A stretch of DNA of 64,000 nucleotides from an uncultured Acidimicrobiia bacterium (lineage in GTDB: Bacteria; Actinomycetota; Acidimicrobiia; Acidimicrobiales; SZUA-35): NCBI GenBank assembly GCA_965530755.1, contig CBESNA010000007.1:45205-109204 (forward strand). Reading direction: 5' to 3'. Numbering within the stretch: position 1 is the first letter of the stretch; every line of letters begins with the position of its first letter. Made by a program: the position numbers and the translations under genes. Under the pieces are notes generated by a model that saw nothing but the letters and a program-made list of their open reading frames with translations, was not told the origin of the DNA and made no database searches. Below, one piece after another: positions 1 through 64,000 of this stretch.

Positions 1-502
1 CCCGATCGACGATGTACCCCTTGGCGATCGCGTTGAGGCTCAGCATCGAACAGTCGCCGGTCGGAACCGGGGAGCCATCGACCATCGCGAAACGAGGCGG
101 GCGAACGGCCGCGGCGACAGCCGCGACCTCCGATGGGTCCGGCATCCTGCCGTTGATCTCGGCTCTGCGCCAGAGAGCGCCGAGCTCACCGACCATCGGG
201 TTGAAACCTCCGTCTGAGCGGACCTGCCATTCGAGGGTCTGCCCCATCACCTTGCTGAACTCGGAGCACACCACGACGTCCTCACCTCGGCGCCAGCGAC
301 ACAACTCGCTCGACTCGTCGAACGCGCTGAGCACGTGTTCCAACCGGACCATCTCGGCGATGACGGCGGCATCGACCAGTGCTGCTACCTCCTCATCAGC
401 AGCTCCGATCCGCACATCGATGGCGGTACCGAGCACACCTTGGTGCTCGAAACGATGCAAACCGTCGTGTCGCAGGTCGGGCGTGCTTCGTGGTTCGAAC
501 AT
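1..502 (-). CDS. apbE: FAD:protein FMN transferase (ApbE family), N-terminal part; gene runs off the left edge
   Basis: Not in the ORF track because it is open at the window edge. My reverse-strand translation from ATG 502..500 reads MFEPRSTPDLRHDGLHRFEHQGVLGTAIDVRIGA...VLSAFDESSELCRWRR...GGFNPMVGELGALW...LSLNAIAKGYIVDR. The LGT strand, the S-x-F-x3-SEL motif and the IAKGY-x-VD motif match ApbE as I remember it. Start codon uncertain. Confidence 0.55.
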   Translation of the reverse strand, partial: MFEPRSTPDLRHDGLHRFEHQGVLGTAIDVRIGAADEEVAALVDAAVIAEMVRLEHVLSAFDESSELCRWRRGEDVVVCSEFSKVMGQTLEWQVRSDGGFNPMVGELGALWRRAEINGRMPDPSEVAAVAAAVRPPRFAMVDGSPVPTGDCSMLSLNAIAKGYIVDR

Positions 503-613
503 CACGACGAGTGTTCCAGCGAATTCACGGTTTCGATGCGTGGATCGGGGAGCCCGGTTCTGCGTCGCGTTTGCCTCGGAATCCGTGAACAACGCGACGC
601 AGAACGGCGCTCG

Positions 614-1396
614 TCACCGACCGAGCGACTCGATGAACGCCAACAATGCGTCGGCGAAGACCACCGGCTGGTCCTGGTATGCAGCGTGACCGGCGTCAGC
701 GATGATCAACACGTCCGAGGTCGTGAATCCCTCCGCCAGTCGCTCGGCGGACGCCTGCGGATCGCCGCCATCGCCATCACCCCACACCAGCAGCGCTGGG
801 ACATCGACCGGCGGTCCCCCGTCTGCGAACGAGGGTGCGCCGCTCGGCGCCACCGGCACGTACCCCGCCAGGTCGGCGAAGAAAGGATCCCTGAGGGCGG
901 GCAGGCTGAAGATGCCGGACATCGACGGCGAGACGACCACCGTCGACGCTGGGTCGAGGTCGAGGGCACCGAACAAGGCGGCCAGGAACTCGGCCTCGTC
1001 CAGGTCGACGCTGTCGGATGCTCCGAAGCCGGGCAAGTCGACGGCGATTGCCCGGTGGCCGGCGTCGGCCGAGACGAACAAGATGTCGTTGGCGACCCAA
1101 GTCTGCGATGAATAGGCCGCACCGTGGAGGAAGAGCACGGTGGCGCGTTCGGCGGCCGCGCCATCGGGCGGCTGGATGTCGACCACCGTGATCTCGCCGC
1201 CGCCGACTTGGACTCTCCGATCGGCGGGCTGGAGGGTCGGCAGCTCGGCGTCGACACTCGCCACCGGCTGTTCAGTCTGTTCCAACGGTTCCGAGGGGGC
1301 AGCGTCACCGTCGCCACCGCAGGCGGCTGTCAGCATCGCAAGGGCCGCAACGGCAACAAGCAGAACGACGATCGGCGGGCGATACGTGCTGACCAT
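614..1396 (-). CDS. alpha/beta hydrolase, probable lipoprotein
   Basis: 260-aa ORF. N-terminal signal with lipobox (LTAACGG). Has the LFLHG oxyanion-type motif, a nucleophile-elbow-like SPSMSG, and a C-terminal DAGHAAY His motif. Confidence 0.8.
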   Translation of the reverse strand: MVSTYRPPIVVLLVAVAALAMLTAACGGDGDAAPSEPLEQTEQPVASVDAELPTLQPADRRVQVGGGEITVVDIQPPDGAAAERATVLFLHGAAYSSQTWVANDILFVSADAGHRAIAVDLPGFGASDSVDLDEAEFLAALFGALDLDPASTVVVSPSMSGIFSLPALRDPFFADLAGYVPVAPSGAPSFADGGPPVDVPALLVWGDGDGGDPQASAERLAEGFTTSDVLIIADAGHAAYQDQPVVFADALLAFIESLGR

Positions 1397-1425
1397 GGGC
1401 TGAGGCTAGACCGGACGGAACCAGG

Positions 1426-2625
1426 TCAAGGATGCTCGCCGGACCTCGCAGTCTCGAGCGCATCGTCGTCGACCGGGCCGAGAGCGAAGAATCCGGCAAC
1501 ACCGGCAAAGAGCGCGGCTCCGACAACCATTGACGTACCTGTCGTGGTGGCAGCGAAGATTGCGGCGAACACCAGCGGCCCGATGGCCTGACCGAGCCTG
1601 ACCGAGGCCACCCATGCCGCCATGACCGAGGCCCGCTGCGAATCGGGTGTTGCCGAGGTGGCGACGTCCTGCAAGGCAGGAATCATCAGCCCCTCTCCGA
1701 GCCCGTAGAAGACCGACGCCAGAAGCACCATGATGAGCGCAGGAGCGAGGCCGATCGTCAGAGCCGCAACCGAGATCAATCCGCCGCTGACAACGAGCAC
1801 CGTTCGCAGCGAGACCACCTCCCTCACCTTGGCCAGGTTGAAGGCGGCCAGAGTCGACCCGATGGCCGGCGATGACAAGACCAGTCCGCGATCGCGAGCA
1901 CCAAGTCCGAACTCCTGCTCGAGGTGAAGTGGAAGTGCGGTGAGGAACACACCGAAGATCACGACGAAGAGGAAGAACCCGGCCACGACCACGGCCAGAA
2001 TGATCGGCGTTCTGATCACCTCGGCCGCTCCTCGCAGCTGATCACCGAGTGTTCGGGCCTGAGCCGGGCGGCTGGCGGGCAGGACTCTCGCTCCGATGAT
2101 GGCGACCGGGATGCTCACCGATGCCAACCCAAGCGACCAGCGCCAACCGGCCACGTCGGTGATTATCCCCGAGAGCGACGGGATCAGGGCCAGACAGAGC
2201 GTCAGTACGGCGCTGTTGCGGCCGATGAGCTTCGTCCGCTCGATCCCGCTCCAGTGATCGCCGATGAGCACGATGCCCAGGTTGATGAGGCCCGCTCCCC
2301 CGATGCCTTGCACGAATCGGGCGGCCAACAGCAGGTTGAACGTCGGGGCGAGCGAGGCGGCCAATCCGGCGACCCCGAACCACACGAGGCACGGGAGCAG
2401 CACCTTCCGGCGGCCGAGGCGGTCGGCCAGGACGCCGATCACGGGAGCGATGATCACCCCGGGAAGCGGTCCGGACGCGACGAGGATTCCCGCCTTCCCG
2501 TCCGGCTGGCCGAACTCGGCCAGGACATTCGGGATCGCAGGCGTGAGCAGCGTGTTGGCCAGGATTCCCGAGACCGTCACGGCGAAGATGAACCACAACG
2601 GTGGCCGAGCGTTGGTCATTGCCAA
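1426..2625 (-). CDS. MFS transporter
   Basis: 399-aa, highly hydrophobic, about 12 predicted TM segments. Has the MFS loop motif GVLADRLGRRKVL. Confidence 0.85.
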   Translation of the reverse strand: MAMTNARPPLWFIFAVTVSGILANTLLTPAIPNVLAEFGQPDGKAGILVASGPLPGVIIAPVIGVLADRLGRRKVLLPCLVWFGVAGLAASLAPTFNLLLAARFVQGIGGAGLINLGIVLIGDHWSGIERTKLIGRNSAVLTLCLALIPSLSGIITDVAGWRWSLGLASVSIPVAIIGARVLPASRPAQARTLGDQLRGAAEVIRTPIILAVVVAGFFLFVVIFGVFLTALPLHLEQEFGLGARDRGLVLSSPAIGSTLAAFNLAKVREVVSLRTVLVVSGGLISVAALTIGLAPALIMVLLASVFYGLGEGLMIPALQDVATSATPDSQRASVMAAWVASVRLGQAIGPLVFAAIFAATTTGTSMVVGAALFAGVAGFFALGPVDDDALETARSGEHP

Positions 2626-2681
2626 ACCACGCTAGGGCTCGTCCCGGCGGGGCAGCGAGTTGATCCTGGCAGACTCGCTCG

Positions 2682-3149
2682 ATGCTGACTCCCGGACAAC
2701 CGGCACCCACATTCACGCTTCCTGATCAGAACGACCGGCTGGTCGACCTCGCCGACCTGGCCGGAGGCTGGGTGCTGCTCTGGTGGTATCCAAAGGCAGC
2801 AACACCCGGTTGAACGGTCGAAGGACAGGCTCTGCGTGACAGAGCCCAACGATTCGACGAACTCGGCGTCACGATTCTCGGAGCGTCATTCGACACAACG
2901 GCCGAGAATCGTGCCTTCGCCGAGGCGCAGGGCTTTCCGTTCCGCCTGTTGAGCGACCTCGACCACCAGACGGCGGTGGCCTACGGGGTCGCCCGCGACA
3001 CGGACGACAAGTTCGCCCAGTTCCCTCGCCGCTACAGCTTCCTCATCGACCCTGCCGGCCTCATCTGTCGCTCGTACGACGTCACCGACGTGGCTGACCA
3101 CGCCGACATGGTGATCGCCGACGTCGAGCGAGCAGGAGAAAGATCATGA
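2682..3149 (+). CDS. bcp: Bcp/PrxQ-type peroxiredoxin with in-frame TGA (candidate selenocysteine) at the peroxidatic-Cys position
   Basis: The frame is open from ATG 2682 to the stop at 3147-3149 except for one TGA at 2811-2813. Translation: MLTPGQPAPTFTLPDQNDRLVDLADLAGGWVLLWWYPKAATPG[TGA]TVEGQALRDRAQRFDELGVTILGASFDTTAENRAFAEAQGFPFRLLSDLDHQ...RRYSFLIDPAGLI. The TGA replaces the Cys of the PKAxTPGC-T motif. The ORF track lists only the last 66 codons (2949..3149). Confidence 0.7.
2817..2858 (+). other. putative bacterial SECIS-like hairpin downstream of the TGA at 2811
   Basis: GTCGAA (2817-2822) pairs with TTCGAC (2853-2858). An internal loop follows, then GGCTCTG (2828-2834) pairs with CAGAGCC (2840-2846). 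The apical loop is CGTGA (2835-2839). The loop lies about 22-27 nt 3' of the UGA. Confidence 0.5.
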
Positions 3150-3907
3150 CCTCCGCTCCCTACATCGCCACGTCAGAGCGCGTCCCCGCGGATCCGAGCA
3201 ACGATGCCAAGGAGCTCCAGGCTCGGGTCTCGACTGTCACTCGGGGAGCGGCCCGGGCTGCCGTTCTCGGTGTGAACGACGGTCTGGTCACCAACGTCTG
3301 CTTGATCCTGACCGTCGCCGGTGCGAGCTCGACCGTAGGAGATGTCCGCCTCGCCGGTCTGGCGAGTCTGATCGCCGGTGCCTTCTCCATGGCCGCCGGC
3401 GAATGGATCTCCGTTCGCAGTCAGGTCGAGCTGTTCGACGGGATCGTCGGAGAGCTGAACCTGCTTGCTCGACGGAACCCACGTCTACTCCTCGACGAGC
3501 TGACCTCTAAACTCGAGGACTCCGGGCTGGCCACCGACACGGCCCAACGGGTCGCGACCGAACTCCCGCTCGAGGGCGATCGCTTCATCGACTTCACGGC
3601 CCGGACCGTGTTCGGATTCGATCCAGGCGAAGTGGGATCACCGATCGTGGCAGCCCTGTCATCGTTCTTCCTGTTCACCGCAGGAGCAATCGTTCCCCTC
3701 GCCCCGTGGTTCATCACAAGCGGCACGAGGGCAATCATCATCTCGGTCGCGGCGACGGCGATCGCCAGCCTCATCGTGGGCGGGTGGGTCAGTCGATCAT
3801 CCGGACGTCCGGCTTCGCATGGCGCGTTGCGTCAGCTGGCGATCGTCCTTGCCGCTTCCGTCGTGACCTACGGAATCGGTTCACTGTTCGGCACGGCGAT
3901 CGCCTGA
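3146..3907 (+). CDS. VIT1/CCC1-family (Fe/Mn) transporter
   Basis: 253-aa ORF with the characteristic LGVNDGLVTNVCLILTVAGA motif and C-terminal TM helices. Its ATG overlaps the bcp stop (ATGA). Confidence 0.85.
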   Translation: MTSAPYIATSERVPADPSNDAKELQARVSTVTRGAARAAVLGVNDGLVTNVCLILTVAGASSTVGDVRLAGLASLIAGAFSMAAGEWISVRSQVELFDGIVGELNLLARRNPRLLLDELTSKLEDSGLATDTAQRVATELPLEGDRFIDFTARTVFGFDPGEVGSPIVAALSSFFLFTAGAIVPLAPWFITSGTRAIIISVAATAIASLIVGGWVSRSSGRPASHGALRQLAIVLAASVVTYGIGSLFGTAIA

Positions 3908-3989
3908 GGGCCCGCTCATCGGGACCGCCTCGCGGTAGCCACCTCGTGGCGACGTTGACAAGCCAGCCCCACCCGGTCACGGTGAGCGG

Positions 3990-5615
3990 ATGGACATCGA
4001 GTTCTCCCCTCCTGGGCCTGGTCACTGGGCGCTCGACCGTTCGCACTACCCGGGCGGAACCACGCCGATCAGCCAATGGCTGATATCCGAGTCGATGTCC
4101 GCCGGAATGGAGCGCGTGTTCGCAGAGATCGGCGCGCCGGTGAAGGCGGTCGACGCCCGTTTCGTCAATGGCTTCATGTACACCCGGGTACGACCGTTGA
4201 TCGGCGCCGACAAACCGGCGAAACGACTGCCGCCGACGCTCATTCTCAAGATCGCAACGCGTTTGCATCCGGAGTTCCGGCGTCGGGCCAAGCAGGCCAC
4301 GATCACACTCAATGACCGACCCCACCTCGCCGTTGCCAAGCGGTGGGACGCCGAGATCCGACCCCGGCTCACAGCGGAGAATCGTGGGTTCCAGCATGTG
4401 GAACTGACCACGCTCGACGATCCCCAGTTGCAGCAGCACATCACCGAACTCTTGGCCCACCTCCGCCAGAACTACGAGCTGCACTTCTGGCTCCACGGCC
4501 ACGACATCGGTCCCATCGCCCGCCTTCTCTACGAGTGCATCGGGTGGGGCATCGAGCCGGACACGGCGATCCACGCCCTCGCCGGCGCCTCGCCCTCGAC
4601 GTCACGTCCCGCTGAGGCGCTTCGCCGGATCAAGACCATCGTGGAAGCCTCATCGAGCGAACCAAGAACACTCGACGATGTTCGGGCCGTCTCGAACGAG
4701 GCGGCCGGACTCCTCGACGCGTATCTCGAGGACCACGGCGAAGTGCTCGCGACCGGCTACGACATCACGGCACTCCGCCTGGTCGAGATGCCAGGTGTCA
4801 TCCTGAGCAGTATCCGGTCGGCCAGCGAGACCGAGGAGATAGATCACGAGGCCATCGCTGCCGACCTCCGCGCATCGGTGCCCGCCGACCAACGCCCGAT
4901 GTTCGATCAAGTTCTCGGGGACGCCAGAGCCGTGATGGACATGCGGGACGACAACGGACCGCTGACCGTCGAATGGCCCCTTGGCCTCCTGCGACGCGCA
5001 ATGCTCGAGGCGGGAACCCGCCTCGCCGATCGTCACCTCGTGACAGACCTCGACCACGTGTTCGAAGTGACCCACGAGGAAGCGAGATCGCTGCTCGTGG
5101 GTGGTCTCCCTGCAGCATCGGAGTTGGCTGAACGCGCTGAACTCCGCACCCGACGTGCGGCGCTCACTCCGCCGGCTTCGCTTGGACCCGTCGAGCCCGA
5201 GCCCCCGCTCGATGTCCTTCCCGATCCGCTGCCGAAACTGGTCGCCATGGTGCAACTGTCGATGACTCATCTCGGCATGGACGGCGCGATCGACGATTCG
5301 CTCGACGGAGTTGGCATCGGCACGGAGATCTACACGGGCCGAGCCCGCACCGCCGCATCGGCTGAGGAGGCGATCGAACGAATGGAGCCAGGCGACGTGT
5401 TGGTCGTTCGCGCAACATCTCCGGCGTTCAATGCCGTCCTGATGATCGCCGGTGCCATCGTGACAGCCGACGGCGGCGCAATGTCTCACGCCGCCGTACT
5501 GGCACGCGAGTTGGGTGTGCCGGCAATCGTTGGTGCCGGCGGAGCGCTCAGCATCGTCGACGGCAGCACCGTCGAAGTCGACCCGACCGCAGGAACGGTG
5601 CGAGTGATCGGCTGA
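3990..5615 (+). CDS. PEP-utilising-enzyme mobile-domain protein
   Basis: 541-aa ORF. The C-terminus (GDVLVVRATSPAFNAVLMIAGAIVTADGGAMSHAAVLARELGVPAIVG) is the swivelling phosphohistidine domain of PEP-utilising enzymes. The N-terminal region is of unknown function. Confidence 0.75.
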   Translation: MDIEFSPPGPGHWALDRSHYPGGTTPISQWLISESMSAGMERVFAEIGAPVKAVDARFVNGFMYTRVRPLIGADKPAKRLPPTLILKIATRLHPEFRRRAKQATITLNDRPHLAVAKRWDAEIRPRLTAENRGFQHVELTTLDDPQLQQHITELLAHLRQNYELHFWLHGHDIGPIARLLYECIGWGIEPDTAIHALAGASPSTSRPAEALRRIKTIVEASSSEPRTLDDVRAVSNEAAGLLDAYLEDHGEVLATGYDITALRLVEMPGVILSSIRSASETEEIDHEAIAADLRASVPADQRPMFDQVLGDARAVMDMRDDNGPLTVEWPLGLLRRAMLEAGTRLADRHLVTDLDHVFEVTHEEARSLLVGGLPAASELAERAELRTRRAALTPPASLGPVEPEPPLDVLPDPLPKLVAMVQLSMTHLGMDGAIDDSLDGVGIGTEIYTGRARTAASAEEAIERMEPGDVLVVRATSPAFNAVLMIAGAIVTADGGAMSHAAVLARELGVPAIVGAGGALSIVDGSTVEVDPTAGTVRVIG

Positions 5616-5627
5616 CGACCGAGCCGC

Positions 5628-6188
5628 TCAGTCGGCGGGCGACTCGCTCCGTAGCCGGTAGCGGACGTCGACCGAGGTCGTGGAGTTCACGAGGTTGACC
5701 TTCTTGATCTTGAGCCGGAGAACATCTGCACCGAGCAGCGACTCGAGCCGCTCGGTGAGTGCCGCTTCGTCTGTGTAAGCCGCGTCGAGCGTGACGTTCT
5801 GGTGACGGTGCCCGACGAACAGGCGCGGGTGATCACCAACGAAGAGGGCGACCAGAATCGACGCCATCAGCACCGGGGCGAGCCAGGCAGGCTCGACGTC
5901 GAATCCAGCGAGCAGACCCAACGACAACGACGAGAAGTAGTAGGCAACCTCTTCCTGGTCGAGCTCCGAGCTACGCAGTCGGATGATCGACAGGACACCG
6001 AACAGGCCGAGACCGAACCCGGCGCTGACGCTCGCCGACGAGAGTGCGGTGGCCACGGCGAGTACGCCGATGTTGAGGCTGAGGATTGCGACGACGATGT
6101 CCTTGCGTCGGTAGCGAGGAAAGTAGAGCGCGAAGACGAGCACGCCGAGCGCCACGAGGTCGGCGGCGATGAGCGAGGCTGTCGGCAT
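5628..6188 (-). CDS. DUF4956-like membrane protein
   Basis: Start moved to ATG 6188, which is preceded by AGGAG. Several TM helices plus GLFGVLSIIRLRS, resembling the DUF4956 motif as I recall it. Confidence 0.55.
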   Translation of the reverse strand: MPTASLIAADLVALGVLVFALYFPRYRRKDIVVAILSLNIGVLAVATALSSASVSAGFGLGLFGVLSIIRLRSSELDQEEVAYYFSSLSLGLLAGFDVEPAWLAPVLMASILVALFVGDHPRLFVGHRHQNVTLDAAYTDEAALTERLESLLGADVLRLKIKKVNLVNSTTSVDVRYRLRSESPAD

Positions 6189-6297
6189 TCGAAGCTCCTG
6201 GGTTCGTGCGAACGAGGACTCCGGCACCCGGGCCTCGGAACCACGTGTGTGTCACGTCGGCACTGGAGCCCCGGGTCTTAGACACACGACTCCGAGG

Positions 6298-6783
6298 TCA
6301 TCGATCTGCCACTCGATTGGGGACGAGGCGAATCGTCGAGTTGGCCTTCGCCAGGACAACTCCATCGCCATCGAGCAGTCGCCCCTCGGCGAAGACCGTC
6401 TGCTTCCCGGCCCGCTCGATCCAACCCTCGGCAATGACCAAGCCGGGAGTGGCCGGCCGGAAGAAGCTCACCTTCACCTCGAGCGTGGCGATCCAGAAGT
6501 CGGTGGTGTAGCGAGCAATGCACGCATGTGCCATCGCAGCGTCGATCCAACCCGTCACGAAGCCGCCTTGAGCCACGCCGCCGGAGTGGCACATCTCCGG
6601 CGAGCAGGTGAACTCCATTACGGCCCGACCGAGGTCGCCATCGGATTCGATGACCCGCCCGTCGCCGAGTGTGGCGAGCACGTCGCCGCCGGCATCGAGA
6701 TTGCTCTCATCATTCGCATTCACGTGTTGACCACCGTCTCCTTCGACCGGACCAGCGTGGCCCGAGATCATCAGGCCGACCAT
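6298..6783 (-). CDS. PaaI-family hotdog thioesterase
   Basis: The CHSGGVAQGGFVTGWIDAAMA core is typical of PaaI/4HBT hotdog thioesterases. Start uncertain (6783 or 6771). Confidence 0.75.
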   Translation of the reverse strand: MVGLMISGHAGPVEGDGGQHVNANDESNLDAGGDVLATLGDGRVIESDGDLGRAVMEFTCSPEMCHSGGVAQGGFVTGWIDAAMAHACIARYTTDFWIATLEVKVSFFRPATPGLVIAEGWIERAGKQTVFAEGRLLDGDGVVLAKANSTIRLVPNRVADR

Positions 6784-6829
6784 CTTCCGACATCGGCGCG
6801 ACCGATCCAAGTCGAGGAGTTCGGCGGGG

Positions 6830-7282
6830 TCACGACACGGCTGCTGCGCTGGCCTCGGATCGGGTCTTCAGGGCGGCATTCATGGCTTCGAATCCATCGA
6901 GGGTTCGGGTGTCGAGCGACGAGCGCATCAAACGCACGAGCGCACCCTGGAAGTGTTCGGTGTGCACGACACGGGTGCCCCCTGACGGCATCGCGATCAG
7001 ATCGAATCGATGACGGCCATCGAACAGGCCAGGAAGACCGAGCCGGCCCAGCCACTCGAGACTGCGAGCCGGCTCCGCCTCGGTGACAACGGGCGTGAAC
7101 GTCATGGCCCTGCCACCGGGTGGCTGGAGCCGGTTGGTGAGCTTGGCACCGACAGCAATGTCGCCGCTGGCCTCGACGATGAACGGGTTCCAGCGGGGGT
7201 AGGCCTCCAGATCGGTGAGGACCTCCCACACCGTTCGAGGCGAGGCACTGATCTCCACCTCGGTGTGCAGTTCGTGACGCAT
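6830..7282 (-). CDS. SRPBCC-family protein
   Basis: 150 aa. VEISASPRTVWEVLTDLEAYPRWNPF is typical of the polyketide-cyclase/SRPBCC fold. Confidence 0.8.
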   Translation of the reverse strand: MRHELHTEVEISASPRTVWEVLTDLEAYPRWNPFIVEASGDIAVGAKLTNRLQPPGGRAMTFTPVVTEAEPARSLEWLGRLGLPGLFDGRHRFDLIAMPSGGTRVVHTEHFQGALVRLMRSSLDTRTLDGFEAMNAALKTRSEASAAAVS

Positions 7283-7294
7283 GATTCCTCCTAT

Positions 7295-7366
7295 CGCAAC
7301 ACATGTTGCGTTTCTACGATCTGGGTAGTGTCCTCGACCCGATGCCCAAACGCAACTCTTTTTGCG
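7295..7366. promoter_or_regulatory. two 16-nt CGCAA..TTGCG dyads in the divergent SRPBCC/TetR intergenic region (candidate TetR operators)
   Basis: The first dyad is CGCAACACATGTTGCG (7295-7310; 7-bp arms). The second is CGCAACTCTTTTTGCG (7351-7366; 5-bp arms). Both are flanked by ATCG/CGAT extensions. Confidence 0.4.
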
Positions 7367-7383
7367 ATAAGGTGCGAACTGTC

Positions 7384-7983
7384 ATGAGTGAACCGAGGCC
7401 CCGCGTGGGCGACCAACGACCTGGAGGCCGAGCGGAGCGAGTCCGAAGCGCGGTGCTTCGAGCAGCGGGCGAACTGTTGACCGAGGTCGGCTACGACAGC
7501 ATGACGGTCGAAGCAATCGCCGATCGCGCCGGAGTTCACAAGACGACCGTGTACCGACGCTGGCCGAGCAAGGCAGAACTCACCGCTGACGCTGCCGCCC
7601 TGCACAGCGCCGCCGCCGTCCCCATCCCCGACACCGGCACCCTGGTCGGAGATCTACAGGTTCTCGCCCGAGAAGTTGTCGCCAACATCGGCACCGAAGC
7701 GGGCGCTCGCAGATCCAGATCCATCGCCGCCGCGGCGGCGGCTTCGGATGAACTCGCCGAGGCAATGCACGGCTTCTGGGCTCACCGCCTCGCCGTATCG
7801 ACCGAAGTCGTCGAGCGAGCGATTCGGCGACGCGAACTCCCTGCGACTGCCGACGCCAACCTCATCATCGAAACCGTCATCGGCCCCCTCTGGGTCCGAC
7901 TCCTTCTCACCGGCGAACCCATCACGGACGCCTTCGCCGACAAGGTCGTCGCACTCGTCGCCGACGGCCTGCCAGGGCAATGA
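7384..7983 (+). CDS. TetR-family transcriptional regulator
   Basis: The HTH TVEAIADRAGVHKTTVYRRWPSK is a classic TetR N-terminus. Start moved to ATG 7384. Confidence 0.85.
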   Translation: MSEPRPRVGDQRPGGRAERVRSAVLRAAGELLTEVGYDSMTVEAIADRAGVHKTTVYRRWPSKAELTADAAALHSAAAVPIPDTGTLVGDLQVLAREVVANIGTEAGARRSRSIAAAAAASDELAEAMHGFWAHRLAVSTEVVERAIRRRELPATADANLIIETVIGPLWVRLLLTGEPITDAFADKVVALVADGLPGQ

Positions 7984-8011
7984 CCGAGCGCTGTGTCCAC
8001 GAGCGGGCCCG

Positions 8012-8767
8012 CTAGACGACCTCAATCGTGAACGGGGCGACGGCGGCGAAGAGATCGGCAGCGGCACGAAGGGCATCGCGTGTCGGCTCGACAAGGGCTG
8101 GAGTCTGGGGACGCGCTCCGTGGCCTCGGAAACCGATGATCTTCAGTCGCATCGTCGTGTCGAGCGCTGCCAACCACTCGGCGGTGCGGCGAAGCAACAC
8201 GGGGTCGTCGTTGACGCCGGCCAGAAGTAGGAGCCGGACCTCGTACAGGAGCCCCATTTCCTGCAGATGGGCGATGCTGGCGAGCACTTGTTCGTTGGAG
8301 TGACCCGTCATGGCCTCATGGATCTCTGGATCGAAGCACTTCAGATCGAGCATTGCGCCGTCCATGACGGGACCGAGTTGGTCCCATGTCGCTTGATCGC
8401 ATGCTCCGTTCGAATCGACCAGACACGTGAGCCGTGCGAGATCTGGGTCGTCCTTGATCGCCGAGAACAGGGCGTGGAGAAACACCGGCTGCTGGGTTGC
8501 TTCGCCGCCGGAAACCGTGATCCCACGAATGAACGGCGACGCACGACGGATCTCGCTGATCAGCTCACTGATCTCCATCCGTCGCGGGTGGTGCCCTTCG
8601 ATCGGCGCGTGACCGGGGATCGTTTGCGGATTGTGGCACGCGACGCAATCGAAGTTACAGCCTTGCAGGAAGACGACAAATCGATTGCCGGGACCATCAA
8701 CTGTGCTGAACGCGATGACATCGGCGACGAGGCCGGTCGTGACCTGACTAACGGGGATTCTGCTCAC
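8012..8767 (-). CDS. yjjW: YjjW-type glycyl-radical enzyme activase (radical SAM)
   Basis: 251 aa. The GCNFDCVACHNP CX3CX2C radical-SAM motif lies near the N-terminus, and the GITVSGGE SAM-binding motif is present. It sits immediately downstream of, and overlaps, the YjjI-type gene. Confidence 0.85.
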   Translation of the reverse strand: MSRIPVSQVTTGLVADVIAFSTVDGPGNRFVVFLQGCNFDCVACHNPQTIPGHAPIEGHHPRRMEISELISEIRRASPFIRGITVSGGEATQQPVFLHALFSAIKDDPDLARLTCLVDSNGACDQATWDQLGPVMDGAMLDLKCFDPEIHEAMTGHSNEQVLASIAHLQEMGLLYEVRLLLLAGVNDDPVLLRRTAEWLAALDTTMRLKIIGFRGHGARPQTPALVEPTRDALRAAADLFAAVAPFTIEVV

Positions 8768-10298
8768 GACATCCGATCCGCTTCACCGCCCGCTGGGTCA
8801 AGTGGTACGCGTTCTCGCTTCCTGCTGCGAGGTGGTCGCTCGTGTGGCGGCTCGCACCGTGTTCTTCGATTGCCGCGAGGTCGCTCTTGCGAACGAGATA
8901 GCCGGTGATGCGAACGAACTCGTTGCTGTCCAGGTTGAAAGTGAAGTCGCGCATGCCGCTGACAAAGGCGCCACGGATGATGTCGACCATCGCGTCAGGA
9001 TTGCGGACTGCGGTCTCGTCGACATGGAAGATGTCGCTGACGCCGGACGCAAAGAGGTGATGGTGGGGCGCACAGGTGGCGATGTGATCGATCATGGCCG
9101 GCTCGTCACCGACCGGGATGCGCGTGCCGGCAGTGACATCGTCGTCGAGATCGATACCACTCTGACTGTGGAGGTAACAGCGGTCGTCCCCGCCGGCGCA
9201 GTACGGCATCGGACGACCCGCAACGAGTTCAGCCACCCGTTCTGTCACGCGGATCGACAACGCATCAGCGTCGTCGTCGTGACCGTAACGCGCCTCTTCG
9301 TTTCCCTCGTACGCCATCAGCAGGTTGACGCACTCGGCCAACCCGTAGATGCCGAACATGGCGGAGAAGCGGTCGAGATCGATGAGCCCTTCCTCAGCCA
9401 GCCAGTGTGTGTTGAAGAACTGCTGCTCCTCGACGAGTGAGCGAATCCGAGCCTCGGTGAGCTCCGCGGTCAGCTCGACATAGTGAGGCAACGCGGTTCT
9501 CAGGAAATCGTCTGCCGAACCCGAGTGGCGCAGCGCTGCTTCCTTCAGGTTGAGGCGAACGAGTGTGTGAGCGCCTCCTCCAATTTTCAGGGAGTTGTAG
9601 CAGCTCACCGACGCGTAGCGTTCGCCGTGGTCGCCGACCATCATCGGATGATTCACGAAGTGGGGCTTGCCCGTTTCGAACACGGTCCGGACGCCATCCT
9701 CGATCAAACTGTCCGGGGTGACATCAGGGTCGACCTTGAGCGTGATGTTCGGGACGGCCTGGCGCAACGAACGCTCGACTCGCAAAATCGAGCGAGTAAT
9801 GCGGCTGTCCTGCGGGCCGAGGTCGACGTGTACGAAGGCGTCAGGCAACATCCGGTCGATTCCGATCCAGAATCGTCGCAGCTTGGTATCCAACTCATCG
9901 TCCGAGATGTCCTCGGAGACGAACGGAGCCAGCACTTTGTCGAGATCGCCGAGGTAGACGGGGTAGGTCGTGACGCTCGGAACATGGGTGTACATGATCT
10001 GCAGGAAAGACAGTGCATCGTCGAGGGTGGTCGGTGCGGGGAGCTCGAGGTACTGCAACCCGTTCTCCAGAGCCATCCCGTAGTCCGGCAACACGTACCT
10101 GGGCGCGTACGGCGCGTGACCTTCGAACATGTCGCAGATCACGCGCTTGTCGAGCGCCTCCCGGCACTCGGGCGAGACCTTGGGATACGGAATGGCCTCG
10201 GTCGCCAGCGTTGCCAGCTGACGGAGCTTCTGGTCGTAGCCAAGCGATTCATTCTGCACCAACGCGATCGCGCGAGTCTGGAACTCGATGCTGTCCAT
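8748..10298 (-). CDS. yjjI: YjjI-family putative glycyl-radical enzyme (DUF3029)
   Basis: 516 aa, the same length class I recall for E. coli YjjI. The C-terminal VRITGYLV fits the glycyl-radical RVxG[FWY] motif about 50 aa from the end. It is paired with a dedicated activase. Confidence 0.8.
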   Translation of the reverse strand: MDSIEFQTRAIALVQNESLGYDQKLRQLATLATEAIPYPKVSPECREALDKRVICDMFEGHAPYAPRYVLPDYGMALENGLQYLELPAPTTLDDALSFLQIMYTHVPSVTTYPVYLGDLDKVLAPFVSEDISDDELDTKLRRFWIGIDRMLPDAFVHVDLGPQDSRITRSILRVERSLRQAVPNITLKVDPDVTPDSLIEDGVRTVFETGKPHFVNHPMMVGDHGERYASVSCYNSLKIGGGAHTLVRLNLKEAALRHSGSADDFLRTALPHYVELTAELTEARIRSLVEEQQFFNTHWLAEEGLIDLDRFSAMFGIYGLAECVNLLMAYEGNEEARYGHDDDADALSIRVTERVAELVAGRPMPYCAGGDDRCYLHSQSGIDLDDDVTAGTRIPVGDEPAMIDHIATCAPHHHLFASGVSDIFHVDETAVRNPDAMVDIIRGAFVSGMRDFTFNLDSNEFVRITGYLVRKSDLAAIEEHGASRHTSDHLAAGSENAYHLTQRAVKRIGCREQNPR

Positions 10299-10456
10299 AC
10301 GCCCAGATTATCGACGAGTCTCGATTGGCACTAGGGCAGATGGTCCCCACTTCCCACCCGAGGCGAATGGCTTGGAGCCGGCGTGTGGTTGCAACTCGCA
10401 TGCATTCTTCAGCCGTGGGTCGGGCGAGCCAGTGCACCGTGGCACCATCAGCTGCG

Positions 10457-11392
10457 ATGAATCCTCTTTGCCTGACGGGAGCAGCTGCCGTTGTCACCGG
10501 TGGCTGCGCGTGGAAAAGAAGCCACGACACCTCGCCCGCTGTCCAACGCTGGCAGCCGTCGGCCCTGCCGCACCGCCGTCTCGGCGCACTTCACACCCGG
10601 GTGGGAGGCGACAATGGTCCAGACAATTCTCCAGTGGTGGTCCTGTTCCACGGGCTGGTCGCCACCGGTGATGTCTTTGGAGCAGCGTTCGACCCACTCG
10701 CCGAGCGAGCCACTCTCGTGGTCCCGGACCTGTTGGGGTTCGGTCGGTCCCTCGACGAAACCCGTTCGACGTTCACGGTGGACGACCACCTCGATGCCCT
10801 CGATGCTGTTGTCACTGCGCTGGATGTCGGCGACCGCCCGATCGTGATCGGCGCTCATTCGATGGGCGCCGCGGTCGGGCTCGCCTGGGCCGCACGACGG
10901 GGTCCGCAGGTGCGAGCGGTCGTGTGCTGGGGTCCACCTGTCTACACCGACGACGACGCCGCCAAGGGAGCGCTGGCCGACACCGGGCTGATGGCCCGCT
11001 TGTTGGCCGGAAGCAACCGAGTCGCCCGGGCCACGTGTCGGCTCAACTGCCGCAATCGCACGCTGGCCGGCTGGCTTGCTGCGGTGGCCACGCCGGCCCT
11101 GCCGGTCCCGATCGCTCGCCGTGCGTCGTTGCACACATGGGCCGCGTACCGAGACGCCATCGAAGATGTGGTGGCTGGAACCAACTGGGTCGACCTCGCC
11201 CGGACGGCAACCGGCAACGGAACCACCATCACCATGACCTGGGGCACCAGGGACTCGATCGGAGACCGCAACACGGCCCGGACCATTGATGGCGTCGAAG
11301 TGCACACGGTCGAAGACGCAGGCCATCACCTACCACTGACCCACCCCGACATCTGCATCGACCAGCTACGCGCCGGCCTAGCCGGGTCCTGA
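10457..11392 (+). CDS. alpha/beta hydrolase
   Basis: Has VVVLFHGLVATG, the nucleophile elbow GAHSMGA and a C-terminal EDAGHHLPL. The start is uncertain: in-frame candidates are ATG 10457 and GTG 10601. The 5' part of the 459-aa track ORF is Arg-rich junk that overlaps yjjI. Confidence 0.7.
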   Translation: MNPLCLTGAAAVVTGGCAWKRSHDTSPAVQRWQPSALPHRRLGALHTRVGGDNGPDNSPVVVLFHGLVATGDVFGAAFDPLAERATLVVPDLLGFGRSLDETRSTFTVDDHLDALDAVVTALDVGDRPIVIGAHSMGAAVGLAWAARRGPQVRAVVCWGPPVYTDDDAAKGALADTGLMARLLAGSNRVARATCRLNCRNRTLAGWLAAVATPALPVPIARRASLHTWAAYRDAIEDVVAGTNWVDLARTATGNGTTITMTWGTRDSIGDRNTARTIDGVEVHTVEDAGHHLPLTHPDICIDQLRAGLAGS

Positions 11393-11489
11393 AGCTCCTC
11401 CAAACGAGAACTTCTACACCCTGTCGTTTCAGCCGCACCGGGTCCGGGTATGGCGCCGTCGTCCGCACACGACCGAACGGAGCAGAACC

Positions 11490-12128
11490 ATGGCCACGGC
11501 CAACACCCACGAGCGCACTGACGTCACCCCGCAGACGGCGACCGACAAACACTCGGGCGAGCAGTCGTCCAGCGGCGGCATGCAGATGGGCTACGGCCGA
11601 TTCGCAGCCATGATCGGCACCTCGACCACGATCATGTTCGGGCTCATGTACCTGAACACCTTCGCGTTGGACCACGTCCGATGGAGCGAGACCCGCTTGT
11701 ACATGGCGTTCCTGATGGGCGCCACCATGGCCATCATCATGCTCGGCTTCATGCTCAGCATGTACCGCAACACCAAAGTCAACGTCGGCATCGCCATCGG
11801 CGCCATCGTCGTGTTCGCCGGATCGCTGTGGCTGGTTCGGAGCCAGGAAACCGTCCAGGACGAGTCGTGGATGCGGGCCATGATCCCCCACCATTCCATA
11901 GCGATCCTCACCAGCGAGCGGGCCGAAATCGACGACCTCCGAGTCTGCAACCTCGCAGTCGGCATCATTGAAGCTCAGCGTCGAGAGATTGCCGAGATGG
12001 GCTGGCTCATCGAGGACATCTCCAAGAACGGCGCCGCCACCACCGTGGAAGAAGCCAGTGCCCGACCGATTCCGGAGTTCCAAGGAACCAGCGAGCGCAC
12101 CTGCGCCGGCGACTTCAGCCGCGAGTAG
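11490..12128 (+). CDS. DUF305-domain membrane protein
   Basis: 212 aa. N-terminal TM helices are followed by MIPHHSIAILTSE...AVGIIEAQRREIAEM, the DUF305 HH motif. DUF305 proteins are commonly linked to copper resistance. Confidence 0.75.
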   Translation: MATANTHERTDVTPQTATDKHSGEQSSSGGMQMGYGRFAAMIGTSTTIMFGLMYLNTFALDHVRWSETRLYMAFLMGATMAIIMLGFMLSMYRNTKVNVGIAIGAIVVFAGSLWLVRSQETVQDESWMRAMIPHHSIAILTSERAEIDDLRVCNLAVGIIEAQRREIAEMGWLIEDISKNGAATTVEEASARPIPEFQGTSERTCAGDFSRE

Positions 12129-12167
12129 ACGGCAAACAGCCTCGGCCTTTCGTCCGGATGGAAAGTC

Positions 12168-12199
12168 TTGACCTTCCATCCGGATGGAAGGTGTAGAAC
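12168..12199 (+). promoter_or_regulatory. MerR/CueR-ZntR-type promoter-operator upstream of the P-type ATPase
   Basis: TTGACC (12168-12173), a 20-nt spacer, then TAGAAC (12194-12199). The spacer is filled by the perfect 22-bp palindrome ACCTTCCATCCGGATGGAAGGT (12171-12192). Confidence 0.55.
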
Positions 12200-12232
12200 T
12201 GTTGCAGGGCACACATCGAAAGCGAGGCACCA

Positions 12233-14302
12233 ATGACGGCAACCAACCACCACGGACATACCACCGATACGGATCACAGCGAGCATGGCGAAGGGACCGA
12301 CCGCTCAGCGCATGAAGGCCATGGCGGTCATGAAGGGCACGCCGAAATGTTTCGGCGGCTCTTCTGGGCGAACCTCGTTCTTGCGATTCCTGTGCTCGCG
12401 TTCTCCGGGCAGGTCCAAGAATGGCTCAACTACGATCTCTCCTTTCCGGGGTCAGGCTGGATCGCTCCGATACTCGGCACCGTCATCTTCTTCTACGGCG
12501 GGCGCCCATTCCTGACCGGCGGTTGGGACGAAGCCAAACAGCGCCAGCCCGCCATGATGCTGCTCATCGCGCTGGCGATCAGCGTCGCCTTCGCCGCGTC
12601 CGTCGTGTCCCTGACCGATGCGCTCGACCTCGAGTTCTGGTGGGAGCTGGCCAGCCTGATCGTGATCATGCTCCTCGGCCACTGGCAGGAGATGAAAGCC
12701 ATCGGCCAAGCCCGGGGAGCGCTCGCAGCACTCGCTGAACTGCTGCCGGACGAAGCGGAACGGATCAATGCCGAGGGCGAGGTCACGACGGTTGCTCTGA
12801 CCGACCTCGCCGTCGGCGACCGACTCTTGGTGCGCTCCGGGAGTCGAATACCGGCGGATGGCCGGATCGTCGAAGGCAACGTCGAGATCGACCAGTCAAT
12901 GCTGACCGGCGAATCGAATCCGGTCGCCAAATCCGCGGGCGATGAGGTCATCGCCGGATCCGTCGCCACCGACAACACCATTCGGATCGATGTCACCGCC
13001 ATTGGCGACGACACGGCTCTTGGCGGCATCCAGCGCCTCGTCGGTCAGGCCCAAGAATCAAAGTCACGAGCGCAAGCCATCGCCGACAGGGCCGCTGCCC
13101 TTCTGTTCTACGTGGCGATCGTGTCAGCCGCCGTCACCGCAACCGTGTGGCTCCTGCTGGGAGAGCCCGATGACGCCCTGATTCGAACCGTCACAGTGCT
13201 GATCATCGCTTGCCCCCACGCGCTTGGCCTGGCCATCCCGCTCGTCGTATCGCTCTCGACCGGCATGGCGGCCCGCAACGGCATTCTCGTGAAGGACCGG
13301 CTCGCGCTGGAACGCATGCGCAAGGTCGACACCGTCCTATTCGACAAGACTGGCACCCTCACCGCAGGCCAGCATGCGGTCACCGACCTCGCCGCAGTCG
13401 ACGGTGACCCGGACCGGCTGCTGTTCCTCGCCGCCAGCGTCGAAGCCGACAGCGAACACCCACTGGCTCGTGCCATCGTCGCCCACGCCAAGGCGAAGGG
13501 CATCGACACGCCAAGAGCTGCCGACTTCCAATCGATGACGGGCCGTGGTGTTCAAGCCCGTGTCGATGGCCGAACGGTTGCAATCGGCGGGCCATCACTC
13601 CTGCGATCGCTCGATCTCGAACCGCCGGCCGCGCTTGCGGACCGCATCGCGACATGGGAGGCGCGCGGTGCCGCGGTCCTTCACTTGATCGCCGATCAAC
13701 ACATCATCGGCTCGATCGCTCTCGAGGACGACGTCCGACCCGAATCGAGACACGCCATCGATGCGCTCCACAGTCGCGGCATCCAGGTCGTGATGATCAC
13801 CGGCGACTCACAAGCGGTCGCCGACCACGTCGCCGAACAGCTCGGCATCGACGAGGTCTTCGCCGAGGTGCTGCCAGAGGACAAGGACCGCGCGGTTGTC
13901 GAGTTGCAGGACCGGGGACGAACTGTTGCCATGGTCGGCGATGGCGTCAACGATGCACCGGCCCTCGCCCGGGCAGATGTCGGACTGGCGATCGGGGCCG
14001 GTACCGACGTTGCCATCGAATCGGCCGGCGTCGTTCTTGCATCTTCGGACCCTCGAAGAGTTCTCAGCGTCATCGAGCTGTCGAGAGCGTCTTATCGCAA
14101 GATGCTGCAGAACCTCGCCTGGGCTGCCGGCTACAACGTTCTCGCAATCCCGCTCGCAGCCGGCGTGCTCGCGCCGATCGGCTTCGTTCTTCCTCCTGCC
14201 GTCGGGGCCCTCCTCATGAGCTTCTCCACCATCGTCGTGGCTGCCAACGCACAGCTCCTCCGACGCCTCGACCTGAAGCCCGAAGCGCTGGCCAACCAGT
14301 AG
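12233..14302 (+). CDS. copB: heavy-metal (copper) translocating P1B-type ATPase, CopB-like
   Basis: 689 aa with a His-rich N-terminus (HHGHTTDTDHSEHGEG...HEGHGGHEGH). Has the TM CPH motif (IIACPHALGLA), the phosphorylation site DKTGTLT, and the hinge GDGVNDAPAL. Confidence 0.9.
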   Translation: MTATNHHGHTTDTDHSEHGEGTDRSAHEGHGGHEGHAEMFRRLFWANLVLAIPVLAFSGQVQEWLNYDLSFPGSGWIAPILGTVIFFYGGRPFLTGGWDEAKQRQPAMMLLIALAISVAFAASVVSLTDALDLEFWWELASLIVIMLLGHWQEMKAIGQARGALAALAELLPDEAERINAEGEVTTVALTDLAVGDRLLVRSGSRIPADGRIVEGNVEIDQSMLTGESNPVAKSAGDEVIAGSVATDNTIRIDVTAIGDDTALGGIQRLVGQAQESKSRAQAIADRAAALLFYVAIVSAAVTATVWLLLGEPDDALIRTVTVLIIACPHALGLAIPLVVSLSTGMAARNGILVKDRLALERMRKVDTVLFDKTGTLTAGQHAVTDLAAVDGDPDRLLFLAASVEADSEHPLARAIVAHAKAKGIDTPRAADFQSMTGRGVQARVDGRTVAIGGPSLLRSLDLEPPAALADRIATWEARGAAVLHLIADQHIIGSIALEDDVRPESRHAIDALHSRGIQVVMITGDSQAVADHVAEQLGIDEVFAEVLPEDKDRAVVELQDRGRTVAMVGDGVNDAPALARADVGLAIGAGTDVAIESAGVVLASSDPRRVLSVIELSRASYRKMLQNLAWAAGYNVLAIPLAAGVLAPIGFVLPPAVGALLMSFSTIVVAANAQLLRRLDLKPEALANQ

Positions 14303-14309
14303 ATATAGG

Positions 14310-14774
14310 TCAGTCCTGTTTGATGGTGCCTCGCCACGCCCCGGACGCCGTGTGCCGATCTTCGATGAGCGTCTTGAAGTTGTTCATGTCGCCCTCGAGA
14401 CGGGATGCGACGAAGCCGATCTTGTCGGCCACATTCTCGAAGAATCCTTCGGGGTCATAGTCCATCTGAATGGTCACGCGTGTGGTGTCGTCATCGATCT
14501 TGTGGAACGTCACGACCCCGGCGTGGGTGGGTCCCGAAGTCGTGGTCCACGCGATCCGGTGGTCTGGTGTCTGCTCCGTGATCGTCGTTTCGAACTCTCG
14601 CTCGACACCGATGATCTTGACCTTCCAGTGCAGACGCTCGTCGGTGACCTGGACGACGGATTCGACGCCGTCCATGAACCGCGGGAACTCCTCGAACTGG
14701 GTCCACTGGTTGTAGGCGACCCGTACGGGTGCGTCGACGTCAACGGCGTGGGTGTGGTCGGTTGGGTTGCTCAT
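14310..14774 (-). CDS. SRPBCC/cyclase-dehydrase family protein
   Basis: Start moved to ATG 14774. VDVDAPVRVAYNQWTQFEEFPRFMDGVESV is typical of this family. Confidence 0.8.
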   Translation of the reverse strand: MSNPTDHTHAVDVDAPVRVAYNQWTQFEEFPRFMDGVESVVQVTDERLHWKVKIIGVEREFETTITEQTPDHRIAWTTTSGPTHAGVVTFHKIDDDTTRVTIQMDYDPEGFFENVADKIGFVASRLEGDMNNFKTLIEDRHTASGAWRGTIKQD

Positions 14775-14923
14775 GTGGGTGCTCCATTCATTGGTGGATG
14801 GCTGGACGAGTTGCGATCGAGGATCTTGTGGCGGTTTCGCCACGCGAGACCTACGAGTGCGGAGAAGAGAGTGGTTGTCAGGTATTTGCGCATGTCGATT
14901 CCTTTTCGGTGGGCGGGTTCTGG

Positions 14924-15067
14924 TCAGGTGAAGAGGCTCACTCCCCCCGGGCCCACGAGGAGGCCGACGGCGATGAGAACGGCGCCGTACAGCACCTGCT
15001 TTCGCAGCAGTGCGGCAATGCCGGCGAGAACGATGAGGACGGCGATGATCCAGAGAATGAGTGCCAT
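14924..15067 (-). CDS. small membrane protein with C-terminal GPGG motif (47 aa)
   Basis: MALILWIIAVLIVLAGIAALLRKQVLYGAVLIAVGLLVGPGGVSLFT: two TM helices, with a GGGAA-type RBS upstream of ATG 15067. Confidence 0.5.
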   Translation of the reverse strand: MALILWIIAVLIVLAGIAALLRKQVLYGAVLIAVGLLVGPGGVSLFT

Positions 15068-15392
15068 GAGTGCGGTTCCCTTTCGTGCGGTGACGTTGGG
15101 AGTTGTTGTGCCCGGCGAACGATCTCTCAAACTCTCACACCACACGCCGCTTCAAGCTGAGGCGCTCACCGTCCGCGCGGGGACCCGACGATCGGTTCGG
15201 AGCTGCGGGAGGATGACGGCACCGACGAATCCCTGCTCGACGAGTACGACGAGACCACTGCCGAACTCCTATGGGAACGAGTACTCGACTTCTGCTCAGA
15301 CGCGGAAGCGGGCGAGGTCTAGTGTCGGGTGCTCGGGGCAGACCAAGCTCCGAGACGAACGAACCCGCAGACCAACCAAACAAGGAGTTCAC

Positions 15393-15566
15393 ATGTCAAC
15401 GACCAACACGGATTCAGGATTCAGCATCGCCGGTATCGGCGTCGGCGGCCTCTTGGTCATCGCCGGAGTTCTCATTGCAGTCTTCGGCTCGACGCTGCTC
15501 GGCGTGATCGTCGCTCTGGTCGGACTGATTGCCTTCGGCGGCTTCGCCAAGGGCCGCTGGTACTGA
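15393..15566 (+). CDS. small membrane protein (57 aa)
   Basis: ATG 15393 is preceded by AAGGAG (15382-15387). The product MSTTNTDSGFSIAGIGVGGLLVIAGVLIAVFGSTLLGVIVALVGLIAFGGFAKGRWY has two TM helices. The upstream part of track ORF 14352..15566 is not credible. Confidence 0.5.
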   Translation: MSTTNTDSGFSIAGIGVGGLLVIAGVLIAVFGSTLLGVIVALVGLIAFGGFAKGRWY

Positions 15567-15585
15567 CCGGTAGGAGGGTCCCGAC

Positions 15586-16386
15586 ATGCCTGAGGGAGAT
15601 TCTCTTCGCCGGGCGGAAGCACTCCTGTCCCCCGTTCTCGAAGGACAGACGGTCAACGACATCTGGTTCAGGAAGATCCGAGGTCATCGGCCCCGAGTCG
15701 GTCAGCGGATCCAACAAGTCGACGCCGTCGGCAAGCATCTGCTCATCGAGTTCGACCGCAAGCTCACGCTGAGGGTGCACCTCGGGATGTCAGGATCCTG
15801 GCGGGTGTCGGCACCGGACGCCGACCTGCCGAACACACCAAGACTCCGCATCGTTCTCCGCACGTCGCTCGGAACGGCCCTCTGCTTCTCAGCCCCGACG
15901 ATCGACACCTTCGTGCGTGGTACCGATCCGTCGCCGGTCGGGCATCTCGGCCCTGACCTCAGCGACGATGTCGTCGACCTCGACGAGATCGTCGAACGCA
16001 CACGAACATTCGCCCAATCCAGCCCTCTGGCGTCAGCGCTGCTCGACCAGCGCGTCGCCGCCGGCGTCGGCAACGTGTTCAAGAGCGAGGTCGCCTTTCT
16101 CGCCGGAGTCCATCCGTTCACCCCCGTCCAGTCGCTCAGCGACGCACAGTTGCACCGTCTGTGGCGAATCGCCCACGTCCAGCTTCTCGCCAACCGGGAC
16201 CGGCGATCCCGCAAGACCACGTCCCGGTCCATCGCTGGCCAGACCTACGTCTACGGTCGATTCCGCAGTTCGTGCCGGCGTTGCTCGAGCTCGATCGATT
16301 TCTCACCGGCCGGATCGGTCACCGAACGAAGCACGTACTGGTGTCCGCATTGTCAACCACGATCGACTGCGAGGACGGCGGGATGA
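15586..16386 (+). CDS. nei: Fpg/Nei-family DNA glycosylase (endonuclease VIII-like)
   Basis: Has an MPEGDSL N-terminus (catalytic Pro2/Glu3), the H2TH region and a C-terminal zinc finger CRRC...CPHC. Confidence 0.85.
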   Translation: MPEGDSLRRAEALLSPVLEGQTVNDIWFRKIRGHRPRVGQRIQQVDAVGKHLLIEFDRKLTLRVHLGMSGSWRVSAPDADLPNTPRLRIVLRTSLGTALCFSAPTIDTFVRGTDPSPVGHLGPDLSDDVVDLDEIVERTRTFAQSSPLASALLDQRVAAGVGNVFKSEVAFLAGVHPFTPVQSLSDAQLHRLWRIAHVQLLANRDRRSRKTTSRSIAGQTYVYGRFRSSCRRCSSSIDFSPAGSVTERSTYWCPHCQPRSTARTAG

Positions 16387-16410
16387 ACGATTTCTCGTAG
16401 TGTTGGCTCG

Positions 16411-17928
16411 ATGTCCCCCAACGTCGTATTGGTCATCGCGGATCAGCTCGCCCCTCACTTCACCGGCACCTACGGCCACCCGCTGGTCAAGACACCGAAC
16501 CTCGACGCGCTCGCTGGCGTCGGAGTCCGCTTCGATGCCGCCTACTGCAACTCTCCGCTGTGCGCCCCGGCCCGCTTCGCCATGATGTCGGGACAGACCG
16601 TCTCAGCGATCAGCGCCTGGGACAACGCCAGCGAGTTCGCCGCCTCCACGCCGACGCTGGCGCACTACCTGTCAGTCCTCGGATATCGGACCATCGTGTC
16701 GGGAAAGATGCACTTCGTCGGGCCAGATCAACTGCATGGCTTCGAGGAGCGGCTCACGACCGACATCTATCCCGCCGACTTCGCCTGGACACCGGACTGG
16801 GAGCGTCCAGACGAACGCATCGCCAAGTGGTATCACAACATGGACGCGTTGGCCGAGGCCGGTCAGGCCCTCGCCACCTATCAGATCGACTACGACGAGG
16901 AGGTCGGCTCGTCTTCGGTCCGCAAGCTGTTCGACCTGGCGCGCGACCCGGACGATCGACCCTTCTTCCTCTGCGCTTCTTTCATTCATCCTCACGATCC
17001 CTACGTCGCCAGGCCGGAATGGTGGGACCTCTACGACCACGACGAGATCGACCTCCCGGACCCCGTCGATCTCGACGCTCTCGATCCGCACACACGCCGA
17101 ATCCGGACCGCCATCGAGGCCGACACGGTTGGTTTCTCCGAGGAGCAAACCCGTGCCGCTCGCCACGGCTACTACGCCAATGTCAGCTACTTCGACGACT
17201 GGCTGGGTCGCATCGTCACGGCACTGCGAGAGACCGACCGGCTCGACGACACCGTGGTGATCGTGACGAGCGATCACGGCGACATGCTGGGCGACAGGGG
17301 CACATGGTTCAAAATGTCGTTCCAGGAGCGATCGGCACGGGTGCCGCTGGTGATCGCCGGTCCCGGCGTCACCGAGCGGGTCGTTCCGAACGTCTGCTCG
17401 CATCTCGACCTCCTCCCCACGTTGATGGACATCGCAACCGAGGGAGGCGAATGGCCGGAGCTGGCCACCGACCTCGACGGACGGAGTCTCTGGCCGTCGG
17501 CCACGGGACTGCCGGACGCCGTCGACGAGACCACGGGTGAGTACTTCGCCGAGATGACCTCACATCCGATGTTCATGATTCGACGCGGTCGGCTCAAATA
17601 CATCCATTGCGACACCGATCCGCCCCAGCTCTACGACGTCGAGGCCGATCCGCTCGAACGGACGAATCTCGTCGACGACCCCAGCCATCACAAGCAGGCC
17701 CAAGCCTTTGCCGACGAGGTCGCACGACGGTGGGATTCAGACGAGCTCCGTCGAAAGGTTCTGGCCTCACAGCGATCGCGCCGCCTGCTCGACCAGGCGA
17801 GCCACGTCAGACCACTCGTGTCGTGGGACTACCTCCCACCGAACGATGTTGCCAACACATACGTACGCAACCACCAGGACTGGGCAGAGGCCGGCGCGCG
17901 CTTCCGCTTCCCCCGGCATCTCGGCTAG
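16411..17928 (+). CDS. betC: choline-sulfatase
   Basis: 505 aa with the sulfatase signature SPLCAPAR. SGKMHFVGPDQLHGFEERLTTDIYPADFAWTPDW matches my memory of BetC choline sulfatases closely. Confidence 0.85.
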   Translation: MSPNVVLVIADQLAPHFTGTYGHPLVKTPNLDALAGVGVRFDAAYCNSPLCAPARFAMMSGQTVSAISAWDNASEFAASTPTLAHYLSVLGYRTIVSGKMHFVGPDQLHGFEERLTTDIYPADFAWTPDWERPDERIAKWYHNMDALAEAGQALATYQIDYDEEVGSSSVRKLFDLARDPDDRPFFLCASFIHPHDPYVARPEWWDLYDHDEIDLPDPVDLDALDPHTRRIRTAIEADTVGFSEEQTRAARHGYYANVSYFDDWLGRIVTALRETDRLDDTVVIVTSDHGDMLGDRGTWFKMSFQERSARVPLVIAGPGVTERVVPNVCSHLDLLPTLMDIATEGGEWPELATDLDGRSLWPSATGLPDAVDETTGEYFAEMTSHPMFMIRRGRLKYIHCDTDPPQLYDVEADPLERTNLVDDPSHHKQAQAFADEVARRWDSDELRRKVLASQRSRRLLDQASHVRPLVSWDYLPPNDVANTYVRNHQDWAEAGARFRFPRHLG

Positions 17929-17971
17929 GCCGATCGGAGTCGCTGTTGTGCCACGCCACGATCGAGGCGGG

Positions 17972-17999
17972 CGTTCAGGTCGGTTCAGGTCGCGTTCAG
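17972..17999 (+). promoter_or_regulatory. three direct GTTCAGG repeats spaced 10 and 11 bp apart upstream of the PepSY gene
   Basis: GTTCAGG occurs at 17972-17978, 17982-17988 and 17993-17999, which is 56-83 nt upstream of ATG 18055. Confidence 0.4.
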
Positions 18000-18054
18000 G
18001 GGCCCTGACGCACACTGGCCCCATCGATCAGACAACCTTCGAAAGGCATCCAGA

Positions 18055-18561
18055 ATGAACCGAACACGAACCGCCGCCGTCACGATTGCGGCTGCACTCG
18101 GCGTCGGACTCGGCGGATACGGCGTCGCCTCCGCTCAGAGTTCGAGCACGGCTCCCGAACCCGACCCTGCCACTGAACTCGACACCGCGGATGATCTCGA
18201 GGGATCAGAAGGAGCCGACGACGAGGCCATTGATCCCGCTCGAGCAGCCGAAGCGACCGTCACGGTAGAGACCGCTCAGGCCACCGCCGTCCAGGCAGCC
18301 GGTGGCGGCACGGCTTCCGCTGCCGAACTCGAGGACGAGAACGGCACGCTCGTGTTCGAAGTCGACGTCGTCGATGCTTCGGGCTCGTCCGTCGAGGTGA
18401 AGGTGGATGCGGTCACCGGTGAGGCAACGGTCGAGACCGACGACGATGACGAAACCGAATCGGGCGACGCCGAAGAGACAGCCGAAGCGGACGATGACGA
18501 CGTGCAGCACGAGAACGAGCACGAAGGCGCCAACGACCCCGACGAAGGCAACGAGGACTGA
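18055..18561 (+). CDS. secreted PepSY-domain protein with acidic tail
   Basis: Signal peptide (AAALGVGLGGYGVASAQ). PepSY-like core ...AQATAVQAAGGGTASAAELEDENGTLVFEVDVVDASGSSVEVKVDAVTGE. Asp/Glu-rich C-terminus. Confidence 0.75.
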   Translation: MNRTRTAAVTIAAALGVGLGGYGVASAQSSSTAPEPDPATELDTADDLEGSEGADDEAIDPARAAEATVTVETAQATAVQAAGGGTASAAELEDENGTLVFEVDVVDASGSSVEVKVDAVTGEATVETDDDDETESGDAEETAEADDDDVQHENEHEGANDPDEGNED

Positions 18562-18563
18562 GG

Positions 18564-18581
18564 GTTCAGGGTCTCTTCAGG
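18564..18581 (+). promoter_or_regulatory. second pair of [G/C]TTCAGG direct repeats, 11-bp spacing
   Basis: GTTCAGG (18564-18570) and CTTCAGG (18575-18581), directly after the PepSY stop and about 105 nt upstream of the metallophosphoesterase gene. Confidence 0.3.
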
Positions 18582-18686
18582 CAGCGTCGAGCACACTGCT
18601 TCTCATGACGCTGAGACTTCTAGACTTGCTCCGATGACGTCCACCCTCGGCATCGAGAGCGAAACGACAACCGGCGGCCGACGAGG

Positions 18687-19610
18687 ATGAAAATCCTGAT
18701 CCTCGTCGGCTCGGTGATGGCCACAGCCTTGCTGCTGTTGTCTGCCGCCGCGGTCTTCGCAGCCCGCCCGGACCTCGGAGCTCACCTGCGCCAGCTCACG
18801 GGCGACGGCATCGGCGAACCGGACATCACGTCGGCCGTGCCACCCATCCCGTCCTCGGATCCCGCTCCGATCCATATCGCTGTCGCCGGCGACGTCGGAA
18901 CGGGTGGCGACGAAGAGTATCGAACCGCCGCTGCGATCGACGGGCAAGAAGCCACCTCCGAGTACGACGCTCTGGTACTGCTCGGCGACAACGTGTATCC
19001 GAACGGTGACCCAGACGAGATCGAGAGTGCCGTGTTCGAGCCCTTCGCAGGCGTGCTCGACGGGGACACTCAACTGCTACCGGTGCTGGGCAACCACGAC
19101 GTGCGCGACGGGAACGGCGACGACCAGGCCGACGCCATCGGGATGCCGAATCGTTGGTATGCCACTGAAATCGGCGGCCTGCTCCTGGTGAGCCTCGACT
19201 CCACCCAACCCGATGATCCGGCGCAACTGGCATGGCTCGAGTCCACGCTCGAGACGACCGACGCCGTCTGGATCGTTGCTGCCATGCATCATCCCCCCTA
19301 CTCGAGCGGCTACCACGGGTCGAGCGTGGACGTCCGCGACGCCTTCAGCCCCTTGTTCGAACGGTTCGGCGTGCAACTGGTGCTCGCCGGCCACGACCAC
19401 GACTACCAACGCAGCCAACCGATCAACGGAGTCACCTACGTGGTTTCGGGAGGCGCAGCCATGCTCCGTCCTGCCAGTCAGGCCACGTTCACCGAGGTGG
19501 CATGGTCGACATACCATTTCGTCGACCTCGTGGTGTGGCCCGACCGGATGGAGATTCGAGCCGTCAATCAAGCCGGAGAGCTCTTCGACTCGGTGACGCT
19601 GACTCCCTGA
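18687..19610 (+). CDS. metallophosphoesterase (calcineurin-like), exported
   Basis: N-terminal TM/signal sequence. Motifs AVAGDVG, LLGDNVY, GNHD and AMHHPP...GHDHDYQR are typical of calcineurin-like and purple-acid phosphatases. Confidence 0.85.
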   Translation: MKILILVGSVMATALLLLSAAAVFAARPDLGAHLRQLTGDGIGEPDITSAVPPIPSSDPAPIHIAVAGDVGTGGDEEYRTAAAIDGQEATSEYDALVLLGDNVYPNGDPDEIESAVFEPFAGVLDGDTQLLPVLGNHDVRDGNGDDQADAIGMPNRWYATEIGGLLLVSLDSTQPDDPAQLAWLESTLETTDAVWIVAAMHHPPYSSGYHGSSVDVRDAFSPLFERFGVQLVLAGHDHDYQRSQPINGVTYVVSGGAAMLRPASQATFTEVAWSTYHFVDLVVWPDRMEIRAVNQAGELFDSVTLTP

Positions 19611-19618
19611 TCGACCGA

Positions 19619-20962
19619 CTAGCCAGATCGAGCGTCGTGCAGCTCGACTGTGAATCGGGCGCCTCCGAGCGGGCTGACTGCCACGCTCAATGTGCCGGCG
19701 TGCTCCTCGACGATCTCTGCCGCGATGGCCAGGCCGAGTCCCGATCCGCCATCGTCGCGCCCGCGAGCCTCGTCGCTGCGGGTGAACCGCTCGAAAACGG
19801 CTTCGCGCATGTCGTCCGGGACTCCAGGGCCGTCGTCGTCGACGTGGAGGTGAACCGTGCCACGGTCGCCGGCCAGCATGACGCTGACACGGCTCGACGC
19901 ATGGCGCACGGCGTTCTCCAGCAGGTTCTGAACCACCCTGGTCAGATCATCGGGGTGGCCGCGGACCTGACCAGCGCTCACCTGCGAGACCTCGACGACC
20001 ACGCCGTCCCGCGGTGTCTGGCGGCCAACCTGACGCAAGACGATCTCATCGAGATCAACCAGTGCGCCGGCGCCGCGATCGCGTTCGTGGTCGTGGCGCG
20101 CCAGCCACAACAAGTCGTCGATGAGGCGTTGCACCCGAAGGTCCTCCTCGAGGACGCTGGCCGCCACTGCAGGCCAATCGGTCGTGGCTGACTCACGAAG
20201 CGCTACCTCGAGCTCATGACGCATCGTGGCAACCGGGGTGCGCAGCTCATGCGACGCGTCAGAAACGAAACGCCGTTGCCGAATCGACCCCGACTCGATC
20301 CGGTCCAGCATGTCGTTCATGGTTCCGGCCAGCCGACCGATCTCATCGCCGGTGTCCGGCTGCGGCACCCGTCGATGTAGATCGGTCGCTCCGATCTCTG
20401 CCACCTCGGCCCGGATCGACTCGACAGGTCGTAATGCCCGCCCGACCAACACCCACGTCATGCCAGCTGCAAGCACCACCAGGACTGGCATACCGACCGC
20501 GAGCGTGCCGAGGGTCACACGCACCGTTCGTTCCGTGTCCTCAAGCGTGGTGCCCACGATCACGGTCACCGGTCCCGACGGCGTGTTGACCTCCGAAACC
20601 AGGACCCGAAACGGGGCGTCGTCGACGGGATGAGTCTCTGACGTGACGATCTGGCCCGGAGCCGCCTCGCTGATCGGCGTCTCGCCCTCGACGTTCTCGC
20701 TCGCCGCCACGACCTGCCCGTCGGCGACGATCTGAACGAACGAGTCCTCCTCGTCGACGATGGTGACGTCGGTGAGATTCGTTCCGCCTTCCAGCAGCCC
20801 GGCGATGTCGCTCGCCCGAAGCCGCAGCGTCGTGTCGACATTGTCGATCATCGTGCTGCGCAACACCGAGACCAAGCCCGCTCCACCGATCGCAAGAGCG
20901 ACAGCAAAGAGGAGCGTCGCAGCGAAGGTGGTTCGAGCCCGGACCGTCGCGAGACGCTTCAC
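19619..20962 (-). CDS. two-component sensor histidine kinase
   Basis: 447 aa: two TM segments, HAMP, the H-box FVSDASHELRTP, and N/G boxes (LLENAVRHA, GSGLGLAI). Confidence 0.9.
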   Translation of the reverse strand: MKRLATVRARTTFAATLLFAVALAIGGAGLVSVLRSTMIDNVDTTLRLRASDIAGLLEGGTNLTDVTIVDEEDSFVQIVADGQVVAASENVEGETPISEAAPGQIVTSETHPVDDAPFRVLVSEVNTPSGPVTVIVGTTLEDTERTVRVTLGTLAVGMPVLVVLAAGMTWVLVGRALRPVESIRAEVAEIGATDLHRRVPQPDTGDEIGRLAGTMNDMLDRIESGSIRQRRFVSDASHELRTPVATMRHELEVALRESATTDWPAVAASVLEEDLRVQRLIDDLLWLARHDHERDRGAGALVDLDEIVLRQVGRQTPRDGVVVEVSQVSAGQVRGHPDDLTRVVQNLLENAVRHASSRVSVMLAGDRGTVHLHVDDDGPGVPDDMREAVFERFTRSDEARGRDDGGSGLGLAIAAEIVEEHAGTLSVAVSPLGGARFTVELHDARSG

Positions 20963-21636
20963 CCGCCGTCCTTGTTCAGCCGGTAGCCGGCACCACGGGC
21001 AGTTTGGATCGACGCCCGGCCGAACGGTTCATCGATCTTCTTCCGAAGATGGCGGACATAGACCTCGATGATGTTCGGGTCTCCCTCGAAGTCGTAGTCC
21101 CAAACGTGATCCAAGATGTCCTGCTTGGAGACCACCGATCCTGCGTTGCGGGCCAAGTACTCCAGCACCGAGAACTCACGGGCAGTGAGCTCGATCTCCG
21201 TACCGTCTCGCCAACAGCGCCGTTGGTTCGGGTCGACCAGAAGGTCATCGGCCCGCAGCTCGACCGGGCGCTCCTTCGCACCTCGCCGCATCAACGCCCG
21301 AATACGAGCCACCAACACGACGTGCGAGAACGGCTTGCGCAGGAAGTCGTCGGCACCAGTGTCGAGGGCTTCGGCTTCGTCCAGCTCCCCATCCTTCGCC
21401 GTGAGCATCAGAATCGGTGTCCAGTTTCCTTCGTTCCGCAAGGTCTCGCACACCTTGTAGCCATTCATGCCCGGCAGCATGATGTCCAAGACGATGCCGT
21501 CATAGTTGTGTTCGCGAGCTCGCCACAGACCATCCGTGCCGTCGAGAGCAACATCAACTGCGAAACCATCGGCTTCCAGACCGCGCTTGAGTGAGGCCGC
21601 CAACTTCTTCTCGTCTTCGACAACCAGAATGCGCAC
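20959..21636 (-). CDS. OmpR/PhoB-family response regulator
   Basis: 225 aa: receiver domain (ILVVEDE...DIMLPGMNG...LTAKD) plus a winged-helix output domain (LTAREFSVLEYL...GAGYRL). It overlaps the kinase gene by 4 nt. GTG start. Confidence 0.9.
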   Translation of the reverse strand: MRILVVEDEKKLAASLKRGLEADGFAVDVALDGTDGLWRAREHNYDGIVLDIMLPGMNGYKVCETLRNEGNWTPILMLTAKDGELDEAEALDTGADDFLRKPFSHVVLVARIRALMRRGAKERPVELRADDLLVDPNQRRCWRDGTEIELTAREFSVLEYLARNAGSVVSKQDILDHVWDYDFEGDPNIIEVYVRHLRKKIDEPFGRASIQTARGAGYRLNKDGG

Positions 21637-21732
21637 AACAGCTCCCTGAAGCTCGATGATGCACCGAACCTGACACCAGCATCCTGAAGCTCAGCTGAAA
21701 AGATGCCGAACGACACGGCTGCACGCAGCGAC

Positions 21733-22443
21733 TCAGCGAAGCTGAATGATGCTGCTGCGAGTGAAGTCGGGCGACGGGAGAGCGCCAATGGTCTCGAGGA
21801 CGGCTGGGGGAACGGAGATGTCGGCGACGTACAACTCCCCCACCTGTTCGGCGCCGCGGAGGCCGAGCTTGGGGGCAGCCAGCGTCATCGTGGCGTCGGC
21901 AGAGACCACAGCACCGGGCACGGATCCATCGGTCACGTTCAACCCTGAGGGTGTATCCAAGGCCACGACCCGGCGCCCGAGCCCGCCTGCTGCTGCGATC
22001 AGGTCACCGGCCCGCCCGCGCGGTGCGCCTCTCAGGCTGTAGCCGATCAGAGCATCGATGACGACGTCCGATCGACGAGGTTCCCGCTCCATGGGCACCC
22101 CCATGCGGACGAGGCTCTTGTACTGACGTGCCGGGACCGGTGCGAGCGCGCGGACCGGATGTCCGAGCGTCACGCTCACGTCGACTCCACGGTTGGAGAG
22201 ATGGCGGGCCGCGACCAGACCTCCGCCACCATTGCCTCCGGACCCTGCGAGCACTGTCACCGAGTCCGGACTGAACCTGTCCAGGACGAGTTGGGCGAGG
22301 TTGCGACCTGCGTTCTCCATCATCTGAACCAGACCGATTCGAAGGTCTTCCATCATGACCCGGTCGACCTCGACCATCTGGGACTCGGTGAGCCAGCCGA
22401 TGTCATCGAGACCGAAGGTCGGATAGGGCGTCGCGTCAGTCAT
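21733..22443 (-). CDS. NAD(P)H-hydrate epimerase (YjeF N-terminal domain)
   Basis: Has the AGSGGNGGGGLVAARHL motif. Start moved to ATG 22443, which is preceded by GAAGGTGG. Confidence 0.8.
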   Translation of the reverse strand: MTDATPYPTFGLDDIGWLTESQMVEVDRVMMEDLRIGLVQMMENAGRNLAQLVLDRFSPDSVTVLAGSGGNGGGGLVAARHLSNRGVDVSVTLGHPVRALAPVPARQYKSLVRMGVPMEREPRRSDVVIDALIGYSLRGAPRGRAGDLIAAAGGLGRRVVALDTPSGLNVTDGSVPGAVVSADATMTLAAPKLGLRGAEQVGELYVADISVPPAVLETIGALPSPDFTRSSIIQLR

Positions 22444-22496
22444 GGCTGGACCACCTTCGTCGGCTGACGATGAGTCTTCCACACGCTCGTCCGGAC

Positions 22497-23012
22497 TCAG
22501 CCGACAGCGGCGACATAGATCGCGCCTGTGACGAGGCCGAAGACGACATGGGCCATGACGATCCCCATCGGGGTCATCTTTCCGAGGCCCGTCATGGCAA
22601 CACCTGGAGCCGGCATGTCTCCGCTGCGCACCAGCGGATGCATCATGTTCAACATGATCGGCATCATCACCGCCACACTCAGGCCGTGTACCCCGCCGAA
22701 CAGCGCTCCGTAACCGGCAGCGGCTCCATCGGATCCAACATCGACTGCGTGGAGGAGGCCGGCGTGGACGAGGCCGAACGCTGCTCCCATCATCAGGTGC
22801 ATCATCAGGCCAACTCCGTAAACGACGGAATTCGATGCCTTGGGCGCCACCATCGTGCCGAGCGTGCGAAGCAGGTCCATCGAGGTCATGCCGGACGCCA
22901 GACCCATGTAGATCACGGCGAGCATGGCCACCGCCCCGACGAGGCCGGCCCAGATCGCTGTTCCTGCTTCGAAGTTTCCGGCCAGCGATACGGCCAAGAG
23001 TGATGTGTTCAT
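22497..23012 (-). CDS. Met/His-rich integral membrane protein, function unknown
   Basis: Start at ATG 23012, preceded by GGAGAT. About 5 TM helices with clustered Met/His (MMHLMMG, MMPIMLNMMHPLV, MTPMGIVMAH). Confidence 0.6.
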   Translation of the reverse strand: MNTSLLAVSLAGNFEAGTAIWAGLVGAVAMLAVIYMGLASGMTSMDLLRTLGTMVAPKASNSVVYGVGLMMHLMMGAAFGLVHAGLLHAVDVGSDGAAAGYGALFGGVHGLSVAVMMPIMLNMMHPLVRSGDMPAPGVAMTGLGKMTPMGIVMAHVVFGLVTGAIYVAAVG

Positions 23013-23140
23013 GCGTGTATCTCCTGTTGCTCGAGGCGAGCCCAATGCGCGCCTCGAGTCATACAAACGCTTTGGGCAGCACGCGGACTACCGGCATGGC
23101 GTCAATTGCGACATTCATCTCTTCACGTGCATTCGTTGCC

Positions 23141-23167
23141 ACGCATCCCTTGATACGCATCCCTTGA
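23141..23167 (+). repeat. tandem 13/14-bp direct repeat ACGCATCCCTTGA x2 in a divergent promoter region
   Basis: ACGCATCCCTTGA at 23141-23153 and again at 23155-23167. Each copy ends in a TTGA(T/C) -35-like element. The palindrome GTTAATTAAC lies at 23201-23210. Confidence 0.6.
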
Positions 23168-23229
23168 CACGGCAACGATCCGACGATACTTTCGCCCTAG
23201 GTTAATTAACGACATCAGAAAGTACGGAG

Positions 23230-23604
23230 GTGAGACCAGTGACGACCGCTACCGCAACCATCGACGATGCTCGGCTCGACGAGACCTTCGCCGCCCTCGC
23301 AAATTCGACGCGGCGTGCGATCCTGGCTCGATTGGCCGAAGGGGAGGCGAGCGTGAACGATCTCGCCGCGCCTTTCGACCTGACGCTCCCGGCGATCTCC
23401 AGGCACATCAAGGTGCTCGAGCATGCCGGCCTCATCACGCGCGGCAGGCGAGCGCAGTTTCGACCATGCACCATCGCCGCGGCACCACTTGCCGAGGTGG
23501 CTGACTGGGCCGAGCAGTACCGCCACATCTGGGACGACCGATTCGACCGCCTGGACGACTACATCCGAGATCTTCAAGACACCAACGACAAGAAAGAGGC
23601 ATGA
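23230..23604 (+). CDS. ArsR/SmtB-family transcriptional regulator
   Basis: ALANSTRRAILARLAEGEASVNDLAAPFDLTLPAISRHIKVLEHAGLI is a canonical ArsR winged HTH. Confidence 0.85.
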   Translation: MRPVTTATATIDDARLDETFAALANSTRRAILARLAEGEASVNDLAAPFDLTLPAISRHIKVLEHAGLITRGRRAQFRPCTIAAAPLAEVADWAEQYRHIWDDRFDRLDDYIRDLQDTNDKKEA

Positions 23605-23607
23605 CCA

Positions 23608-24093
23608 ATGGCTGACACCAAGGACGTCCAGATCGAGCGCACATTCGACGCCCCCATCGATCTGATCTGGGCGATGTGGACCGAGGCCGAGCACTTCTCC
23701 AACTGGTACGGCCCCATGGGCGCCACGATTCCGAAGGCCGAGATGGACGTCAAGGTCGGCGGCCGCCGCCACATCGGCATGGAGATGGAGACGCCAAACG
23801 GCCAGATGAAGATGTTCTTCGTCGGCGAATACCGCGAGATCGACCCGAAGACGCGACTCGTCTACACCGAGAGCATGGGCGATGCCGATGGCAACCCGAT
23901 GACGGCCGAACAGATGGGCATGCCGGCAGGTATGCCGATGGAGACTTCCGTCGTGGTCGAACTCGAAGATCTCGGCGAGCGCACCAAGATGGTCATGACC
24001 CACATCGGCGTTCCCGCCGACTCACCCGGCGGACAGGGCTGGAACATGGCGATCGACAAGCTGGAAGCGCGAGTCGCAGAACTACACAGCTGA
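23608..24093 (+). CDS. SRPBCC (Aha1-like) domain protein
   Basis: 161 aa. ERTFDAPIDLIWAMWTEAEHFSNWYGP is typical of the Aha1/BPI-like SRPBCC proteins that pair with ArsR regulators. Confidence 0.85.
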   Translation: MADTKDVQIERTFDAPIDLIWAMWTEAEHFSNWYGPMGATIPKAEMDVKVGGRRHIGMEMETPNGQMKMFFVGEYREIDPKTRLVYTESMGDADGNPMTAEQMGMPAGMPMETSVVVELEDLGERTKMVMTHIGVPADSPGGQGWNMAIDKLEARVAELHS

Positions 24094-24384
24094 GTCGTCG
24101 CGTACGATCTCGACCTCGCGCCAGAACGCAATCCGATCCGTCACCAGTCGACGGGCCAGCGGCCACGGCCGCTCATAGGCGAAGGCCGCGTCCATCGCGA
24201 GGTCTGTCTCTCCGGCCACGTGCCAGTAGCGGGCCTTTCCCTTCCAGAAACAGCGGCTCGTCGTCGGGCTCTCCACGAGCACGTCGTCGGCGACGCTGCT
24301 CAGCGGGAAGTACATCATCCCCTCGACCACACGCACGTCTTTGCTGTCGGCGATCACGACACCATCGAATATTGCTCTCGTCAT
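24082..24384 (-). CDS. DUF427-domain protein
   Basis: 100 aa. VVEGMMYFPLSSV...SRCFWKGKARYWHV is the DUF427 signature as I recall it. Confidence 0.75.
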   Translation of the reverse strand: MTRAIFDGVVIADSKDVRVVEGMMYFPLSSVADDVLVESPTTSRCFWKGKARYWHVAGETDLAMDAAFAYERPWPLARRLVTDRIAFWREVEIVRDDSAV

Positions 24385-24524
24385 GCCGAAGTCAACCCGA
24401 CTGGACCCGCCACCCTTCCGCGTCAGTGGATCGGCAACTGCTTCATCCGTCGCAATCCCGGACGGCCCGCGACCTCACATCCGTTTGACATGCCAGGAGA
24501 GCCGGCCAAACGCAAGGAGCCACG

Positions 24525-25355
24525 ATGCTGTACTCGTCACACCCAACTAGAGCGGAACGACGTCCAGGGTTGGCGAAACTCAGCGGTTGCGGGAACGGCG
24601 CACCTTCCACTGGTCGCACCCGGGGTTTGCGGAGAGCGGCGACACAACTCGCGTTGATCGCAGCCGCAGCCCTCGCCTACTTCGGTGTCCGGGGACTCAC
24701 CGAGGGGAGCAAGTCAACCGCGATCGCCAATGCTGATCGCGTCCTCGACGTCGAAGGAGTCTTCGGCATCGACGTCGAAGCTTCCCTCCAAGGCCACATC
24801 CTCGACCATCACTCGATCGTCACCGCCGCCAACTGGGTATACATCTGGGGCCACTGGCCGGTGATCGTCGTGACGCTGATCTGGCTCTACCGACAGCATC
24901 GGGACTCCTACACGCTGCTGAGGAATGCCATGTTCATCTCTGGCGCGATCGGTCTGGCCATCTTCATCTCCTTCCCGGTCGCCCCGCCCCGCCTCATGCC
25001 CACCGGCTTCGTCGACACTGTCACCGAGCTGTCGAACTCCTACCGAGTCCTCCAGCCTCCGTCGCTCATCAACAAGTACGCGGCCGTTCCCAGCCTGCAC
25101 GTCGGCTGGAACCTCCTCGTCGGGATCCTCATCTTCAGAACCACCCGAAGCCGAGTCTTCAAGTTGTTCGCACTGGCCGGTCCGGCGTTCATGGCGTCCG
25201 CCGTCGTCTTGACGGCAAATCACTACATCATCGACGCAGTCGCTGGATCCCTCGTGTCGATGCTCGGACTCACGTCCGCTGTGATCGTGAGGCGAATGCG
25301 CTCGATGAACGATCAGGCGCCCGGGACGTCGACTCGGGTTGCCCGGGCGAGGTAG
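24525..25355 (+). CDS. PAP2-superfamily membrane protein (inositolphosphotransferase/sphingolipid-synthase-like)
   Basis: Multiple TM helices plus YAAVPSLHVGWNLLV and NHYIIDAVAG (PAP2 C2/C3-like motifs). Confidence 0.7.
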   Translation: MLYSSHPTRAERRPGLAKLSGCGNGAPSTGRTRGLRRAATQLALIAAAALAYFGVRGLTEGSKSTAIANADRVLDVEGVFGIDVEASLQGHILDHHSIVTAANWVYIWGHWPVIVVTLIWLYRQHRDSYTLLRNAMFISGAIGLAIFISFPVAPPRLMPTGFVDTVTELSNSYRVLQPPSLINKYAAVPSLHVGWNLLVGILIFRTTRSRVFKLFALAGPAFMASAVVLTANHYIIDAVAGSLVSMLGLTSAVIVRRMRSMNDQAPGTSTRVARAR

Positions 25356-26197
25356 GCGGACGGCGAGGTGCCGAGGTGTTGTCGGAAGTCTCGCGTGAGG
25401 TGCGCCTGATCGGCGTAGCCGAGTTCGGCGGCCACGCCGGCCCACCCTCGCCACTCTTGGTCGAGATCGATGGCCGCACGGGCGGACTCGGCCGCCTCGA
25501 TGATCCGCCAGCGTCGAATCACGAACGATGGGCTGATCCCGACGTGGACATCGAAGAGCCGCTGGAGCGTCCGGACGCTCGTCCCGGCCGCAGCGGCCAG
25601 CTGATCAACTCGGACCACCGTTCGATCGCGTTCTGCGATCGCCGCGACCCGCCCGACCTCCCGTGCTTCTGCCACCAGAGCCGGGCTCCGTTTCGAAACC
25701 AGTACCTCCAGCGCAGCGCGCAACACCGTGGTCCGGGTGACGTTGTCGGCTTCGGCGCACACTGCAGCCACCAACGCAGTTCCATCGAGTCCGGGCACCG
25801 ATTCGGTGAACGTCAACCGGACATCGGCCGCGGTTCGGGCCGGAGCGTCGAGGAACACCCCGAGACCGCCCACCGCGGTACGGGCTGCGACTGTCCACCC
25901 GTCCGCTTCGAGTCGGCGGTGACTCAGCCCGGTCATGACGCCGTAGACCCGACCCTGGGCCGGGTCGAGTCGAGCTCCCTCATCGTCGAGAGTGCCGATG
26001 CTGATGTTCCCGGCCGGAGGGTTGAGGACCTTTTGCTCGTGGACCAGGTCATCGGGCAAGTCCCACGCCACCGACCAGAAGAACTCCACGAGACCATCGA
26101 GGGCATCGCCGGCGGGCGATCGGGCGAAGTCGACATGACGCATCATCGCGACCGGATCGACGATGCCGCGAGTGTCGGCGGGAAGAGGAACCTCCAC
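25313..26197 (-). CDS. AraC-family transcriptional regulator
   Basis: The C-terminal HTH pair ends in GYADQAHLTRDFRQHLGTSPSAYL. It overlaps the convergent PAP2 gene by about 43 nt. Confidence 0.8.
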   Translation of the reverse strand: MEVPLPADTRGIVDPVAMMRHVDFARSPAGDALDGLVEFFWSVAWDLPDDLVHEQKVLNPPAGNISIGTLDDEGARLDPAQGRVYGVMTGLSHRRLEADGWTVAARTAVGGLGVFLDAPARTAADVRLTFTESVPGLDGTALVAAVCAEADNVTRTTVLRAALEVLVSKRSPALVAEAREVGRVAAIAERDRTVVRVDQLAAAAGTSVRTLQRLFDVHVGISPSFVIRRWRIIEAAESARAAIDLDQEWRGWAGVAAELGYADQAHLTRDFRQHLGTSPSAYLARATRVDVPGA

Positions 26198-26271
26198 CGG
26201 GCCGACGGTACCGCCTGAGTCTGTCGTGGATGTTCAAGACACCGTTGGCCCGTCGACCCTAGGTTCGTCCC

Positions 26272-26928
26272 ATGAACGACGAAACCACTGAATTGCCCGT
26301 CTTCCCGACCTCTGCCCCAGCAGTGTTCAGCAACCGGGATGTCCTCGATGGCCTCTTCGCCGACGTACTCACTCGATTGGCGGCGGTCGTCGATGTCGAC
26401 ACCGACCAACTCCACTCCCCCACCCCCTGCGAAGGGTTCACGGTCGGTGAACTCCGCACCCATGTGCTCGGCTGGCTCCAGTTCTTCGCCGCCGCACTGG
26501 CGGACCCGACTGCCAGGACACCTCGACCCGATCCTGACTCCTTCACGCTGGCCGACGGGGAGTATCCCAGTGCCGTGGTGACTCAGACGCTCGCCGACAT
26601 CCGCCAGGCAATCGCCGCCGCCGCCGCCGGGCAGCTGGTCACGATGTCGTCCTCGCGCATGGCCGGAGACGGCGTCTTGGGCATGGCCCTGGGCGAGTAC
26701 ATCATCCACGCGTGGGACCTTGCCACGGCCACCGGACAGCCCTACTCGGCCCCCGCCGCCGCCATCGGTCCAGCTCACGAGTTTCTCAGAGGCATGGTTG
26801 CACCCGAGTACCGGGGACCGGACTCCGGCTTCTTCGATGCCGAGGTCGACGTCCCCGAAAACTCCTCACCGCTCGACAAACTGCTCGGCTTCGCCGGCCG
26901 CAACCCACAGTGGTCCGCGGCGACCTGA
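26272..26928 (+). CDS. DinB/mycothiol-maleylpyruvate-isomerase-N-like (TIGR03086-type) protein
   Basis: 218 aa. LHSPTPCEGFTVGELRTHVLGWLQFF...EYIIHAWDLATATGQ is typical of this actinobacterial family. Confidence 0.7.
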   Translation: MNDETTELPVFPTSAPAVFSNRDVLDGLFADVLTRLAAVVDVDTDQLHSPTPCEGFTVGELRTHVLGWLQFFAAALADPTARTPRPDPDSFTLADGEYPSAVVTQTLADIRQAIAAAAAGQLVTMSSSRMAGDGVLGMALGEYIIHAWDLATATGQPYSAPAAAIGPAHEFLRGMVAPEYRGPDSGFFDAEVDVPENSSPLDKLLGFAGRNPQWSAAT

Positions 26929-27156
26929 GCCGTCACAGCGACACAACAACGGCCAAACCAGACGCACTCGATCACCGCACGACTTGCCGGGATCTTCAGA
27001 TGTACGCTGCCGCGCCATGGACAAGACTCGCAGCGCCGCCAAGAACGTGGCGGACGAATCCAATCCGGTCAGCTTCATGAAGAAGCTTCGTGGACTTCCG
27101 GTCATCAAGCAGATCTTTCGCGTGGTCGACCGCTTCTTGTAGCACCTTCGCGATCC

Positions 27157-27312
27157 TCAGAGCAGAGGGGCCAGCGAGATCAGAATGAGAAAGACGACGA
27201 TGCCGGCCATGAGAAGACCGGCTGCGAGCTTGGGATGCGACGCCGTCTCAGCGCGACGGGACGTCGAAAGGTTCGTGCGGTGTGGTTCCGGCGTTGGCTC
27301 GTGGTTCGTCAT
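27157..27312 (-). CDS. small C-terminally TM-anchored protein (51 aa), last gene of the Rrf2 operon
   Basis: ATG 27312 overlaps the haemoglobin stop (ATGA). The product MTNHEPTPEPHRTNLSTSRRAETASHPKLAAGLLMAGIVVFLILISLAPLL has one TM helix. Confidence 0.4.
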   Translation of the reverse strand: MTNHEPTPEPHRTNLSTSRRAETASHPKLAAGLLMAGIVVFLILISLAPLL

Positions 27313-27743
27313 GTCGGCGGGTTCGGTCGAGCGCGGAGATCGGTGCCGGTGAGGCGCTTGGCCATCGCCCAGGCGTAGCCGTGGCCGCGCTTGCGGGCCA
27401 GTTCGGTCATGGGTCCAGTCCATCCATCGTCGAGGGTGGTCTCGAGAATCTCGAGCCATCGGGCGAAGAGCGCATCGTCGAAGGGCGCTGCCTCGTGCAG
27501 CCAGCGGTGGGCTTCGATCACCGTGTCGGCGTCACGATGGCCTTCGCCGAGGAGGAGACCGGCCCAGAACTCGGTGAGGTCGAGCGTGTGAGCCTGCCAA
27601 TCGACGTGGGCGATGGTCTCGAAGTAAAGGTGGAATCGGTCATCTTGAGCGATCTCGCGGTAGAAGCGAGTGACGAACTCGACGACGTGTTCTCGCGTGT
27701 CGAGATCGCGTCCAGTGTGTTCGGGGGGTCGAGTCCTGGTCAT
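27309..27743 (-). CDS. group III truncated haemoglobin
   Basis: 144 aa. FVTRFYREIAQDDRF...FWAGLLLGEGH...FARWLEILETTL matches the FWAGxLLGEG / WL motifs of Ctb-type trHb III as I recall them. Confidence 0.75.
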   Translation of the reverse strand: MTRTRPPEHTGRDLDTREHVVEFVTRFYREIAQDDRFHLYFETIAHVDWQAHTLDLTEFWAGLLLGEGHRDADTVIEAHRWLHEAAPFDDALFARWLEILETTLDDGWTGPMTELARKRGHGYAWAMAKRLTGTDLRARPNPPT

Positions 27744-28213
27744 CGTTGGGGCTCACCCGAGACCTCGTCGCCCCGCCGCCCAATGGAGAGCGGACTGCGC
27801 CTTCGGTGCACACTGAGATAGGTCATTCCGGTCGTACCGGCGACGATCGACCGCAGCGACCCCTTGGGTATGAGCGCGAGGTGGTTGGCATCGATCTGCC
27901 GCTCGCGCCGATCGACCGTGAGCTCGCCTGCTCCGGACTGGACGAAGACCAGCACGTCCACGTCGTTGTTGACGTGGGCGCCGATCTCCGAGCCCGGATC
28001 GAGACGGACGAGATTGGCGTCGAGGTCTCCGCCGTGGGGAAGACTCCAGATCGCACCACCAGGACCATCGGGTGCATCACCGAGGTCGACGATCACCACA
28101 TCGCCGCCCTGCGGAGCGCCTTCGCCGGCGTGATCGTCGAAGAGGTGCGCCCAGCAGGGCGCGTCGCCACCGAGTTCTTCCTGACTCATCGGGTCTGGTT
28201 CGAGCGTTGGCAT
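27740..28213 (-). CDS. cupin-domain protein
   Basis: LDPGSEIGAHVNNDVDVLVFVQSGAGELTV...HLALIPKG is a cupin beta-barrel pattern. Start moved to ATG 28213 (the track start 28252 is a TTG inside ywiC). 4-nt overlap with the trHb gene. Confidence 0.7.
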   Translation of the reverse strand: MPTLEPDPMSQEELGGDAPCWAHLFDDHAGEGAPQGGDVVIVDLGDAPDGPGGAIWSLPHGGDLDANLVRLDPGSEIGAHVNNDVDVLVFVQSGAGELTVDRRERQIDANHLALIPKGSLRSIVAGTTGMTYLSVHRRRSPLSIGRRGDEVSGEPQR

Positions 28214-28238
28214 GGGTGGACACTTCTGATGACGTGCA

Positions 28239-29072
28239 TCAGCCGAGAGCAATGGCGGTAGCGAGGATCACGGCGATCCCGACGATCGTCTGCTGGATGC
28301 CGATCACGACCGCAGGCCTTGGCGCCAGCCGAACGGCGACCAGGTTGGCGGCCGCGAGACTTGCGACGACGACGAGGGCGACGCCGGGCACCAGATCGAA
28401 CGCCCAGCCGAGGGCCGTCGCAGCGACAGCGGCCATCTGGGCGGCGTCGCTGTGCCAGATGGGCGCAGGCCGGGACTTGGCTCGCAAGATCTGGGTGCGT
28501 ACATATGGAATCGCAGCGGCCGATCGAGCAGCAATCACCACCCAGAGCCCCCACGCCACGCTCGTCGACGAGCCATCGGCGAGTGCGATCGCTGTGGCGA
28601 TGGAACCAATACCGATCGATCCGGCCAGCTCGGGGATCAGGCGCCGGCCGCGGCTACGCATGTCGAACCACAACTCGAGCCCGATCAGTGGCGCTGCCAC
28701 CGCCAGTGGCAACCAGAACGGTTCGGCCGCGCTTGCTGCGTAGACGACGAGCACCGCGAGGAGAGCTACCTCGGCGGCAGCGATCTGGGCCGCCAATCGG
28801 GTTCGAGGAAGCCAGCGATGTCGGAATCTGTCCACCAACACCAGCTTCAGCGGCGTGCGGGCCACGAACGCAACCATCGCAGCTGCACCCAGCGCCGCCC
28901 CGGGCGCTGACCACGCGACGAGCAAGCCGAGCAGCGCAGGCTCGGCGGTCAGGCTCCAGCCCCCGTGTTCAGACGGCAGGGCCACTGATCGCCACGAGAC
29001 ACCGTTCTCGGCCGACATCGACCGGCCGGACAACGCTGGACCGACAGCAGAAGCGGTGTCGGAGCTGGTCAT
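28239..29072 (-). CDS. YwiC-like integral membrane protein
   Basis: Start at ATG 29072 overlaps the Rrf2 stop (ATGA). N-terminal LPSEHGGWSLTAEP motif and about 8 TM helices, as in the YwiC-like family. Confidence 0.7.
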   Translation of the reverse strand: MTSSDTASAVGPALSGRSMSAENGVSWRSVALPSEHGGWSLTAEPALLGLLVAWSAPGAALGAAAMVAFVARTPLKLVLVDRFRHRWLPRTRLAAQIAAAEVALLAVLVVYAASAAEPFWLPLAVAAPLIGLELWFDMRSRGRRLIPELAGSIGIGSIATAIALADGSSTSVAWGLWVVIAARSAAAIPYVRTQILRAKSRPAPIWHSDAAQMAAVAATALGWAFDLVPGVALVVVASLAAANLVAVRLAPRPAVVIGIQQTIVGIAVILATAIALG

Positions 29073-29476
29073 GTTGTCAACGCCGAAGCATCGGCGACCG
29101 ACACCGCATCGAGCTGGGCGCGCAATTGGGATCGAGCCCGAAGCCACGGAACGTGCAGCGCGCAGGTCCCACTCTCGTCGCATGGACGGTCTGCGAGCAC
29201 ACATCGACCCGTATCGGTCGGACCCTCGATGGTCTCGATCACCGCCAGTACCGAAACATCATCGAGATCAGCAGTCAATGAATAGCCGCCAGACGGGCCC
29301 GGGTCGGAACGGACCCAGCCTGCGCGGACCAGTGGGGTCAAAACCTGCGACACGAACCCAGACGTACTGCCAACGATCGCGGCCAACTCCGGACCCTTCA
29401 CGCGTTCAGCCCTCGCAGCCAGCGCCTGCAACGAACGCACCGCCAGATCGCTCTTCCGGGTGACTTCTAGCCGCAT
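29069..29476 (-). CDS. Rrf2-family (NsrR-like) transcriptional regulator
   Basis: 135 aa. Rrf2 HTH (KSDLAVRSLQALA...ELAAIVGSTSGFVSQVLTPLVRAGWV) plus a three-Cys cluster site, CVLADRPCDESGTC. Confidence 0.85.
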   Translation of the reverse strand: MRLEVTRKSDLAVRSLQALAARAERVKGPELAAIVGSTSGFVSQVLTPLVRAGWVRSDPGPSGGYSLTADLDDVSVLAVIETIEGPTDTGRCVLADRPCDESGTCALHVPWLRARSQLRAQLDAVSVADASALTT

Positions 29477-29548
29477 ACTATGAGACTACTCCCAGCCGTG
29501 ATCGACCGCGTATTCCTACCCGGTACTAGAAATATGAACGGCTGACCT

Positions 29549-30226
29549 ATGCTCCTGCCCGTGAGCGGAACGCGCCCCCTCCAGCATCAAGCCCAGGCAC
29601 TCGGGGATCCGTCGCGTTTCGCGATCTTCGAGCACATCACAGCCTCGGCGACTCCTGTCGGTGTCTCCGAACTGACCGAACTGATGGGCTTCAATCACAA
29701 CGCCATCCGTCAACATCTCGTCAAGCTCCTGGACGCCGACCTCATCACCGAGTCGACCGAGAAGCGGCCGACTCGAGGACGCCCCCGCCTGACGTACCAG
29801 GCGAGGAGCGATGCATTCGACCGATTCCAGAATCGACCCGGTGGCTCGTACCAACGTCTCGCCGCCATGTTGCTGGATCTGGCGGCCTCCGGCGATTCCG
29901 CCTACGAGGTCGGCCGACGATCGAGCGCGTGCGACGAAACACCGATACCCCTCAGCGGCGACCCGACGAATGACGAGATCGTCGGCGCCCTTGCCAACCG
30001 ACTCGAGCTCGATGGATTCAGCCCTTCGGTGAAGGGTTCGAAGATCACGCTCGGTCGATGCCCGTTTGCCGACCTGGCTGCAGTCGATTCCGACATCGTG
30101 TGCGAGCTGCATCGCGGCCTGATCGACGGCTGCCTGGAGGCCATTCCCGGCACGGTCGCTGCTGTCTTGGTGCCGAAACCACCACGCGGTGCCGGTTGCA
30201 CCGTGCTCATCGATCCGATCAGCTGA
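29549..30226 (+). CDS. ArsR-like HTH regulator with C-terminal Cys-rich sensor domain
   Basis: 225 aa. LGDPSRFAIFEHI...VSELTELMGFNHNAIRQHLVKLLDADLI HTH, with a C-terminal CPFADLA...VCELHRGLIDGC motif. Confidence 0.75.
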   Translation: MLLPVSGTRPLQHQAQALGDPSRFAIFEHITASATPVGVSELTELMGFNHNAIRQHLVKLLDADLITESTEKRPTRGRPRLTYQARSDAFDRFQNRPGGSYQRLAAMLLDLAASGDSAYEVGRRSSACDETPIPLSGDPTNDEIVGALANRLELDGFSPSVKGSKITLGRCPFADLAAVDSDIVCELHRGLIDGCLEAIPGTVAAVLVPKPPRGAGCTVLIDPIS

Positions 30227-30251
30227 GAACCCCGACCCCAAGGACGCCCCC

Positions 30252-31637
30252 GTGCCAGCATTTCTGCTTCCCGTAGAGCCGGTCCTGTCCCTCGACGCCC
30301 ATCTCGCTACCGAAACCGGCGGCCTGGGAATCGAGACCGCGCTTCGAATCGGACCGGAGGCCACGATCGACATCATCGCGGCGTCCGGACTACGAGGACG
30401 GGGCGGAGGTGGCTTCCCAACCGGCCGAAAATGGACTGGCATCGCCGCCCAGGCCGATCTCCGTCACTTCCTCGTCTGCAACGGCGCCGAAGGAGAACCG
30501 GGCACGTTCAAGGACCGGGCATTGATTCGTGCCAACCCGTATCAAGTCGTCGAGGGACTCTTGATTGCCGCCTTCGCGATCGATGCTGAGGAGGTCTTCA
30601 TCTGCCTCAAGGCGAGCTTCGAACAAGAGATCGCCTCGATCACGACTGCAGTGCAGGAATTCCAACGCGCTGGCATCGGCGGCGACCACAGCGTCACCAT
30701 CGTCGCTGGCCCCGAGGAATACCTCTTCGGCGAAGAGAAGGCGATGCTCGAGGTGATCGAGGGCAAGCCACCGCTCCCACGCTGGTTCCCGCCCTACGAG
30801 CAGGGACTGTTCGCAGCCTCGCCGCAGGTCGGCTGGGAAGCAGGCCCGCACGGCGAACATCGCCGCACCGACGAACCCAATCCGACACTGGTCAACAACG
30901 TCGAGACGCTGGCCAACGTCCCCCACATCGTTGCCAACGGTGCCGAATGGTTCCGCTCGATGGGAACTGCAGACGCGCCGGGAACAATCGTTGCCACCGT
31001 TGTGGGCGATGTCGTCTCCCCCGGTGTCGGCGAAGTCGAGATCGGCACACGCCTTGGAACCGTCATCGACACCGTTGGTGGAGGCGTCGAGCCCGGGCAC
31101 ACCATCAAGGCCGTCTTCTCGGGTGTCGCCAACGCGGTCGTCACCTCGGCACAGCTCGACACACCCGTCAGCTACGAAGGCTTCGCCTCGATCGGCAGCG
31201 GCATGGGATCGGCGGGATTCATCGTCTACGACGAGACCGCCTGCATGGTCGATGCCGCCTATCGATTCTCGAGGTTCCTCTCGATCGAGTCGTGCGGACA
31301 GTGCGCGCCCTGCAAGATCGGCACAGGAGCGATCACCAACAGTCTGGAACGCATCGAAACCGGCGCAGGAGACGACAGCGACCTTGCGATCATGCAGGGC
31401 TGGCTCAAACGAGTCACCGATGGCAGCCGTTGCTACTTGGCGACCGAAGAACAGCTCGTCGTCGCCAGTGTGCTTCGAGCCTTCCCTGAGGAGTTCGCAG
31501 AACACCTCGAGTCGCACGGCTGCCCCCGACCCTCATCACGTCCGTTTCCCAAGATCGTCGACATGGCAGACGGCCAGGCGACCTACGACGACTCGTTCTG
31601 GCTCAAGCGACCAGACTGGACCTACGACGAGCCCTGA
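30252..31637 (+). CDS. NuoF-like NAD(H)-binding FMN/4Fe-4S flavoprotein (stand-alone)
   Basis: GLRGRGGGGFPTGRKW (FMN/NADH site) and ESCGQCAPCKIGT (N3-type 4Fe-4S site). I chose the GTG start at 30252 to avoid overlap with the upstream regulator; the track start is 30189. Confidence 0.8.
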   Translation: MPAFLLPVEPVLSLDAHLATETGGLGIETALRIGPEATIDIIAASGLRGRGGGGFPTGRKWTGIAAQADLRHFLVCNGAEGEPGTFKDRALIRANPYQVVEGLLIAAFAIDAEEVFICLKASFEQEIASITTAVQEFQRAGIGGDHSVTIVAGPEEYLFGEEKAMLEVIEGKPPLPRWFPPYEQGLFAASPQVGWEAGPHGEHRRTDEPNPTLVNNVETLANVPHIVANGAEWFRSMGTADAPGTIVATVVGDVVSPGVGEVEIGTRLGTVIDTVGGGVEPGHTIKAVFSGVANAVVTSAQLDTPVSYEGFASIGSGMGSAGFIVYDETACMVDAAYRFSRFLSIESCGQCAPCKIGTGAITNSLERIETGAGDDSDLAIMQGWLKRVTDGSRCYLATEEQLVVASVLRAFPEEFAEHLESHGCPRPSSRPFPKIVDMADGQATYDDSFWLKRPDWTYDEP

Positions 31638-31665
31638 CTGCGGGCTCGCCGTTACCGCCGGACGA

Positions 31666-33060
31666 TCACGGCTCGCCGTCGCCGGCTTGCAGCAGACCCA
31701 AGGCACCTCGGCCGGGGAAGTTGAAGGCGTGGGTGACCATCGGGTACAGCCCGTCTTCGGCCGCTTTGAGTTCGATGATCGCACCCTGCGCCGGTGAGAG
31801 GTCGACGGCCTGGGATCCCCAGTTGCCTTCGTTGCCCCTCGTGAGGAACACACCTTCTTTGATGACCGAATCGAAGATCGTGCCCACGATGTGGAACGAC
31901 GAGTCGATCGAGGGCCCGACGTTGAGGACGAACAGCCTGATCTCCTTTCCGGTCTCGATCTCGATCGGATTGTCCAGATACTGGAAGGCCACACCGTTGA
32001 ACATCACGAGGTCAGGAGCGGGCGCAGCGACGTCCATCTTGGCCATGCTCGACGGCTGACCTTGTTCGCCGAGATACCACTCGTGCTGGATGATGAAGAA
32101 CTCGTCATCGATCGGCGGCAATCCCTCTGCCGGTTCAGTGATGACCATGCCGAACATGCCGTTGGCGATGTGATGGATCACCGGGTCGGTACCGCAGTGA
32201 TACATCCAAACGCCGGCGTAGTCGGTCGTGAACTCGTAGATCAGCTCTTCACCAGGCGCGATCGAGCGCATCTCGTCGTTCCATGCGACCTGACTGGCGT
32301 GGAAGTCGATCGAGTGGGACAGCTCGTTGTCTGGCGAGTTGATCAGGTGTACCCGCACGGTGTCGCCCACCCTGGTTCGGAGGACCGGTCCGGGGACAGT
32401 GTCACCGAAGGTCCACACCGCCTGCTCGAAGCCCTCAGCCACCGTCATCATTCGTTCGGTCATCTCCAACTCGACGTCGATGAGATCGCCGCCGTCTGGC
32501 GCACCACCTGGGACCAGAGTGATTCCAGGTCCTTCGCCTCGCTGCGGCGCACGAGGATCACGAGGCTCGTAGGCCGGAGCTGTTGGGTCGGGTTCCACGA
32601 CAGCGAATCCGGGAGCGACCGTCTCCTGCGATGAGACGAGTTCGACCGGAGTACCTGCAGTGACGATCGCTCCGACCATGCCAGAATCAGCGTGGCCCGG
32701 GATGGAACACAGGAACGGCAACCCCTCCTCCGGCACATTGAGCTCGAAATCCACGGCCTCGCCGGGATCAGCCACGATCTTGGTTCCATCGTCGAACGTG
32801 ATGTCGTGGCGAACGGAGCCGACATTGGTGAAAGTCGCGCTGTAGGTGCCAGGCGCGGCGCTCACCTGCATCGGAGCGAAGCTGAACTCGTCTCCGATGA
32901 AGTTGATGGTGGCGCCGGGCTGAAGCTCCGAGCCGCCAGCTGCGGCCTGTTCCTCGACTGCGGACATGGCGTCGCCGATGGGATTCGGATCGTCGGACAC
33001 ACAACTGGCAGCGAAGAGTCCGACAGCGGCCACGAGGGCGACGGCGCAGCGTCTGTTCAT
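31666..33060 (-). CDS. nirK: copper-containing nitrite reductase NirK with N-terminal cupredoxin extension, lipoprotein
   Basis: Start at ATG 33060 (MNRRCAVALVAAVGLFAASC lipobox). The extra N-terminal domain has type-1 Cu ligands (VRHD...CSIPGHADSGM). The core has HSIDFH and WMYHCGTDPVIHHIANGMFGMV, typical of NirK. Confidence 0.85.
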   Translation of the reverse strand: MNRRCAVALVAAVGLFAASCVSDDPNPIGDAMSAVEEQAAAGGSELQPGATINFIGDEFSFAPMQVSAAPGTYSATFTNVGSVRHDITFDDGTKIVADPGEAVDFELNVPEEGLPFLCSIPGHADSGMVGAIVTAGTPVELVSSQETVAPGFAVVEPDPTAPAYEPRDPRAPQRGEGPGITLVPGGAPDGGDLIDVELEMTERMMTVAEGFEQAVWTFGDTVPGPVLRTRVGDTVRVHLINSPDNELSHSIDFHASQVAWNDEMRSIAPGEELIYEFTTDYAGVWMYHCGTDPVIHHIANGMFGMVITEPAEGLPPIDDEFFIIQHEWYLGEQGQPSSMAKMDVAAPAPDLVMFNGVAFQYLDNPIEIETGKEIRLFVLNVGPSIDSSFHIVGTIFDSVIKEGVFLTRGNEGNWGSQAVDLSPAQGAIIELKAAEDGLYPMVTHAFNFPGRGALGLLQAGDGEP

Positions 33061-33143
33061 GAGAGTTCTCGTTTCAATTCGGTGGGCGAGTGTTGATGGG
33101 AGGCAGAGCGATCTGCCATCACACTTCTGCCCTATTATCTGCA

Positions 33144-33162
33144 CTATTTCGTGTAGAAATAG
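33144..33162. promoter_or_regulatory. AT-rich 19-bp palindrome CTATTTCgtgtaGAAATAG upstream of nirK
   Basis: Perfect 7-bp arms (33144-33150 and 33156-33162) inside a conspicuously AT-rich patch (about 33125-33175), 84-102 nt upstream of the nirK start. Confidence 0.35.
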
Positions 33163-33220
33163 GGTAAAAGGTCCCAACACAAACAACCCAGAGGCTGCCG
33201 ACACGCCAACGTTCGAGTCC

Positions 33221-33547
33221 CTACGCCAGGCCGCTGCTCTCGAGACCGCCCTCGGGCCCGGTGGGCCGACGGTAGAACTCGACCGCAAAGGCGGCCGGAC
33301 CGTCGAGCTCGACGTGGTGCAGACGGCCGGGCGGGATCACCGCTGCACCGCCGGCCTCCACCGTCACGGCGTCGTCTGGTTCGTCTTCGAACACGAAGCG
33401 GACCGATCCTGAGCTCACGACGAGGCGACCCCAGACACTCTCGGCCACACGGTGCGCCTTGAGCAGGCCGGAAGGCACGGTGTCGTTGTCGAACATGTCG
33501 GTGGTTCGAGTCAGCTCGAAACCATCGGGGATGCTGATGTCGGTCAT
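33221..33547 (-). CDS. DUF1971-domain protein (TehB N-terminal-like)
   Basis: Start at ATG 33547. The 108-aa product contains FDNDTVPSGLLKAHRVAESVWGRLVV..G.VRFVFE, the DUF1971 pattern. Confidence 0.7.
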   Translation of the reverse strand: MTDISIPDGFELTRTTDMFDNDTVPSGLLKAHRVAESVWGRLVVSSGSVRFVFEDEPDDAVTVEAGGAAVIPPGRLHHVELDGPAAFAVEFYRRPTGPEGGLESSGLA

Positions 33548-33692
33548 GCGCTTACTCCTCTCGTGGCCGGTGCGGGACGGTCTCGACGTTCGCGACGTTC
33601 GCGATGCGGGGAACGTGCACGATCGTATTCCACGCTCCCTCGGTGCCACGACCCGGCCCCTCGGCCGACCTCTGGCTTAGTGTCGAGCCAAG

Positions 33693-35108
33693 ATGTTCAT
33701 TCGGGTCCTGGGCACGATCGCATTCGACGACGCCGCTGGCGTCCTCCAGCCGATCACTTCTCCGCGCCACCGACTCGTTCTCGCGATACTGGCGACCAAC
33801 AGGGGCGCCGTCGTCGCTACTGGCCGGCTGATCGACCTCATCTGGCCCGAATCTCCACCCATCTCAGCCGAGACCTCGCTGCAGGTCACGATCTCGCAAC
33901 TCCGCAAGCTGCTCGAACCGGACAGAGCTGCCCGAGCCAAGAGCCGCTACCTGGTCACCAAGGGCGCGGGCTACTGCCTCGACGTATCCGGAGAGCAGCT
34001 CGATCTCGATGTCGTTCGACGGTGCATCGATCGCGCAATCGAAATGCCTTCGGACTCCAACATGCGTGACCTCCAGTCGATGTGGAATCCGCCGATCTTC
34101 GCCGAGTTCGAGGACGCATCGTGGGCGCTTCCTGTCGTCGACTCGGTCGAGGAACGGCGGCTGGTGGCCGTCGCCCGTCACGCTGCCAGCGCCATCGAAC
34201 GGGGACAAGTCGACCTCGTCACGTCATCGATCCAGGCCGAACTCACCCGCCGCCCGTTCGAGGAACGGCTGGCCGGCCTGCTGATGCTCGCGCTGGCCCG
34301 ACAGGGCCGTCAGGTCGAGGCCCTCGCCGTGTATGAGGAGATCCGGTCGCGACGCCGAGACGAGCTCGGCCTGGAACCGACGGTCCGGCTTCGAACACTC
34401 GAGCGTTCGATCCTCGAACACGATCCGAGCCTCTTCCGACCAGCGCCGAGCATGGCCAAGCCGAGTTCGGCGACAGCGCTACCAGGTGGGAGGGAATTGG
34501 TTGGTCGGGCCTCTGACATCGATCAGCTGCGGAACCTCATGGCAACCAATCAGCTCGTGGCCGTTGTCGGACCGGCCGGTGCCGGCAAGACGACTGTCGC
34601 CCGCGAGGTGAGTCGTCGAGAGGATCGCCGGCGCACATTCTTCGTTGATCTGACGTCGGTTGCGAACGATGAACGTGTCGTGCGAGCCGCAGCAGATGCC
34701 ATCGGCCTGCTCGAGGAACCCACGCTCCCCACCGCCCGAGCTCTCGTTGCGTCACTCCGGCAAGAACCGACCCTTCTCATATTGGACAACTGCGAGAACC
34801 TCGTCGATGGGGTGAACGACGGACACGGAGACCGACGACTACGACCCCGACAGTGCACCGGCGCCGAAGAGTCCCACGATGGACCCCGAGATAGCCGACA
34901 CCCACTTCGGGATCGGTGTCGAGGCCAAACGCACCGGGGAGATCCAGTACGCCGACATGCCAGAGGATGGCGATGGCGAGGCGGCCGAGTACGACGGCGT
35001 CGACTACGGGGAGGAGTACACCGAACCGCAGTTCGACATCGCGGACGCCGAGGAGATGATCTACATCGACGCGATGGACGGGCCGGATGTCGATCCCCTG
35101 GAGGATGA
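33693..35108 (+). CDS. SARP (AfsR-type) regulator: OmpR-like DBD + BTAD + NB-ARC broken off after Walker B; aberrant Arg-rich tail
   Basis: Winged-helix and BTAD features (LLMLALARQGRQVEALAVYEEIRSRRRDELGLEP). P-loop VVGPAGAGKTTVA and Walker B LLILDNCENLVDG end near 34810. The last ~100 codons (GDRRLRPRQCTGAEESHDGPRDSRHPLRDRCRG...) have no family character. Confidence 0.65.
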   Translation: MFIRVLGTIAFDDAAGVLQPITSPRHRLVLAILATNRGAVVATGRLIDLIWPESPPISAETSLQVTISQLRKLLEPDRAARAKSRYLVTKGAGYCLDVSGEQLDLDVVRRCIDRAIEMPSDSNMRDLQSMWNPPIFAEFEDASWALPVVDSVEERRLVAVARHAASAIERGQVDLVTSSIQAELTRRPFEERLAGLLMLALARQGRQVEALAVYEEIRSRRRDELGLEPTVRLRTLERSILEHDPSLFRPAPSMAKPSSATALPGGRELVGRASDIDQLRNLMATNQLVAVVGPAGAGKTTVAREVSRREDRRRTFFVDLTSVANDERVVRAAADAIGLLEEPTLPTARALVASLRQEPTLLILDNCENLVDGVNDGHGDRRLRPRQCTGAEESHDGPRDSRHPLRDRCRGQTHRGDPVRRHARGWRWRGGRVRRRRLRGGVHRTAVRHRGRRGDDLHRRDGRAGCRSPGG

Positions 35109-35151
35109 CAGCGCATCAGCGGCCGACCTCAGTGAGGCTGCGATGGAGTGA
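34879..35151 (+). CDS. hypothetical highly acidic protein (90 aa), overlapping the SARP tail in another frame
   Basis: MDPEIADTHFGIGVEAKRTGEIQYADMPEDGDGEAAEYDGVDYGEEYTEPQFDIADAEEMIYIDAMDGPDVDPLEDD.... Third-position G/C-rich codons look coding. The frame is open from 16 more upstream codons (34816) with no start. No family recognised. Confidence 0.3.
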   Translation: MDPEIADTHFGIGVEAKRTGEIQYADMPEDGDGEAAEYDGVDYGEEYTEPQFDIADAEEMIYIDAMDGPDVDPLEDDSASAADLSEAAME

Positions 35152-35173
35152 ACCTCGACCTGCTCTGACACCG

Positions 35174-35842
35174 TCAATCGTTGGCCGCCTCGACCGGCAA
35201 ACCGGCGTGCCGCCACTGGGGGAAGCCGTCCTCGAGTCGTCGAGCCCGACGGCCAACGTTGGTGAGCCGGCGCACGACCTCGTCAGCATGCACGCAGTAC
35301 GGACCTCGGCAATAGGCGACGACTTCGATATCGCTGGGCAGCTCGGCGAGGCGCTCCTGAAGCGAGTCGGGGGGAATGGAACGGGCACCGTCGATGTGAC
35401 CCGCGTCGTACTCGCTCGACGGTCGCACATCGACCAGGATCACATCGCCGTCGGCCAGGCGCTGTGCCAGTTCGGATCGTCCGATCTGCTCGAGACTCTC
35501 GCGGTCGCCGACGTAGGCGTCGGCCAAGGCATCGAGCTCGGCAAAGTGAGCCGACGCAACCTCGCGCAGCGCCGCCCACAGATCACCGACGCGATCAGAC
35601 GTCAGGCGGTAGTAGATCCGGTTGCCATCTCGGCGTGTTGACACCAAGCCGGCTGTCGCGAGCGTCCGTAGGTGGAATGAGGTGTTGGCGATGCTCTGGT
35701 CGATCTCGGTCGCGAGCTGCTCGACATGGCGCTCGCCCTGTTCGAGAACATCGATCAGCTCGGCCCGTCGACCGTTGCCCAGCGCCTTGGCGACCTCGGC
35801 GAACCCATCGAACAGCTGGTCCTTCGCTTTCCGGTTCCCCAC
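35174..35842 (-). CDS. ArsR-family HTH fused to a rhodanese domain
   Basis: N-terminal ArsR HTH (LGNGRRAELIDVLEQGERHVEQLATEIDQSIANTSFHLRTLATAGLV). The C-terminal rhodanese domain has the active-site loop YCRGPYC. Confidence 0.85.
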   Translation of the reverse strand: MGNRKAKDQLFDGFAEVAKALGNGRRAELIDVLEQGERHVEQLATEIDQSIANTSFHLRTLATAGLVSTRRDGNRIYYRLTSDRVGDLWAALREVASAHFAELDALADAYVGDRESLEQIGRSELAQRLADGDVILVDVRPSSEYDAGHIDGARSIPPDSLQERLAELPSDIEVVAYCRGPYCVHADEVVRRLTNVGRRARRLEDGFPQWRHAGLPVEAAND

Positions 35843-35890
35843 ACCACTCCTCCTCTGGTTTGCTCGAACAACAGCGTATTCAAACGATTA

Positions 35891-35927
35891 CTTGACAAGA
35901 TAGGAAACGCAGCACTACGTTGTCAAG
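35891..35927. promoter_or_regulatory. inverted repeat CTTGACAA-N21-TTGTCAAG: symmetric divergent promoters / candidate ArsR operator
   Basis: 8-bp arms at 35891-35898 and 35920-35927. Each arm carries a TTGACA hexamer pointing outward, with TA...T-type hexamers 17-18 nt downstream on each strand. Confidence 0.4.
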
Positions 35928-35950
35928 ACGTTGCCCGAGGAGGCCAACGC

Positions 35951-37216
35951 ATGACGAAGACCCCCCGAACCGATAGTCACGTCGTGCGCCTCGGCCTGAA
36001 GGAGAACCTCGCACAGTTCTCGCTTCTGGTCGGCGTCAACGCGCTCGTCGGCGGCATGATCGGACAGGAGCGAACTGTCCTGCCTCTCTTGGCCGAAGAG
36101 GAGTTCGGACTCACCGCATTCACCGCCACCCTCACATTCATCGCCGCCTTCGGGATCGTCAAAGCGGCAACCAACTTCTTCGCCGGGACCCTGTCGGACC
36201 GCTACGGCCGCAAGCCCGTCCTCGTCGCCGGCTGGATCATCGGCATCCCGGTCCCGCTCCTGCTGATCTGGGCACCAACGTGGGGGTGGGTGATCTTCGC
36301 CAATGTGCTGCTTGGGATCAACCAGGGTCTCACCTGGTCCACCACGGTCATCATGAAGATCGACCTCGTCGGGCCACAACGACGCGGCTTCGCGATGGGC
36401 CTCAACGAAGCCGCCGGCTACGGCGCCGTCGCCGCCACCGCTCTTGCCACCGGTTACATCGCCGAGCGATCAGGACTTCGCCCCGAGCCGTTCTTCCTCG
36501 GTCTCGCCTACGCCGGACTCGGCCTGAGCCTCTCGGTCCTGTTCGTCAAGGAAACCCGCGACCACGCCCACCTCGAGGCTGCCAACCACACCACGCAGCA
36601 CAACCTCCACGATGAACTCACCACCAGGCAGATCTTCACCATCACCAGCTTCAGAGAACGAGCCCTCTCGGCGGCGTCACAGGCCGGGATGGTGAACAAC
36701 CTCAACGACGGCCTCGCGTGGGGTCTTTTCCCGATCTTCTTCGCCAACGACGGCCTCTCGGTCGGTCGCATCGGCATCCTGGCCGCCGTCTACCCCGGCG
36801 TCTGGGGTCTCGGGCAGCTCTACACCGGTGGCCTCTCGGACCGCATCGGGCGCAAACCGCTGATCGCAGGCGGCATGTTGACCCAAGCCGCCGCCATTGC
36901 GTGGATGGCAACGGTGTCCGGGTTCTGGCCGTGGGCGATCGGCGCAATGACGCTCGGGGCCGGTACCGCCATGGTCTACCCAACCCTGCTCGCAACCATC
37001 GGCGACGTAGCCCACCCGACATGGCGGGCCCGGTCCGTCGGGATCTACCGGCTGTGGCGTGATGCCGGATTCGCGGTGGGCGCCCTCATGGCCGGACTGC
37101 TTGCCGACCTGATCTCCATCGAGGTGGCGATCTACGCGGTCGCCGCTCTCACCGCAGCATCGGGACTCGTCGTCATCGTCCGCATGTACGAGACCCACCC
37201 CCCAGAAGCTCGCTGA
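35951..37216 (+). CDS. MFS transporter
   Basis: Start at ATG 35951. The 421-aa product is hydrophobic with the MFS loop motifs GTLSDRYGRKPVL and GGLSDRIGRKPLI. Confidence 0.85.
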   Translation: MTKTPRTDSHVVRLGLKENLAQFSLLVGVNALVGGMIGQERTVLPLLAEEEFGLTAFTATLTFIAAFGIVKAATNFFAGTLSDRYGRKPVLVAGWIIGIPVPLLLIWAPTWGWVIFANVLLGINQGLTWSTTVIMKIDLVGPQRRGFAMGLNEAAGYGAVAATALATGYIAERSGLRPEPFFLGLAYAGLGLSLSVLFVKETRDHAHLEAANHTTQHNLHDELTTRQIFTITSFRERALSAASQAGMVNNLNDGLAWGLFPIFFANDGLSVGRIGILAAVYPGVWGLGQLYTGGLSDRIGRKPLIAGGMLTQAAAIAWMATVSGFWPWAIGAMTLGAGTAMVYPTLLATIGDVAHPTWRARSVGIYRLWRDAGFAVGALMAGLLADLISIEVAIYAVAALTAASGLVVIVRMYETHPPEAR

Positions 37217-37269
37217 TCATCGCGGGCTCGCCGGGAGACGCGCACCCAGGGCACACTGCCGGACACACC

Positions 37270-37851
37270 ATGCAAGCATTTCTGATCAGCTCGGGAATCA
37301 TCTTCGTTGCCGAACTCGGCGACAAGAGCCAACTGATGGCGATGACGTTCGCCGCCCGCTATCGAGCGCGAACGATCCTCGCCGCGATCACCGTCGCGAC
37401 CGCTGTCGTTCACCTCTTCAGCGTCCTCGTCGGCGCAGCCATAGGAGCTGCGCTGCCCACTCGTGCGATCTCCATCGCCGCCGGCCTCGCATTTCTCGCC
37501 TTCGCAGCCTGGACGCTGCGAGGCGACGAACTCACCGAGGACGAGGCCGCTCGGGCGGGCCAGAACGAACGATCAGTCTTCTTCACCGTGGGCTTGGCCT
37601 TCTTCCTCGCCGAGCTCGGAGACAAGACGATGCTGGCCACCGTCACCCTCGCCGCCGACAACGGCTTGGTCGGAACCTGGCTCGGTTCGACCGTCGGCAT
37701 GGTCGCCGCCGACGCTCTTGCCATCATCGTCGGCCGGCAGCTCGGCGCCCGCATTCCCGAGAAGGCGATAAGGGTCGGCGCCGCCATCACCTTTGTCGTC
37801 TTCGGGATCCTCCTGATCAGCGAAGGACTGGCCCAGCCGACCGGGGGCTGA
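37270..37851 (+). CDS. GDT1/TMEM165 (UPF0016) family cation transporter
   Basis: 193 aa with the duplicated E-x-G-D-K-[ST] motif (AELGDKSQL and AELGDKTML). Confidence 0.85.
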   Translation: MQAFLISSGIIFVAELGDKSQLMAMTFAARYRARTILAAITVATAVVHLFSVLVGAAIGAALPTRAISIAAGLAFLAFAAWTLRGDELTEDEAARAGQNERSVFFTVGLAFFLAELGDKTMLATVTLAADNGLVGTWLGSTVGMVAADALAIIVGRQLGARIPEKAIRVGAAITFVVFGILLISEGLAQPTGG

Positions 37852-37962
37852 ACACGATTCTGCCCAACTCCGGAATCCGCACAGCTCGAAGCGAGTTCAG
37901 CAGGTACCGGGCTATTTCCGTCACCGACGTCGGTTGGCCCGGTACCAAAGAGGGACGATTTC

Positions 37963-39270
37963 ATGACGCCTCACTCTCGACAGCGGTCTGACACGTCTCG
38001 CACCGTCGGTCCCGTTGGCAGACTCGAGCCACAGGCTGCGGACGTGAGCTCGGCGGCACGACAGACGGCATTGATGCGACTCGCGATCGCAATGGTGCTC
38101 ACGATGACCACATGGTTTTCCGCCACCGCTGTCCTCGGTCAGCTTCGGGTCCGCTGGGACCTCACCGCCTCGACCGGATCGTGGCTCACGATCGCGGTCC
38201 AGCTCGGCTTCGTCGCTGGAGCACTCGTGTTGGCGGCAACCAGCCTCTCCGACGTCGTTGCTCCTCGGACGCTGATTTTCGTCGGCGCACTGGGTGCGTC
38301 CGGCGCCAACCTCGGGCTCCTCTTGGCCACCGGCCCGGGCACGGCAATCTCGCTGCGAGCGGTGACCGGGGCATTTCTCGCTGCCGTCTACCCGCCGGCG
38401 ATGAAGTCGATCTCCACCTGGTACCGCAAGGACCGCGGGATCGCACTCGGTGTCATGGTCGGAGCTTTGACGATCGGATCGGCCTCGCCGCATCTCGTGA
38501 ACTTCGTCGGAACGGTGCCGTGGCAAGCGGTGGTCGTCGTGACCTCCGCCGCAACGCTCGTCGGTGGCGCCCTTGCGAGGTGGTGGGCGATCGATGGGCC
38601 CTACCCGTTTCCTCAGGCACAGTTCGATCCCCGACTCGTGGTCCGCTCGATGTCGCAACGCGGCGTCCGTCTCGCGACGCTCGGCTACTTCGGGCACATG
38701 TGGGAGTTGTATGCCATGTGGGCGTGGATCGGCGTGTTCTACACAGCCCGCTTCGATTCCACCCGGATCGGTTCGCTGCTCGCCTTCATCGTGATCGGCG
38801 CGGGTGCCGCGGGGTCGGTCGTGGGCGGGCGCATCGGCGACCGCCGAGGAAGATCGACCAGCACCATCATCGCGATGATCGCATCCGGATCCATGGCCGC
38901 GACGATCGGGTTCGTCGGCGACGGCGGCCCGACTGGCGACGTACTCGTCATCGCGATGGGTTTGATCTGGGGCTTCTGGGTCGTGGCCGACTCGGCCCAG
39001 TTCTCGGCCGCCGTCACCGAACACGCTGCTCCGGACACGGTCGGTACCGCCCTCACGGTCCAACTGGCATCGGGATTCGTGCTCACGGTCGCGACGATCT
39101 GGCTCGTCCCTGTGATCGAACGTGCCACGGGTTGGGGTTGGGCGTTCGCACTTCTCGCCCCGGGACCAATCCTGGGGACCATCGCCATGCAACGCCTTCG
39201 GTCGACTCCGATGTATCCATCTGGTCGTGACGGGGATGAGCGCCCGCATGATGATGTTGACGGTGCGTGA
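37963..39270 (+). CDS. MFS transporter
   Basis: 435-aa hydrophobic protein with about 12 TM segments. The 569-aa antisense ORF 37921..39630 is a shadow ORF. Confidence 0.8.
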   Translation: MTPHSRQRSDTSRTVGPVGRLEPQAADVSSAARQTALMRLAIAMVLTMTTWFSATAVLGQLRVRWDLTASTGSWLTIAVQLGFVAGALVLAATSLSDVVAPRTLIFVGALGASGANLGLLLATGPGTAISLRAVTGAFLAAVYPPAMKSISTWYRKDRGIALGVMVGALTIGSASPHLVNFVGTVPWQAVVVVTSAATLVGGALARWWAIDGPYPFPQAQFDPRLVVRSMSQRGVRLATLGYFGHMWELYAMWAWIGVFYTARFDSTRIGSLLAFIVIGAGAAGSVVGGRIGDRRGRSTSTIIAMIASGSMAATIGFVGDGGPTGDVLVIAMGLIWGFWVVADSAQFSAAVTEHAAPDTVGTALTVQLASGFVLTVATIWLVPVIERATGWGWAFALLAPGPILGTIAMQRLRSTPMYPSGRDGDERPHDDVDGA

Positions 39271-39302
39271 TTCCATGACGGCGAGCGCCGAGCGCGACCT
39301 GG

Positions 39303-39677
39303 CTAGTCGGTGTCTGCCATGCTCTGCAGTGGCGGGGCCGGGCGGTGCAGCACGGCACCAGTCGGAAGTACCTCGACGAAATCGCCAACAACGGTGGCAG
39401 TGCCGTCGATGAGCAAGCTGAACCCGTCGCCGTCCGGGCGTGGTGGGAACAGAACGGTGACCTCCGACTGCACGGCGACGTTCCGACATGCCCGCCGTCC
39501 GCCGGCGTCGAATCTCAAGAGCACCCCTTCGGAGGCATCGGCGGCACGATCCTGCATGACATCTGGTGTCAGCGCGATCACGTGGGCCCTCCCTTCGCCG
39601 GACGTGGTCAGGAGATATCCGAAGCCCCACCGTCGAACTTCATCACCGAGCTCACTCAACGGCACGTTCACACTCAT
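39303..39677 (-). CDS. pyridoxamine-5'-phosphate-oxidase-like (split-barrel) protein
   Basis: 124 aa. WGFGYLLTTSGEGRAHVIAL...VTVLFPP...LLIDGTATV is consistent with the PNPOx-like/F420-binding split beta-barrel. Weak assignment. Confidence 0.5.
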   Translation of the reverse strand: MSVNVPLSELGDEVRRWGFGYLLTTSGEGRAHVIALTPDVMQDRAADASEGVLLRFDAGGRRACRNVAVQSEVTVLFPPRPDGDGFSLLIDGTATVVGDFVEVLPTGAVLHRPAPPLQSMADTD

Positions 39678-39733
39678 GCGCAGGTCCTCATACGGACCAT
39701 CGTGACAGATCGGCAGACCCGGGCGTAAGCAGC

Positions 39734-40162
39734 TCAGGACACCGGTTCGAGCACCACCACCGGGATCTCTCGTTCGGTCTTGGTTTGGTAGTCGGCGTAG
39801 TTCTTGTATTTCGCTGTGACGGCCTTCCAGATGGAGGCTCGTTCATCACCAGTTGCGATACGGGCCACCATCTTCGAGCTTCCGTCGTTCGTGCGGACGG
39901 TGACCGAAGGGTTCTCGCGGAGGTTGAGGAACCAGGCTGGGTGTTTGTCGTTGCCACCGGCGGACGCGATGATCGCCATGCGATCGCCGTCTTGCCATGG
40001 CGTGGTGAGCATCGTGGATCGGGAGGCGCCGCTCTTGCGGCCCGTCGTTGTCAACTCGAGCACAGGCATCTTGCCGGCGGTCCAGCCGAGCTTTCCACCA
40101 CTGACGGTCATCATCGTGCGATGGATGCAGTTCATGGTCTTCAGCGCGAGGTCGGATGGCAT
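39734..40162 (-). CDS. deazaflavin (F420)-dependent nitroreductase-family protein (Ddn-like)
   Basis: Start at ATG 40162, 142 aa. LELTTTGRKSGASRSTMLTT...IIASAGGNDKHPAWFLNLRENP...REIPVVVLEP is the typical Ddn-family pattern. Confidence 0.8.
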   Translation of the reverse strand: MPSDLALKTMNCIHRTMMTVSGGKLGWTAGKMPVLELTTTGRKSGASRSTMLTTPWQDGDRMAIIASAGGNDKHPAWFLNLRENPSVTVRTNDGSSKMVARIATGDERASIWKAVTAKYKNYADYQTKTEREIPVVVLEPVS

Positions 40163-40258
40163 GGGATCTCTCAGACGTTTGGGGTTGTCGCAACGTGATG
40201 TCCGGATCGAACGTAGCCGCCGCGTTCGCTCTCCCGGCTTTGCTGGAGCCGAACGGCC

Positions 40259-41593
40259 ATGGGACCATCGACCATGACCGAAACCACGAACACCCAGATG
40301 CCGTGGCGGGGCAACGAGTACCGAAGCCCTGAGCAGGAACAGGCCGAGAACGGGGCACGTGTCCCCGACGCCGGCGAGCTTGCTCTCGAGGACATCAACC
40401 CGCTCAATGCCCATCTCTTCAGCGAGAACCGGTGGCAAGGCCACTTCGAGCGGTTGCGCAAGGAAGACCCTGTCCACTTCAACGAGATTCCGGCCGCCGG
40501 ACGCTACTGGTCGATCACGAAGTACGACGACGTCCGCCAGGTCGACGGGGACTGGAAGACGTTCTCTTCCGCCAGCGGCATCACTCTCGGCCCGCCCGTC
40601 GTCGCCCTGCCTGCGGATGGAACCGCGACGATGACTTCGTTCATCTCGATGGATCCGCCTCGCCACGGCGAACAACGCAGCACCGTACGATCGGTCGCCG
40701 CTCCGAAGAACCTGCGCAACCTCGAGCCGCTCATTCGGGAACGCACGATCTCGGTTCTCGACTCCCTGCCAGAGGGCGAGACCTTCGACTGGGTCGACAC
40801 CGTGTCCATCGAGCTGACCACGATGATGCTCGCGACTCTGTTCGACTTTCCCTTCGAGGATCGCCGCAAGCTCACCCGGTGGTCAGACATCGTCTTCGCC
40901 ATCCCGGAGCCGGGCGGCCTCGTCGAGACCCAGGAACAAAAGCGCGACGAGCTGATCGAGTGCGTTCACTACTTCGAGAAGCTGTGGGAGCTTCGCCGCG
41001 AACATCCAGGCGACGATCTCGTCTCCATGCTCGTGCACGGAGCGGCCACCAAGGACATGCCGACCATGGCGCACCTTGGCAACCTTCTCTTGCTCATCGT
41101 CGGCGGCAATGACACGACCCGCAACACGATGTCCGGCAGCGTGTACGGGCTGAATTCGTTCCCGGACCAGTACGACAAGCTGATCGCCGACCCGGATCTC
41201 GTACCTTCGATGGTGCCCGAGATCATCCGCTGGCAGACGCCGCTCCCCTACATGCGGAGGACAGCCAATCACGACACGGAACTCGGCGGCAAGCAGATCC
41301 TGAAGAACGACCAACTGCTGATGTGGTACCTGTCCGCCAATCGCGACGAAGACGTGTTCGACCACGCCGAAGACATCGACATCGAACGCCACAACGCCGA
41401 TCGGCACCTTGCGTTCGGCTACGGGATCCATTTCTGCATGGGCAGTCGACTGGCCGAACTCCAACTACGGATTCTCTGGGAAGAGATCCTCCATCGCTTC
41501 GAACGAGTCACTGTCAAAGAGGAACCGAGCCGCACCTTCTCATCCTTCGTGAAGGGTTACACCCACCTGCCGGTCGAAGTCACCCGGAAGTGA
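40259..41593 (+). CDS. cytochrome P450, CYP153-like (alkane/terminal hydroxylase type)
   Basis: Haem loop FGYGIHFCMGSRLAELQLRILWEE. LLLIVGGNDTTRNTMSG and EIIRWQTPLPYMRRTA match CYP153 sequences as I remember them almost motif for motif. Confidence 0.9.
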   Translation: MGPSTMTETTNTQMPWRGNEYRSPEQEQAENGARVPDAGELALEDINPLNAHLFSENRWQGHFERLRKEDPVHFNEIPAAGRYWSITKYDDVRQVDGDWKTFSSASGITLGPPVVALPADGTATMTSFISMDPPRHGEQRSTVRSVAAPKNLRNLEPLIRERTISVLDSLPEGETFDWVDTVSIELTTMMLATLFDFPFEDRRKLTRWSDIVFAIPEPGGLVETQEQKRDELIECVHYFEKLWELRREHPGDDLVSMLVHGAATKDMPTMAHLGNLLLLIVGGNDTTRNTMSGSVYGLNSFPDQYDKLIADPDLVPSMVPEIIRWQTPLPYMRRTANHDTELGGKQILKNDQLLMWYLSANRDEDVFDHAEDIDIERHNADRHLAFGYGIHFCMGSRLAELQLRILWEEILHRFERVTVKEEPSRTFSSFVKGYTHLPVEVTRK

Positions 41594-41652
41594 GCTGACC
41601 GACCGGACTCTGGAGCGGTTGATCGGAAGCGAGCTGCATCGGAGTTTCGGGC

Positions 41653-42111
41653 TCAGCCGGGATCGGCGGAGCCAGGGTCGGAGTTGGGTGTCCGCCGGGG
41701 CCGTTCGGTCCTGCTGCGTCCGGACAGATAGGTTCTGGCCGTCCCTTCTGTTGCACAGGCCAACCAGGCGTCGATGATCAATGCTTCGAGCGCACCGTGA
41801 TCGATCGGGTCGAGCTGGATCAAGACTGCCGGGTACTCGTCGAAGTGAGCGATGGTGAAAACGCCATCCTGCCCTTCTTCGAGGACGGCTGCCTTCTCGG
41901 CGAGGTCGTCGACCGCAAGTGCCAGGATCGGGCCCTGGGGAGCCGGTTCGTCACCGAAGCGCTTGATGTCGGCCTTCGAAAACGGCCGTTCCCATGCGAA
42001 GCCCTTCTGGTTCACGAACCAGGTTCGTCGCCCATACCGAGTGCCTTCGGTGACGTCGGGCAGCGCCGTGATCAGATCCCTCACATCGTCGAACGAGGCC
42101 ACAGAGAACAC
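41653..42111 (-). CDS. MmcQ/YjbR-family protein
   Basis: 152 aa. ALPDVTEGTRYGRRTWFVNQKGFAW...FTIAHFDEYPAVLIQL is typical of MmcQ/YjbR. Confidence 0.7.
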   Translation of the reverse strand: MFSVASFDDVRDLITALPDVTEGTRYGRRTWFVNQKGFAWERPFSKADIKRFGDEPAPQGPILALAVDDLAEKAAVLEEGQDGVFTIAHFDEYPAVLIQLDPIDHGALEALIIDAWLACATEGTARTYLSGRSRTERPRRTPNSDPGSADPG

Positions 42112-42192
42112 GCTAGTGCGACGAGCTGGGCCCCCGCCCGGTCGTCGGCAACGACCTGATCACCCCAGCGGTAGACCGTCGGACGTCGTGAC

Positions 42193-42822
42193 TCAAGCCG
42201 GTATCGAAATGGTCAGTTCGTAGGTGGCATTGCCGCGGGTGCCGCCGATCACCACGATGTAGTCGCCGCTGGTAAGCAACTCGGTTTCGCTGGCCATGAC
42301 CTCGGTCTCGATGATCGATCCGGCTGGATCCAGGAGATCGAACACCGCGTTCTCCTCGAGCGAAGTGATCGTCAACTCGAGGGTCTGCCCCTCCCGGGCT
42401 CCGATGCGGTAGACGTCCCGTTCGCCGAGAACGACAGCACCGTCAACGGTCGCCGAGGTTCCCCCCGCCGCGAACTTGACCTCTTCATCCACACGCACGG
42501 TCAAGCCGTCGAAGAAGGAGGGCAGCGGCGCCGGTTCGCCTTCTCGGCCGGCCGGATCGGCATCAACCGTCTCGGTGCTCGACGTCGCCGGGGCCGTCGT
42601 CGCGGTCGTGGTCGTGGCCGGCTCCGTGGTCGTGGTCGTGTCGAGGGTTGGCGCATCGTCAGGCGGCACCGTGCTGGACGTGGAGGTTGCGTCAGCAGCC
42701 ACGACCGGGTCATCGCCACCGGTCAGGGTGAAGAAGGCGCCGATGCCGCCGACGAACACGAGCGCGGCTACCGCCCCGGCAATCGCCGCTGTGCGGTTGC
42801 CACCAAGAGTGGAGTGAGCCAT
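42193..42822 (-). CDS. membrane-anchored protein with Thr-rich linker and PPC-like C-terminal beta domain
   Basis: N-terminal TM (AAIAGAVAALVFVGGIGAFF), a TTTTEPATTTTATTAPATSS linker, and a C-terminal ...RDVYRIGAREGQTLELTITS...FDLLDPAGS...GDYIVVIGG pattern resembling pre-peptidase C-terminal domains. Confidence 0.5.
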   Translation of the reverse strand: MAHSTLGGNRTAAIAGAVAALVFVGGIGAFFTLTGGDDPVVAADATSTSSTVPPDDAPTLDTTTTTEPATTTTATTAPATSSTETVDADPAGREGEPAPLPSFFDGLTVRVDEEVKFAAGGTSATVDGAVVLGERDVYRIGAREGQTLELTITSLEENAVFDLLDPAGSIIETEVMASETELLTSGDYIVVIGGTRGNATYELTISIPA

Positions 42823-42860
42823 CGTGCCACGCTACTCACAGCAACCGATGCAGTCGCAGG

Positions 42861-43688
42861 TCAGAGGCGGGAGATCGAGAGCTCGAGGGCTCTGACGGCG
42901 AGGGCGGTGTCGCCGGCGCCTGGATTACCACTGGCCCGAGCCACGAAGGCCATGAACAGATGACCGTCCACGTCTGCCGCAGCCAACGTGAGCCCGATCG
43001 TCCCGGTCGGCGAGGTCGCGTCGATGCCAGCAACGACGAGTGACTGGTCGGCGCCAGCGACATCGAGGGCCACGACCTCCAGGGAGATTTCCGCAAATTC
43101 TCCGTCGAGGTCGACGCAAACGGCCAGGAGCTCCAGGGCGGCGAGGAAGTCAGACGCTGCGGTCGCGTCACTCGTCGCCGGCATGACGTTGAGCTCGAGC
43201 TCGATGCCCGTCTCTCGCTCCTCGAACGACGCCACGAAGTAGGAAGTCTGCTCAGGGGCCGCCTTCCCGCAGATCTCGTTCTCGACCTGCCGTGGCTCGT
43301 CGATTTCGATGTAGTCGATCCAGTCGACCGTCCAGCCAGAGTCGAGGCCGAGCGAAACGAGGTCATCGCCAGTGAGAACGACTCGAGCCAGCGGTCGGTT
43401 CTGCCACGGCGTTTCGTCACCGCTCGGAATCGGATCTGGCTCGACTTCGGGAGCGAGGGTGGTCGTCGGGTCGTTGGGCTGCACGACCGGGGGGTCCTCC
43501 TGCGACGGTTCGGCGCCAACGCTGTTCGTCGTGCTCGACTCGTCGGTCGGCCGCTGACCGGGCGCGGTTGACTCGACCTCTGTCTCGGTCGGCTCACCGG
43601 TTCCGGCCACGACCGTTTCGGGCGATGAGGAACACGCTGCGCCGAGGAGAGCGATGGTCGCGAACAAGAGGAGGGGACGGCGCCGCAT
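42861..43688 (-). CDS. lipoprotein of unknown function
   Basis: Start at ATG 43688. MRRRPLLLFATIALLGAACSS signal/lipobox. No family recognised. Confidence 0.55.
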   Translation of the reverse strand: MRRRPLLLFATIALLGAACSSSPETVVAGTGEPTETEVESTAPGQRPTDESSTTNSVGAEPSQEDPPVVQPNDPTTTLAPEVEPDPIPSGDETPWQNRPLARVVLTGDDLVSLGLDSGWTVDWIDYIEIDEPRQVENEICGKAAPEQTSYFVASFEERETGIELELNVMPATSDATAASDFLAALELLAVCVDLDGEFAEISLEVVALDVAGADQSLVVAGIDATSPTGTIGLTLAAADVDGHLFMAFVARASGNPGAGDTALAVRALELSISRL

Positions 43689-43774
43689 ACATCTACATCG
43701 GTCGTTCGATGCCATCGCTTGACAACGACAGGAGGGCACCCTCGTCGATGCCGAGCACATGCTGACGAGCTACT

Positions 43775-44626
43775 TTGCTGAGCATGATCGATGCGCTGGC
43801 TGATCGACCAGGATCCGGACGTCTCGATGGACGGGTCGCCATCGTTATGGGCGCCGGGCAGTCACCGGGCAGCGGGCCGGACGACTGCTCAGTGGGGAAC
43901 GGCCGAGCCGCTGCCCTGCTGTTCGCCCGTGAAGGCGCCACGGTGCTCGCGGTCGATCGCGACGAGGACGCAGCATCAGAGACCGTGACGTTGATCGAAG
44001 CGGCCGGCGGAACGGCTGTCGCTCATCGAGCTGACGTCACCGTCGAGAGCGACCTCGCCTCGCTGCCCTCGGTGTGTATCCAACGTCTCGGGCCGCCGAC
44101 GATCCTCCACAACAACGTTGGTATCGGCACCGGCGACGGTGGCGTCACCAGCCTCGACCGCGAGATCTGGGAACGCATCTTCGAGGTCAATGTCACGGGG
44201 ATGTATCTCACCTGCAAACATCTGATCCCCGAGATGCGGGCCGCGGGCGGCGGAGCGATCGTCAACATCTCGTCGGTCGCTGCGATTGCCTCGACGCCCC
44301 TGGCCGCCTACAAGTCATCGAAGGCTGCTGTCAATGCCCTCACCCATCACCTGGCCACGGCCAACTTCAAACACGGGATTCGCGTGAATGCGATCATGCC
44401 AGGGTTGATGGACACACCGATGGCGATCGGAGGCCACAGCAGTGCACTCGACATCGACCCAGACGAGTTACGGGAGTCGCGGAACCGCATGGTCCCCCTC
44501 GGCCGCCGACAGGGCACGGCATGGGACACCGCCTACGCGGCTCTCTACCTCGTGTCAGACGAAGCCAGATTCGTCACTGGAGTGATCCTGCCCGTCGACG
44601 GCGGCCAGCTTGCCCGGATCGGTTGA
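43775..44626 (+). CDS. SDR-family oxidoreductase
   Basis: Has VAIVMGAGQSPGSG (TGxxxGxG-like), NNVG and the catalytic S...YKSSK, then PG..DTP. Confidence 0.9.
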   Translation: MLSMIDALADRPGSGRLDGRVAIVMGAGQSPGSGPDDCSVGNGRAAALLFAREGATVLAVDRDEDAASETVTLIEAAGGTAVAHRADVTVESDLASLPSVCIQRLGPPTILHNNVGIGTGDGGVTSLDREIWERIFEVNVTGMYLTCKHLIPEMRAAGGGAIVNISSVAAIASTPLAAYKSSKAAVNALTHHLATANFKHGIRVNAIMPGLMDTPMAIGGHSSALDIDPDELRESRNRMVPLGRRQGTAWDTAYAALYLVSDEARFVTGVILPVDGGQLARIG

Positions 44627-44639
44627 TCGGCGGTCGTCG

Positions 44640-44891
44640 ATGGCAGAACGATTCAACATCGCCAAAGAAGTCGACGTTGCGCTGAGGGACTCGCCGGAAC
44701 GGGCACTCCTGATTCTCCCAGCGCTGGCGGGCGAGATCCTGGCCGCCGGCGATCCGGTTTCGGTCGCCGACCTCGCCGACGTGCTGGGAATGTACGTGCT
44801 CCGGCGAGAACCCAATCATCATGTCGCCAGCGCCGTCCTCGCGATGCTTCGGACGTACGCCGTCGGCAACGCAGCCCACTTCAACAATTGA
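44640..44891 (+). CDS. hypothetical protein (83 aa)
   Basis: ATG 44640 lies 14 nt after the SDR stop. Coding-like codon usage. No motif recognised. Confidence 0.35.
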   Translation: MAERFNIAKEVDVALRDSPERALLILPALAGEILAAGDPVSVADLADVLGMYVLRREPNHHVASAVLAMLRTYAVGNAAHFNN

Positions 44892-44950
44892 GTCCTCGCT
44901 GTTGCCGTTACGATCGGGGTGTTCGGTAGTCGAGGACGGTCGGGAGAGTC

Positions 44951-45412
44951 GTGGCGTTCGGTCAAGCTTCCGGTCCGCCTGCGACCGGCAAACAGGTGCG
45001 AGAGCTCCTCGAACTCCTGGCTGCCGCAGGGCACGCCGACTTCCGCGATGCGCGAGGACCCATGGGATTCACGCAACGTCAGGCCGGTGGCAAGTTCACG
45101 CGGGACGAGGCCGAGGCGTTCATCGAACAGCTGGAAGCTGAGGCCGATGGAACCGCTCCACCCGGGGAGTCGTTCGCACCGCCTCCGGCCGGGACCGTCA
45201 GGCCCAAGACACCCAAGCCAGATCCAGGCAAAACCGGCGGTTGGCGCTCGCAACTGCCCAACGCATCACCGCCGGCGTCGACACCGAGCCAACCGAAGCG
45301 TGCCGTCAAGAAGAGCACATCCAAGTCCCCCGAGCTCGACCTCAGCGAGGTCTCGGCCGAGGAGTTGGCAGCAGAACTCCAAGGTCGAGGGTGGATTGTT
45401 CTCGATCCCTGA
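44951..45412 (+). CDS. hypothetical protein with structured N-terminus and Pro/Lys-rich middle
   Basis: GTG start. The N-terminal ATGKQVRELLELLAAAGHADFRDARGPMGFTQRQAGGKFTRDEAEAFIEQLE looks like a conserved actinobacterial domain that I cannot name. Confidence 0.5.
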   Translation: MAFGQASGPPATGKQVRELLELLAAAGHADFRDARGPMGFTQRQAGGKFTRDEAEAFIEQLEAEADGTAPPGESFAPPPAGTVRPKTPKPDPGKTGGWRSQLPNASPPASTPSQPKRAVKKSTSKSPELDLSEVSAEELAAELQGRGWIVLDP

Positions 45413-45472
45413 CGACACATCGCGCTCCACCAGCCCGGGAGTCGAGGAGACTGCGCACTACGGTCGAAGCCG

Positions 45473-47563
45473 ATGACAGCACCACCGTCCCATGCGTTGT
45501 TCGTCCTGGCTGCCGAGGGTCGAAGCGGCAAGTCGCTCGTTGCCCTCGGCCTGGTCGACGCCCTGAGCCGTCGGGTGGGCCGCGTCGGCGTGTTCCGCCC
45601 GGTCGTGCACGACGCCGACGCACCAGACGAGATCATCGATCTCTTGGCCAACCGATCCGACCCTCCGCTCCCCTCGGCGGTCGGTGTCACGTACGACGAC
45701 GTGCATGACGACGCTGACGCGGCGATGGCATCAGTCCTCGAGAAGTATCACGAGCTCGCCGCCCGGTGCGACGCAGTCATCGTGGTCGGGTCGGACTACA
45801 GCGAAGTGGCCAGCCCCATCGAGCTGGGCGTCAACGGTCGCATCGCCGCCAACCTCGGGGTGCCCGTGGTCGCCGTCGTCAGTGCGCGAGCTCGTCAGCA
45901 AGATGACATCGGGCACCTGGTCGACCTCACGATCAACGAGCTCCGTCATGCTCACGCCTCCGTCCTGGCCGTCGTGGTCAACCGGGTCGACCCTGACGCC
46001 GTTTCCAGCGTCCGTCGCCATTTCGAGCGGCATCGCTGCGGCGGCGACGAGCCGGTGAAGATCTGGGTGGTTCCCGAGGATCCGCTCGTGGCGGCCCCGC
46101 AGGTCGCCGACGCACTGGCGGCGGTCGACGGTTCTCTCATCGCCGGCGACGATCACCTCCTCGAACGGGTCTACCTCGACACGCTGGTCTGTGCCATGAA
46201 CGTCGAGCACGTGCTCGGGTACCTCGAGGACGGTCAACTCTGCATCGCCGCCGGCGACCGATCCGACGTGCTCTTGGCCCTGGCCGCCAGCTGTGCCTCG
46301 CTCGATGCCCCCACCGTGTCGGCGGTCGTGCTCACCGGCGGTTTCGTCCCCAACTCCGACGTGGCCCGATTGATCGCCGGAATCGACGCACACCTTCCGA
46401 TCATTTCCACCGAGATGGATTCCTTCGATACTGCGGCCGCCATCGCCGCCACCCACGCCACGTTGTCGAGATCATCGACGCGGCGGATCGACCGGGCCCT
46501 TGCCACCTTCGAGAACCACCTCGGCGCCGACGTGGTCGAGGTCCTCGAAGGCATCCCTCGCACAACGGCGGTGACGCCTCTCATGTTCGAGCTGCAACTG
46601 ATCGAGCTGGCCCGGGCCGTCCCGCGTCACATCGTGCTGCCCGAGGGCGAGGACGACCGTGTGCTCCAGGCCGCCGCCACACTCAGAGCTCGCGACGTGG
46701 CTCGCCTCACGATCCTCGGAGACCCTGGCGCCGTACGATCTCGCGCCTCTGCGCTCGGCCTCAGACTCGACGACGTCGACATCATGAATCCGGCGACGAA
46801 TGAACGCCGCGAGGAGTACGCCCGGATCTACACCGACCTGAGATCACATCGCGGCATGAGCCTCGACCCGGCGCTCGACATCATGCGCGATGTGTCGTAC
46901 TTCGGCACGATGATGGTTCACTTGGGCCACGCCGACGGCATGGTGTCTGGTGCCGCTCACTCGACCGCGCACACTGTCACGCCGGCGTTCGAGATCATCA
47001 AGACCGAGCCCGGCGTCGACGTCGTGTCGTCAGTGTTCTTCATGTGCCTGGCCGACCGAGTGCTGGTCTACGGGGACTGCGCAATCATTCCCGAGCCGAC
47101 AGTCGATGAACTCGCCGACATCGCCATCGCTTCGGCGGCCACGGCGGCACGATTCGGCGTTGAACCCCGGATCGCAATGCTCTCGTACTCCACGGGCGAG
47201 TCTGGATCGGGCGCCGACGTCGAGAAGGTTCGGGCTGCGACCGCCCTGGTCCGTCAGCGGCGGCCTGACCTGAAGGTGGAGGGGCCGGTGCAGTACGACG
47301 CCGCCATCGATGCCGACGTGGCGTCGTCGAAGATGCCAGGCTCAGAGGTCGCCGGTCGGGCCACGGTCTTCGTCTTCCCCGATTTGAACACAGGCAACAA
47401 CACGTACAAGGCGGTGCAGCGCTCGGCAGGAGCTATCGCCATCGGGCCGGTCCTGCAGGGTCTTGCGAAGCCGATCAACGATCTCTCTCGAGGCGCCACC
47501 GTGCGCGACATCGTCAACACGGTGGCCATCACTGCCGCCCAAGCAGCAGCGATCGACCGGTGA
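45473..47563 (+). CDS. pta: phosphate acetyltransferase (long form with N-terminal P-loop-like/DRTGG region)
   Basis: 696 aa. The C-terminal PTA_PTB domain has PEGEDDRVLQAAA...SGAAHSTAHTV...VFVFPDLNTGNNTYK. Confidence 0.9.
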   Translation: MTAPPSHALFVLAAEGRSGKSLVALGLVDALSRRVGRVGVFRPVVHDADAPDEIIDLLANRSDPPLPSAVGVTYDDVHDDADAAMASVLEKYHELAARCDAVIVVGSDYSEVASPIELGVNGRIAANLGVPVVAVVSARARQQDDIGHLVDLTINELRHAHASVLAVVVNRVDPDAVSSVRRHFERHRCGGDEPVKIWVVPEDPLVAAPQVADALAAVDGSLIAGDDHLLERVYLDTLVCAMNVEHVLGYLEDGQLCIAAGDRSDVLLALAASCASLDAPTVSAVVLTGGFVPNSDVARLIAGIDAHLPIISTEMDSFDTAAAIAATHATLSRSSTRRIDRALATFENHLGADVVEVLEGIPRTTAVTPLMFELQLIELARAVPRHIVLPEGEDDRVLQAAATLRARDVARLTILGDPGAVRSRASALGLRLDDVDIMNPATNERREEYARIYTDLRSHRGMSLDPALDIMRDVSYFGTMMVHLGHADGMVSGAAHSTAHTVTPAFEIIKTEPGVDVVSSVFFMCLADRVLVYGDCAIIPEPTVDELADIAIASAATAARFGVEPRIAMLSYSTGESGSGADVEKVRAATALVRQRRPDLKVEGPVQYDAAIDADVASSKMPGSEVAGRATVFVFPDLNTGNNTYKAVQRSAGAIAIGPVLQGLAKPINDLSRGATVRDIVNTVAITAAQAAAIDR

Positions 47564-48747
47564 GTCACCGTCCGGTGGTACTCGTCCTCAACTGTGGCTC
47601 GTCGTCGGTCAAGTACGAACTCGTCGAGCCAGACACCGGCCGGCGACTCGCAAAGGGTCAGGTGGAGCGCATCGGCGGGCCGGGGGCCCACCTCCACCAC
47701 ACGAGCGACCACGACGAGTTCGACCGGCCGGTCGAGGCGTCCGGCCACGCTGAGGCCATGGCGCACGTACTCGAGGCGTTCGCTGGTCACGGCCCCGACC
47801 TGGCCGGCTCCGAGCTGGCAGCGGTCGGTCACCGAGTGGTGATGGGCGGGCTCGAATTCTCGGCGCCGACCCTGATCGACGACGACGTCGAGGCAACGGT
47901 CGAACGGTTGTCGCCTCTCGCCCCACTGCACAATCCGGCCAACATCGCCGGCATCCGGGTGGCGCGTGCCGCCCTTCCAGACACACCCCATGTGGCGGTG
48001 TTCGACACGGCCTTCTTCAATGCTTTGCCTGAAGAGGCCACCACCTACGCGATCGACCGACATGTGGCAGCCGAACACGGCATCCGACGCTACGGATTCC
48101 ACGGGACGTCACACCGGTACGTGTCGGGTCGAGCGGCTGAGCTGCTCGGCCGGAGCGACCTCCGTCAGATCGTGCTGCACCTCGGGAACGGGGCATCGGC
48201 GGCCGCCATCGTCAGCGGTCGACCAGTGGCGATCAGCATGGGTCTCACCCCACTCGAGGGTCTGGTGATGGGTACCCGGTCGGGTGACCTCGACCCAGCC
48301 ATCGTGCTGTATCTGCAGCGGGAGGCCGGAATGTCAGTCGACGAAGTTGATGACCTGCTCAATCGGCGCAGCGGCCTGACCGGACTCTGCGGCCACAGCG
48401 ACCTGCGTGACGTCCGCGCTGCTGCCGATGCCGGCAACGCCGCCGCGCTGCTGGCCATCGACGTCTACGTGCGGCGCATCAAGCACTACCTGGGGGCGTA
48501 CGCCGCCATCATGGGCGGCGTTGACGCCATCACGTTCACCGCCGGTGTGGGCGAACACGATGCGGTGATTCGAGCTCGGGTCGCCGACGGACTCGGATTC
48601 CTGGGGATCGACATCGATCCGGCCGGCAACGCAATCGACGGCGGCGAGCGTGTGATCTCGAGGGCAGAGGCTCAGGTCAAGGTCATGGTGGTCCCCACCG
48701 ACGAGTCATTGGCGATCGCCCGGGAGACGCTCGACGTCGTCGCGTGA
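47560..48747 (+). CDS. ackA: acetate kinase
   Basis: VLVLNCGSSSVKY N-terminus, HRVVMGG, FDTAFF, GFHGTSH and GTRSGDLDP. 4-nt overlap with pta. Confidence 0.92.
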   Translation: MSHRPVVLVLNCGSSSVKYELVEPDTGRRLAKGQVERIGGPGAHLHHTSDHDEFDRPVEASGHAEAMAHVLEAFAGHGPDLAGSELAAVGHRVVMGGLEFSAPTLIDDDVEATVERLSPLAPLHNPANIAGIRVARAALPDTPHVAVFDTAFFNALPEEATTYAIDRHVAAEHGIRRYGFHGTSHRYVSGRAAELLGRSDLRQIVLHLGNGASAAAIVSGRPVAISMGLTPLEGLVMGTRSGDLDPAIVLYLQREAGMSVDEVDDLLNRRSGLTGLCGHSDLRDVRAAADAGNAAALLAIDVYVRRIKHYLGAYAAIMGGVDAITFTAGVGEHDAVIRARVADGLGFLGIDIDPAGNAIDGGERVISRAEAQVKVMVVPTDESLAIARETLDVVA

Positions 48748-48814
48748 GCGCCGCGCTCCCCGATCTCACGGGGACTCGTCAGCGCAGGAGCCCGGTTCCC
48801 CAATTCGCCGAATG

Positions 48815-49674
48815 TCAATTGCCGGGCGCCGCTCCGAGCGCGGTTTGGAGTTCCTCGACGGTGATGCCGAGCTCGGCTGCGGCAGCAGCCATGTCAGGCC
48901 CTTGCGGGTCGGCGGCTCCGTCCGCCGGGGCACCTTCCTCGTCCTCGGTACCACCGCTCGAGGCACCCACGCTCGTCTCGCCGTCCTCGAACTCGACGAC
49001 CCGATCAGGGTTGACCGTCGTCGGATCACCATCCGATGTCGCGGTCACGTCGCCGCCACGCACCAGGCGAACGTAGTTCTCGCCCCGTTCGGCATCGATT
49101 CCATCGGGGCCGTCTGCGTTCTTGGTGTCGAACCGAACAGCGCCGGCGCCGTGGGTGCCGTCGCCGACGAGGTAGAAGTAGTCGGTGTCGACCCACGGCC
49201 ACCCGGCCGAGAAATCTCTGATCGACCACAGCTCGTCGATGTTGGGAAGACGCCACTCGGCAACGTCGCCCGTTGTGAGGGATTCGCAGTAACCCGCCGC
49301 GTCTGACCATGGCATCGAGGCGTCCGACAGGTCCTGAGTCCACAGCAGACCAGTGACGTCGTCGTTCACGGTGCCGTCTTCGTTGTCGGTGTAGCTGGGG
49401 GTGTTGCCGGTGTATTGCGCATCCTGCCCATAGAAGGCTTCCCCAACGCCTGGACAGTCGATGAGTTCGCCGGTGTCGTAACAGGTGCCCTGGTTGGTGT
49501 CGACGATGGCGTAGGCGAGGTCACGACCGGCGGAGGTGTCGACCGCCGCATCGGAGTTGTCAGCGGCGACTGCCTCGTTTGCAGTCGAGGCGGCTTCGTC
49601 GTCTTCACCGCAGGCTCCGGCAAAAGGGCCAACACAACGACCAGGACCAAGGGAATTCGACCTCGTGTGGACAT
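48815..49674 (-). CDS. DUF1566 (Lcl C-terminal-like) lipoprotein; the signal peptide and the mature part are in different frames (apparent 1-nt indel near 49622-49625)
   Basis: The mature part is in the frame of track ORF 48815..49702. It contains the lipobox remnant FAGAC and the DUF1566 motif WRLPNIDELWSI. A good signal peptide, MSTRGRIPLVLVVVLALL, starts at ATG 49674 in the frame of track ORF 49366..49674. It joins the lipobox only if one base is added at the A4 run 49622-49625. Confidence 0.6.
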
Positions 49675-49841
49675 CGAGGAAGTCCTTCCAGATTGGGATC
49701 ATGTCTCGCTTCGACCCATCGTGGCCGCTGAACCTGTGGGGGCCCTGTGAGCCGACCCACGGGATCGGGGCGAGCTGGTGCCTCCACCATCAGGACGTTG
49801 TGCCCTGGTTGACCCACCCGGCGCGTCCATATGATCGGGCC

Positions 49842-50117
49842 GTGAACGATTCAATGATGATTGAAGTGTTCCGGGCGCTGGGCGACCCGGTGCGGTGGAC
49901 GATCGTGAACGAACTGCGCCATGGCACGCGGTGTGCATGTGTCCTCAGCTCGGTGGCCGAAGTGTCGCCATCGTTGTTGTCGCATCACCTCAAGACGCTC
50001 CGAGAAGCCGGCCTCATCACGGGTGAACGACGGGGCCGGTGGATCGACTACGCCCTTGCCCCCGAAGTGTTCGAGCGCTTGTCCGACGCGCTGGTTCCCG
50101 AGGCGGTGGCGGTCTGA
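49842..50117 (+). CDS. arsR: ArsR-family metalloregulator
   Basis: FRALGDPVRWTIVNELRHGTRCACVLSSVAEVSPSLLSHHLKTLREAGLI: an ArsR HTH with a CxC site in helix 3. The start is GTG 49842 or ATG 49854. Confidence 0.8.
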   Translation: MNDSMMIEVFRALGDPVRWTIVNELRHGTRCACVLSSVAEVSPSLLSHHLKTLREAGLITGERRGRWIDYALAPEVFERLSDALVPEAVAV

Positions 50118-51166
50118 TGGCCATCGCACACAAGCCCCCGGACGTGAGCCTCCGCCAACGCCGTTGGCTGACACTTGGAGCAGCCGGTGCGTTGTGGCTG
50201 GTGCTGTACCGCTTGAACGAACCCTTCTGGGACTGGTTGCTCTACGACACGATCGGACTCGTCGCCGACACCCGCTTCGCGGAATCGGTGCACTTCTTCT
50301 TCTACGACGTCACCAAGATCGCTCTCTTGCTGACCGGTGTGATCTTCGTGGTGACAGTGCTTCGCAGTTTCATGTCGGTCGAACGCACCCGTGCGCTACT
50401 CGGGGGTCGGCGCGAGGGAGTCGGAAACGTGCTCGCGTCCGGGCTCGGCGTGGTCACCCCGTTCTGTTCGTGTTCTGCGGTGCCGGCATTCATCGGGTTC
50501 GTCGCGGCAGGTGTTCCTCTCGGGGTGACCCTCAGCTTCCTGATCGCCAGTCCGCTGGTCAACGAGGTGGCAATCGTGCTGCTTCTCGGCCTGTTCGGCT
50601 GGAAGATCACCGCCCTCTACGTCGCCGGCGGGATGGCCATCGCGATCGTGGCCGGGTTCGTACTCGGCCGCATGAAGCTCGAACGCTGGGTCGAGCCCTT
50701 CGTGTTCGAAACCCGACTCCGCGGCAAGGTGATCGACCCCGCGGCCGGTCTCAACTGGGACGACCGCATCGCCATGGGACGCGAGGAAGTCGCGACGATC
50801 CTCCGCAAGATCTGGCCATACCTCCTCGTCGGCATCGCTCTGGGAGCGGCAATCCACGGCTGGGTTCCCGAAACCTGGATCGCCGACCATGCGTCGTCTG
50901 GAGGGTGGGGTGTGCTGGTCGCTGTCGGATTGGGTGTCCCGCTGTACTCCAACGCAGCCGGCGTCCTGCCGTTGGTCGAAGCGCTCCACGACAAGGGACT
51001 CCCGATGGGGACGGTGCTGGCGTTCATGATGAGCGTCGTCGCCCTGTCCGCCCCGGAAGTGATCCTGCTGCGCCGTGTTCTGCAGAAGCAGCTCATCGCC
51101 ACCTACGTGGGCGTGGTCGCGGTCGGGATCCTCGCCACTGGCTACCTGTTCAACCTCGTCATATGA
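50117..51166 (+). CDS. UPF0718/ArsP-like permease with TPFCSCS motif
   Basis: Start at ATG 50117 overlaps the arsR stop (TGATG). A multi-TM protein with GVVTPFCSCSAVP. Confidence 0.8.
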   Translation: MAIAHKPPDVSLRQRRWLTLGAAGALWLVLYRLNEPFWDWLLYDTIGLVADTRFAESVHFFFYDVTKIALLLTGVIFVVTVLRSFMSVERTRALLGGRREGVGNVLASGLGVVTPFCSCSAVPAFIGFVAAGVPLGVTLSFLIASPLVNEVAIVLLLGLFGWKITALYVAGGMAIAIVAGFVLGRMKLERWVEPFVFETRLRGKVIDPAAGLNWDDRIAMGREEVATILRKIWPYLLVGIALGAAIHGWVPETWIADHASSGGWGVLVAVGLGVPLYSNAAGVLPLVEALHDKGLPMGTVLAFMMSVVALSAPEVILLRRVLQKQLIATYVGVVAVGILATGYLFNLVI

Positions 51167-51177
51167 AGGAGAAGAAG

Positions 51178-51414
51178 ATGGACATCAAGATCCTGGGCAC
51201 TGGGTGCGCCAAATGCCAGTCACTCGAAGCGCTCACCCACGAGGCCGCAGACGAACTCGGCCTCGCCGCTGATTTCGAAAAGGTCACCGACCCGGGCGAG
51301 ATCGCCTCGTGGGGCGTCATGGCAACCCCGGCACTCGTGATCGACGACGAGGTCGTCGTCTCGGGCCGAGTCCCCACCAAAGCGGACATCACCGCCATGT
51401 TGAGCGATCGCTGA
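51178..51414 (+). CDS. thioredoxin-fold redox-active disulfide protein (78 aa)
   Basis: MDIKILGTGCAKCQ...ATPALVIDDEVV: a CxxC protein of the type usually found next to such permeases. RBS GAAGGAG upstream. Confidence 0.8.
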   Translation: MDIKILGTGCAKCQSLEALTHEAADELGLAADFEKVTDPGEIASWGVMATPALVIDDEVVVSGRVPTKADITAMLSDR

Positions 51415-51462
51415 ATCGCGACGCATGCGCGATCTCGACCGGCCCCGCCAGCCCTCCAAGAA

Positions 51463-52653
51463 CTAGATTGAGGCCTTGGCCCTGCTGGGATCGGGCGCCA
51501 GACGCCCGCCATTTCGATCGTGCACATCGGCGGCCGCCGCAGTTGGCGTGACGTACGGGAAATTGCGTTTGAACGAGGTACTCGCTCGCTCGAGGGTGTA
51601 GTAGCTGATCGTGGTCGGCACCAGGGTGACCGCGAGATACACCAAGAACTGCAACACCATCGGTCGCCCCTCGAGGAGACCAGGCGCCTGTTGATTGACG
51701 AAAGTGCGAGCAACAACATGCCAGAGGTAGAAGCCATACGACACTGAGCCGAGCCATCGCACTGGACGACGATCGAACAAGAACTGAAAAACGCGACTCT
51801 CGCCCCGAGCAGCCGCCCACACGATGCCACTGAGAGCCAGGACGAGGAAGGTTTCAGTCGGCACCAACCAGTGGCTCATGCCGAACTCGACCTGAAGCAT
51901 GCGCAGCGAGAAGTACACGACGCCGCCCGCCACGCCGATCCAGGTCACGATCCTGGGGTGGGCGAGCCCGCGATGGGCAAGCGCAGCGAGCAGGCAACCA
52001 CCCAAGAGCCCGGTGAACGCCGCCGGCGGAAGGATCCCAGTCAGCTCCATTCGCTGCGACACGATCAACGTCAACAAACTGCCGCTCATCAGTATCGAGA
52101 ACATTCGCAGCACGCTCATCCTGCGCGTCAACAGGACCACGAAGGGCACGAAGAGATAGAACTGCTCCTCGACCGCAAGGCTCCACAAGTGATACGCGCC
52201 GTCGGGGCCGTAGCCAAGGGCAGCCATGCGATAGTTGCCAAGGTATGTGAAGTACCAGGCCAGCCCATCGGCATCATCAAAGAGGCCGAGCATCGTCGTG
52301 ACGATCAGGTAGAGGTAGAGCGCCGGGACCAGACGGAGAAGTCGCCTGGCGAAGAAGGCGAGCACCGGCTGTCGCCAGTGAGTGTCGCTCGCAGCCATCT
52401 TGCGCCGAGTGTCGAGCAAGATTCCGGTGATGAGATAGCCGCTGAGGACAAAGAAGAGCTCGACGCCCAAGTAGGGCCACAGCGGTTCATTGGCGAAGTG
52501 CTCGGTTCCGAACCAGTGGCCGAACGCAACGAAGAGCACCGCTATCGCACGCAGCCCATCGAGTTGCGCCCGGTGTCCCTGTGGAATCCCCATCCGCCTC
52601 CAATCGGCCAAGCACCGATCGAGATGAGGCCGCCGCCATACTGAGTGGCCCAT
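51463..52653 (-). CDS. acyltransferase-3 family membrane protein
   Basis: LDGLRAIAVLFVAFGHW...ELFFVLSGYLI...HLWSLAVEEQFY are classic acyltransferase_3 motifs. The start may instead be ATG 52593. Confidence 0.8.
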   Translation of the reverse strand: MGHSVWRRPHLDRCLADWRRMGIPQGHRAQLDGLRAIAVLFVAFGHWFGTEHFANEPLWPYLGVELFFVLSGYLITGILLDTRRKMAASDTHWRQPVLAFFARRLLRLVPALYLYLIVTTMLGLFDDADGLAWYFTYLGNYRMAALGYGPDGAYHLWSLAVEEQFYLFVPFVVLLTRRMSVLRMFSILMSGSLLTLIVSQRMELTGILPPAAFTGLLGGCLLAALAHRGLAHPRIVTWIGVAGGVVYFSLRMLQVEFGMSHWLVPTETFLVLALSGIVWAAARGESRVFQFLFDRRPVRWLGSVSYGFYLWHVVARTFVNQQAPGLLEGRPMVLQFLVYLAVTLVPTTISYYTLERASTSFKRNFPYVTPTAAAADVHDRNGGRLAPDPSRAKASI

Positions 52654-53739
52654 GCAACTGAGCTTCCGATGATCACCGATCCAGAGCTTCCCGTTCTCGA
52701 GCGCCTCTCGATGCTGGACCGCTTCCTACCCGTGTGGATCATCGCCGCCATGGGTGCGGGTATCGGCCTGGGGCGCCTCCTCCCGGATCTGAACGAGTGG
52801 CTCGACACCGTCAAGATCGGCACGGTGTCGCTACCGATCGCGATCGGTCTGCTGTTGATGATGTACCCGGTGTTGGCCAAGGTCCGATACTCCAAGATCG
52901 ACGAAGTCGCCGCTGACCGGACCCTCATGGCCAGCTCACTGGTTCTGAACTGGCTGATCGGTCCTGCGCTCATGTTCGCCCTGGCGTGGCTGTTGCTCCC
53001 CGACCTCCCTGACTACCGGACCGGGCTGATCATCGTCGGGTTGGCCCGCTGTATCGCAATGGTGCTGATCTGGAACGATCTCGCCTGCGGCGACCGTGAA
53101 GCCGCTGCGGTTCTCGTGGCTCTCAACTCGGTGTTTCAGATCGTCGCCTATGCCCTGCTCGGCTACTTCTACCTCGAACTGCTTCCCGGCTGGCTCGGGC
53201 TCGACACAGCACAACTCGACGTGTCGATGTGGGAGATCGCGAAAATCGTCCTCATCTTTCTGGGCATCCCGCTGGCCGCCGGTTACCTCACCAGACGATG
53301 GGGCGAGGCCGGTCCCGGGATCGACTGGTACGAGAACACGTTCCTTCCCCGTATCGGGCCGCTGGCCCTGTACGGCCTGCTGTTCACCATCACCATCCTG
53401 TTCGCGCTGCAGGGTGAAACCATCACCGACAAACCGGCCGACGTCGCAAGAATCGCTCTCCCGCTGCTCGCCTACTTCGCCATCATGTGGGTCACATCGT
53501 TCGCACTCGGGCTCCGTCTCGGACTGTCCTACGAGAAGAACGCCACGCTGGCCTTCACGGCGGCAGGCAACAACTTCGAACTCGGGATCGCTGTCGCCAT
53601 TGGTGTCTTCGGCGTCAACTCCGGCCAAGCCCTCGCTGGAGTCGTCGGTCCGCTCATCGAAGTCCCTGTCCTCGTCGCCCTCGTCTATGTCGCGCTGTGG
53701 GCCCGAGGCCGCTTCTACCCAGCGGCCGAGGTCCGCTGA
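52645..53739 (+). CDS. acr3: ACR3-family arsenite efflux transporter
   Basis: 364 aa. LSMLDRFLPVWIIAAMGAGIGLG...LLLMMYPVLAKVRY...CIAMVLIWNDLA is typical of ACR3. Confidence 0.9.
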   Translation: MAHATELPMITDPELPVLERLSMLDRFLPVWIIAAMGAGIGLGRLLPDLNEWLDTVKIGTVSLPIAIGLLLMMYPVLAKVRYSKIDEVAADRTLMASSLVLNWLIGPALMFALAWLLLPDLPDYRTGLIIVGLARCIAMVLIWNDLACGDREAAAVLVALNSVFQIVAYALLGYFYLELLPGWLGLDTAQLDVSMWEIAKIVLIFLGIPLAAGYLTRRWGEAGPGIDWYENTFLPRIGPLALYGLLFTITILFALQGETITDKPADVARIALPLLAYFAIMWVTSFALGLRLGLSYEKNATLAFTAAGNNFELGIAVAIGVFGVNSGQALAGVVGPLIEVPVLVALVYVALWARGRFYPAAEVR

Positions 53740-53755
53740 GCAATCCGCGCGACAT

Positions 53756-56446
53756 TCAGCGTCGACCGTCGCCGGCTCGTCGTTCTCGTTCGAGGGCACG
53801 ATCGAGTGCACCGATCGCCAGATGCCCGGCCTGGGTGACGCTGAGACTGCGTCCAAGGTCGAGGAAGTGGTCGAGGTCGTCGCCAAGCGCGGCCTCGAGA
53901 TCGCGTTGCGCATTGCGCCGCGGGAGGTGTCCGATTTCCATCATGGCACCGACGAGACGTGCACCCGTCTGGGCATCACCGGCCCGACTGAGGGCGATCG
54001 CCGTCACGCCGAAGAGATGGCTCGCTCCTGCGTAGTAGTGCTGGTCGAGCGCCTCGCGGAGGGCGTCGCGGCACCCTTCGAGCGTGCTGAGCAGCTCACC
54101 ACGCCGCGCCGTGACGTGGAGCTCGAGCCCGACGAGCAGCTGATCGAGCAGGTGACTCGATGGCATCGATCGCGCCCAATCGCGCCCGTCGCGCCACGTT
54201 TCGATTCCGAGTTGGAGATCCGTGAAGGACTGGACCTGCCCGTTCGCCCATGCCGCGATGCATCGTGCGGTGATGCTGCCGGAAGTGCTGGCCAGGTCAC
54301 TCAGCGCCTTGGCGTGTTCGACCATCGCCGGCCCCGGCGAGTGGATGCACAGGTGGAAGGTCCGGAACCCGTGAGCCCAGATCTTGCCTCCGGTGCGTTG
54401 CGGGTCGGTGGCAAGCCATGCAGAGGTGAGTTCGTCGCTCGCCTCTGGTGTGTGCACGTTGTTGAGGAACACCGACGCCAGCGCACACCGGCAAAAACCT
54501 TCGGGGTCGGACGGATCGGCGGCCAGGCCCGCTTCGGCCAGTTCGTCGACCTGCCCGTCCAGGGTGAAATACGAACCGACAGCCGCCGCACCGCACAGGT
54601 CGGTGTAGCGCGACTGACGCTCGATGCCGCTGACGGCGAGCAACTCCTCGGCCCAGCCGAACAGTTCGAACCGCATCGACATCGCGGCAAACCAAACGAG
54701 CGCGACCACCAGTTCGGCACCACTGTCGAGGTCGCCGAGCGCTTCGAAGGTGTCGAGCGCGGTTCGGAAGTTGGACCACTCGGTGTCGAGCACTCGCCAG
54801 ACCTCGGGCTCCGTCGAGCCGAAGAGCAAGCCACCCTCGTGCTGGGCCAGCTCGCAGTAGTAGGAAGCGTGCCGGGTCCGGACCGCTGTCGCTCCCCGAT
54901 CTTCGTCGAGTTCCGCGTGAGCGAACAGGCGCAAAGTCTCGAGCATCCGAAACCGTTGATGGCCGTCGATGTCGTCGCTGGTCAGCATCGACTTGTCGAG
55001 CAGCGCCAGCACGAGTTCGGGGACGTCACCTGGCCGAACCAATGAGTCGTCCCCACAAACCGCACCCGCGGCGGCCAGGTCGAACCCGCCCGAGAACACG
55101 CTCAACCTCGTGAACAGCGCAGCTTCGGCGGGTGCGAGCAGGTCGTACGACCAACGCACCGTCGCTCGCAGCGTCTCGTGTCGATCCCCGTGCACGACTC
55201 GGCCGATCGCGTCGAGCCCGTCTCGTAGGCCATCGGCGATCTCACCCGGGGTCATCAATCGAATCCGTGCCGCGGCGAGCTCGATTGCGAGCGGGAGACC
55301 GTCGAGTCGACGGGCGACGTCGGCCACCGCAAAGCGGTTGGCCGCGTTCAACTCGAAACGATCGTCGAGGCGCCGAGCACGGTCGACGAACAGGTCGACG
55401 CCGTCCGTCTCTGGCGTGAGCGGTGCCGCGATGACCTGCTGCTCTCCACGCAGGCCGAGCGCCTCCCGGCTGGTCGCCAGCACGTGGACTCCACCCGCGT
55501 CGAGGAGCCGCGCGACAACCTCGCGGACGGTGTCCATCACGTGTTCGCAGTTGTCGAGGATCACGAGTCCGCGTCGGTCGGCGAGGTAGTCCCCGATCGA
55601 GTCGATCAGGTCCATCCCGGGTTGGCGACGTGCTCCCACGGTCTCGGCGATCGTCTCGACCACCGCATCCCTGTCGACGGCGGGAACGAGGTCGCAGAAG
55701 TGGACCTGACCGCGGAAGCTCTCGACCGCCCGCGTACCGACCTCGATCGCGAGTCTTGTCTTCCCGACTCCGCCGGGGCCCAACACCGTGACCAACTGAT
55801 CCTCGCCGAGCACGAACTGCAACGTCCGAGCGACGTCGAGCTCGCGACCGATCAGCGAGGTCTTCGGCTTCGGAAGGTTGGTGGGGGTGACTGGTCGACG
55901 GAGTGGTTGCGGGTCGGTGATGACGTCGTCGCTGAGCAGCATGTGGATCTCGTCGACGCCGATGCCGCGGAGCTCGTGTAGTCCTTCGCTGCGGAGCTCG
56001 AATCCTCTCATCATGGCGGCGCTCGAGGACGAGCAGACGATCTGGTCGCCGTTCGCGAGGTCAGCAATACGGGCCGCCCGGTTGACGACGGGTCCGAAAT
56101 AGTCGTGGCCGGTGGGTTCGGCCTCACCGGTGTGTAGACCGATCCGGATCCTGAGCTGCAACCCGCTCGGCGACAAAGAAGTCTGGTGACGATGCTGGAA
56201 GTCGATCGCCGCAGCGGCCGCAGTGCTCGCCGAGCGGAAGGCCGCCCAGCAGCCGTCCCCCAAGTGCTTGACGATTGATCCGCCATGCGCAGCCACGACC
56301 TCGGCGACGAGGGCATCGTGGGCGATCAGCAGTGAGCGCATCTCGGTGGGACGTTCTTCCCACCAACCCGAACTGTTCTCGATGTCAGTGAACAGGAACG
56401 TCACGACACCAGACGGCAACACGACCCCTCCCGTTGTCACTAACAC
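53756..56446 (-). CDS. class III adenylate/guanylate cyclase fused to an NB-ARC-type ATPase and a TPR-like repeat region (STAND protein)
   Basis: 896 aa, GTG start. Cyclase N-terminus (VVTFLFTDIENSS...KHLGDGCWAAF...RIGLHTGE...GPVVNRAARI), P-loop GPGGVGKTRLA, Walker B LVILDNCEH, and a long helical C-terminus. I recognised no LuxR or other DNA-binding output domain. Confidence 0.85.
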   Translation of the reverse strand: MLVTTGGVVLPSGVVTFLFTDIENSSGWWEERPTEMRSLLIAHDALVAEVVAAHGGSIVKHLGDGCWAAFRSASTAAAAAIDFQHRHQTSLSPSGLQLRIRIGLHTGEAEPTGHDYFGPVVNRAARIADLANGDQIVCSSSSAAMMRGFELRSEGLHELRGIGVDEIHMLLSDDVITDPQPLRRPVTPTNLPKPKTSLIGRELDVARTLQFVLGEDQLVTVLGPGGVGKTRLAIEVGTRAVESFRGQVHFCDLVPAVDRDAVVETIAETVGARRQPGMDLIDSIGDYLADRRGLVILDNCEHVMDTVREVVARLLDAGGVHVLATSREALGLRGEQQVIAAPLTPETDGVDLFVDRARRLDDRFELNAANRFAVADVARRLDGLPLAIELAAARIRLMTPGEIADGLRDGLDAIGRVVHGDRHETLRATVRWSYDLLAPAEAALFTRLSVFSGGFDLAAAGAVCGDDSLVRPGDVPELVLALLDKSMLTSDDIDGHQRFRMLETLRLFAHAELDEDRGATAVRTRHASYYCELAQHEGGLLFGSTEPEVWRVLDTEWSNFRTALDTFEALGDLDSGAELVVALVWFAAMSMRFELFGWAEELLAVSGIERQSRYTDLCGAAAVGSYFTLDGQVDELAEAGLAADPSDPEGFCRCALASVFLNNVHTPEASDELTSAWLATDPQRTGGKIWAHGFRTFHLCIHSPGPAMVEHAKALSDLASTSGSITARCIAAWANGQVQSFTDLQLGIETWRDGRDWARSMPSSHLLDQLLVGLELHVTARRGELLSTLEGCRDALREALDQHYYAGASHLFGVTAIALSRAGDAQTGARLVGAMMEIGHLPRRNAQRDLEAALGDDLDHFLDLGRSLSVTQAGHLAIGALDRALERERRAGDGRR

Positions 56447-56593
56447 GCGTCACCCCGTCCCCCGGCCGCCACGCTAGACCATCGTGCACGCTCAGCTGCC
56501 CGAGTCGCCAAAGGGATCCACACGACAGGAGGGTCACCGCTCGAGCGAACCCATGCCAGACCCACGCAGAGCGATACGCACCAACTTCGTCAC

Positions 56594-57019
56594 GTGCTCG
56601 ACGGGTGGGACATCCACCTCGCCTCGGACGATCTACTGACACGCTGGTATGGGCAGCCGCTCGACGGCAGATCCGACCGCGCCGGAGACAACCTGTGGTG
56701 CCGACCATCACCCGACGCTCCGTGGCGGCTCGACATTCTCATCGGCGACGGCGACCGACACGAATGGATCTACCGCCGCGACCCTTCGATACGGCGCCCC
56801 TGGGCCGACGCGGTGCTGACCAGCGCCGACGGCGTTCCCTACCTCGCTCCGGAGCTGCAATTGCTGTTCAAGAGCAAGGGTCTTCGCCCGAAGGACGATG
56901 TCGATGCCACCACGGTGATCCCCGAACTGGAATCGGAGCGTCGAACCTGGCTCGCGCAGCACTTGGCGGCCGACCATCCGTGGCAGACCACCGTCGCCGG
57001 CAGAAGAGCGCGACAGGCG
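56594..57019 (+). pseudogene. N-terminally truncated nucleotidyltransferase-like gene remnant
   Basis: GWDIHLA...LWCRPSPDAPWRLDILIGDGDRHEWIYRRDPSIRRPW...GVPYLAPELQLLFKSKGLRPKDDVD...DHPW matches the C-terminal two-thirds of an actinobacterial NTase-like family as I recall it. The catalytic GG..D / DxD N-terminus is missing: the frame opens at 56444 with no start before GTG 56594. There is no stop before it runs into the APH-like segment. Confidence 0.45.
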
Positions 57020-57654
57020 ATGAACGCCATGACGGGCTCGGATCCCGAGGTGGCATTGATCGCGGCGGGGCGATCCTCTCAGGCGTGGGCGACTGTCGAC
57101 GGCGACCGGCCGCCCTACTCCGTGATCTGCACCACCTCCCCGCCACTGGATGGGGCCCCCTCGCGAACCGTTCTGATGAACTCCGAGGTTCCTCCAGCAC
57201 AGAAACCGACGGCATCACCGACCGCTGGTTCCACACAGCCATCTGGCCCTTTGACGGATCTGAGCTGGCGGCACACCCCATCTCAGTGCTGGAACCTGAT
57301 CTGGCTCCGGCGCTCACTCTGCGACGGGACGAGATCCTGGCTGCAGCGACGGAACCCTTCGGCCCCGTGCACTCTGATCTGCACCACCAGCACCTCCTCC
57401 ACGTCGACCACGAGCTGACCGGTGTTCTCGACTTCGGCGACGCCTTCATCGGATCCACCGCATGGGACTTCGCTCTCATCCGCTGGTACTACGGGGCCAT
57501 CAACGCGAGACGAGTGGCCGATGCTTACGAGCCAGGCATCAACATGGTCGAACGAGCGTCGGCGCTCGCCCTTGCGGTTGGTTGCTACAAGGTCGCCAAG
57601 ACGCCAGAGGATGCAGCAGCCCGCGCCCGACTCCGGGCGCTCCTCACTGGATGA
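57020..57654 (+). pseudogene. aminoglycoside/choline-kinase-type phosphotransferase (APH) remnant, frameshifted and lacking most of the N-lobe
   Basis: The C-lobe motifs HSDLHHQHLL...LTGVLDFGDAFIGSTAWDFA lie in the frame of track ORF 56434..57654. The only start-proximal APH-like residues (MTGSDPEVALIAAGRSSQAWATVDGD) are in the frame of ORF 56594..57418. The frames change around 57100-57125. Confidence 0.5.
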
Positions 57655-57661
57655 CTTCGAT

Positions 57662-58558
57662 TCACCAATCGGGAACCGATTGGCGATCCGGCAACACCTT
57701 GGGCGACGGGTCCATGGAGAGATTCGTCGTCTGACCGACAGAGAGTCCGGCACCCTCCAGCGCATCGACGAGGGCGGTGAGCAGCAGACCGCAGTGGTAC
57801 GGCTCGGTCGTGCGGTCGTCGATCCAGGCGTAGGCCCGAAAGAACATGGCTTCGCCCCCGACCCGCTCGAAGACGACGAAGGGTCGACGGCCTTCGCTGC
57901 ACCAGGTCAGATCGTCGAGCGCCCCGTTCATCGCATGGAGGGCGGCGGCGCGATCGGGAGTTCCGTCGAGCGGGATCTCGACCGAGATCCGGCAGCCGCC
58001 GAGCCTGCTGTGGTTGAGCACCTGCAGCTCCTGGAACTGCGAGTTCGGCACCCACGCCGTCGTGCCATCGGGCAATTCCATTTCGGTCCGCAGTACCGAC
58101 TTGTACCTGACGCGTCCGAAGATGCCTGCAACCGTGACCACGTCGCCAACGCGGTAGAGATCGTCGATCGTGATCATCGCCCCAGCCACGAAATTCTGCC
58201 CGATGGGAGTGAAAGCGACGGCGCCGGTGACACCCACAGTCGCCAACAAGGCCGCCATCCCGGAAACGTCGAGTCCGACGAACTCGAGCCCGCCGATGAT
58301 CACGAAGATCCGAACGAGCTTGGGTCCGAAGAACAACAGCTGCTGCTGTGCCCGCTCATCCTCGACGCGACCGATGGCTCTGCGCACGACCCCGCTGGCT
58401 GCCATTGCGGCCAACACAACTGCAGCGATCCGAATCACCACGGGGACGACGAGCACGATCATCGTGTCGGTGTCGCCGTGCAGCGTCGCTTGCAGAGCGT
58501 CTGGCGTGAAGGATGGAGCATCGACCAGTGGAGCCAACGGCATCAGGGATGAAGACAT
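57662..58558 (-). CDS. MscS-family mechanosensitive channel
   Basis: Start at ATG 58558. TM helices followed by GQNFVAGAMITIDDLYRVGDVVTVAGIFGRVRYKSVLRTEMELPDGT...VPNSQF, the MscS beta-domain motif. Confidence 0.8.
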   Translation of the reverse strand: MSSSLMPLAPLVDAPSFTPDALQATLHGDTDTMIVLVVPVVIRIAAVVLAAMAASGVVRRAIGRVEDERAQQQLLFFGPKLVRIFVIIGGLEFVGLDVSGMAALLATVGVTGAVAFTPIGQNFVAGAMITIDDLYRVGDVVTVAGIFGRVRYKSVLRTEMELPDGTTAWVPNSQFQELQVLNHSRLGGCRISVEIPLDGTPDRAAALHAMNGALDDLTWCSEGRRPFVVFERVGGEAMFFRAYAWIDDRTTEPYHCGLLLTALVDALEGAGLSVGQTTNLSMDPSPKVLPDRQSVPDW

Positions 58559-58775
58559 TGCGACCTTTTCTCCGCCCGCACGGAGCTGCTCGGCTTGCGC
58601 CTTTCGACCGAACGAGACGGACCGTAGCAGAGAGTCGTAACACAACCGCAACACTCGGTGGATCGGCCGACTCACCAGGACCCCGATATCGATACGACAG
58701 TGCAGGCGTCGAGGACCGGGGAAAGTTGGTCAGGCGTGTTGACGATCGATGTTAGGCATCCTTAAACTCGTCAGG

Positions 58776-59639
58776 ATGGGATCCAGTTTCTTGATCACGT
58801 TGCGCGAAGGACTCGAGATCGCTCTCGTCCTCGCCATCATTATCGCCTACGTCCAGAAGACCGGCCGCAGCGATCGGCTGTCCACGATCTGGGCCGGCAG
58901 TGCCGTCGCAGCGGTGGTCTGCATCGCAACCGGCTTCTTGTTCCACAGAGTTGTTGGGGAGTTCGAGGGCAAGTGGGAACAGTTCATCGAGGGTGCTCTT
59001 GCCCTGGCAGCCGTGGCGGTGCTCACCTGGATGATCTTCTGGATGCGAGCCCACGCCCGGGGCATCAGCTCCGATCTCCACGCAAAGATCGACGACGCAA
59101 TCGATCGCTCACCGCTCGCACTCGCCTTTGTCGCCTTCGTCGCTGTGGCACGCGAGGGCTTTGAAACGGTTCTGTTCCTTCTCGGGGCGGAGACCTCGAG
59201 CGCATCGGGCACCGACGTCGTGGTCGGCGGCGTGATCGGTCTCGCGATCGCAGCGGTCCTGGGCTACCTCTTCTACCTGGGGAGCGGCCAGATCGATCTG
59301 AAGAAGTTCTTCAACTGGACCGGCCTGTTGCTCATTCTCTTCGCGGCGGGACTGTTCGCCAAAGGTGTGCACGAGTTCCGCGAGTACTTCGAGCTCGAAG
59401 CCGCCTGGTACAGCAAACCCGTGTGGGACATCACCGACGGCCCGCTCGCCAGCGGCTGGGTGCACGACTTCATGAAGGGGCTCTTCGGCTGGAGCCCGCA
59501 CCCCGAGCGCATCCGCTTCGTGGCCTACTTCGCATTCCTGGTGCCGGCTCTCTGGTTCTACTACCGGCCGGCGTCGAACCCAGACGCCACCCGCTCGGCC
59601 GACGCTACCCAAACCCCTGAGCGAGCCTCTGTGTCGTGA
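58776..59639 (+). CDS. efeU: FTR1/EfeU-family high-affinity iron permease
   Basis: Two REGxE motifs (LREGLEIAL and AREGFETVL) and 7 TM helices. ATG 58776 is preferred over the track start 58749 because the family usually begins just before the first REGLE helix. Confidence 0.8.
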   Translation: MGSSFLITLREGLEIALVLAIIIAYVQKTGRSDRLSTIWAGSAVAAVVCIATGFLFHRVVGEFEGKWEQFIEGALALAAVAVLTWMIFWMRAHARGISSDLHAKIDDAIDRSPLALAFVAFVAVAREGFETVLFLLGAETSSASGTDVVVGGVIGLAIAAVLGYLFYLGSGQIDLKKFFNWTGLLLILFAAGLFAKGVHEFREYFELEAAWYSKPVWDITDGPLASGWVHDFMKGLFGWSPHPERIRFVAYFAFLVPALWFYYRPASNPDATRSADATQTPERASVS

Positions 59640-59680
59640 GCCAGAGCCCTCAACACCCGTAAAGAGCTATCGTCCAATTC

Positions 59681-60076
59681 GTGCAGGCGGACTCCGACGA
59701 CGGCGTATATCCGACCCGGACGGGGCGAGCGTTCGTCGACGAGTTCGGTTTGGTGCGCCTCGAGCACAATCCCGGAGCGGTGCTCGACGAAGATGCAGCG
59801 ATCGAGAACACCGAGGCGATCCTGGCGGCAGCGGCCGGTGGTCGGCATCCACTCATCGTCGACATCCGCGACGTCAAAAGCATCGATGCGCGAGCGCGTC
59901 GCTATCACGCCGAGGTCACCGGCCGACACGTCACGAGGGTGGCATTGCTCGTCGGACCGCCGCTGAGCCGCGTCATCGGCAACTTCTTTCTCGGCCTGAA
60001 CCAGTCGCAGCATCCCCTCGAGCTGTTCAGCGACGAAGCAACGGCTGTGGCGTGGCTCAAGGAGTCGGTCGCATGA
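59681..60076 (+). CDS. STAS/SpoIIAA-like domain protein
   Basis: 131 aa. ...HPLIVDIRDVKSIDARARRY...VTRVALLVGPPLSRVIGNFF resembles STAS-fold sensor/partner proteins. Its stop overlaps the kinase ATG (ATGA). Confidence 0.55.
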   Translation: MQADSDDGVYPTRTGRAFVDEFGLVRLEHNPGAVLDEDAAIENTEAILAAAAGGRHPLIVDIRDVKSIDARARRYHAEVTGRHVTRVALLVGPPLSRVIGNFFLGLNQSQHPLELFSDEATAVAWLKESVA

Positions 60077-61038
60077 TCGACGACCTGCCCTCCGACGTCG
60101 GGTCACAGCTTGGTGGAGCAGTCGAGTTGATCCTTGCGCTCGCCGGCGGGGATCTCGGCGCCCGTGGTGTCGTCAGCGATCTCGGCGATGAAGTCGATGC
60201 GGTGATCGGCGGCCTCAACATGCTCGCCGAGGAGTTGGAGATCACGTTCGGCGCGCTCCGCCGGCGTACTGTCCAACTCGAGCGGGCCAACGCCGAACTC
60301 GTGGCTGCTCAGTCTCAGATGGTGCAGTCTGCCAAGTTGGCATCGCTTGGCGAGATCGCAGCAGGGATCGCCCACGAACTGAATCAGCCTCTCGGCATCA
60401 TCCAGCTGTACTGCGAGTCGGCGGTCGATGCCCTCGGCGAGGGCGACTCGGCGAACCTCGAACACCGAGCTGCAGAGGCGGCAGACCACGTCGGTGTGGC
60501 GCTCGGCCAAATGGATCGGGCCTCCGAAATCGTTCGCCAAGTACAGACCTTTGCCCGCGAAGACACGAATCTCGAAATGGCCGAGGCGAACATCGCGCAG
60601 CTGGTTTCTGCTGGCCTCATCCTGCTCCGCCGAGAGATGGCCGAACTCGACATCGAGCTGGTCGAGCGCATCGAACCCGGGATTCGGCCGCTGCGGTGTC
60701 GCGAACATCGGGTGCAGCAGATCTTGTTCAACCTCGTCTCCAACGCCCGAGACGCCGTGCGAAGAAGGGGAGGATCGCTGGTCGGCGTCGACGTCAGTTC
60801 ATCAGGCACCGATGTGGTCTTCGAAGTGAGCGACAACGGTCCGGGGGTTGACCCAGCGGACCTCTCGAGGTTCATGGATCCGTTCTTCACGACCAAGCCC
60901 GCCGGTCTCGGCACCGGATTGGGCCTTGCCATCTGCCAGACGATTGCCACTGAGCACGGCGGCTCGCTCACCTACGAACGACGCAACGACCTGACCGTCT
61001 TCGCGCTGCGGCTGCCGCAGGCAGCAGCCGATCGATGA
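60073..61038 (+). CDS. cytoplasmic sensor histidine kinase
   Basis: Start at ATG 60073. No TM segment. H-box IAAGIAHELNQPL, N-box LFNLVSNARDAV and G-box GTGLGLAIC. Confidence 0.85.
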   Translation: MIDDLPSDVGSQLGGAVELILALAGGDLGARGVVSDLGDEVDAVIGGLNMLAEELEITFGALRRRTVQLERANAELVAAQSQMVQSAKLASLGEIAAGIAHELNQPLGIIQLYCESAVDALGEGDSANLEHRAAEAADHVGVALGQMDRASEIVRQVQTFAREDTNLEMAEANIAQLVSAGLILLRREMAELDIELVERIEPGIRPLRCREHRVQQILFNLVSNARDAVRRRGGSLVGVDVSSSGTDVVFEVSDNGPGVDPADLSRFMDPFFTTKPAGLGTGLGLAICQTIATEHGGSLTYERRNDLTVFALRLPQAAADR

Positions 61039-61412
61039 GAATCCTCGTGGTCGACGACGAAGAACTGATCGCTGCCATACTGCGCGAGCACCTCGAAGGT
61101 CAGGGCCATGACGTCGAAGTCGCCGCGAACGGATTGGTCGCAGCCCAGCTCTGGACAGATCTGGACTTTGACGTGCTCGTGTCCGACATCAAACTTCCCG
61201 GACTGTCGGGTGTCGAACTATTGGCGAAGATCCGAGCTGACGGCGACACACAACCCTGTCTCCTTCTCAGCGGACATGTCGATGATGCGAAATTGGATTC
61301 CCAGCCACAACTTCAACCCGCGGCGATGCTCGCAAAGCCTTTCTCGTTTGCTCAGTTCGACGCGATGCTGGAACCTCTTTGCCGCTCCGGCGACGCGACG
61401 CCCCCGCCTTGA
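61035..61412 (+). CDS. single-domain (CheY-like) response regulator
   Basis: 125 aa. ILVVDDEE...DVLVSDIKLPGLSG...AKPF. 4-nt overlap with the kinase gene. Confidence 0.85.
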   Translation: MRILVVDDEELIAAILREHLEGQGHDVEVAANGLVAAQLWTDLDFDVLVSDIKLPGLSGVELLAKIRADGDTQPCLLLSGHVDDAKLDSQPQLQPAAMLAKPFSFAQFDAMLEPLCRSGDATPPP

Positions 61413-61448
61413 CCGGGGCGAGCACGGACATCACGGAGGCCGAGGTCG

Positions 61449-61704
61449 TCAGGCGAGCTGTTCGGCGAGGGTGATGAAGCTGTCGGCCGCGATCCGGGAT
61501 GCCCATCGCCGACGGGACCGACCAGCCGATCGATGACCTGCCGCAGCGGTGCCAGATCGAGCGTGGTCTCGTTGATGTCGAACACGATGACCCGGCTCAC
61601 GCGGCCCGGGCTTCGGTGTCGAGACCCAGCAACTCGGGACAGAATGCCCCGAGTCGCTGCAAGTCTCTGCAATCCAGCGTCACACCGATGTGAACAATGC
61701 TCAT
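61449..61704 (-). pseudogene. string of gene remnants: VOC/glyoxalase N-terminal 35 codons, then a HAD-type hydrolase with a large internal deletion
   Basis: My reverse translation of the first piece: ATG 61704 MSIVHIGVTLDCRDLQRLGAFCPELLGLDTEARAA-stop (61597). The second piece overlaps from GTG 61600: VSRVIVFDINETTLDLAPLRQVIDRLVG (HAD motif I region). After a frame change it reads ...RIAADSFITLAEQLA-stop (61449), which looks like a HAD C-terminus. Confidence 0.4.
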
Positions 61705-61728
61705 TTCACGACCGGTGCACGCGAGTCA

Positions 61729-62892
61729 TCACTCGCCGTTCTCGTTGAGCGTCACCTCGGCTGGTGAGTAGTCGTTGCCGAACAGATCGGCATTGTCTCC
61801 GACCAGGGCCCAGGCCTCGTTGACGATGTCATTGGTGAATGCTCCGTCGGAGGGCGGAGCAGTCAGGACGGTGGCGCCATCGAGGTTCGGCGTGCTCTGG
61901 CTGATCTCGACCGTGCGATTCCAGTCGGCCTCGTTGATGGCGCCGATGCCATCGGGAGCAGGCCAGATCAGCTGATTGACCTCATTCATCATCCACTGCT
62001 GATGACTCGCACCGAGAGTCGAACCAGCACCGGTGACGATGGTGGCGCACGACTCGACGTTGTCCCGACAGTAGGCCCAACCCTGCAGCGAAGCGGCAAC
62101 GAACCGAACGGCTTGATCGCGATACGCCGCGTCGTCGACCAACTTCGTCGCGTCGGCCCAGATGGCGTCCTGCAACATTCCGACACCCTCGTCCTGGTAG
62201 TTGACCACACTGAAGTCAGACGGCTGATAGAGCTCGCCGGTGTCGGGGTTGATGGCCTCGAGAACCTGGGCGTACTCGTTGTACGTCATCGCCTCGGCTG
62301 CATCGATCTCGCCTTCGAGGAGCGCAATCATGTCGAACTGCTGGCCGACGAGCGTGACATCAGCTGCCGGATCGAGGCCTGCCTGCCCGATCGCAGCAAA
62401 GACCTCGTATTCGTTGCCGAAACCCCAGTTGCCGATGATTCGACCCTCGAAGTCGGCGGGCGAAGCGATGCCTGAGTCAGCGAAGCTGACCTGGAGCGTT
62501 CCCGAGCGAGCAAAGACCTGTGCGATGTTGACGATGTCTGCGCCGGCCTCGCGCGTCTGGAGCGCCTTGGGCACCCAGGCAATGGCGAAGTCAGCGTTGC
62601 CGTTTGCCAGCTCGGACTGGGGAACGATCTCGACCGCTCCCTCCTTGATCTCGACCTCGAGGCACTGGTCGGCGTAGTAGCCGTTCTCCTGCGCTGCGTA
62701 GTAGCCGGCGAACTGAGCTTGGGTGAACCACTGGAGCTGCAAGCTCACCGTGTCAACCGTCTCGCACGCGGCAGCGGTGTCATCTCCGCCGCCGTCTGTC
62801 TCGTCGATGGCTGCTTCGTCACTCCCGCACGAAGCGGCGAGGAGCGACGCGACCGCCAACCCCGCAGCGATGTTCTTCCAGTTGATCTTCAT
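61729..62892 (-). CDS. ABC transporter substrate-binding lipoprotein, NMT1/THI5-like (nitrate/sulfonate/taurine class)
   Basis: Start at ATG 62892: MKINWKNIAAGLAVASLLAASCGS lipobox. LQLQWFTQAQFAGYYAAQENGYY is typical of NMT1-like SBPs. The 640-aa track ORF is an artefactual N-terminal extension. Confidence 0.85.
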   Translation of the reverse strand: MKINWKNIAAGLAVASLLAASCGSDEAAIDETDGGGDDTAAACETVDTVSLQLQWFTQAQFAGYYAAQENGYYADQCLEVEIKEGAVEIVPQSELANGNADFAIAWVPKALQTREAGADIVNIAQVFARSGTLQVSFADSGIASPADFEGRIIGNWGFGNEYEVFAAIGQAGLDPAADVTLVGQQFDMIALLEGEIDAAEAMTYNEYAQVLEAINPDTGELYQPSDFSVVNYQDEGVGMLQDAIWADATKLVDDAAYRDQAVRFVAASLQGWAYCRDNVESCATIVTGAGSTLGASHQQWMMNEVNQLIWPAPDGIGAINEADWNRTVEISQSTPNLDGATVLTAPPSDGAFTNDIVNEAWALVGDNADLFGNDYSPAEVTLNENGE

Positions 62893-62951
62893 GTCTCTTC
62901 CCCTTCGAGGCTGAGCCTCAGATATGACTTGTCGATCACGGTAATCGAGAT

Positions 62952-63731
62952 TCAAGCTGCCGCCTGTCGTCTCGCATGAGCCCGTTCGAGCCCAATGGAG
63001 ATGGCGTAGAAGAAAAGACCGAGGGCACAGGCGCCGATGACATAGGCCCAGGTCACGTCCTTGCTTCCATTCAGCGAATTCCGGACGCCCGTGGCGAGAC
63101 CGTTCTGGACCCCGCCGAAGTACTCGGCGACGAACGCCGTGATGACAGCCAACGGCGCAGCGATCCTGAGGGCCGTGAAGAAGTAGCCGAGCGCGTTGGG
63201 CAACCGGACCTTGAACAAGATCTCGGCCGGAGACGCTGCGTAGGAGCGCATCAGTTCGAGGTGTGCCGGCTTCACCTGCCGGAGGCCCTTGCTGACGTTG
63301 ACGAACACGACGAAGAAGACGATCAGCGCGACCATCAGACGCCTCGGCACCTGGCTCGTGGTCCCGAACAGCATGTTGTTGAGGATCGGAACGATCACCA
63401 CGATCGGGACGGCATTGAGAGCGACGGCAAGCGGCGTCAACAGCTCCTCGAGCAGCCGGAACCGAACGGTGACGAAGCTCAGCGTCACACCGGCCAACAC
63501 ACCGAGCAGAAGCCCGATCCCGGCGTTGGTACCCGTGACGAGCGTTTGCTCGACGACATCGTCGAATCGCTCGATGAACGCCGACCAGATGGCGGTCGGA
63601 GCCGGGAGGGTGAACGGCTTGATCCCGAAACCCGCGACGATGGCTTCCCACAGCAGGAGGAAGCCCACGCCGAACACGAGGGGCGGCCAGATGACATCAA
63701 GAGTTTTGCGCGTGGCGGTGGGAGCAGTCAT
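62952..63731 (-). CDS. ABC transporter permease (NitT/TauT family)
   Basis: 259 aa, 6 TM segments, with the EAA-like loop ...ELMRSYAASPAEILFKVRLPNALGY. Confidence 0.9.
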   Translation of the reverse strand: MTAPTATRKTLDVIWPPLVFGVGFLLLWEAIVAGFGIKPFTLPAPTAIWSAFIERFDDVVEQTLVTGTNAGIGLLLGVLAGVTLSFVTVRFRLLEELLTPLAVALNAVPIVVIVPILNNMLFGTTSQVPRRLMVALIVFFVVFVNVSKGLRQVKPAHLELMRSYAASPAEILFKVRLPNALGYFFTALRIAAPLAVITAFVAEYFGGVQNGLATGVRNSLNGSKDVTWAYVIGACALGLFFYAISIGLERAHARRQAAA

Positions 63732-64000
63732 CTGTCCTCGATGCCTCGATGTTCTGCGCCGAGTTCAGCACCTCGGAGTGCTTCGCGAACCTCGATGATC
63801 TTCTTGTAGAAGCTGTCGTCTTCTCTCATCTCCTCGGTGCGGCCACGACCGAGGTCGACATCGATCACATCGGTGATTCGCCCTGGGCCGGCCGACATGA
63901 CCACCACGCGAGTCGACAAGTAGACCGCCTCGGGAATGGAGTGAGTGACGAACACGACGGTGGTCTTCGTCGCGTCGCAGATCTGGAGCAGTTCAGCCTG
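63728..64000 (-). CDS. ABC transporter ATP-binding protein, C-terminal part; continues beyond the right edge
   Basis: ...TTVVFVTHSIPEAVYLSTRVVVMSAGPGRI is the H-loop/D-loop region of NitT/TauT ATPases. 4-nt overlap with the permease gene. Confidence 0.85.
   Translation of the reverse strand, partial: QAELLQICDATKTTVVFVTHSIPEAVYLSTRVVVMSAGPGRITDVIDVDLGRGRTEEMREDDSFYKKIIEVREALRGAELGAEHRGIEDR

Follow-up and report, generated by a model that had tools for sequence, protein, structure and literature searches.

Peroxiredoxins carrying selenocysteine (Sec) belong to an established bacterial selenoprotein family, listed as "Peroxiredoxin (Prx)", PF00578, with the motif TxxU (Zhang & Gladyshev surveys; 2026 review, PMC13188914). 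The first member to be shown, as cited in PMC13188914, came from Eubacterium acidaminophilum (Sohling, 2001). Later counts stood at 12 members in a 2006 genome survey, 253 genes in the GOS metagenome (PMC2398784), and 78 organisms in a 2016 survey (PMC5029168). The locus described here lies in a 64,000-nucleotide stretch of DNA from an uncultured Acidimicrobiia bacterium, which is called the window below. It resembles members of the Prx family in its AhpC-TSA domain, in the placement of a predicted Sec at the peroxidatic PxxxTxxU position, in having Cys homologs that are far more common, and in a stem-loop that follows the UGA and carries a G in a small apical loop. Whereas the surveys lump all Prx subfamilies together, the clade to which the window protein belongs is PrxQ/Bcp, and no specific description of an Acidimicrobiia PrxQ/Bcp clade, of its CGUG loop, or of its linkage to a VIT1-family gene was found in the Sec-Prx surveys.

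The experimental precedent is PrxU of Eubacterium acidaminophilum, likewise a Sec-containing Prx and, as summarized in PMC13188914, thioredoxin-dependent (Sohling et al., 2001); however, PrxU belongs to another Prx subfamily, is ∼230 rather than ∼155 residues long, and comes from a strict anaerobe of the Firmicutes, whereas the window host belongs to the Actinomycetota, class Acidimicrobiia. Against the PrxU profile (NF040737, equivalog cut-off 270 bits), the window protein scored 49.6 bits, and by this measure it is not a PrxU ortholog. PrxQ/BCP of Xanthomonas campestris (PDB 5iiz, 3gkk, and others) shares the same YPKxxTPG[C/U]T site and the same catalytic Arg; it is, however, an atypical 2-Cys Prx with a resolving Cys84, where the window protein has Ala80 and, at the peroxidatic position, a predicted Sec. 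For the RNA element, the reference is the SECIS of E. coli fdhF, a SelB-binding hairpin within the coding sequence soon after the UGA, with a GU loop (G23/U24). The window hairpin also lies within the coding sequence and places a GU-containing apical loop ∼20–25 nt from the UGA; unlike the fdhF element, to which it has no sequence similarity, its loop (CGUGA) lies ∼3 nt further from the UGA and its binding by SelB is a prediction.

Selenium use was likewise already known in this lineage. Ilumatobacter coccineus, I. nonamiensis, and Ca. Microthrix parvicella were scored SelD+/SelA+/SelB+ (PMC5029168, Table S1) and have 15, 10, and 7 selenoproteins, respectively (PMC5029168, Table S2), the threshold for "selenoprotein-rich" being six (Peng et al., PMC5029168); Acidimicrobium ferrooxidans was scored negative (PMC5029168). 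In the sister order Actinomarinales, selA, selB, selC, and selD were present in 84 of 84 complete genomes (bioRxiv 10.64898/2026.04.03.716425). An earlier reading of the window, made from the sequence only, had held that a Sec-Bcp would be unusual in a high-GC genome of this kind; that view was not supported. Selenocysteine use is widespread among Actinobacteria, and the two Ilumatobacter species, both cultured relatives, have the counts given above (PMC5029168). Its remark that the Sec-Prx family is not itself new agrees with the surveys (PMC2398784, PMC5029168, PMC13188914). With Sec-Prx known since 2001 and the selenium-using lineage known as well, little here is conceptually new; the news may be incremental and lie in how broad the clade is (no fewer than 95 Sec forms), the invariant CGUG loop, the missing resolving Cys, the VIT1 linkage, apparent repeated Sec/Cys switching, and systematic misannotation. 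Conservation of the UGA, selection, covariation, and a Cys-type control support the core proposal of the sequence-only reading, namely a Bcp/PrxQ that contains Sec and whose gene carries a bacterial SECIS, and we put the probability that positions 2682–3149 are a genuine Sec-encoding PrxQ/Bcp gene at about 0.92.

Reading frame and protein family

A single frame runs from ATG 2682 through TGA 2811–2813 to the stop TGA at 3147–3149, with no further interruption (Table 1), as the sequence-only reading had described it, and the 155-residue product quoted there was reproduced on translation. The mechanical ORF list gives just 2949–3149 (66 aa, TTG start) for the locus, again in agreement with that reading, which had found the ORF track limited to the last 66 codons. 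It had also counted 112 codons after the TGA that retain family motifs; the retention of motifs and constraint held, and the count is corrected to 111 sense codons plus the stop.

Table 1. Coordinates of the features at the Sec-bcp locus, in window positions
Feature	Position	Strand	Details and basis
Putative −10-like hexamer CAGACT, 6 nt before ATG	2670..2675	+	8 relatives have a comparable hexamer equally far away
Predicted Sec-PrxQ/Bcp CDS	2682..3149	+	155 residues, one UGA read through (Sec44); translation, Pfam, start conservation
Predicted active-site motif P37-x3-T41-x2-U44 (PKAATPG-UGA)	2790..2813	+	Aligned to YPKDSTPGC of Xanthomonas PrxQ
In-frame UGA, predicted Sec codon	2811..2813	+	TGA in 80/80 genome and 14 metagenome loci
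Extended hairpin with lower stem GUCGAA/UUCGAC	2817..2858	+	MFE structure
Candidate SECIS core: 7-bp stem GGCUCUG/CAGAGCC, loop CGUGA 2835–2839	2828..2846	+	Conservation, folding, covariation
Predicted catalytic Arg117 codon	3030..3032	+	Aligned to catalytic Arg of Xanthomonas PrxQ
VIT1-family transporter gene, probable operon partner	3146..3907	+	Pfam VIT1 E = 1e-49; ATGA overlap

When the protein was searched with Cys substituted at the TGA, Pfam profiles identified AhpC-TSA (PF00578, E = 2.1e-32) and Redoxin (PF08534, E = 4.2e-17) domains covering residues 4–135. Among solved structures, a PDB search placed PrxQ/BCP of X. campestris first (E = 3e-21, 143 residues aligned), and the top 13 matches were all BCP/PrxQ entries, not AhpC/Prx1, Tpx, or Prx5. 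The best NCBIfam match, PRK09437 thiol peroxidase, reached 117 bits, below its 140-bit equivalog cut-off, and thus supports membership in the PrxQ/BCP subfamily rather than equivalence to E. coli Bcp. Judged by these profile and structure matches, the window protein is a PrxQ/Bcp-subfamily peroxiredoxin with predicted thiol-dependent peroxidase activity.

In the alignment with Xanthomonas PrxQ, the TGA coincides with the peroxidatic Cys48, and Pro37, Thr41, and Arg117 meet their counterparts; the earlier claim that the TGA sits exactly at the peroxidatic Cys is borne out by this alignment and by all 80 relatives. Among 79 Sec orthologs, P37, T41, U44, and R117 are at least 90% conserved. The resolving Cys of 2-Cys PrxQ enzymes lies at +5 or in helix alpha3, and it is not obligatory, as 1-Cys PrxQ enzymes exist. 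No resolving Cys was found in the alignment of the window protein, where position +5 is Gln and the position of Xanthomonas Cys84 is occupied as described above, which groups the protein with the 1-Cys-type PrxQ enzymes. Its sole Cys, Cys129, occurs in no other of the 79 orthologs, 53 of which contain no Cys at all.

The UGA codon and selection among relatives

The closest database proteins (70–87% identity) were all fragments of 92–112 aa that begin after the TGA; every protein match above ∼65% identity was such a post-TGA fragment, and full-length Cys relatives reached 64% at most. A genome scan limited to one genome per GTDB species recovered 80 loci with 53–90% protein identity, nearly all of them from MAGs that bear the label Acidimicrobiia, Acidimicrobiales, or Ilumatobacteraceae. 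The peroxidatic codon was TGA in 80 of these 80 species-level loci, inside the motif WWYPKA(A/S)TPG*T, and in 14 additional metagenome loci. The sequence-only reading had proposed aligning close homologs to see which codon they carry here, and the outcome was TGA in all of these close relatives, with TGC/TGT confined to the Cys-type forms. Frames were intact on both sides of the TGA in 79 of 81 sequences, the window included, and the start lay exactly 43 codons before the TGA in 78 of 80 loci with the full upstream region (ATG in 68, GTG in 10). Two departures were seen: one relative (L114) has GGA at the peroxidatic codon, and a nanopore MAG (L038) has a frameshift within the hairpin.

Across the 79 intact orthologs (Nei-Gojobori), pN/pS was 0.38 upstream of the TGA (pS 0.64), 0.45 in the 16 hairpin codons (pS 0.52), and 0.48 in the rest of the gene after the hairpin (pS 0.61). 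Purifying selection thus acts on each half of the gene, with an additional constraint on synonymous sites in the hairpin codons; together, the selection on both halves and the lower pS of the hairpin exclude nonsense mutation and base-calling error alike as the explanation of the TGA. The corresponding alternative, a pseudogene or sequencing error in which the TGA arose by nonsense mutation or as a miscalled TGC/TGT in a decaying or mis-assembled Bcp, would account for the truncation of Sec-bcp by gene callers and for the lack of visible Sec machinery in the window, and L114 and L038 demonstrate that errors and losses do happen. However, it would have to produce the same TGA in independent assemblies of 80 of 80 species-level genomes and in 14 metagenome contigs, with frames intact on both sides in 79 sequences, with pN/pS at about 0.4–0.5, and with a linked hairpin that is conserved and covarying. 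The comparative data already effectively refute this alternative, to which we assign a very small probability, in line with the case made earlier against a decaying pseudogene.

Genome-wide reassignment of TGA was considered separately and dismissed, since TGA serves as the principal stop: it ends 18 of the 25 coding-like long ORFs of the window and also 58 of 81 Sec-bcp genes.

True termination at the UGA would yield a 43-residue peptide together with an internally initiated C-terminal fragment of ∼66–110 residues, the hairpin then serving in pausing or mRNA stability, and GTG, ATG, or TTG starts are in fact called shortly after the TGA in many relatives. These internal "starts" nevertheless vary among relatives (products of 93, 105, 108, and 110 aa), whereas the 43 upstream codons are under the strongest purifying selection in the gene (pN/pS 0.38), and the P-x3-T-x2-[U] motif and Arg117 are both conserved although they lie on opposite sides of the TGA. 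The Cys-type homologs, moreover, are single full-length proteins. Termination is thereby reduced to an extremely improbable account of the locus, and read-through of the UGA as Sec is preferred.

The hairpin downstream of the UGA and the Cys-type control

Folding of 2805–2870 gave a minimum free energy (MFE) structure of −24.2 kcal/mol in which the two-tier hairpin proposed by the sequence-only reading at 2817–2858 was recovered exactly, with a lower stem of 2817–2822/2853–2858 and an upper stem of 2828–2834/2840–2846; the upper stem begins 14 nt past the UGA, with the loop at 22–26 nt. Taken as a single sequence, the window hairpin has an unremarkable energy, both against dinucleotide shuffles (z = −1.56) and against synonymous recodings (z = −0.47), and the same recoding measure across relatives averaged z = −0.64, falling below −1.64 in just 14% of sequences. 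These single-sequence statistics are weak because GC-rich coding sequence folds anyway, and the significance of the hairpin thus comes solely from comparison with relatives.

In an alignment of 80 sequences from the TGA to +54, the loop positions C25 G26 U27 G28 were invariant (G2836 and U2837 lie within this CGUG), and the loop Arg codon was CGT in 92 of 95 Sec forms despite its fourfold-degenerate third position. The 80 sequences comprised 45 distinct stem-loop variants, all of which fold to a stem of 6–7 bp with a CGUG loop, and at least ten stem sequences were in use (e.g., GGCUCUG/CAGAGCC, GGCCCUG/CAGGGCC, GGCGUUG/CAACGCC, GGCACUG/CAGUGCC, and GGGACUC/GAGUCCC). With the structure held fixed over the 80 sequences, 81% of the cells in the upper helix were paired, and sliding the 3′ partners lowered pairing of the whole from 75% to 26–50%. 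The lower stem was paired in 69% of cells across relatives. The conserved element is the upper stem and loop only; the lower stem is shared with close relatives and is not family-wide.

Covariation counted in a fixed register over the 80 sequences showed no excess over column shuffles (106/500), and RNAalifold on the full 80-sequence alignment yielded no consensus hairpin; both failures are attributed to subgroups that shift register through a bulged C or a 7-nt loop. Among the 37 species that share the register of the window, the wobble pair at columns 21–33, formed by the wobble bases of Ala+6 and Arg/Ser+10, was retained in 34 of 37, where permutation predicts 17.6 (p<1e-4, phylogeny ignored), through pairs of the types C-G (17), G-C (6), G-U (5), U-G (3), A-U (2), and U-A (1), and columns 22–32 were paired in 37 of 37. 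The equivalent pair in the group with a 7-nt loop was C-G, G-C, or A-U in 12 of 12 members. The compensatory changes for which the sequence-only reading had suggested looking were thus found, as covariation at wobble positions within the 37-species register.

Rfam gave no match at the gathering threshold in the window and none that was relevant up to E 10 in 2600–3200, as expected given that bacterial SECIS elements are poorly represented there (bioRxiv 10.64898/2026.04.03.716425). A search of the window with the CGUG loop-core pattern produced matches at chance level. Screening the window by GC3 for further genes interrupted by a TGA returned off-frame Arg/Pro-rich artefacts only and missed the bcp TGA itself, and a scan of the window for a TGA plus hairpin likewise returned only artefacts of this type.

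Homologs with Cys at the peroxidatic position served as the control. Four were obtained by exact-protein look-up and the others from a metagenome scan seeded with a Cys form, which contributed further Sec sequences as well; the final comparison set held 95 Sec sequences and 12 Cys sequences accepted as genuine, whereas a 13th "Cys" match (L023) was off-frame noise. The peroxidatic codon is TGA in the 95 Sec forms and TGC or TGT in the 12 Cys forms, and Arg+8 is encoded by CGT in 92 of the former but in none of the latter. Codon +10 is mostly AGR, AGY, or CGA in the Sec forms, as against CGN or CAC in most Cys forms. Mean local folding energy was −10.8 kcal/mol for Sec and −4.5 kcal/mol for Cys forms (Mann-Whitney p = 2e-8, L023 row included), and local folding revealed no hairpin in the 12 Cys-type homologs. 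The four Cys forms found by look-up have largely the same peptide, TVEGQ(A/E)LRDR or TIEGQGLRD, and most of the remainder diverge after codon +4. Three Cys forms have VIT1 directly downstream with an overlapping stop, and this shared Bcp–VIT1 order marks them as positional orthologs. Because the hairpin is missing from Cys forms with a similar peptide, it tracks the TGA state rather than the encoded peptide, as expected for a SECIS.

Switches between Sec and Cys seem to have recurred, the clades of the two forms interleaving in a crude neighbor-joining tree of low resolution. The ∼95 Sec and 12 Cys forms make up a clean natural experiment on Sec/Cys exchange, and a SECIS consensus drawn from the comparative set could seed a covariance model for Acidimicrobiia.

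Proposed decoding and recycling, and genomic context

A tRNA scan found no tRNA in the 64-kb window and no tRNA-Sec in 60 related loci, and tblastn with E. coli SelA, SelB, and SelD queries (serving as homology probes only) gave no match in the window and related loci, ∼0.5 Mb in all. Such a result would also be compatible with recoding of the UGA to a residue other than Sec, either Cys brought by a SelB-dependent, Cys-charged Sec-like tRNA or Trp inserted by near-cognate read-through. SelB-dependent Sec-like tRNAs charged with cysteine are known as the "tRNA-ReC" type. What the sequence proves is recoding and a SelB-type hairpin, with Sec as the predicted residue, and the Sec machinery was found neither in the window nor in the flanks of the related loci; however, SelA, SelB, and SelD are all present, alongside many selenoproteins, in cultured representatives of the family and class, Sec at the peroxidatic Prx site is an established case (PMC13188914), and an enzyme with Trp as its catalytic residue would lack activity, which does not fit the purifying selection on the gene. 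We therefore regard insertion of Cys or Trp as improbable, and insertion of Sec as the preferred reading.

If Sec is inserted, a ribosome arriving at UGA 2811–2813 would meet, 14 nt downstream, a hairpin acting as a SECIS that recruits SelB-GTP-Sec-tRNASec, and Sec would become residue 44. Sec44, placed in the P-x3-T-x2-U site opposite Arg117, would then attack peroxides and be converted to a selenenic acid, which an external thiol reductant, a thioredoxin-type or mycoredoxin-type protein, could recycle directly. Since most members contain no Cys, a "1-Sec" peroxidase recycled by an external reductant is the most likely form of the enzyme, the window protein included, with the reductant itself a prediction. 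We infer SelB binding and actual selenium incorporation by analogy; Sec decoding, the role of Sec44, and its recycling are likewise modeled on established bacterial Sec decoding and Prx chemistry.

The sequence-only reading had described the bcp stop as translationally coupled (ATGA) to a downstream VIT gene, and the overlap with the ORF at 3146–3907 and the assignment of that ORF to Pfam VIT1 were both confirmed. Of the 81 Sec loci, 43 have VIT1 as the next gene (an ATGA or GTGA overlap occurs in 39). No terminator was found between Sec-bcp and VIT1 in the window, and an exact-protein look-up of the window VIT1 returned no record. Sec-PrxQ may thus be co-expressed with this VIT1-family metal transporter through the start/stop overlap, an arrangement that suggests, as a hypothesis, a combined unit of defence against peroxide and iron (Fenton) damage. 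A wider proposal would join three elements, namely a true "1-Sec" PrxQ without a resolving Cys, an anti-Fenton module coupled to a VIT1 exporter, and the CGUG hairpin as a lineage-specific SECIS signature; that all three hold jointly is possible but rather doubtful. If true, the CGUG-loop signature could enumerate large and mostly unannotated selenoproteomes of the Acidimicrobiia.

Upstream of the gene, the hexamer CAGACT gave no match in a strict scan, the consensus being of the E. coli type; its position 6 nt before the ATG would make a leaderless transcript possible. An inverted repeat upstream of the ATG (GCGAGT...ACTCGC) was considered as an operator and rejected, as it is not conserved in relatives.

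The expectation that gene callers would split a Sec-Bcp was confirmed in public databases, in which Sec-bcp is cut to fragments of ∼93–110 aa and, on some short contigs, given a Trp in the catalytic position; those records therefore show neither the catalytic residue nor the dependence on selenium. The enzyme misannotated in this way would be a widespread antioxidant of soil, freshwater, and marine Acidimicrobiia, and the practical value of the locus lies in annotation. The NCBI-sourced truncated products are cluster entries that carry no protein names.

Sec and Cys forms of the peroxiredoxin family

Neighbor-joining analysis of 154 proteins, comprising all homologs with TGA at the catalytic codon (Sec forms) and all those with TGC or TGT there (Cys forms), placed Sec-type and Cys-type clades intermixed with one another, about 15 clades consisting purely of each type; the tree, built for a 155-residue protein, is a coarse distance tree and carries no support values. 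The interleaving of the clades suggests that Sec and Cys have been interconverted repeatedly inside a single orthologous, syntenic family. The column of window residue 63 (codon 2868-2870), which is Val in the window protein and does not correspond to the classical resolving-Cys position, was occupied by Cys in 23 of the 79 Sec forms and in many Cys forms (e.g., AADCTIVG). One related locus, L044, encoded a Cys five residues after Sec (U-TIQG-C), as in the resolving position of the E. coli Bcp type.

Database artifacts and atypical loci

Two public proteins presented as full-length, P0073 and P0066, have Trp at the catalytic position; in the underlying loci (L115 and L116) this codon is TGA, a stop under translation table 11. 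The Trp is TGA as rendered by the source pipeline, an annotation artifact that masks the Sec site in both proteins. A different codon was found in L114, a 705-bp metagenome contig (database protein P0010), where GGA (Gly) replaces TGA at ∼306-308 and the hairpin 3′ of this codon is unbroken (GGCGCTG-CGTGA-CAGCGCC); the substitution reflects an error in the reads or their assembly, or else this copy was inactivated only very recently. The closest relative, L038, lies on a 1.35-Mb long-read MAG contig. Its Sec-bcp ortholog is shifted out of frame by one extra base within the hairpin (GGCGTCTG versus GGCTCTG, at ∼3131-3190), most likely an assembly indel rather than the mark of a pseudogene. An Acidimicrobiia-type Sec-bcp with 64% identity was also present in a contig labeled "uncultured Burkholderiales bacterium" (L028, CAZCVW010000015.1), which suggests that this contig was mis-binned or its MAG mislabeled.

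Upstream region and gene neighborhood

In the window and eight relatives (L038, L001, L002, L008, L009, L010, L013, and L027), a −10-like hexamer, CAGACT, CAGAAT, or CACACT, was located 6-7 nt ahead of the start codon, often with TGG before it. This spacing suggests that the Sec-bcp mRNA may be leaderless. In L003-L007 and L011, TAGACT, TACACT, or TAGAAT was found instead, ∼30-45 nt upstream. A strict scan with an E. coli-type consensus gave no promoter match.

Features at and around Sec-bcp in the window and in two related loci
Feature	Location	Strand	Remarks
MFS transporter gene	window 1426-2625	-	divergent from Sec-bcp; start 56 nt from Sec-bcp ATG
-10-like hexamer CAGACT	window 2670-2675	+	6 nt before Sec-bcp ATG
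Protein with PEP-utilising mobile domain	window 3990-5615	+	downstream of the VIT1 transporter gene
Sec-bcp copies, database proteins with Trp at catalytic position	L115 51-515, L116 83-547		proteins P0073, P0066

No obvious selenium-related function was seen for the two neighboring genes, encoding the MFS transporter and the protein with the PEP-utilising mobile domain. In the GOS survey, genes for Prx and a SelW-like selenoprotein adjoined each other on ten reads from closely related marine organisms (PMC2398784). The marine Acidimicrobiia Sec-bcp loci in the present set are L063-L070.
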